DNA of 20,000 bases, taken from IMG/VR virus record IMGVR_UViG_3300036987_000183. One strand, written 5' to 3'. This document shows, in pieces, positions 1 through 20,000 of the stretch. This stretch comes from an uncultured virus (IMG/VR IMGVR_UViG_3300036987_000183) (Duplodnaviria > Heunggongvirae > Uroviricota > Caudoviricetes). Numbering within the stretch: the first letter of the stretch is position 1; the number at the start of each line of letters is the position of its first letter. A program made the position numbers and the translations under genes. The notes beneath the pieces are model-generated. The model made no database searches and had not been told where the DNA came from. It worked only from the letters and a program-made list of their open reading frames with translations.

Positions 1-268
1 TGGCGTGTGATCAGGTGGTTGTACCGGCAGAGAGGCAGCAAGTAAGAAAAGCAGATTGCGGTTTCAATTTCATTTTTATATATTACCCGAGGCAGAGGTA
101 TTAAGATATCAGACTTGAATTGACCAAGGTTCCGACCCCGCCCCTTGTTTCTGAGCTTTAAGAGGTTGTAGCTCTCCAAGGCATAGGTAGGTATGCTTCA
201 GCTGGATATCTCCTGTCAGATAGCTAATATAGGTTGTGAGGTATGGTAAATACTTTTTCGGTCACTCC

Positions 269-300
269 AGATCATTTTGTAAAAGACCACAAAATGATCT
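269..300. repeat. Perfect inverted repeat, 12-bp arms with 8-bp spacer (AGATCATTTTGT-aaaagacc-ACAAAATGATCT)
   Basis: Read directly. Extends imperfectly to about 258-311 (TCGGTCAC...GTGATCCGA). Confidence 0.9.
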
Positions 301-501
301 TTCGTGATCCGAGCCAATAAAACCTTGTAGCTATTTGAAATGTAAGGGTTATCTGGTAGCAGTAGTGACGTTGATTTGCTGCGTTAAGCGTCAATATCTG
401 CGTCAAGTTTTGAGTTGGTTCTGTAACTAGCTGATTTATATACCTAATAATACTCAGGCAATAGATTACTAATCAATTGCTTGAATTGAGGAGTGTCAAA
501 T

Positions 502-1719
502 ATGCTTTTTGAGTACGGTAAAAGACTTGATCAATTAGATTATGAAAGACTCTGGACTGAAAAGAATTGGTATTTCAGCGATGCCATTATCATGTTGACG
601 AGTTATGAGATGGAGATTAGAGGCTTTTATAGCTTGGATGACTCAAAGCTAACATATGCTAAGATCCATGGAAAGTATGAAAGCTATTTGTTAGAGAGTA
701 TGCTGGAAAAGTTGTTTGAGTATAATGACGGAGTAGATCCTGATCTAAAGGCAAGTTATGCCTCAGAAATTTCTGATCTGACCACAGTCAATCCAAGCCG
801 TTCAACTTTCAATAGGTATACATTCCTGAATTTCTTAGAAGCTAATTATCCAGGCAACATTGACATTGATAGGCTAAAGAGGTTTTTGTCAGGTGAAGAG
901 GCTCCATTAAACACCAAACCTCATGCATCAAAGGTAGAGGAGCAAAGCCGCATAGTCGTTCAAACTACCAATAGTGATTTGCTGAATAATCAAGGAAGCG
1001 TAGATAGCTCTGGTATAACACACATCAGAGGAACTGGTGCAGATGCATCACATACCTTAGGTGCAGCAGCTTTAGACGGTCATAAGTATTGTTTCGAAAG
1101 GATTACTCAGAGCTGGAAATTAAGGTTCATGGATATTGAGTTGAACGGCGTAAAAGATTTGGTTGGTATGGACTATATACAACTGCTGCTCAAAAACCCT
1201 GGGATTCCAATTGGTGTCTACGAGATACAATCCATGTTAAATCCTATAGGGATAAAGTCTCCTGAAGGTAGAAGAAGGCCAGAGCTTGAGATTTTTGAAG
1301 GTCACACGACTGCTAAATTAGACAATAATAATACCTCCAAGAATAAAGAGACCAGAAGCAGCAAATCCAAATCATTAGAGAACTTAAAAAGAAGGCTCCA
1401 AAAGTTGTCACAAGAAAGAAACGAGCTTGATTCAGACTATGATCATATTGAAATTGAAGCAATTGATAACGAATACGCCAAGATAGAAGCCGCAGTGGAT
1501 AATATCCTCTATGCAAAGAATGATGATCCAGAAATAAAAAATAACCGTGACAAGGTTGCCAAAGCTATTAAAGCTGCCATAAAAAATATTAGTGGCCTCA
1601 AAACAACGGATGGCCAACCCAGTACACCTCTCAGCAACTTCTTGACCCAACATATTAAAACTGCAAGTGAATGTGTATACAACCCTCCAACAATAAACCC
1701 TCCTGATTGGTCATTCTAG
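502..1719 (+). CDS. Hypothetical protein, putative DNA-binding/transcription regulator-like C-terminal domain
   Basis: Long ORF. GAGGAG at 488-493 favours the ATG at 502. The C-terminal half (GMDYIQLLLKNPG...coiled coil...RDKVAKAIKAAI...FLTQHIKTASECVY) resembles, from memory, the C-terminal domain of large ATPase-type transcriptional regulators. Function uncertain. Confidence 0.6.
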   Translation: MLFEYGKRLDQLDYERLWTEKNWYFSDAIIMLTSYEMEIRGFYSLDDSKLTYAKIHGKYESYLLESMLEKLFEYNDGVDPDLKASYASEISDLTTVNPSRSTFNRYTFLNFLEANYPGNIDIDRLKRFLSGEEAPLNTKPHASKVEEQSRIVVQTTNSDLLNNQGSVDSSGITHIRGTGADASHTLGAAALDGHKYCFERITQSWKLRFMDIELNGVKDLVGMDYIQLLLKNPGIPIGVYEIQSMLNPIGIKSPEGRRRPELEIFEGHTTAKLDNNNTSKNKETRSSKSKSLENLKRRLQKLSQERNELDSDYDHIEIEAIDNEYAKIEAAVDNILYAKNDDPEIKNNRDKVAKAIKAAIKNISGLKTTDGQPSTPLSNFLTQHIKTASECVYNPPTINPPDWSF

Positions 1720-1869
1720 TATTATCAATGCAAGCGACGACCTTAAAAGTCGTCAAACGAAAATATAACTCGTCCTTATAAGGTAGAGGCAGAGCGAAGC
1801 AAACGACAGCATCCATGGCAGTCTGTCAGTGCAAGCCGAACCTACTATACTTCTAAGGAGATAACACAG

Positions 1870-2265
1870 ATGGACAACAAACTCAAAACACTCACCTTCC
1901 CCCAGACCAGAAACGCATTACTGCTTTACGAAGCAGTCGCCATTGCACTCGAAGACGCAGGGTTCATGGATGACAACAAGAAGATCAACAAGGCCATCGA
2001 GGCCCTGACGCCTAAGGACGATGTTACCAAGGTCCTGAAGCAGCTTCAGGGGTATGGCTACAGAGACTATCTCGTGGAAAAGGAAGCAGGCCGAGCCGTG
2101 GACTCTGCCGAGGCGAAAGCCGCTCACATCAAAGATTACGTCTCTGCCAGGTTCAAGAAGCACATGTCCAACCCGAAAACAGGTGTTAAGGCAACCAAGA
2201 TGTATAACGATGCTTACCCTTCCGTCGTAGCTGAAAACCCTTCTGATGACACTCCAACGGCATAA
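1870..2265 (+). CDS. Hypothetical protein (131 aa, helical)
   Basis: TAAGGAG RBS before ATG 1870 and protein-like composition. No family recognised. Confidence 0.8.
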   Translation: MDNKLKTLTFPQTRNALLLYEAVAIALEDAGFMDDNKKINKAIEALTPKDDVTKVLKQLQGYGYRDYLVEKEAGRAVDSAEAKAAHIKDYVSARFKKHMSNPKTGVKATKMYNDAYPSVVAENPSDDTPTA

Positions 2266-2350
2266 GGTTGTCATTACTACATTGCCTACATAACCACCAA
2301 CACTGAGAGGGGCTTGTCCCCTCTCTCTACCTATGATTAAGGAGAATAAA

Positions 2351-2685
2351 GTGAGAGAACTATTACCAAATACTTTGGCGAGCGTAGCAACGATGCTCTG
2401 ATCATTCATAGAGATGGCAAGGACTGGGTATCGTCCAGAAGCCTTTGTGACCTCATGGGAGTGGTTGATGAGTATTATTTGGTATTCGACCAAAGAACGT
2501 GGCCTGAGGTGAACCTTACCGAGGAGGGCAAGTGTAAGTTCACTGCTGAGGGAGCACATCTACCCTGTCCAATTTGGTTCGTTTCGGAGACTGGCTTCTG
2601 GAAGATAGTTGCAAAGTCAAACTCTTCCTGGCCAGCGAGGTTCCGTGCATCATTCCTGCCGACAGTATTCGAAGGTGGACTTTAA
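2351..2685 (+). pseudogene. Bro-N domain protein, frameshifted just after the start codon
   Basis: Frame 1 is open from 2350 to 2685 and reads RTITKYFGE..ALIIHRDGKDWVSSRSLCDLMG...IWFVSETGFWKIVAKSNSSWPARFRASFLPTV, matching the Bro-N pattern (dGepWf..kDvc..LG; isEsGly.li..S.kp.A..F). The RBS AAGGAG (2339-2344) and GTG (2351) are in frame 2, offset within GTGAGAGA. Confidence 0.65.
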
Positions 2686-2716
2686 GTGTCCTGAAGTATC
2701 AATACTTTGAACGTGA

Positions 2717-2750
2717 CGAAGGGGGGGAGGATTACGCTCTCCCCTTTTGT
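2717..2750 (+). promoter_or_regulatory. Hairpin immediately upstream of the polymerase RBS (possible terminator/attenuator)
   Basis: The ACGAAGGGGGGGAG and CTCTCCCCTTTTGT arms pair over about 14 bp with G-U pairs around a GATTACG loop. GGAG and ATG 2764 follow. Confidence 0.55.
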
Positions 2751-2763
2751 ATACGGAGCCACC

Positions 2764-4437
2764 ATGAAACCAAAATACTCAGAATATGACAATTACAGAT
2801 GGATCAATTGTAACCGATGGAGTACCGCTAAGGAGGTGGAGGCTTTAGTTGAATATCTGGTACAGGGGATTGCTTCAAGGAAGGGGCATGGCTACCGGAT
2901 CAATATGACCGCCCTGGTGTTGGACCTCTACCAATCATATTTGTGCGACCCAGAACAGTATCTGGCCTATAGTCGGCGTGAAGTTAGTTATCTTAATGTC
3001 GGCAGTGACCACCCCTATATAAAGAATCACAACATCAAATATCAGTACTTATTGAAGTGCGTCGATTACCTCTATGGTGATGGTTTGATTGAGAATCATG
3101 AAGGTGGCTATTTCCGCGATGATAAATCGAATAAGATTATCTCTTTTGCCAGTAGGATAAGACCGCTTAAAAGTCTTATGTCTGTGGTTGAGGAGTATGG
3201 GGTCACTCCTGAGATGATAGACGACTTTGCGCCACTGGATGTAATAATACTTAGGGGCAAAGAGGACGAAAAAACTGGTATAAAACCTGAGAAGAGGTAC
3301 CCCAGGAACAAAGTTACGACCAGGATGGTGACGCTGATACGCCAGTACAACTCATTGCTTGAACGGTCTCAGATTGATGTTGACATTGAATGTCTAACGG
3401 ATAAAGACCGTGATGAGCTGGTTAAGAAGCTGGCAGATATTGACGGTCTTAAGCGCATTGTTCTGCGTTTGTCAAACAAATCAGTTTATCGGGTATTCAA
3501 CAATGGCAGTATGGAACAAGGTGGCCGGTACTATAAGGCTTGGTGGATTAGTGCGCCTAGCACAATCAGAAAGTATATTACCATCCAGGGTGATCCTACT
3601 GTAGAGCTGGACTTCTCAGCCATGCACGTCCATTTGCTTTATGCGGTCAAAGGTGTCAACTATGCTGATAAAAAGGAAGATGCCTATACCTTAGCTTCAG
3701 GAGCGCACACTCTTGCAAATCCAAAAGATGATCGGGCCTTAAACAAGCTCATACTCTTGACAGCATTCAACGCTAAGTCGTCAGAGTCAGCAGCTTCAGC
3801 CGTTTATGATGATCTAAGGACAGAAGGCAAGCTATATCGGTACAGCATTCAAAACCATGATCGTATCAATGCCAAGCTCTCACTGTTGAAACAAAAGCAC
3901 CCTGTCATATCTGATATGATAGCTGATGACTACGGCCTAAAGCTCCAATACTATGATTCTAATGTGATCGAGAGGGTGATTGATCATTTTACCGCTATAG
4001 GAATCCCGGTGCTAACCGTTCATGATTCAGTTATATGTCAGGCTCAACATGAAGAGCTAGTTAGAAATGTGATGGTCCGATACTTCTATCAGGTAGTCGA
4101 AAATCTCTTAGCTCTCAGCATTAGACCAACACCTTTGTACTCAAGAGCAGGATTCATCCTAAGTCATCTAAATAGCATCAGGTCATATAGGACCGGAAGC
4201 ATAAGGCTTCCGTTAGCGTCTAAGCTCAATATTGTGAATCCTTCAAGATATCATGGACGTATAACTGATACTATAGCTAACAGTTTGATCGTTAAGAGTA
4301 CAGGTAGAGCCAATATTTGCTCTAAGAAGTGTAGTCATCATGCTAGACAAGAGCATAAACTAAAGTATATACCGAGCATAAAACTAGAGCTACAGGAGCT
4401 AACAGAAGCAGGAATCAGCATACTAAGGATTAAATGA
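2764..4437 (+). CDS. Divergent family-A DNA polymerase / T7-like RNA polymerase superfamily protein (palm-fingers core)
   Basis: Ordered motifs: GGRYY (cf. T7 RNAP DWRGRVY, PolA TGRL), motif A VELDFSAMH, DAY, motif B R..NK..L.AFNA, LQYYDS, motif C LTVHDS. No exonuclease motifs recognised. Start placed at ATG 2764 after GGAG. Confidence 0.75.
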   Translation: MKPKYSEYDNYRWINCNRWSTAKEVEALVEYLVQGIASRKGHGYRINMTALVLDLYQSYLCDPEQYLAYSRREVSYLNVGSDHPYIKNHNIKYQYLLKCVDYLYGDGLIENHEGGYFRDDKSNKIISFASRIRPLKSLMSVVEEYGVTPEMIDDFAPLDVIILRGKEDEKTGIKPEKRYPRNKVTTRMVTLIRQYNSLLERSQIDVDIECLTDKDRDELVKKLADIDGLKRIVLRLSNKSVYRVFNNGSMEQGGRYYKAWWISAPSTIRKYITIQGDPTVELDFSAMHVHLLYAVKGVNYADKKEDAYTLASGAHTLANPKDDRALNKLILLTAFNAKSSESAASAVYDDLRTEGKLYRYSIQNHDRINAKLSLLKQKHPVISDMIADDYGLKLQYYDSNVIERVIDHFTAIGIPVLTVHDSVICQAQHEELVRNVMVRYFYQVVENLLALSIRPTPLYSRAGFILSHLNSIRSYRTGSIRLPLASKLNIVNPSRYHGRITDTIANSLIVKSTGRANICSKKCSHHARQEHKLKYIPSIKLELQELTEAGISILRIK

Positions 4438-4446
4438 GCTCTAGAG

Positions 4447-4466
4447 GAGTAAGGCAGGCCTTACTC
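4447..4466. repeat. Perfect hairpin GAGTAAGG-cagg-CCTTACTC after the polymerase stop codon
   Basis: Read directly. It has no U-tract, so it is not a classic intrinsic terminator. Confidence 0.7.
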
Positions 4467-5208
4467 TGAACTATAGAGCTATATATACGATGATAATACA
4501 AGAGAGCAATCTACTGGATAATATAGAACTAGACACTAAGTCACCCCCCCCTCTCTCTATAACTAGCGGAGATTCGCGCTAAACCACCGAATTTAAACGG
4601 AAAGCGACTAAACTCTGTTTTGGTTCGAGAGTCGCCGCCGGTTCGCGCCGGGCCGGTTCATCCCGCGCAAGAATAGAACCTGCTAGCCGGTGTTTACTTG
4701 AAGGTGGTAGTTCTAGTAGGTCGAGCAGTAAAGTCTGACTGTAAGCCTGATCTGAGCGCCTGACTAACGGAATTAAGGGTGAAAAGGTCCTGTCATTTCA
4801 AAAAAGACTTAACCTCTATATACTAAGTCTGAGCTAGATTTAAATTGAACGTCTAGTGTCACCACTCTCACCGAAATAATAGCAATCCATTCCGACCTAT
4901 CCCCGACCCCGCTTTGATTCCGAGACCATCCCTACTTAGACCAGGAGCAACCATGTCATTGCGGCAATCATGGATCGTGAAGAGTTTTTTGAAAAGACTT
5001 GGTTGGAAGGTAATGCGGTAATGCTCAGTTTTCTTCCTGTAAATAGCATTTCATGACCAGTTGCTAGATAAACCATTGTATATTATGGTGTTAGATGATT
5101 TCAGCCCAGGACCTGGGGGGAAGTGCACTTGCCACCAAAGAAAGTAACTCTACCATATGGTAAATAACATCTAATCATTTCTGTCAACAGTCAAAAACCT
5201 GCTAGATA

Positions 5209-5553
5209 TCATTTCACTCGCTTATTCACATTCCCTACCAGCTTCAAGATGCATCCCCGAAGCTCACCATTCTTGATTCTTCTATACGCCTGTAGTAGCT
5301 GATCCTCTTCACCTGTGAGTCTGACAGACTGGATAGGTGCCGTAGTAAAGAAATCTGATACCGATACCTTAAGAGCATTTGCTATCTGCTGGAACTTAAG
5401 GATATTAAGCGTAGTCTGACCATTCTCGTATTTCTGTATCTGCTGAAAAGTAACACCTACCATCTCAGCAAGCTTCTCTTGAGAAAGACCGGCTTGCTGC
5501 CTTAACAGCTTGATCTTCATACCCAAATCTATAGAGCTGACCATATCACCCAT
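5209..5553 (-). CDS. XRE/Cro-C1 family helix-turn-helix transcriptional regulator
   Basis: LGMKIKLLRQQAGLSQEKLAEMVGVTFQQIQKYENG is a canonical HTH_3 motif. Confidence 0.95.
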   Translation of the reverse strand: MGDMVSSIDLGMKIKLLRQQAGLSQEKLAEMVGVTFQQIQKYENGQTTLNILKFQQIANALKVSVSDFFTTAPIQSVRLTGEEDQLLQAYRRIKNGELRGCILKLVGNVNKRVK

Positions 5554-5578
5554 AGCGCACCATCCTTGTCGGAAGATT

Positions 5579-5593
5579 ACAACTATGAGTTGT
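5579..5593. promoter_or_regulatory. Palindrome ACAACT-atg-AGTTGT upstream of the XRE gene, candidate autoregulatory operator
   Basis: 6-3-6 dyad about 25 bp upstream of the XRE start. Function inferred from position. Confidence 0.4.
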
Positions 5594-5825
5594 GTAGCGC
5601 CATGGATTCACACTAGAAATGATATAACTTGAAAGTACAAACTCTTGGTGGTATAAAAAGCAGGTTATAAATCCATCTTAATATAGTTGAATGGCAACTT
5701 TATGGGAAATTTGCTGACCTGCTAAACAGGGACCAGAAAGCCCACGTCGATAGCATGAAGCTATAGGTTTCGGCTTTTTCTATATGGGATGTCAGATAAA
5801 GTGTCATGGGCCTTAAGGGGTTAGT

Positions 5826-5966
5826 GTGCGCGACCTTATAAACGGAATTGGTTGTTTAATTGCTTTCGTAGCTATTGTTATGGCTATTGCCAGTATACCC
5901 CTCTTAGGACCAATACCAGTTACTGTCGTATTTTTCATAGGCTGTGCGTTGTATAGATCTAGGTGA
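5826..5966 (+). CDS. Small membrane protein (46 aa, two hydrophobic segments); not in the ORF track
   Basis: AAGGGG, then GTG. Translation: MRDLINGIGCLIAFVAIVMAIASIPLLGPIPVTVVFFIGCALYRSR*. Confidence 0.6.
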   Translation: MRDLINGIGCLIAFVAIVMAIASIPLLGPIPVTVVFFIGCALYRSR

Positions 5967-6000
5967 TGTGTCCTAAAATCAATCAAATGTGGAGGAGAGC

Positions 6001-6876
6001 ATGGCTTTAATATTATGTGGCGAGTGTGGCAAAACCATATCTGACAAAGCACATTCATGTCCTGGATGTGGTTACCCATTGCAACCGTCAGATGCAAATC
6101 GAACCATGCAAATCGATTTAAAGACTTTTAGCAAGGAACAATTATGGGCCAAAGCGTACAATATGCAGTACAAATACAAAGACAAAAAGGCTGATATCCC
6201 AACCGCTATTGAAATATATAATTATATCATTGAACATTTTAATGGTAGTAAAGAATCTGATAATGCGAAAGTTCAGTTAAATATATTAACAACACAATCC
6301 CCAAGAACACAGACTGTGGCTAGTGATAGTGCACCTGAAATCAGCAAATCTATAGATATTCAAAAAAACAACCAAAGCCTCAAAGAATATTACAAAATAC
6401 TCGGTCTTGAAGAAAGTGCAAGCATTGAAGAAGTAACGTCTGCATATAATGAATTATCAGACAAGTGGAATCCCATAAAATATGAAGTCCATGAACGGAG
6501 CATGTTATCCTTTGCCGAGCATGAGTTTAAGGAAATTCATGATGCATATAATAGAATAAACCAACAGCTAACAGGAGACTATCAAGGAAGTAATATTGTA
6601 GAAGATGAAGTAGATAACAATGATAGTAAAAGCAGTAGCCCTATATTTGCATTAGTGTCAGTAGTAACAGCAATATTTGCAATAATTATTTTGTATCAAT
6701 TATTTTATGGAGGCCATGGCGGCCTAGGATCACAATATTATAAAGGGAATATTGATGCTTTTGTTAATGACAATGTCGAAAGGGTAAACTCGATCTCAAC
6801 TGTTATTAAAATATTTGCAGTTCTTTTCGGAATGTGGTTTGTAATGTTAATTTCAAGAATTGTCTGTAAGAAATAA
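6001..6876 (+). CDS. Zinc-ribbon + degenerate J (DnaJ-like) domain membrane protein
   Basis: N-terminal CxxC..CxxC (CGECGKTISDKAHSCPGCG). YYKILGL..SAS.EEV..AY..L..KWNP...FKEIHDAY is J-domain-like. Two C-terminal TM segments. GGAGGAG RBS before ATG 6001. Confidence 0.85.
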   Translation: MALILCGECGKTISDKAHSCPGCGYPLQPSDANRTMQIDLKTFSKEQLWAKAYNMQYKYKDKKADIPTAIEIYNYIIEHFNGSKESDNAKVQLNILTTQSPRTQTVASDSAPEISKSIDIQKNNQSLKEYYKILGLEESASIEEVTSAYNELSDKWNPIKYEVHERSMLSFAEHEFKEIHDAYNRINQQLTGDYQGSNIVEDEVDNNDSKSSSPIFALVSVVTAIFAIIILYQLFYGGHGGLGSQYYKGNIDAFVNDNVERVNSISTVIKIFAVLFGMWFVMLISRIVCKK

Positions 6877-6956
6877 TGCTAATTGTTATATTAACATATT
6901 GATTGCTAGAACACTCGGATTAAACAACTGACAACTTTAAAGATAATGGGGAGGGT

Positions 6957-7058
6957 ATGGGTGCAGCGCTTGGAACGATATTCGGTAATTGGTTGTTTGG
7001 AAGAGCATCTATAGTTATCTGTGTTATTGCGCTTGTAATGGTCTTAGGAAATAAATGA
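6957..7058 (+). CDS. Small hydrophobic peptide (33 aa); not in the ORF track
   Basis: GGGGAGGG before ATG. Translation: MGAALGTIFGNWLFGRASIVICVIALVMVLGNK*. Confidence 0.45.
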   Translation: MGAALGTIFGNWLFGRASIVICVIALVMVLGNK

Positions 7059-7145
7059 TGGTTATTGCTGTATTGATTTATATTGTCATTTGAAAAGTCT
7101 TAATAAGACAAACTTAGGTCATAGAATAAACTATTGGGGGTACTC

Positions 7146-7949
7146 ATGCTTAAAACAGAAATCACTACGATTACTTTAATTGTTGCAATTCTTACCTGTT
7201 GTGGGTGCGATGGTTCTGGAGTATTTGGAAATAGTGTGAAATCCACACTCGCCAAAGAAATGCCAAAATATGACCACGATATAGTTAAAATAAAAACTGT
7301 TGAACCAGTAGTAGGTTATGATGATTGTTATAAAATAAGCGCTGAAGTGACATCATCCGCTATGAGGATAGGTGGTGTACCAATGCAGGATTATGTTGTG
7401 AAACTCAAAGACAATAAAATTGAAAAAGGGACTTATATAACTGGTGGTCTACTTGAAACAACCTCAGAACTTGTATGCAAGGATAGCGACAAAAGTGTCA
7501 TGCCTCAAGAGCCATCTTCAACTTCACACAAAGAGCTAAACTATAGCATTAAGTTTCCTGATGGGTGGAAAGTTGAGAGACCGAATAGCGAAGTTGATTC
7601 CATAGTTGCATATAGTAAAGAACTAGAATCCATGTACACAGTGAGTAGATTGGGCAGATATAGTGACGCACAAGATATTTCTTTAGCCAGAGCACAGGCA
7701 TTAGGAGACAATAGATTAGAAAATATGCGACATACATACCCAGATGCAAAATTGCGTAGTGCCGATGTTATTCGAAATTTAAACGGACGTGAGGCAATGA
7801 TATTAACATATCAACTTAACACAAGATATAATGAAATAAATATCTTAGTGCCTACTCGGGAGTATACATATCAAATAAGTTTTATAGGACCGATGAGTGT
7901 ATTAAAAGCTACTTCCAATACAGTGCAAAGTTTTAAAATACTACAATAA
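7146..7949 (+). CDS. Putative lipoprotein with C-terminal PsbP/Mog1-like domain
   Basis: Hydrophobic signal ending LTCCGC (lipobox-like). YSIKFPDGWKVE...LNGREAMILTY...TYQISF...VQSFKI fits a PsbP-related fold. Confidence 0.7.
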   Translation: MLKTEITTITLIVAILTCCGCDGSGVFGNSVKSTLAKEMPKYDHDIVKIKTVEPVVGYDDCYKISAEVTSSAMRIGGVPMQDYVVKLKDNKIEKGTYITGGLLETTSELVCKDSDKSVMPQEPSSTSHKELNYSIKFPDGWKVERPNSEVDSIVAYSKELESMYTVSRLGRYSDAQDISLARAQALGDNRLENMRHTYPDAKLRSADVIRNLNGREAMILTYQLNTRYNEINILVPTREYTYQISFIGPMSVLKATSNTVQSFKILQ

Positions 7950-8108
7950 CTAAGCAACATAGCCTGTATTTAGCCAGTTAAGGCAAGATATTTTAGTATA
8001 TATCACATACATCATTCTAATAGCATTTATGCGTCTACTAAAAAGCCTATAACCTATCATATGATTCCTGTATGTTGTGCAAGGGAGGAACCATCATGAT
8101 CATCCAAG

Positions 8109-8323
8109 AGCCAGACTCTCAATAGTCTGGCTTTATCAATTTGAAAGGAGGTGAATTAGTAGAACTGTAATAACCCTTCCCATCAATCTAATCCGTAACA
8201 TCGATCTACCATCGACAATCCAAGCACCACAACCTAGCAGTATATCCGTAAAGGGATATCTGCGTCTTGTAACCTACGTTACAAAAAACTGAAAAATATA
8301 TGACCATCAAGGTCTTTATCTAA
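8109..8323 (+). repeat. Diverged relic of the ardC upstream region and first codons
   Basis: Same element order as 18308-18590: hairpin with TCAAT loop, GAAAGGAGGT, G-poor tract, 39-bp motif (8239-8277 vs 18507-18546), A-run, then ATG ACC ATC AAG GTC TTT (MTIKVF vs ArdC MAINVY). Confidence 0.7.
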
Positions 8324-8325
8324 AG

Positions 8326-8350
8326 TGCAATATTGCTATCCAATATTGCA
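8326..8350. promoter_or_regulatory. Perfect 10-5-10 inverted repeat TGCAATATTG-ctatc-CAATATTGCA, candidate operator
   Basis: Read directly. Lies 50 bp upstream of a sigma70-like promoter. Confidence 0.6.
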
Positions 8351-8399
8351 AGGAGAAAACAAGCCCTACTTAAGCCTAGATGTCGAGCATGTTTTTGTC

Positions 8400-8428
8400 T
8401 TGACACAATTTAACATGGTAATTATCAT
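8400..8428 (+). promoter_or_regulatory. Sigma70-type promoter TTGACA-N17-TATCAT
   Basis: Consensus -35, 17-bp spacer and 5/6 -10 match, 58 bp before the response regulator ATG. Confidence 0.7.
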
Positions 8429-8486
8429 TATTCATAATATACTTGTTGACGATATCTGGTCAGAATACCTATGACGGAGTAACCGG

Positions 8487-9161
8487 ATGACAATTCTTGT
8501 GGTAGAAGACGATAAAAAAATAGCAAATTTTATAAAGCGTGGCCTTGAGGCAGAGGAATATAAGGTTGAAGTTGTTCATAATGGCGAGAAAGGTCTAGAA
8601 TTAGCTCTGGAGCGGTCATATGGTCTAATTATACTCGATGTAATGTTAACAAAAAAAGATGGCCTCACCCTGCTAAGGGAGCTAAGGGAAAAAAGGTACT
8701 TTACTCCTGTGTTGATTCTGTCGGGGAAGACTATGAAGGAAGATAAAGTCGCAGGACTTGATGCTGGGGCAGATGATTATATGACTAAACCATTTGCCTT
8801 TTCTGAGCTAATAGCACGCGTCAAGGCTCTTCAGCGTAGGACGGAACACGAAAGAGGTGCTAAAATACATTTCTCAGATCTCTGTCTCGATCCTGTTACT
8901 CATCAAGTATGGTATAAAGAAAAAGAGCTTGAGCTTGCCGCAAGGGAGTACGAACTTCTTGAATACTTCATGCGCAACCCAAACCAAGTTCTCACTTTGG
9001 ATATGATCTCCGATCAAATTTGGAGAGGCGAGATTAGTAAATATACAAATATCATAGCAGTATACGCCAACTATCTTAGGAAGAAACTACGTAAAGTAGA
9101 TTCAAAAGAGCTTATCCATACTGTGCGCAGTGTTGGTTATATCATGAAAGAAGTTGCTTAA
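8487..9161 (+). CDS. OmpR/PhoB-family response regulator (CusR/CzcR-like), orphan
   Basis: ILVVEDD...IILDVML...GLDAGADDYMTKPF receiver domain plus winged-helix (EYELLEYFMRNPNQVL...IHTVRSVGY). No kinase adjacent. Confidence 0.95.
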   Translation: MTILVVEDDKKIANFIKRGLEAEEYKVEVVHNGEKGLELALERSYGLIILDVMLTKKDGLTLLRELREKRYFTPVLILSGKTMKEDKVAGLDAGADDYMTKPFAFSELIARVKALQRRTEHERGAKIHFSDLCLDPVTHQVWYKEKELELAAREYELLEYFMRNPNQVLTLDMISDQIWRGEISKYTNIIAVYANYLRKKLRKVDSKELIHTVRSVGYIMKEVA

Positions 9162-9213
9162 GGAAGTACGGGTTGAAGAGCTGGACCATATTTTAAATCG
9201 AGAGGACTCCAAA

Positions 9214-9702
9214 ATGGCAACATTAATTGAATTAGCAGCATCACTAGTAGAGTCACATGCTTCCACTACTGCAATGACCACTGAAGAGCTCCTGAAGGAA
9301 ATCGAACTGGTCTACAATGCCTTGAAGAACCTTGAGGCAGGGGTAGTGGCTCCTGTTGTTACAGAAGCGAACGTACCTACCATCACGGCTAAGCAATCAA
9401 TTAAGCCAAATGAGGTAATATGCTTGATCTGCGGTAAGGGAGGTATGCAGACCCTTGCTCGTCACCTAAATACCGCCCACAATATGAAGCCAGGAGAATA
9501 TAGGAAGCAGTTTGGTATTTCTTCCAAGCAACCTTTAGTTGCCAAGAAGTTCTCAGAGTCCAGAAGGAAAACTGCCCTGGAAAAAGATCTTGCTGGAAAT
9601 CTCGCTAAGGCCAGAGAGGTAAGAATGGCAAATATAGCAGCTGCAAAAGTAGCTGGGGCAAAAAAGGCACCGCAATCTAAGAAGGCAGTTAAGAAGGATT
9701 AG
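9214..9702 (+). CDS. mucR: Ros/MucR family zinc-finger transcriptional regulator
   Basis: SIKPNEVICLICGK..QTLARHL..AH.MKP.EYRKQFG...PLVA..FSE.RR..A motif. AGAGGA RBS before ATG 9214. Lys/Ala-rich tail. Confidence 0.9.
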   Translation: MATLIELAASLVESHASTTAMTTEELLKEIELVYNALKNLEAGVVAPVVTEANVPTITAKQSIKPNEVICLICGKGGMQTLARHLNTAHNMKPGEYRKQFGISSKQPLVAKKFSESRRKTALEKDLAGNLAKAREVRMANIAAAKVAGAKKAPQSKKAVKKD

Positions 9703-9881
9703 GCCTTAGAAAGGTATAAAAGCTAGTTCTCTTAATCTTGTCATTTGGATGTGCAAGTGTTGGATTGGTAGCTCTTGACAAATATATTAGACTTGAGCAA
9801 AGACTATCTGACTATAACACGAAATTAAAGGAATCGACATATGGTATTGGAACCGAGCCAAGTGCGACACAATCCCTACTG

Positions 9882-10298
9882 TTAAAATAGCAGAAATATA
9901 AAAAATGATGTGAGAACTACGACTAAAAGACTGAAAAGTGGAGCTATTATTCCACCGATAGGACATTTTATGAGAGGTTTACCTATTGATTTTCCTATAG
10001 GTATCAATAAGATAAAGCCTGTTAAAGGGAAATACCATTCAAGTTTCCAAAGGCTTGCAGCAAATATTGATATGACTGCAAGTATAGAAACTAAAGCCAA
10101 GATTTCGTATATCATTCCACCAATACCGCTAACAAATATAAGTGGTCTATATAAAATTATAGCTTCTGGATTTGGTTTTCCTAAATATTTAACAAATTTT
10201 CCATCTTCAAATCGGATAATACCATGTCCATAATCATAATTAATGGAGGCAATGCCGTAACAAACGCAGCAGATAAAAAATATAACTTCAAGGGTCAT
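9882..10298 (-). CDS. Hypothetical integral membrane protein
   Basis: 138-aa ORF with about 4 hydrophobic segments. Confidence 0.7.
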   Translation of the reverse strand: MTLEVIFFICCVCYGIASINYDYGHGIIRFEDGKFVKYLGKPNPEAIILYRPLIFVSGIGGMIYEILALVSILAVISIFAASLWKLEWYFPLTGFILLIPIGKSIGKPLIKCPIGGIIAPLFSLLVVVLTSFFIFLLF

Positions 10299-10677
10299 AT
10301 AGATACCTAATTCATGTGACGTTGATTGTAATTATTCCATTTCAACACTAATTGCTCCATTCGAAGGGAAGTCAGTACATTTGTCATTGTTCCGCATGCC
10401 TGCGAAAAGTTGCTCTACAGGGCGGGTATTGTTAACTACTGAACATGCTACCCCGCAACCTCGATAATACTATTGGAATAAATAATTTCAAGAGTAAATA
10501 TTTATAAAGGTTTTGAGATGCTATGCTTTCTGATGTAACCAGAGATGTACGGTGTTGAGTAGGTTTACCACGGGTAATTGTGGGGCCAAGGCTGCATCCT
10601 TTGAAATATTCATTACTTTCAAGACCCCAGCATATTTGTGACCTATTCTGTCGCAACCATATTTTATCCTCCTCACC

Positions 10678-10860
10678 ATGATATCCATATGCTGTTCACA
10701 ACCTAAACCGGATTACCAGGAGCTTGCCCCAGAAGAAAGAAAGGTATTCTGTCGGCTAGTTTATCTTCTGCGAAAAAGAGGATATTCGATTAAGGATGCT
10801 CAGGATATGGCATATCGGAAGATTCTGGAGGATAGTATCTCGTTTGATTTAGGTAAGTAG
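10678..10860 (+). CDS. Small hypothetical protein
   Basis: 60-aa ORF with helical, protein-like composition. No clear RBS. Confidence 0.45.
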   Translation: MISICCSQPKPDYQELAPEERKVFCRLVYLLRKRGYSIKDAQDMAYRKILEDSISFDLGK

Positions 10861-10969
10861 CCTTGTATGGAAGCGCCGGCTTGCGGTCTGTTAAATTGTT
10901 TCTCATGGCGGAATAGGGCCAAATCTGATATGTATTGTCCGCGTTTAAGAATTCTTGAGGAGAGAAGCG

Positions 10970-11071
10970 GTGGGCGAATATCCAGTCGAAGTTCTGGAGG
11001 AAATCAACCGGCTCAAGGCACAACATCTTAAAGAACAAATACAAAGGCATTTAAGGTCGAGTGACCGCTGA
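10970..11071 (+). CDS. Small hypothetical peptide (33 aa); not in the ORF track
   Basis: GAGGAG, then GTG. Translation: MGEYPVEVLEEINRLKAQHLKEQIQRHLRSSDR*. Its stop abuts the next RBS. Confidence 0.4.
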   Translation: MGEYPVEVLEEINRLKAQHLKEQIQRHLRSSDR

Positions 11072-11087
11072 AAAGGAGCATTTTCTG

Positions 11088-11288
11088 ATGATCAGTTTTA
11101 TAGGGTTCGTACTTTTCATGATTTTTCTCTTCAAGTACACAAAGATAGACAGATTCTATCTTTGGGGCTTTGTTATCATGTCTTTACTTGGTATGATAGG
11201 TATTAACTTTGGAATGATAGGAGCTTTTGTTGCGTTATTGGCATGTAAGGTAGTTAAAGATTTTCGCACTTTGGACAAAACAGGTTAG
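11088..11288 (+). CDS. Small membrane protein
   Basis: AAGGAG (11073-11078) before ATG 11088. Strongly hydrophobic 66 aa. Confidence 0.6.
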   Translation: MISFIGFVLFMIFLFKYTKIDRFYLWGFVIMSLLGMIGINFGMIGAFVALLACKVVKDFRTLDKTG

Positions 11289-11776
11289 CCAGGCCAACCT
11301 GCAGGGTTCCAGTAAACTTTTGCGGATAGTATGGATGGAATGATTTTTTTCGCTCTGCTTTAGATCTCACCAAGTTTCCTGGATCGCCGTTGGTACATTA
11401 CCACCACGGACTCGCCCCGAATATTTGCGACAGCGGACTGTTCGCATATCATCTGCTTTTACTCTAAGGCCGGTTTTGCAGACAACTTGCTTGCTTTACC
11501 TCTAAAAGGGTCGGTGCATGTGACCACATATTAAGTACGCGATAAAAACTATTCTACTAAAAGTCCTATACAGAATCCAGATTCTTAAAATGTAGACAGT
11601 AACCAGATTGAATATATAATACTCTTTTTGCATTATTCCCGTACCCCACCCCCTCAATATCATGTGCCTACCAGGCACCCAGCAAGGATCTACTCGCCTG
11701 TATGACCATCAACATACCCAATATAGACACCGGCCATTAAGAAGCTGAAGCGGATAGACATATACGGAAGGTAAAC

Positions 11777-11803
11777 ATTAGAAAACTGGCAATTTCTAAT
11801 AAA
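11777..11803 (+). repeat. 27-bp palindromic direct repeat, copy 1 (ATTAGAAA-ACTGGCAA-TTTCTAAT-AAA)
   Basis: 26/27 identical to 16179-16205. 8-8-8 dyad. Confidence 0.9.
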
Positions 11804-11843
11804 TCTTGATAAGTAATAATATCATCGTCTTGCTGGAGCTTCC

Positions 11844-12821
11844 ATGACCTACGAGCAGCTTGTTGAGTTCCTTTCCTCAAAAATGAAGATGTCCCATATT
11901 TATCAGCCACTCCTTATCAGGAGCCTGGTAGATGCTGGTGGATCTGCAACCATTCGCCAATTAGCTCAATTCTTCCTTTCCCAAGACGAAAGTCAACTTC
12001 TCTACTACGAAAAACGCATCAAGGAAATGCCTCTCAAGGTTCTTTCAAAACATGGAGTAGCATCAGCAGATGGAGAGTTAGTGCATCTGAATGTTAAGAA
12101 GTTATCCTTGGAGCAGAAAGCACATATCAGAGGTCTCTGCGAACAAAAGCTCCAGGAGTTCGTCCAGAAAAGGGGTTTGGGTATTTGGGATTACAGGTTA
12201 CTGGAAACAGATCCGATACCTGACAGTATACGATATCAGGTGCTTAAGGAGTCTGGTGGAAGGTGTGCTCTGTGTGGTATTACCAAGAAGGAATCACCAA
12301 TCGACGTTGACCATATCATTCCCAGGAGCAGGGGCGGCACTCACAACAAATCAAACCTTCAAGCCTTATGCATAAAGTGCAATAGAAGCAAAGGGAATAA
12401 AGATAAAACGGACTTCAGAAATGACCTTCCTGAGGGCAAGATAGAAGATTGCATATTCTGCTCTGATGAGATCCTTGAAAGAAAAATAGCTGAAAATGGT
12501 CCTGTATTCGCCATAGAAGATAAATTTCCAGTTACCTCTAACCACCTACTCGTAATCCCCAAAAGACATACTCCAGATTACTTCTCGATGACCTCCCTTG
12601 AACGTCAATGTGCCGAAGAACTCTTGAGATACCTTAAAAACCATGTAGCAAGTCAAGATAAGGCTGTTACTGGCTTCAACATAGGTACGAATTGTGGCGA
12701 GGTTGCGGGCCAATCAGTTATGCATGCCCATGTCCACCTAATACCCAGGAGAGCTGGAGACATGGATAAACCCAAAGGTGGAGTCCGGCATGTAATTCCA
12801 AGCAAAGGTTACTACAAATGA
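11844..12821 (+). CDS. HNH endonuclease-HIT hydrolase fusion protein
   Basis: CALCG...DVDHIIPRSRGG...SNLQALCIKCNRSKGN (HNH), followed by DCIFC...DKFPVTSNHLLVIPKRH...GQSVMHAHVHLIPR (HIT HxHxH). The N-terminal helical region may bind DNA. Confidence 0.92.
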   Translation: MTYEQLVEFLSSKMKMSHIYQPLLIRSLVDAGGSATIRQLAQFFLSQDESQLLYYEKRIKEMPLKVLSKHGVASADGELVHLNVKKLSLEQKAHIRGLCEQKLQEFVQKRGLGIWDYRLLETDPIPDSIRYQVLKESGGRCALCGITKKESPIDVDHIIPRSRGGTHNKSNLQALCIKCNRSKGNKDKTDFRNDLPEGKIEDCIFCSDEILERKIAENGPVFAIEDKFPVTSNHLLVIPKRHTPDYFSMTSLERQCAEELLRYLKNHVASQDKAVTGFNIGTNCGEVAGQSVMHAHVHLIPRRAGDMDKPKGGVRHVIPSKGYYK

Positions 12822-12864
12822 GATAGAAAAGTGGATATGTTAATAGTGAAAGGTGTGATCGACT

Positions 12865-13194
12865 ATGAAATTCAGGAAAGACCTTCCAGGTTATGTTCCA
12901 CCTAAGCAGGTAGAATTGACTGTTAAGAGAAAAGACCAAAAGAAAGAAAAGTGGTCTGAGGTTGCTAATATCAACAGTAGTAATATCAGTTGCAATGTGA
13001 ATATATCATTCAATGGCAGCAAAACCGTAATATCATATAAAGCATTACGTCAATATAATAGTGTTGATGATGATGGTGATTTTAAAAATACAATATATTC
13101 AGTAGAAATAATACTAGACAAGTACATTATGTCAGATGTTATAGAACATGCTGTTAATTCTGGAATGTATACTGTCAAGTTAGCACCAAAATAA
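12865..13194 (+). CDS. Hypothetical protein
   Basis: 109-aa ORF, AAGG(TG) upstream, co-oriented within the cluster. Confidence 0.65.
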   Translation: MKFRKDLPGYVPPKQVELTVKRKDQKKEKWSEVANINSSNISCNVNISFNGSKTVISYKALRQYNSVDDDGDFKNTIYSVEIILDKYIMSDVIEHAVNSGMYTVKLAPK

Positions 13195-13285
13195 GCAAAT
13201 ATAATATAATATAATATTATAGTACAAGTAGGTGCTGAAAATTTACTAATAAGTACTGTTATTGTGGCCATATTTGGAGGTGTAG

Positions 13286-14194
13286 ATGGCAGTTCCAGAT
13301 TTCCAATCATTCTTCAAGCCCATACTTGATGTGGCAGCTGATAATGGAGAGCATTCTGTAAAAGATGCAAGAACTATTATCAAATCTGTAATGGATCTGT
13401 CTGAAGAAGACCTCCGTGATATGCTCCCTAGTGGTACGCAGTCAAAGTTTGATAACAGGATCGCGTGGGCAATTAGCTATCTCGTTCAAGCGAACGTGTT
13501 GGAAAGACCCAAAAGAGCGTTTTTCAAGATTACAGATCGTGGTCGAGAGTTGCATAATAAAAAACACGCAAGAATTGATGTCGCTATCCTCAAAGCCTAT
13601 CCTGAGTTCCTAGAGTTCCATACTTCTAAAGTAACCACACCCGTCACTCCCATAGAAATTGATACATCAGTAAGTGCCACTCCCGATGAAATCCTTCAAC
13701 AGGCTTATCAAAGCATGCGGAATGATCTAGCCAGCGAGATACTTGAGAAGATAAAGATCAACTCTCCAGGGTACTTTGAAATGTTGGTTGTTGATCTGTT
13801 GGTAGCTATGGGTTATGGAGGGTCAAGAACGGATGCAGGACAGTCACTTGGGCGGAGTGGTGATGAAGGTATAGATGGTATCATCAAAGAAGATCGTCTG
13901 GGGCTTGATGTGATTTACTTGCAGGCCAAAAGATGGGCTAGCACAGTAGGTCGTCCTGAGATCCAGAGATTTGTAGGAGCGTTACATGGCAAGCGAGCAA
14001 AAAAAGGCGTATTCATTACTACAGGCAAGTTTTCAAATGATGCCTTGGATTATGTAGCGACCATTGATCCTAAAGTTGTCCTGATAGACGGTAGGACCTT
14101 GGTGGAATATATGATTGATTTCAACCTGGGAGTCTCTATAGCAACAACATATGAAATTAAACGCCTAGATTCAGATTATTTCTCAGAGGAGTAG
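13286..14194 (+). CDS. mrr: Mrr type IV (modification-dependent) restriction endonuclease
   Basis: Mrr_N (PDFQSFFKPIL...LPSGTQSKFDNRIAWA..YL..A) plus Mrr_cat (FE.LVVDLL.AMGYGG...GDEGIDGII.ED.LGLD.IYLQAKRW...FVGAL....A.KGVFITT). GGAGG RBS. Confidence 0.97.
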   Translation: MAVPDFQSFFKPILDVAADNGEHSVKDARTIIKSVMDLSEEDLRDMLPSGTQSKFDNRIAWAISYLVQANVLERPKRAFFKITDRGRELHNKKHARIDVAILKAYPEFLEFHTSKVTTPVTPIEIDTSVSATPDEILQQAYQSMRNDLASEILEKIKINSPGYFEMLVVDLLVAMGYGGSRTDAGQSLGRSGDEGIDGIIKEDRLGLDVIYLQAKRWASTVGRPEIQRFVGALHGKRAKKGVFITTGKFSNDALDYVATIDPKVVLIDGRTLVEYMIDFNLGVSIATTYEIKRLDSDYFSEE

Positions 14195-14415
14195 TATATT
14201 GTTTTAAAGAGGGCCATGATGTTTTGGAAAAGCCCAAGGACTACAGTTTCATATTTTGGCTAAGGAGCGGCCAACAACCACCTTTATAGATAATAAATGT
14301 TGAGAAGTGATCGTACTTTAGCCGCAGTTCTGCTTACACATGAATCAGTTTAAATGCCTACGATTGGATACATATAGCGATACAGATCGAAATATTGATA
14401 TTTTTGGAGGGATAG

Positions 14416-15894
14416 ATGAATGTCAGGGAGTGGCTTCCAGAATTTAAAGTGTCAGCCGAAAGCGATACAGAGTTACTTAAGTACTTTCTTAAAACATCTT
14501 ACGTAGACGATATTCTTAACACGTCAAAATGGATGGTCCTAGGCCGCAAAGGTACTGGTAAAACAGCAATTTATGAATATATCAAAAGCGGGACAAGAGA
14601 ATCGTTAGGCGGATTTGAACCAATAGCCCTCAATTTCAAAGACTATCCTTGGCCAATTCACAAACTGTACAAGGAAGGGATGGAGGGAGAAATTACAGCT
14701 TATCAGAAAAGTTGGCATTACCTAGTTATAGTTCAAGCTATATCTAAGCTAATTGAAATACGTGAAAAGAGCTCTGAGTACTTATCAAGTGAATTGCAAG
14801 CAGCCAAAAAAATAATAAACTTTATATACGGTAGTCCGTTTCCTTCTCTAATGGAAGTTATTAAATCAAAGTTGTTTCGAATAAATAGCTTGTCTTTACC
14901 AAATTTAGCAGCAGCAGATATAAATATGTCAGCAGGAGAAATCTCATTTGATGATGTATCTGCTGATTCACAATTAAAATCGAAACTTAAAACTAATGCG
15001 TTTGTCTTGCTGCAGTACTTAGAAACAATACTCTTACAAAACATTGGCGAGACGCAAATTTTGGTTGCTTTAGACCAGTTAGACGAAAATTGGTTGCAAA
15101 ACGAAATTGAAGAATATAGTAAAATATTGATCAATCTTATAAATGTTTGTCAGCACATAAACAATGCCGAAAGATTTAAAAATCTAAAGATTATTCTTTT
15201 TCTAAGGTTAGATATCTATGAAACATTGAGGTTTAATGACAAAAACAAGATTTTTCAGGATAGCGCTGTCGAAATAAGGTGGGACAATGATAGTTTAAAT
15301 GAAATGTTTTTCGAAAGGGTTAAGAAATATAAGCCTGCTGAACTTCAATTAGATATGAATTTGAAAAGCAATGCTATTTTTGAAGCAAAGTTTGTAAGAC
15401 ATGGAGCCACACCATTCAAGCACATTTTAAGGAGATCATTTTATCGACCACGTGATATTGTTGTTTATATGAATAAAATTAGAGAAGCCCATAAAGGTAC
15501 TAAGAGCGGATTGTATTCATCCAAGGATTTATATAATGCCGAAAAAGATGTGTCAAAAAGTTTGTACAGTGAACTTATTGATGAATGGTCAAATCAAAAG
15601 CCTGATTTAGATACAATTCTTTCTGTATTACAGAACATCGGCACACAAACCTTCAAATATGAAGACTTTGTTGAGAAATATAGTAATTCCAACTCAGATT
15701 GTGATAAGGCTGATATCAATGATGCCCTTTTATTCTTGTTCCTTAATTCTGTTATTGGTCAAAAAATTACTGCCAACTGGGAATATTTTTGCACTAATCC
15801 GTACATGCAAATAGACAATGCTAAGCAGTTTCATGTTAATTCTGGCCTTAAAGACAGGCTCATGCTAACAGAGAGCAGATCTTCACGAGCTTAA
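14416..15894 (+). CDS. P-loop ATPase (Sll1717-like family)
   Basis: Walker A GRKGTGKT, Walker B VALDQLDE, FLR.DIY, RPRD motif, N-terminal AE.D..L..YF. GGAGG RBS. Confidence 0.85.
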   Translation: MNVREWLPEFKVSAESDTELLKYFLKTSYVDDILNTSKWMVLGRKGTGKTAIYEYIKSGTRESLGGFEPIALNFKDYPWPIHKLYKEGMEGEITAYQKSWHYLVIVQAISKLIEIREKSSEYLSSELQAAKKIINFIYGSPFPSLMEVIKSKLFRINSLSLPNLAAADINMSAGEISFDDVSADSQLKSKLKTNAFVLLQYLETILLQNIGETQILVALDQLDENWLQNEIEEYSKILINLINVCQHINNAERFKNLKIILFLRLDIYETLRFNDKNKIFQDSAVEIRWDNDSLNEMFFERVKKYKPAELQLDMNLKSNAIFEAKFVRHGATPFKHILRRSFYRPRDIVVYMNKIREAHKGTKSGLYSSKDLYNAEKDVSKSLYSELIDEWSNQKPDLDTILSVLQNIGTQTFKYEDFVEKYSNSNSDCDKADINDALLFLFLNSVIGQKITANWEYFCTNPYMQIDNAKQFHVNSGLKDRLMLTESRSSRA

Positions 15895-16178
15895 TATTAT
15901 TATTACTAACTCTCCGCTTATAAGTTAAAAGGCATTAGTGGTGTTATTAGTTCAAAAATAATACGTTTGCTAGTTACAAAACCCATAATTATCTCCGAGG
16001 TCTGATTCATATATTGAAAGCCAAATAGCTCCAAGAACCGACCCCTACCCCCTAAAGGATCAGTACACCTACCAGATAACATTGAATTCTGTTTACCGAC
16101 AGTATGATCTTTCCTTCCAACGTTCGCAAGGTGATAAATCCATAATTTCAAGTAGATACATGCTTTAAAAAAACAATT

Positions 16179-16205
16179 ATTAGAAAACTGGCAATTTCGA
16201 ATAAA
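16179..16205 (+). repeat. 27-bp palindromic direct repeat, copy 2
   Basis: ATTAGAAAACTGGCAATTTCGAATAAA, 26/27 identical to 11777-11803. Confidence 0.9.
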
Positions 16206-16307
16206 CTTTGCTATATGATTATGAAAAATCTGTATGAAAGTCACGGCTTAAAAAGTAATCTAACCTAATAATGTTACGACGTCACTTTGATATTACAGGA
16301 GGCTTGT

Positions 16308-16715
16308 GTGCAATTAACTGAAAGTCAAGTATCCGCATCTGCTTTAGCTGAGGTTTTTAGTTCTGCTTTCATGGATGTCTATGATTTAGATGCCGACTCT
16401 TTTCGTGTTAAAGGTGATAGAATTGGTGTTTATGTTGAAGTAGACAAAGATAAAAAATTTATTAAATATAGTTTCATTAATAAGATGAACAATATAAATA
16501 TAAGTGCTATTACACAAGTAATGAATAAAATGAATCAAGAATATTATTTTCTAAAATTCTCACTTGTTCCATATGACAATAACTACTTTTATACTTCTCA
16601 CTATTATATGAGTTTTAAAAAAGGAATAATCAATTACCAGTTAGTTGATAACCTGAAAATGTTTGAAAGGGTAACATATGAAGCGGCTATGTCAGAACTG
16701 GGCGATTATTTCTAA
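16308..16715 (+). CDS. YbjN-like (T3SS-chaperone fold) protein
   Basis: AGGAGG before GTG 16308. Size and pattern (beta-rich N-terminus, MNKMNQEYYFLKF, GI...QL...L..F) resemble YbjN-domain proteins. Confidence 0.6.
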   Translation: MQLTESQVSASALAEVFSSAFMDVYDLDADSFRVKGDRIGVYVEVDKDKKFIKYSFINKMNNINISAITQVMNKMNQEYYFLKFSLVPYDNNYFYTSHYYMSFKKGIINYQLVDNLKMFERVTYEAAMSELGDYF

Positions 16716-16820
16716 TGCTATCTATAATTGCTTCTTTGGCAAGACAAGCCTGAGAGATAAATTTAATTAGCACTGATTTACAAGTTCAGTACAGAGATTG
16801 TAATCATCTGTAATAAGTTC

Positions 16821-17004
16821 TCAAAAAAAAACTCTATATGATATCCAAAATATTCAAAACATCCGAGTACCCAGATGGTATATAGGAAAAGGGAATAGTA
16901 AATAGATGAACCCCGGTGGGGTAACGTCTTTAGCAAGGGTATGGCCTAACTGGTCGTGCCCTTTTTTATTACCATTAAGCATGTAACAATACGAAAGGAG
17001 GTAG
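16821..17004 (+). repeat. Non-coding repeat of about 185 bp, copy A (candidate promoter + short structured RNA + terminator)
   Basis: Aligns by eye with 18185-18377 along its full length. Confidence 0.9.
16935..16967 (+). terminator. Intrinsic terminator-like hairpin within repeat A
   Basis: AAGGGTATGGCC-taact-GGTCGTGCCCTT followed by a T-run. Confidence 0.75.
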
Positions 17005-17130
17005 ATCCGTAGAACAAAGACCAGATAGACTATTGGGGAATGAGTTGCAGCGAGCATGAGGATAATTGCAATGCTTGCGTATGTACAGCAACCAGTATTG
17101 ATCTGTGACCAAATTAAATTACATCTGAAA

Positions 17131-17164
17131 AGCCATATCCTTTAATAGGGGAGTGGCCCTTTTT
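17131..17164 (+). terminator. Terminator-like hairpin
   Basis: Imperfect stem GCCATATCCT..AGGGGAGTGGC followed by CCTTTTT. Confidence 0.4.
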
Positions 17165-17311
17165 GCATTCGGTATGCGCACGGTACGCAGTGTGGATATA
17201 AGTGTCCATGAAAAAGCATTGATGGGTATTATACTTGAATGTAATGTTTAAACATATATTTAATTATGATGTGAGTCAAGATTCTTATGTTTAACTGCTT
17301 TAATAAAAATC

Positions 17312-17340
17312 TTGACACGCCACATATCTTGTGGTGTATT
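17312..17340 (+). promoter_or_regulatory. TTGACA -35 box overlapped by dyad ACGCCACA-tatct-TGTGGTGT
   Basis: Read directly, upstream of the 17454 gene. The -10 element is weak. Confidence 0.4.
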
Positions 17341-17453
17341 CGAGCTTAATTGTTTCATAAGGGTAACATGTCAGCATGTTATATGAATGCATTTAATAGT
17401 AACCGGGCGTTAGTAATTATGTGTATAAAAATGCTCAGTTTCGGAGGAATCTT

Positions 17454-18038
17454 GTGAAATCTAAAGTGATGCTAATAATCTGTACCATTATTATGCCACT
17501 ATTAGTAAAAATAATTTTTGGGTCAAAGATTAATGAATACATATACCACTCTGGGTTATATGGCTGGGTACATGATAATAACGGATTGTTTGCTATTTGT
17601 GTGTTTATACTTGTCTTTGTTATAGTGATTGTATTAGCGATAATATTTTTTTTCCAAGCAGCTGGTTTGGCTGATGAATTTATTGAATCCGGTGTTGATC
17701 TTGGTAAAGAAGTATGGAAAAAAAATAATATGAACGATAAAATATTGCATGGAATAGAAAAAACATATTCTGCGGCACATGGCGCTTATAAAGAAATTAT
17801 GACAATAATGACAGCAGATAATATTCGCAAATGGCTAAAATCAATTAGTGTTCCATACGATAATATTGTTGTCATAGAAGTAGTAAGTGTGAGTGTTAAA
17901 AATTATTCAGTAACATGTAGGGTAACTGATAAAAATAATAATATAGTTAAAGAAGCATGTTGGCAATGTCAAGAAATAGATTATGAGTTAACGAGATATG
18001 TTGGTAGCTGTAATGTTAGAACTATACTAAGAGGTTAA
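17454..18038 (+). CDS. Hypothetical membrane protein (two N-terminal TM segments)
   Basis: GGAGG before GTG 17454. Hydrophobic N-terminal segments and a soluble C-terminal domain. Confidence 0.75.
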   Translation: MKSKVMLIICTIIMPLLVKIIFGSKINEYIYHSGLYGWVHDNNGLFAICVFILVFVIVIVLAIIFFFQAAGLADEFIESGVDLGKEVWKKNNMNDKILHGIEKTYSAAHGAYKEIMTIMTADNIRKWLKSISVPYDNIVVIEVVSVSVKNYSVTCRVTDKNNNIVKEACWQCQEIDYELTRYVGSCNVRTILRG

Positions 18039-18184
18039 ACACTAAAGAACTACACTCAAGGTCATGTCTATAACGGATGTGGACTGTATTTATTTCTTCT
18101 TGTCAGCCCCCGGACTGCAACCATGTGACAACATGGAAAACCAAATGGGAAGAGAACAATAGATATCCTCTCGCTTTTCAATGT

Positions 18185-18377
18185 TCAAAAAACCTATATG
18201 AAATCCAAAAACTTTAAATCATCCGAGTAGCCAGATGATATATAAGAAGATGGAATAGTCGAAAGATGAACCCCGGTGGGGTCTCAAAATAACATTAGCA
18301 TTTTTAGAAAGGGTATGGCCTCAATGGTCATGCCCTTTTTAGTCTCCATAATCACGTAACTAAACGAAAGGAGGTAG
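18185..18377 (+). repeat. Non-coding repeat of about 190 bp, copy B, upstream of ardC
   Basis: Aligns with 16821-17004. Confidence 0.9.
18308..18340 (+). terminator. Intrinsic terminator-like hairpin within repeat B
   Basis: AAAGGGTATGGCC-tcaat-GGTCATGCCCTTT followed by TT. Confidence 0.75.
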
Positions 18378-18571
18378 CACCATGAGCACATGACAGCACC
18401 ATCAGAATAACCTTCCTACCAGTAGAACCACATCAAAGTATCCAACCACGTAAGCACCCAAGTAACGAATCCACCGGCAAGTAACCCAACAACCCAACAG
18501 GAGACTAGTATTTCCCGTAAAGGGATACTTGCGTCTTGCATCCTACTACCCAAAAAAAGGAGGAATATCAG

Positions 18572-19471
18572 ATGGCTATCAACGTTTATGAAGTAATCAA
18601 TCACCGTATCATGGAACTATTGGAACAAGGAACAATACCTTGGAGAAAACCATGGAATGCAGAAGGTAACATGCCAAAGAACCTTGTAAGTAGGAAAGAA
18701 TATCGAGGGATCAACCTTTTTCTCTTGAATGCCATGCCCTACAGTTCGTCTTATTGGATGACCTTCAAGCAAGCTCAGGATAAGGGGGGCACTGTTCGTA
18801 AAGGAGAAAAGAGCACGATGGTAATCTTCTGGAAGTGGTTAGATCGGACGGGTGCAGTAAGTGAACCTGATGAAGCTGATGCAGCTGGTTCATGGAAAGG
18901 TAAGGTGCCGATGCTAAGGTACTACAATGTCTTCAATGTTGAGCAGTGTGATGGTATCAAAGTACCGGAATCCAACGATACCGTTAACGAATTTAGCCCT
19001 ATAGAGAGGGCAGAAGAGATAATATCCACCATGCCATGTAGACCAGATATCCGGTATGGAGGCAACAGAGCATATTATTCACCTGGACTAGATTACGTTC
19101 AGCTACCAAACAAACATACCTTCAATTCCTCAGAAGAATATTACTCCACCTGTTTCCATGAGTTAACCCATGCTTCCGGCCATATTACAAGACTTGGGAG
19201 GAAAAGTATCCTTGAGCCGTCATACTTTGGGAGCCATGAATACAGCAAAGAAGAGTTGGTAGCGGAAATGGGGTCTGCATTCCTATGTGGCTATAGTGGC
19301 ATCGAGCAGAATACGTTGGAGAATAGTGCAGCATATATTCTGGGGTGGTTGAAGGTATTGAAGAATGACAAGAAGCTACTGGTCCATGCAGGAGCTTTAG
19401 CCCAGAAAGCAGTTGATTACATCCTGAATCAGAAAGGAGGTGAAGAGAACTTAAATGATCAGGCAGCATAG
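18572..19471 (+). CDS. ardC: ArdC family anti-restriction protein (ssDNA-binding domain + zincin-like metallopeptidase)
   Basis: LEQG.IPWRKPW...P.N..S.KEYRGIN...WMTFKQA...GG.VRKGEK...YYNVFNVEQ; RAYYSP..DYVQLP...F...EEYY.T.FHELTHASGH..RL.R...Y..EELVAEMGSAFL. AGGAGG RBS before ATG 18572. Confidence 0.96.
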   Translation: MAINVYEVINHRIMELLEQGTIPWRKPWNAEGNMPKNLVSRKEYRGINLFLLNAMPYSSSYWMTFKQAQDKGGTVRKGEKSTMVIFWKWLDRTGAVSEPDEADAAGSWKGKVPMLRYYNVFNVEQCDGIKVPESNDTVNEFSPIERAEEIISTMPCRPDIRYGGNRAYYSPGLDYVQLPNKHTFNSSEEYYSTCFHELTHASGHITRLGRKSILEPSYFGSHEYSKEELVAEMGSAFLCGYSGIEQNTLENSAAYILGWLKVLKNDKKLLVHAGALAQKAVDYILNQKGGEENLNDQAA

Positions 19472-19770
19472 AAGTATATCCTTCCTTAGTATCCTATCAA
19501 CCAAGTCTACGTAAAAACACCCATCCCTCTATTACTCGGTAAGATCAGCCGTAACATCCAGTTAGCATTACATACCTACCTAAATAACACCTCCTAGTAA
19601 TTAATTGACCGCTAGCATAACCAAACTGTCTCTCATTATCAATCATTATTTATTGCAACTCACTAACCTCAAAAGCAGCCTCATTAGCTCCAAATATGCC
19701 CTACAGCTGCTTTCTTAGTTCAAGGCAGATAGGTCTATCAAACCACTAATTTAATTTAAGGGAGGACACC

Positions 19771-19953
19771 ATGAAAGAAGTAGCGACTGACGTAAAGATG
19801 ATGACTTACGAGGAAGCAGATCAAAAAGGTTTATTCAACAGGGGTCTCATACTGGACTACGAAGGTAGGACGTATCGTAAGCTTCCCTGTCAAGTAGACA
19901 GTTGTAAAGTAGAGTTTTTGACGTTCTTTGTCATGTATTCAGCAGGCGTCTGA
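19771..19953 (+). CDS. Small hypothetical protein
   Basis: GGGAGGA RBS, 60-aa ORF. Confidence 0.65.
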   Translation: MKEVATDVKMMTYEEADQKGLFNRGLILDYEGRTYRKLPCQVDSCKVEFLTFFVMYSAGV

Positions 19954-20000
19954 TCCTCCAAGGAATCATGCGGGCGCTGCTCGTTGTATTCGATCGTCCA

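Follow-up and report, generated by a model that had tools for sequence, protein, structure and literature searches.

The window, a stretch of 20,000 nucleotides, carries on its plus strand a gene (2764..4437) for a 557-aa protein, P0001, which was assigned to a putative TV-Pol type of polymerase from its open frame, its AF2 model and its family-A fold. The translation contained no internal stops over all 557 aa, as had been claimed in a preliminary description of this DNA, and the alignment of homologues (A1) began at the ATG at 2764. An independent contig was 99.98% identical across 4,855 bases.

A conserved 131-aa gene (1870..2265, plus strand) was located upstream of the polymerase gene, and its homologues occupy the same position at loci L001 (46% identity), L083 and L084. 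The gene had no Pfam or PADLOC match. The 213-aa minus-strand ORF that overlaps it matched only the antisense of other genes. The 131-aa gene was also considered as a counterpart of the extra N-terminal piece of 100-215 aa that is found in longer relatives of P0001. An HMM of this piece hit three fused polymerase ORFs only and found no stand-alone gene, therefore the gene could not be equated with the piece. The prediction of a complex between P0001 and the 131-aa neighbour gave a score of 0.02 (mark 0.32), a value that counts neither way on binding. Farther upstream, the 408-aa gene at 493-1719 was rejected as the counterpart of the gene in the same place at L084, to which it showed no detectable kinship (E 0.73); a partial match was obtained in L004 only.

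Between the 131-aa gene and the polymerase lies a small Bro-N-like gene (2351..2685, plus strand) that is apparently frameshifted. Its 103-aa homologues at L083 and L084 start with MRE. In the window, the GTG at 2351 gives MRELL and is followed by a stop at 2399-2401, and from 2350 onwards the conserved frame has no stop but lacks a start codon until the ATG at 2455. The same Bro-N-like ORFs were listed for L082. Of the Bro-N neighbour named earlier, the likeness stood, whereas the Pfam Bro-N matches were below threshold (E 0.019-0.059) and the gene appeared to be broken.

A stem-loop (4438..4480, plus strand) formed by inverted repeats I5 and I6 directly follows the polymerase stop codon. Of the helices in the non-coding stretch 4438-5208, it alone was shared by the MFE and centroid folds. 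It is a possible terminator without a T-run and was not among the calls of the terminator scan. The same stretch contained short two-copy repeats only, with tandem arrays limited to one 8-nt doublet, and no origin-like repeats. Its single-strand folding was no better than that of shuffled sequences (z -0.57, -0.29), and neither an Rfam family at threshold nor a tRNA was detected in it. The repeat at 16827-17004 and 18187-18377 was considered as a single-strand promoter or initiation site and was discarded at a shuffle-level structure (z -0.62, +0.86).

An XRE-type HTH regulator (5209..5553, minus strand; Pfam HTH_3, E 1.9e-17) is convergent with the polymerase gene. None of the ORFs in the 80 genome loci fell into a cluster with it, and it is uncertain whether the regulator is part of the polymerase module. 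An ArdC-type antirestriction gene (18536..19471, plus strand; Pfam ArdcN and MPTase-PolyVal) shared a BLAST cluster with ORFs of L003 and L004 that lie downstream of the polymerases there, at distances of about 4.5 and 6.2 kb. Many contigs branch at 19874-19916.

Fold, domains and active-site residues of P0001

The AF2 model of the whole P0001 had a pLDDT of 84.6 and a pTM of 0.80. Its comparison with the PDB by Foldseek resulted in 73 matches at E<=0.001 (best E 6e-5), and the 47 of these that were listed were all family-A DNA polymerases. By VIA, the model was aligned to the apicoplast polymerase 5dkt (Z 13.1, rmsd 4.6, 263 residues aligned), Bst Pol I (Z 12.9), the yeast mitochondrial RNA polymerase (Z 12.8, 283 aligned) and T7 RNA polymerase (Z 11.6, 285 aligned). 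According to the model, residues ~154-516 are a family-A polymerase core, which resembles the DNA Pol I-type and the mitochondrial/T7 RNA polymerases about equally. The right-hand polymerase, described earlier as intermediate to Pol I and T7 RNA polymerase, was supported by AF2, Foldseek and VIA.

The core proper was delimited at aa ~154-450 (3223..4113, plus strand) by secondary structure, invariant columns and the VIA span of ~154-516. It is modelled as a two-helix thumb, a hairpin with R243 and R255, a palm with D283 and D421, and fingers with D306/Y308 and R324xxxK328. The thumb helices (183-201 and 213-224) lie within the stretch that was aligned to the Pol I thumb and palm, and the hairpin arginines are borne by the strands 242-245 and 253-257. 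D283 is placed at the end of the strand 277-284, and H420-D421 in the hairpin turn between the strands 417-419 and 422-426. The fingers form a three-helix unit (320-336, 340-353 and 366-378), with D306 and R324xxxK328 at its start.

The N-terminal 150 residues (2764..3213, plus strand), modelled separately with a pLDDT of 90, are predicted to form a winged helix, which is a new observation. The best structural matches were almost all winged-helix proteins and were weak, with Z values of 5.2-6.8 (all below 8) and a best Foldseek E of 7.7e-3. These matches of the isolated domain were generic, and no Pfam match to T7-like RNA polymerases was found.

The C-terminal extension (aa 451-557; 4114..4434, plus strand) carries an R-x-N-x-C-x3-C motif and terminal strands. 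In alignment A1, it was present only in the long forms, including those of Geomonas and Desulfuromonadales, and the 470-490-aa forms lacked it. The pLDDT was 86-91 at aa 510-557 and below 55 at aa 450-505. Judged from the aligned sequences, this CxxxC tail is a new feature of the P0001 clade. Fused relatives of 1,079-3,080 aa were also searched for and none were found, which is weak evidence.

The motifs quoted in the preliminary description (GGRYY, ELDFSAMH, DAY, RALNKLILLTAFNA, QYYD and VHDS) were all present in P0001 in that order. Among 254 relatives, the catalytic aspartates were conserved in 254 (D283) and 252 (D421), R255 in all 254 and R243 in 253; in the fingers, K328 was kept in 253, R324 in 251 and D306 in 238. 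The conservation of the catalytic residues is far above chance. Both Pol I (Tyr766) and T7 RNA polymerase have a Tyr at the motif-B position that matches Asn336 of P0001, eight residues past the motif-B Lys, and the reported exchange to Asn was confirmed. In Pol I, sugar and base are selected by a Glu at the fifth residue past the motif-A Asp, together with a Phe and a Tyr in motif B. These sugar- and base-selecting residues were absent from P0001, which has His288, Leu332 and Asn336 at the equivalent positions, the equivalence being set by motif spacing and the Pol I numbering. The three residues were shared by 240, 181 and 247 of the 254 relatives, respectively, and the family pattern at motif C is HDS instead of the HDE of Pol I.

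P0001 matched no Pfam family (E<=0.01), DNA_pol_A included, and no NCBIfam domain. No exonuclease domain was therefore recognisable, in agreement with what had been stated before. Searches of PDB sequences with the single P0001 sequence or with its profile gave no match at E<=10, and unnamed clusters only were retrieved from the ESM Atlas.

Distribution of relatives and the TV-Pol family

The protein had been labelled an orphan. A word search with P0001 gave 116 homologues and a profile search gave 11,652 protein clusters at E<=0.001, 5,404 of them at E<=1e-30, so that this label had to be abandoned. The spread of the relatives is patchy: they were found in 10 of 81 genomes of the G001 family and 13 of 121 of the G002 family, with 1-4 matches per carrier genome, some of them broken.

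The tie to mobile DNA that had been suggested was borne out by the sources of the relatives, 52 of 81 having a tyrosine integrase cluster and 9 of 81 a resolvase within about 8 kb. At the close relative L084 (60% identity), an integrase precedes the polymerase by about 3.1 kb; at L083 (74% identity), an integrase fragment was found about 4 kb upstream, at the contig end. Integrase, resolvase and transposase families had no match among the 19 window ORFs scanned, nor among 5 ORFs scanned in L082 within the additional 4 kb that this locus shows on the upstream side, and no borders of the element were found. The P0001 branch occurs commonly on integrative elements in Alphaproteobacteria and the Geobacter group.

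Among the 19 window ORFs scanned, helicase, primase and virion genes gave 0 matches, as previously noted for the adjacent genes. The nearest neighbours of the polymerase in 75 loci, 140 in number, were likewise free of matches to replicative helicase or primase families; 14 of them belonged to integrase/resolvase clusters and 126 were scanned against Pfam. The helicase-domain matches among the polymerase neighbours fell within restriction-type proteins. In the viral loci with relatives of P0001 (n=36), a UvsW-type helicase was found beside the gene in three and the replication initiator RPA in one.

The TV-Pol family was described by computation in 2008 (Iyer, Abhiman, Aravind, Biol Direct 3:39; PMC2579912). 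The core given there consists of a two-helix thumb, an Arg hairpin, an RRM-like palm with two Asp, and fingers with an Asp and an RxxxK motif; the fingers are inserted past the first palm strand and RxxxK sits on the first of three helices that form a unit. The AF2 model and the conservation data indicated all four of these core features in P0001. A fused nuclease, likewise absent from TV-Pols, is missing from P0001, in which the rest of the chain is the winged-helix-like N-terminus and a short C-terminal tail. The contexts listed in PMC2579912 are an integrase or resolvase, and a Bro-N protein in Brucella elements; the hosts include Geobacter and Rhodobacterales. An integrase, resolvase or transposase neighbourhood was attributed there to the TV-Pol subset with an N-terminal domain, and a primase-polymerase role was predicted for the family. 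A profile search in Microcystis phage Ma-LMM01, a TV-Pol host in PMC2579912, was empty, and the empty answer is uninformative.

The SCCmec polymerase CcPol was counted as a TV-Pol in PMC2579912. Two later papers (PMC7581432; PMC10061031) describe it as an active polymerase that forms a dNTP-using primase with its partner MP, and PMC7581432 (eLife 2020) states that no other TV-Pol had been characterised.

The locus had been offered as an undescribed system, a reading that was not supported, since TV-Pols with the same core features, contexts and host groups are described in PMC2579912. As to whether the protein falls inside a characterised subfamily in an ordinary context, the family has been described, although the branch of P0001 has never been assayed; the finding was for this reason half refuted.

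Proposed role and comparison with known polymerases

It is considered probable that P0001 is a member of the TV-Pols, the minimal nuclease-free branch of the superfamily of family-A and T7-like RNA polymerases that integrating mobile elements and phages carry, and a likely primase-polymerase that starts the DNA synthesis of an integrative element. It was assigned to the 2008 family, as described there, by its features, its context and the host groups in common. We propose that the N-terminal winged-helix-like domain would bind and hold the element DNA, and that the core would start a chain de novo and extend it briefly. In such a reaction, D283 and D421 would bind two metals, R324 and K328 would contact the incoming nucleotide, and R243 and R255 would act on the template side. 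The host replisome would then take over. As a result, the element could copy itself after excision, or make the second strand after the entry of single-stranded DNA. The enzyme may use dNTPs or NTPs, and its product may accordingly be DNA or RNA.

A dedicated single-subunit RNA polymerase for the genes of the element, a miniature of the T7 type, is rather unlikely. T7 RNA polymerase also has HDS at motif C, and it selects NTPs through its motif-B Tyr. P0001 shares the former and has no Glu at the steric-gate position of Pol I, and the Z values of the mitochondrial and T7 RNA polymerases are as good as those of the DNA Pol I match; in addition, there is a weak match to phrog_2051 'RNA polymerase' (E 0.008), and a 58%-identical homologue is named 'DNA-directed RNA polymerase' in UniRef. 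However, the motif-B Tyr is replaced by Asn, the bulky His288 stands where T7 keeps a small residue, and the N-terminus is more like a plain winged helix than anything matched to a T7 promoter-binding domain. No repeated promoter-like element was found before the module genes, the repeats detected lying elsewhere, and PMC2579912 states that T7-like RNA polymerases and Pol I share elements absent from TV-Pols. We regard it as quite unlikely that P0001 is instead a component of anti-phage defence or counter-defence, such as an enzyme whose nucleic-acid product is made when a phage infects. It matched 0 of 5,027 PADLOC models, and no defence gene was conserved as its partner, the neighbours being heterogeneous and recombinases the only ones that recur widely. 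Such a role would fit the type IV Mrr enzyme, the HNH-HIT fusion and the Sll1717 P-loop ATPase of the window, the Mrr, type ISP, EcoEI-R and Schlafen/AlbA proteins among the nearest neighbours elsewhere, and the defence option suggested for PolA-SSB primases in Rice 2023 (PMC10061031). PMC2579912, on the other hand, ascribes this co-location to insertion in hot spots of mobile elements and R-M operons.

The window would be a plasmid fragment and P0001 an autonomous plasmid replicase under a further reading, which was judged very unlikely even though ArdC is encoded in the window, ParB occurs in L001 and L084, and the longest contig recorded for P0001 is about 20.4 kb. Of the 72,556 plasmid records, only 2 contained a relative, and one of these two is a 2.2-Mb replicon. 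The relatives are located next to integrases on long contigs of chromosomal origin. When 17 short whole contigs were tested for circularity, 0 had a terminal overlap of 15-200 nt, and the assembled contigs contained no joint that marks excision or a circle. Finally, the apparent frameshift of the adjoining Bro-N-like gene and the several relatives in other genomes that are fragments or bear stops would suit an inactive or decaying passenger gene. For P0001 itself this is extremely improbable, given the intact frame, the complete set of catalytic residues and the nearly identical independent contig.

Within the primase-polymerase reading, a bolder version was assessed as possible, though doubtful: the P0001 branch may be a self-sufficient single-chain family-A primase with a fused MP-like grip and unusual sugar selectivity. 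The winged helix and the CxxxC tail of the clade would then perform the template gripping that CcPol leaves to MP, and the trio of His288, Asn336 and HDS, present in 240-247 of the 254 relatives, could allow RNA or mixed primers, unlike in Pol I and T7 RNA polymerase. Such an enzyme, if real, would be a living intermediate between the DNA and RNA polymerases of the superfamily.

The apparent orphan is part of a family with over 11,000 sequence clusters, for which there is no Pfam model; its single assayed member, CcPol, is atypical. The branch of P0001 has a distinctive and strongly conserved active-site signature that may bear on the choice between NTP and dNTP. An assay of one of its members would test the primase-polymerase prediction made for TV-Pols in 2008 and would inform the question of how the superfamily came to have separate DNA and RNA polymerase activities. 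For annotation, a name and a domain map are gained for thousands of 'hypothetical proteins'.

With the TV-Pols as described in 2008, the P0001 family has in common a minimal family-A core, no nuclease, neighbours of the integrase/resolvase and Bro-N types, and an occurrence in Rhodobacterales and the Geobacter group, where islands rich in R-M genes are a frequent location. In contrast, an all-helical TV-PolN was predicted in PMC2579912 and the model of the P0001 N-terminus shows a winged helix that includes a beta wing; the two may be different domains. The CxxxC tail is absent from the main text of that paper, and P0001 has no fused or adjacent D5-type helicase.

CcPol-MP (Bebel et al. 2020; Rice 2023) is likewise a family-A polymerase that has no nuclease and is encoded on an integrating element, and CcPol is the sole assayed TV-Pol. 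It is reported to depend on an OB-fold protein as a separate partner and on a helicase encoded nearby, whereas P0001 has its own N-terminal domain. In a comparison with PolA-SSB-type neighbours, no helicase was found in the scanned window ORFs, the small genes had no family match and no OB-fold partner was recognised. CcPol is further described in PMC7581432 as keeping E710 and F762 of Pol I, where P0001 has His288 and Leu332. The P0001 family differs from CcPol at these sugar-selecting residues, therefore the biochemistry of CcPol may not transfer to it.

The best structural matches of P0001 were Pol I/Klenow, KlenTaq and the apicoplast polymerase (Z 12-13, ~250 residues), in which motifs A, B and C follow one another as they do in P0001. 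The differences from this type are an identity of 12-16%, the missing DNA_pol_A match and exonuclease domains, and the exchanges of the motif-B Tyr to Asn, of the steric-gate Glu to His and of HDE to HDS. The T7-like and mitochondrial RNA polymerases (Z 11.6-12.8), which also prime DNA replication, share with P0001 the GR-aromatic hairpin motif and HDS at motif C. P0001 is ~300-400 residues shorter than these enzymes and lacks their motif-B Tyr, and its matches to their promoter-binding N-terminal parts were limited to low-quality long alignments (rmsd 7.3-7.8). In its proposed role, P0001 would resemble the AEP prim-pols (pRN1 ORF904) and piPolB, in which one enzyme of a mobile element both starts and extends DNA; their catalytic families (AEP and family B) are unrelated to P0001, and the analogy, which is drawn from the literature, is one of function only.

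Sequence, fold and active site of P0001

The 557-aa protein P0001 was encoded by an open frame at 2764-4437(+), in which every motif string quoted in the preliminary description was found in the order given there. A longer reading from TTG 2707 was available, yet 39 homologues aligned from ATG 2764. P0001 matched no Pfam, NCBIfam or PADLOC model. The only families to match were phrog_4756, the function of which is not known (E 2.4e-55), and, weakly, phrog_2051 'RNA polymerase' (E 0.008). Neither P0001 nor its profile matched any PDB sequence at E<=10.

A word-seeded search yielded 116 homologues; the nearest named ones belonged to Geomonas, Geobacter and Desulfuromonadales (40-58% identity), and distant ones to Rhodobacteraceae (about 25%). 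A profile of 40 of these homologues (A1) was run against 1.84 billion representative proteins and recovered 5,404 clusters at E<=1e-30, a number that rose to 9,066 at E<=1e-10 and to 11,652 at E<=0.001. With such numbers the earlier view of P0001 as an orphan was abandoned. When one genome per species was taken, a relative was encoded by 318 of 328 pattern matches, and the best 80 of the 318 came mostly from Alphaproteobacteria and less often from the Geobacter group. Relatives were also found in 121 of 50,697 phage records; none reached 60% identity, and all carried the annotation 'hypothetical'. One genome of a Geobacter-group family (G075) carried two inverted copies about 18 kb apart (C1:1764958-1766262 and C1:1784221-1785525), which had identical scores and one in-frame TGA apiece.

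The AlphaFold model of P0001 built on A1 had a mean pLDDT of 84.6 and a pTM of 0.80. A Foldseek search of the PDB returned 73 matches at E<=0.001 (best E 6e-5), and the 47 listed were family-A DNA polymerases without exception. The best predicted viral structures were uncharacterised phage proteins of ~430 aa (E 2e-22). Further, model residues ~154-516 were compared by VIA-align with the apicoplast Pol 5dkt (Z 13.1, rmsd 4.6, 263 aligned), Bst Pol I (Z 12.9, rmsd 3.8, 248 aligned), yeast mitochondrial RNAP (Z 12.8, rmsd 4.0, 283 aligned) and T7 RNAP (Z 11.6, rmsd 4.0, 285 aligned). Because the Z values of 11.6-13.1 spanned both groups, the modelled core was considered to resemble the DNA and RNA polymerases of the superfamily about equally, in agreement with the initial placement of P0001 between PolA and T7 RNAP.

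The invariant columns of A1 were R243, F245, G254, R255, D283, Y308, R324, K328, H420, D421 and M437. In all 254 family proteins gathered here and aligned to the A1 profile, D283 and R255 were kept without exception, R243 and K328 in 253, D421 in 252, R324 in 251 and D306 in 238. In the AlphaFold model, D283 was located at the end of strand 277-284, and H420-D421 occupied the turn that links strands 417-419 and 422-426, which is the usual palm arrangement; a right-hand palm with both Asp residues was predicted. Equivalence to Pol I was assigned by motif spacing. On this basis, the steric-gate Glu710 corresponded to His288 (240/254), motif-B Phe762 to Leu332 (181/254) and Tyr766 to Asn336 (247/254), the last bearing out the proposed replacement of the motif-B Tyr by Asn, and the motif-C HDE to HDS (Ser422 in 247/254). 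The active-site signature of the P0001 branch is conserved and differs from those of Pol I and T7 RNAP alike.

Accessory domains and the surrounding genes

A separate model of residues 1-165, built on an alignment of 42 rows, reached a pLDDT of 90. Nothing at Z>=8 was found for this model among 48,161 PDB representatives. The top rows (Z 5.2-6.8) were winged-helix proteins almost throughout, including ribosomal protein chains, MarR and PadR regulators, ORC winged helices and Z-alpha domains, and the best Foldseek matches were TFE/TFIIE winged helices and MarR proteins (E 0.008-0.1). We proposed with modest confidence that the modelled N-terminal domain is winged-helix-like and probably binds nucleic acid. 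At the other end, a poorly modelled linker led into a tail (pLDDT 86-91) in which R-x-N-x-C-x3-C is conserved and two strands are terminal, common to the long forms, among them Geomonas and Desulfuromonadales proteins.

Three metagenome contigs with close relatives of P0001 were compared with the window. The first (L082) was 99.98% identical to it across 4,855 bases and extended 4,057 bases further upstream, where none of five ORFs matched a recombinase family. In the second (L083, 74% identity), the contig end upstream of the polymerase held an integrase fragment, and the third (L084, 60% identity) carried a full integrase upstream and HNH, ParB, UvrD-nuclease and methylase genes downstream. 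The conserved gene order was an uncharacterised protein of 125-150 aa (window 1870-2265, 46% identity to its counterpart in genome locus L001), a 103-aa protein and the polymerase. The best Pfam match of the 103-aa protein was Bro-N, below threshold (E 0.019-0.059). The position of the 408-aa gene at 493-1719 was not conserved, and the 213-aa ORF at 1918-2559(-), which matched only the antisense of module genes, was probably not real.

The Bro-N-like gene of the window (2351-2685; L082 6408-6742) looked frameshifted relative to the 103-aa homologues of L083 and L084. GTG 2351 opened MRELL as in the homologues, but this frame ended after 16 codons; the shift fell after about 5-8 codons, and the conserved frame had no start before ATG 2455. 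The same ORFs were present in L082. The gene could be a pseudogene or could start internally, at ATG 2455; recoding is a third possibility.

Elsewhere in the window, four ORFs (11844-15894) formed a defence-type cluster: first an HNH endonuclease with a fused HIT domain (11844-12821), next a small ORF (12865-13194), then a Mrr enzyme of type IV (13286-14194; PADLOC mREase_IV, E 4.7e-87) and finally a Sll1717-family P-loop ATPase (14416-15894). The product of 5989-6876 had an N-terminal zinc ribbon, a central DnaJ (J) domain and no further recognisable part. Genes of an OmpR-type response regulator and a Ros/MucR regulator overlapped by 8 nt (8487-9702); a Ros/MucR gene also lay directly downstream of the polymerase at an unrelated locus (L038, 10174-10662). 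A 54-nt element (CCGTAAAGGGATA..TGCGTCTTG..; 8246-8299 and 18515-18568, copies 78% identical) directly preceded both the response-regulator gene (8487) and ArdC (18536) and may be a shared control site. Copies of a ~180-nt repeat (16827-17004 and 18187-18377, 78-84% identical) each contained a hairpin and then a T-run, terminating in AAGGAGGTAG. After the second copy came a mini-ORF of three codons, some 150 nt ahead of ArdC. When folded as single-stranded DNA, the repeat had no more structure than shuffled sequence. At 19874-19916, contigs from four metagenome runs branched and the summed depth rose threefold in the last bin; therefore, the right end of the window enters repeated or shared sequence.

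Proposed function and alternatives

For the neighbourhood survey, 1,205 ORFs of the window and 80 further loci (81 sources) were clustered. Of these sources, 52 contained a tyrosine integrase cluster and nine a resolvase cluster. The 140 nearest neighbours in 75 loci were heterogeneous: 14 were integrases or resolvases, and the other 126 were mostly without a Pfam family, the rest including Mrr, type ISP, EcoEI-R and Schlafen-type proteins. By Pfam, no replicative helicase or primase family occurred among them.

The TV-Pol of SCCmec, CcPol, is by its authors' account the only member of that mobile-element polymerase family to have been assayed (PMC7581432). It is reported to extend primers with dNTPs and, when bound to its small partner protein MP, to start DNA chains de novo (PMC7581432; PMC10061031). 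CcPol is described as retaining Pol I residues E710 and F762 (PMC7581432), whereas the P0001 family has His288 and Leu332 by motif spacing. Among the titles and abstracts listed for TV-Pol in literature outside subscription journals, we found no assay of a TV-Pol with an N-terminal domain. Given the CcPol precedent and the differing active-site residues, P0001 is probably a primase-polymerase, the product of which may be DNA or RNA. It would start synthesis on the DNA of the element, and its fused winged helix would grip the template.

A replication role was favoured because relatives were linked to recombinases, because their distribution was patchy across sampled genomes (10/81 and 13/121), sometimes multi-copy and sometimes decayed, because ArdC and ParB occurred in related loci, and because a UvsW-type helicase or an RPA initiator adjoined the relative in 4 of 36 viral loci. 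Counted against it were the lack of an origin-like feature adjoining the gene, of a helicase encoded near P0001, as had been noted initially, and of a recombinase or element borders in the window and the L082 upstream ORFs.

A dedicated RNA polymerase would agree with the HDS motif, the missing Glu at the steric gate and a structural score equal to that of DNA polymerases. However, the Asn at the motif-B Tyr position does not fit, and T7-like RNAPs have Pol I-shared elements absent from TV-Pols (PMC2579912). No defence gene was a conserved partner and PADLOC models did not match P0001, which argues against a defence component, although such a role would suit the types of the neighbouring genes. 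A plasmid replicase is unlikely, as only 2 of 72,556 plasmid records held relatives, and so is a dead gene, since the frame was intact and the catalytic residues were kept.

Relation to the TV-Pol family

As defined by Iyer, Abhiman and Aravind in 2008, TV-Pols have two antiparallel helices as their thumb, an absolutely conserved Arg on a beta-hairpin, two conserved Asp in the palm and, in the fingers, a conserved Asp together with an RxxxK that opens a three-helix unit; they are never fused to a nuclease, and their hosts include Geobacter bemidjiensis and many Rhodobacterales (PMC2579912). A subset with an extra N-terminal domain adjoins a resolvase, lambda-type integrase or transposase, where mobile elements and R-M operons abound, and in a Brucella element a TV-Pol is combined with a resolvase and a Bro-N/KilA-C protein (PMC2579912). 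Our survey reproduced these contexts. Among the profile-search relatives listed, 13 (P0128, P0130, P0152 and ten others; 613-703 aa, plus P0247 at 542 aa) carried at the N-terminus a further piece of 100-215 aa, homologous among them and absent from P0001, and loci L021, L026 and L051 belonged with this subset. The piece may be the 'TV-PolN' of the 2008 paper.

A profile search of Microcystis phage Ma-LMM01 gave no match, an uninformative result. P0001 was assigned to TV-Pol by its features, its context and the range of hosts. The undescribed system suggested at first falls in a family that is described (PMC2579912) and very large, and for which there is no curated model. The original observation was real, and P0001 is a new addition to a known family: like TV-Pols, it shows all four defining features and has no fused nuclease, as anticipated from the missing exonuclease.

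Follow-up and report, generated by a model that had tools for sequence, protein, structure and literature searches.

Anti-restriction genes of the ardC type must be expressed rapidly and briefly when the element that carries them enters a new cell, and to our knowledge the mechanism of such entry-timed expression has been worked out in just a few plasmids. Two papers describe regulatory sequences, EGeRS1 and EGeRS2, that are repeated in front of ardC and further establishment operons (PMC8708921; PMC6294495). As set out there, EGeRS2 of the Bacillus plasmid p576 consists of diverged short non-coding repeats upstream of ardC and neighbouring units (Val-Calvo et al., 2018, PMC6294495; 2021, PMC8708921), and each repeat is thought to supply a promoter and operator so that expression is transient following transfer, with a dual TTATCCC operator beside a strong sigma-A promoter (PMC6294495; PMC8708921). 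EGeRS1 of pLS20 is described as a sequence of 420-750 bp, also repeated and upstream of ardC, that is GC-rich relative to the plasmid, holds many inverted repeats in a very stable fold, and, in one orientation, keeps transcription from promoters farther upstream from reading through (PMC8708921). Here, we describe a duplicated leader module upstream of ardC in a 20,000-nt stretch of DNA from an uncultured virus (the window), and compare it with these and other known systems.

An earlier note, made from the letters of the window, had proposed a duplicated non-coding module of ~185 bp, and the duplication is confirmed: 16827-17004 matches 18187-18377 in three blocks, with both copies on the + strand as direct repeats. 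The blocks pair 16827-16922 with 18187-18282 (96 nt, 84% identity), 16922-16975 with 18296-18349 (54 nt, 80%) and 16960-17004 with 18333-18377 (45 nt, 78%), and the indel that splits them is a 14-nt insertion in copy 2, 3' of a small hairpin. The window contains the invariant 19-mer AGATGAACCCCGGTGGGGT at precisely two sites (two matches in 0 of 200 dinucleotide shuffles), and likewise the block CATCCGAGTAnCCAGATGnTATATA at up to 3 mismatches (equalled in 0 of 200 shuffles); the duplication exceeds chance. The module is not free-standing, however, but is the 5' half of a conserved leader of ~390 nt that reaches the ardC start. Copy 1 (16821..17015, +) is this half, with A-tracts, a palindrome-like block, TGnTATATA, the GAACCCCGG box, a terminator, a start-less Shine-Dalgarno (SD) sequence and GTAGAAC (17009-17015), where its homology ends and cargo DNA begins. 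Copy 2 is the full-length leader (18181..18571, +; nhmmer 18162-18573, E 1e-72), its homology continuing up to the ATG (18572) of ardC, which encodes a 299-aa protein with ArdC-N and zincin-like metallopeptidase domains (18572..19471, +). Between the copies lies a gene for a 205-aa predicted membrane protein of no known family, probably inserted cargo (17421..18038, +); look-ups in Atlas, PDB-sequence, NCBIfam and PHROG gave no explanation for this ORF or for ORF 502-1719. Elsewhere in the window, candidate regulators of the element are encoded at 5209-5553 (HTH), 8487-9161 (response regulator) and 9154-9702 (MucR-like). A third, partial copy (8040..8266, +) holds the remnant of a small Zn-ribbon gene, ending ...CMLCKGGTIMIIQEPDSQ*, and is homologous from its hairpin onward (8109-8266), with the hairpin at 8109-8132, a start-less SD at 8145-8152, then GTAGAAC, a C-rich spacer and a second hairpin, and TGCGTC at 8261-8266.

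Related leaders were found upstream of ardC in metagenome contigs, where ArdC is 61-69% identical to that of the window; closer ArdC homologues, at 71-89% identity, were also detected. The 5' module is present in six of these leaders, in a single copy each time, and the leader as a whole is found once in each of the 11 relatives, as far as their DNA was examined, so the duplication is local to the window. In loci L024 and L011 the homologous leader lies directly upstream of ardC (nhmmer E 1e-93 and 4e-87), and in L009, L017, L018 and L015 the GAAC box and hairpin are present 196-217 nt 5' of the ATG. The genes upstream vary by locus (HNH nucleases, AAA_21/DUF4435, a glycosyltransferase), those downstream recur across loci (RadC, DUF4942, a tyrosine integrase), and the leader stays attached to ardC regardless of the upstream cargo. 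It was absent from all 80 IMG/VR ArdC loci checked (42-56% identity); exact-motif scans of viral contigs and of genome contigs outside Geomonas and Geobacter returned chance matches only, with flanks lacking similarity; and searches of plasmid and phage DNA with the region and with the whole window gave no match. Contigs of four DNA runs held the identical sequence in fragments, with no variants and no joints, and the Thioclava plasmid homologue is interrupted by IS21. The comparison with Rfam that the note had proposed yielded no Rfam family at the gathering threshold, either in the window (0 matches, the best sub-threshold score being 17.2 bits against a cut-off of 40) or in the leaders of 12 related loci. 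The leader belongs to a small uncatalogued family, and the comparisons draw on only seven to eight sequences from closely related elements. A tRNA end guessed in the DNA upstream at L020 was dropped, ARAGORN reporting none in 12 loci or the window.

The best-supported part of the module is the terminator hairpin, which in copy 1 (16935..16967, +) has a 12-bp stem (16935-16963), the loop TAACT and a T6 tail, and in copy 2 (18309..18340, +; stem 18309-18337) the loop TCAAT and a T5 tail. The terminator fits the note's description: two positions in the loop and one in the stem separate the copies, the stem change turning U.G into U-A. The structure-preserving bias that the note had set as a test across homologues is seen in compensatory changes across seven sequences. 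In these the stems are 12-13 bp long and 84 of 84 cells are paired; 8 of 12 pairs are changed on both sides, the covariation score was reached by 0 of 500 shuffles, and sliding the partner left only 21-58% pairing. One G.U pair is kept in all seven, which places the terminator structure on the + strand. With its stem and U tract the hairpin is a predicted intrinsic terminator, the U tails being short and interrupted in L024 (e.g. TTTATTCATTT), L011 and the 8109 copy. The position of the module within the ardC leader also bears out the claim that transcripts from the module must cross this terminator before ardC. Each of the seven short RNAs folds into a small hairpin plus the terminator (z -2.3 to -4.4), and on inspection the hairpin showed no conserved competing pairing that could act as an antiterminator. 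In L021 an ordinary junction between genes likewise carries the hairpin-plus-SD unit, and a gene remnant stands in the 8040 copy; from these, parts of the module may be recombination relics and not designed signals.

Upstream of the hairpin lies the conserved block CATCCGAGTACCCAGATG, an imperfect palindrome followed by G and TATATA (16860..16884, +), which is a candidate promoter/operator; the copy 2 equivalent is CATCCGAGTAGCCAGATG, followed by A and TATATA (18220..18244, +). Both copies show an extended -10 form, TGgTATATA at 16876-16884 (TG at 16876-16877) and TGaTATATA at 18236-18244, with A as the last base of the hexamer in place of the usual T, and transcription of copy 1 would be expected to start near 16890-16892. 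The reported lack of a -35 box stands, and the TATATA box holds for both copies and L017 but not for L024 (AATAAG), L011 (AATAAA), or L009 and L018 (other sequence). A weight-matrix scan of eight sequences, using our own approximation of the sigma-70 matrix, found no promoter at a common position. In conservation the 25-bp block, present in four of four subfamily-A sequences, surpasses every -10 hexamer. The members of a second subfamily (L009, L017, L018) carry another block instead, and no additional copy of the operator-like palindrome turned up in the window. The promoter reading is plausible, if unproven. Three further readings were dropped by eye, the expected partner motif or spacing not being conserved: an ECF-type reading of GGAAC, an RfaH-ops-like one and an N4-type hairpin promoter.

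Between block and terminator lies the GAACCCCGG box (16908..16922, +) with its local hairpin ACCCC-GGT-GGGGT (16910-16922), matched by box and hairpin in copy 2 (18268..18282, +). The ACCCC/GGGGT hairpin, earlier called invariant, is so between the window copies but not among relatives, which pair otherwise (e.g. CCGG-AACC-CCGG): what they conserve is a box, GAAC(C/G)CCGG, at a fixed distance to the ardC ATG, with a small GC hairpin over it in shifting registers. The complement of the box is absent from the window and six related loci. A mini-ORF, MNPGGV..., runs for 26 codons in copy 1 and 8 in copy 2, and its ATG is absent from L024, L011, L009 and L017; the mini-ORF is not conserved and does not qualify as the leader peptide of an attenuator.

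Beyond the terminator the elements follow in the order start-less SD, C-rich spacer, second hairpin with TGCGTC, and real ribosome site. The SD, ACGAAAGGAGGTAG (16991..17004, +), is perfect and has no start codon at a working distance in copy 1; in copy 2 (18364..18393, +) the same sequence (18364-18377) precedes a 3-codon ORF, ATG AGC ACA TGA (18382-18393). In L010 and L013 the equivalent SD precedes a real 43-codon ORF; in L021 and L024 it is followed by a start-stop pair. The spacer (18378..18512, +) is C-rich and G-poor (C 33%, G 14%, against window averages of 18% and 21%); each of the 11 leaders measured has such a spacer (C 27-34%, G 10-15%), but it is absent after copy 1 (C 18%, G 22%), and looks like a Rho loading site. 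The second conserved hairpin (18505..18542, +) ends in the TGCGTC box (18537-18542), and a scan of IMG/VR for its motif gave 0 matches.

We consider it about an even bet that the module is the promoter/operator and attenuator half of a cis-regulatory ardC leader, duplicated upon cargo insertion. Such a leader would head the ardC anti-restriction operon in a family of integrative mobile elements of uncultured bacteria, with transcription starting ~7 nt past TGnTATATA, an extended -10 that would act independently of a -35 box, and with the imperfect palindrome CATCCGAGTAnCCAGATG, which overlaps the promoter spacer, serving as operator. Most transcripts would end at the hairpin as an 80-95-nt RNA, a fraction that is possibly regulated would read through to give ardC mRNA, and the hairpin would additionally insulate ardC from transcription leaving the variable upstream cargo. 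Placement of the cargo gene (17421-18038) inside the leader would have duplicated its 5' half, probably via recombination between related elements, so that each of the two units would have its own copy.

The relic-like features of the module leave some room for an unlikely reading in which it holds no promoter: the hairpin would serve only as a terminator that closes the cargo units upstream, the start-less SD and the boxes beside it would be old gene-junction relics, and the copies would stem from element recombination during cargo gain. The hairpin is, by our reading, the most widespread part of the module, occurring in 13 leaders, some of them without the 5' boxes (L010, L013, L014, L016 and L021); with AAGGAGG it forms a real junction after a Zn-ribbon gene in L021, of which the 8040 copy keeps a remnant; the equivalent SD of L010 and L013 serves a real ORF of 43 codons; and no canonical promoter is conserved. 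Yet the ~100 nt 5' of the hairpin are conserved despite differing upstream genes, the distance from the GAAC box to the ardC ATG is fixed, and no conserved promoter-like sequence lies between hairpin and ardC, which under this reading would leave ardC reliant on leak-through from unrelated cargo. It is quite improbable that each copy is instead a small-RNA gene for a stable, trans-acting RNA of 80-95 nt (5' hairpin, single-stranded stretch, terminator) whose function lies in the RNA and not in read-through. The layout of candidate promoter then strong terminator, the compact folds (z -3.0 and -4.2) and a conserved 9-nt box that could act as a seed are consistent with such a gene, but the box finds no complement in the window or six related loci, the region from box to terminator is variable in sequence and, through the 14-nt indel, in length, the module is without exception joined to the ardC leader at a constant distance, and no Rfam family matches.

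The 25-bp block could also be a promoter for a polymerase of the element itself, the family-A polymerase-like protein of ORF 2764-4437, in the manner of T7-type and mitochondrial single-subunit RNA polymerases, although we regard this as very unlikely. The predicted fold of this ORF (pLDDT 89) aligns at residues 156-516 to family-A polymerases, with modelled similarity to yeast mitochondrial RNA polymerase (Z 12.1) and T7 RNA polymerase (Z 10.6), but DNA polymerases score equally well or better (Z 13.0 and 12.5). The fold has an N-terminal winged-helix-like domain; invariant D283, R324/K328 and H420-D421 fit motifs A, B and C as assigned by eye; and the UniRef label of a Geomonas relative is 'DNA-directed RNA polymerase'. 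Promoters of T7-type single-subunit RNA polymerases have a conserved block of ~20 bp with an AT-rich end and a purine start; judged by eye, the window block may resemble these, ending AT-rich with purines after it, and it exceeds any -10 hexamer in conservation and is replaced by a different block in the second subfamily. Four homologues of the protein match ArdC homologues in longest-contig size (28151, 21363, 25301 and 55282), which suggests that they sit on the same elements. Against this, the block occurs only twice in 20 kb, no close homologue of the protein was found in IMG/VR, and a homologue was found at 0 of 168 loci, a count that says nothing either way, since the flanks there span 3-5 kb and the gene in the window lies 14 kb away. 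There is an equally slim chance that the element carries private, host-sigma-independent transcription that fires ardC on entry, with the hairpin as a T7-class terminator or attenuator; if the family-A polymerase of the element does read the leader, this would be a new escape of a mobile element from host transcription control. Least probable is a signal active in the transferred single strand, either an Frpo-like promoter, which the note had offered as an alternative, or a single-strand origin. Frpo/ssi promoters of plasmid leading regions control early anti-restriction genes, ardC is needed early in the recipient cell, and the module has several short hairpins. Those promoters require a long imperfect hairpin that rebuilds the -35 and -10 boxes, however, and the module has no such hairpin: there is no long inverted repeat, and neither strand folds unusually as single-stranded DNA (z -0.52 and -1.40). 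By our own count, 17 of the 84 hairpin cells are G.U or U.G; the complementary strand, which is the template for ardC, would have A.C mismatches there.

The ardC leader family provides a compact, testable example from uncultured elements, combining a candidate start signal, a terminator backed by covariation, a start-less ribosome site, a C-rich spacer and a second hairpin, and the window illustrates how a leader is copied upon cargo-gene insertion. Among known arrangements, STAB-SD, a 5' mRNA stabiliser of Bacillus thuringiensis cryIIIA, reportedly consists of GAAAGGAGG without a start codon in a long leader; the window likewise has a start-less SD far upstream of the true ribosome site, but the equivalent SD serves an ORF in L010 and L013. 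Like leader attenuators, the module sets a hairpin and U tract between a candidate start signal and the gene, a layout for a short RNA and a read-through mRNA, although it revealed neither an alternative antiterminator pairing nor a leader peptide nor a ligand-binding fold. The hairpin should, as EGeRS1 does, block read-through from upstream, whereas the window leader differs in being AT- and C-rich, with a GC content of 33-42% around the module and an ordinary overall RNA fold (z -1.3). From EGeRS2 it differs in having no sequence similarity, no TTATCCC in either window copy by our reading, no ribbon-helix-helix repressor among the 19 window ORFs scanned, and a terminator between candidate promoter and gene; it is like EGeRS2 in being a repeat upstream of ardC, present in two copies and one partial copy within 20 kb.

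The duplicated non-coding module (copy 1, 16821..17015; copy 2, starting at 18181) is, by sequence comparison, part of a longer conserved leader upstream of ardC. This gene, 3' of copy 2, truly starts with the ATG at 18572 and encodes a 299-aa product that joins ArdC-N to a zincin-like peptidase. Among 80 metagenome loci with ArdC relatives (47-69% identity; L numbers below), the entire region upstream of ardC is conserved in L024 (E 1e-93) and L011 (E 4e-87), and parts of the leader are matched in L010, L013, L020, L017, L021, L018 and L015 (BLAST, nhmmer). Searching 499 kb for GAAC[CG]CCGG gave 15 matches, 8 of which share one context 5' of ardC (both copies in the window, L024, L011, L009, L017, L018 and L015). 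This box lies 196-217 nt from the ATG in six relatives and 304 nt from it in copy 2, because of a longer spacer. Leader boxes in 74 upstream regions occur almost only at loci with at least 61% ArdC identity, and the leader is absent from all 80 IMG/VR ArdC loci (42-56% identity); judged by these comparisons, it does not extend beyond the nearest ArdC clade. It is single-copy in 11 of 11 relatives, within the DNA compared. Genes 5' of the leader vary among loci while RadC, DUF4942 and tyrosine integrase genes recur 3' of it, so the leader marks the start of an integrative element's conserved backbone. Rfam gave no match at gathering thresholds in the window (sub-threshold noise only in this region) and none in the leaders at 12 related loci; the Infernal check proposed in the earlier note found no family for the module. 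The cis-regulatory leader of ardC is real, conserved and uncatalogued, and its terminator hairpin is robust. Separately, an Rfam EGFOA RNA (38.7 bits, gathering threshold 37.7) was matched at L015 3532-3659 (- strand), about 1.3 kb upstream of the L015 ardC leader.

The terminator hairpin (16935..16967 in copy 1; 18309..18340, with T5, in copy 2) is the strongest result of the analysis. The two copies differ at two loop positions and one stem position (U.G to U-A), and the earlier claim that changes fall in the loop or preserve structure extends to seven sequences, with standard pairs in 84/84 cells and both-sided changes in 8 of 12 pairs. The covariation score was reached by 0/500 column shuffles, and pairing falls to 21-58% once the 3' partner is shifted by 1-3 columns. 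One G.U pair is retained in all seven sequences and wobble pairs make up 17/84 cells (counted from the per-pair table), which places the structure on the strand of the ardC mRNA (+).

Around this hairpin, copy 2 contains on the + strand A-tracts with CTATATGAAATCCAAAA (18194-18210), the imperfect palindrome CATCCGAGTAGCCAGATG (18220-18237), TG-A-TATATA (18236-18244) and, at 18268-18282, the GAACCCCGG box, which has a local hairpin. The terminator is followed by ACGAAAGGAGGTAG (18364-18377) and then a 3-codon ORF, and a spacer rich in C and poor in G spans 18378-18512. Next come a second hairpin with TGCGTC at its end (to 18542), the real ribosome site GGAGG (18559-18563) and the ATG. Conservation of the second hairpin is mostly at the sequence level, with compensatory change in only 2 of 10 pairs and some cells broken. 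The ACCCC/GGGGT hairpin had been called invariant: relatives retain the box sequence GAAC(C/G)CCGG, but the pairing itself is restricted to the window, and relatives pair as CCGG-AACC-CCGG or in other registers. An ORF opens at an ATG within the invariant 19-mer; a leader-peptide reading was rejected on its lengths (26 codons in copy 1, 8 in copy 2) and on the missing ATG in L024, L011, L009 and L017. In L010 (2582-2713) and L013 (4701-4832; positions approximate), the Shine-Dalgarno sequence (SD) 3' of the terminator belongs to a real hydrophobic ORF of 43 codons (MQVLLYLVIGLINFAWLAYCGMF...), with a second, start-less SD 3' of it. Backbone intergenic spacers are also C-rich and G-poor, at window 19472-19760 (C 27%, G 10%) and 3' of ardC in L010, L013, L017, L018 and L021, and contain repeated CCAGTAG / CAGCAGTAA-like words. 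Rho loading sites typically have such a composition.

The ~185-bp duplication described earlier is real, and all elements listed for it were found in place in both copies. The copies are in direct orientation on the + strand and match in three blocks, 16827-16922 / 18187-18282 (84%), 16922-16975 / 18296-18349 (80%) and 16960-17004 / 18333-18377 (78%), with a 14-nt insertion in copy 2, 3' of the small hairpin. The 19-mer AGATGAACCCCGGTGGGGT and the 25-nt block CATCCGAGTAnCCAGATGnTATATA (16860..16884 and 18220..18244) each occur exactly twice in the window; two matches were seen in 0/200 shuffles for either. Homology in copy 1 ends at GTAGAAC (17015), with ordinary composition beyond (C 18%, G 22%). 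Between the copies lies a gene for a 205-aa predicted membrane protein that matches no known family; before it are a small terminator-like hairpin and, by eye, a Cys-rich 22-codon ORF (17147-17161 and 17040-17108). The duplication is local and probably arose through cargo insertion. Farther upstream are an Xre-type HTH gene (5209-5553, minus strand), genes for an OmpR-type response regulator and then a Ros/MucR protein (8487-9702), and a defence-like cargo series (11844-15894) of an HNH-HIT fusion (11844-12821), an ORF of 109 aa that faintly matches TBP-TOTE, Mrr (13286-14194) and a Sll1717-family P-loop ATPase (14416-15894). A second duplicated non-coding block (11777-11820 and 16179-16222, +; 82% over 44 nt) with the inverted repeat ATTAGAAA...TTTCTAAT lies directly 5' of both the HNH-HIT gene (at 11844) and ORF 16287 and resembles a common operator/promoter. 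The sequencing runs that contain the stretch are all DNA runs and none RNA; their labels are coal and groundwater metagenome.

Parts of this apparently designed module may instead be inherited from recombination between related elements, which would explain the duplication flanking the 205-aa cargo gene. The hairpin-plus-SD unit is an ordinary gene junction in L021, and a third, partial leader copy at 8040-8266 (+) holds a gene relic: its 5' end is a remnant of a small Zn-ribbon gene (...CMLCKGGTIMIIQEPDSQ* vs ...CLKCKTGTIRIIQQPDSQ... in L021). A hairpin comes next, then a start-less SD and a C-rich spacer, and finally the second hairpin with TGCGTC. This copy sits ~220 nt upstream of the response-regulator/MucR operon; a small Zn-ribbon protein gene follows ardC in relatives (L017 4341, L021 2483), the one at 8040 being a pseudogene remnant. 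The module could also be the gene for a trans-acting small RNA, but no complementary target was found nearby and it is always fused to the ardC leader. Frpo and STAB-SD are further systems for comparison. The Frpo-like single-strand promoter raised earlier is not supported, as a long inverted repeat is absent and ssDNA folds are ordinary (z-scores -0.52, minus strand; -1.40, plus strand).

For a cis-regulatory leader, the start signal is probably within the ~100 nt upstream of the hairpin, since these are conserved whatever the neighbouring cargo; the hairpin-to-ardC interval holds no conserved promoter-like sequence. In both window copies TG stands one base 5' of TATATA, with A-tracts upstream. 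TG one base before the -10 hexamer is an extended -10, which accounts for the lack of a good -35 box pointed out previously. The hexamer ends in A in both copies; AATAAG (L024) and AATAAA (L011) occupy the aligned position, and a scan of eight sequences with an approximate sigma-70 matrix located no promoter at a common position. A short RNA would begin 3' of the extended -10 and end at the terminator U tail; the seven RNAs so delimited are each predicted to fold into a small GC hairpin and the terminator (z-scores -2.3 to -4.4). A promoter with regulated read-through is plausible but unproven.

The 25-bp block as promoter for the element's own polymerase-like protein (ORF 2764-4437, +; 557 aa) would be attractive, if speculative; the block is conserved, with an AT-rich end, a purine start and two subfamilies. 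The protein is outside any Pfam family; its PHROG matches are phrog_4756, of unknown function, at E 2e-55 and a weak one, at E 0.008, to a family named RNA polymerase. Its 116 relatives include Geomonas proteins, one named DNA-directed RNA polymerase in UniRef; further relatives occur in T5-sized Vibrio and Aeromonas phages. D283, K328, H420 and D421 are invariant in a 93-sequence alignment. In a confident AlphaFold model (pLDDT 89.2, pTM 0.85), residues 20-150 resemble winged-helix domains, and structural alignment places residues 156-516 with family-A polymerases (Z 13.0 for apicoplast DNA polymerase, 12.5 for Aquifex Pol I, 12.1 for yeast mitochondrial RNAP, 10.6 for T7 RNAP and 7.6-7.9 for the N4 RNAPs). 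The predicted fold is that of a family-A polymerase, and DNA or RNA synthesis are both compatible with these results. For four homologues, the longest contig has the same length as for an ArdC homologue, suggesting that both belong to one element family; no homologue is encoded in 168 loci, whose short flanks make this result uninformative.

Iyer et al. 2017 (PMC5512222) has ArdC-N and the N4 virion RNAP among its subjects. In the accounts considered, the described concept nearest to the leader comes from the pLS20 plasmid family, in whose establishment gene regulatory sequences (PMC8708921; PMC6294495) EGeRS2 are short repeats that carry Reg576 operators and a strong promoter (PMC8708921; PMC6294495) and EGeRS1 are long, GC-rich, structured repeats blocking read-through (PMC8708921). 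The leader shares the logic of both, since it too recurs before ardC and neighbouring units and would insulate. It has the defining sequence features of neither EGeRS1 nor EGeRS2 as outlined there.
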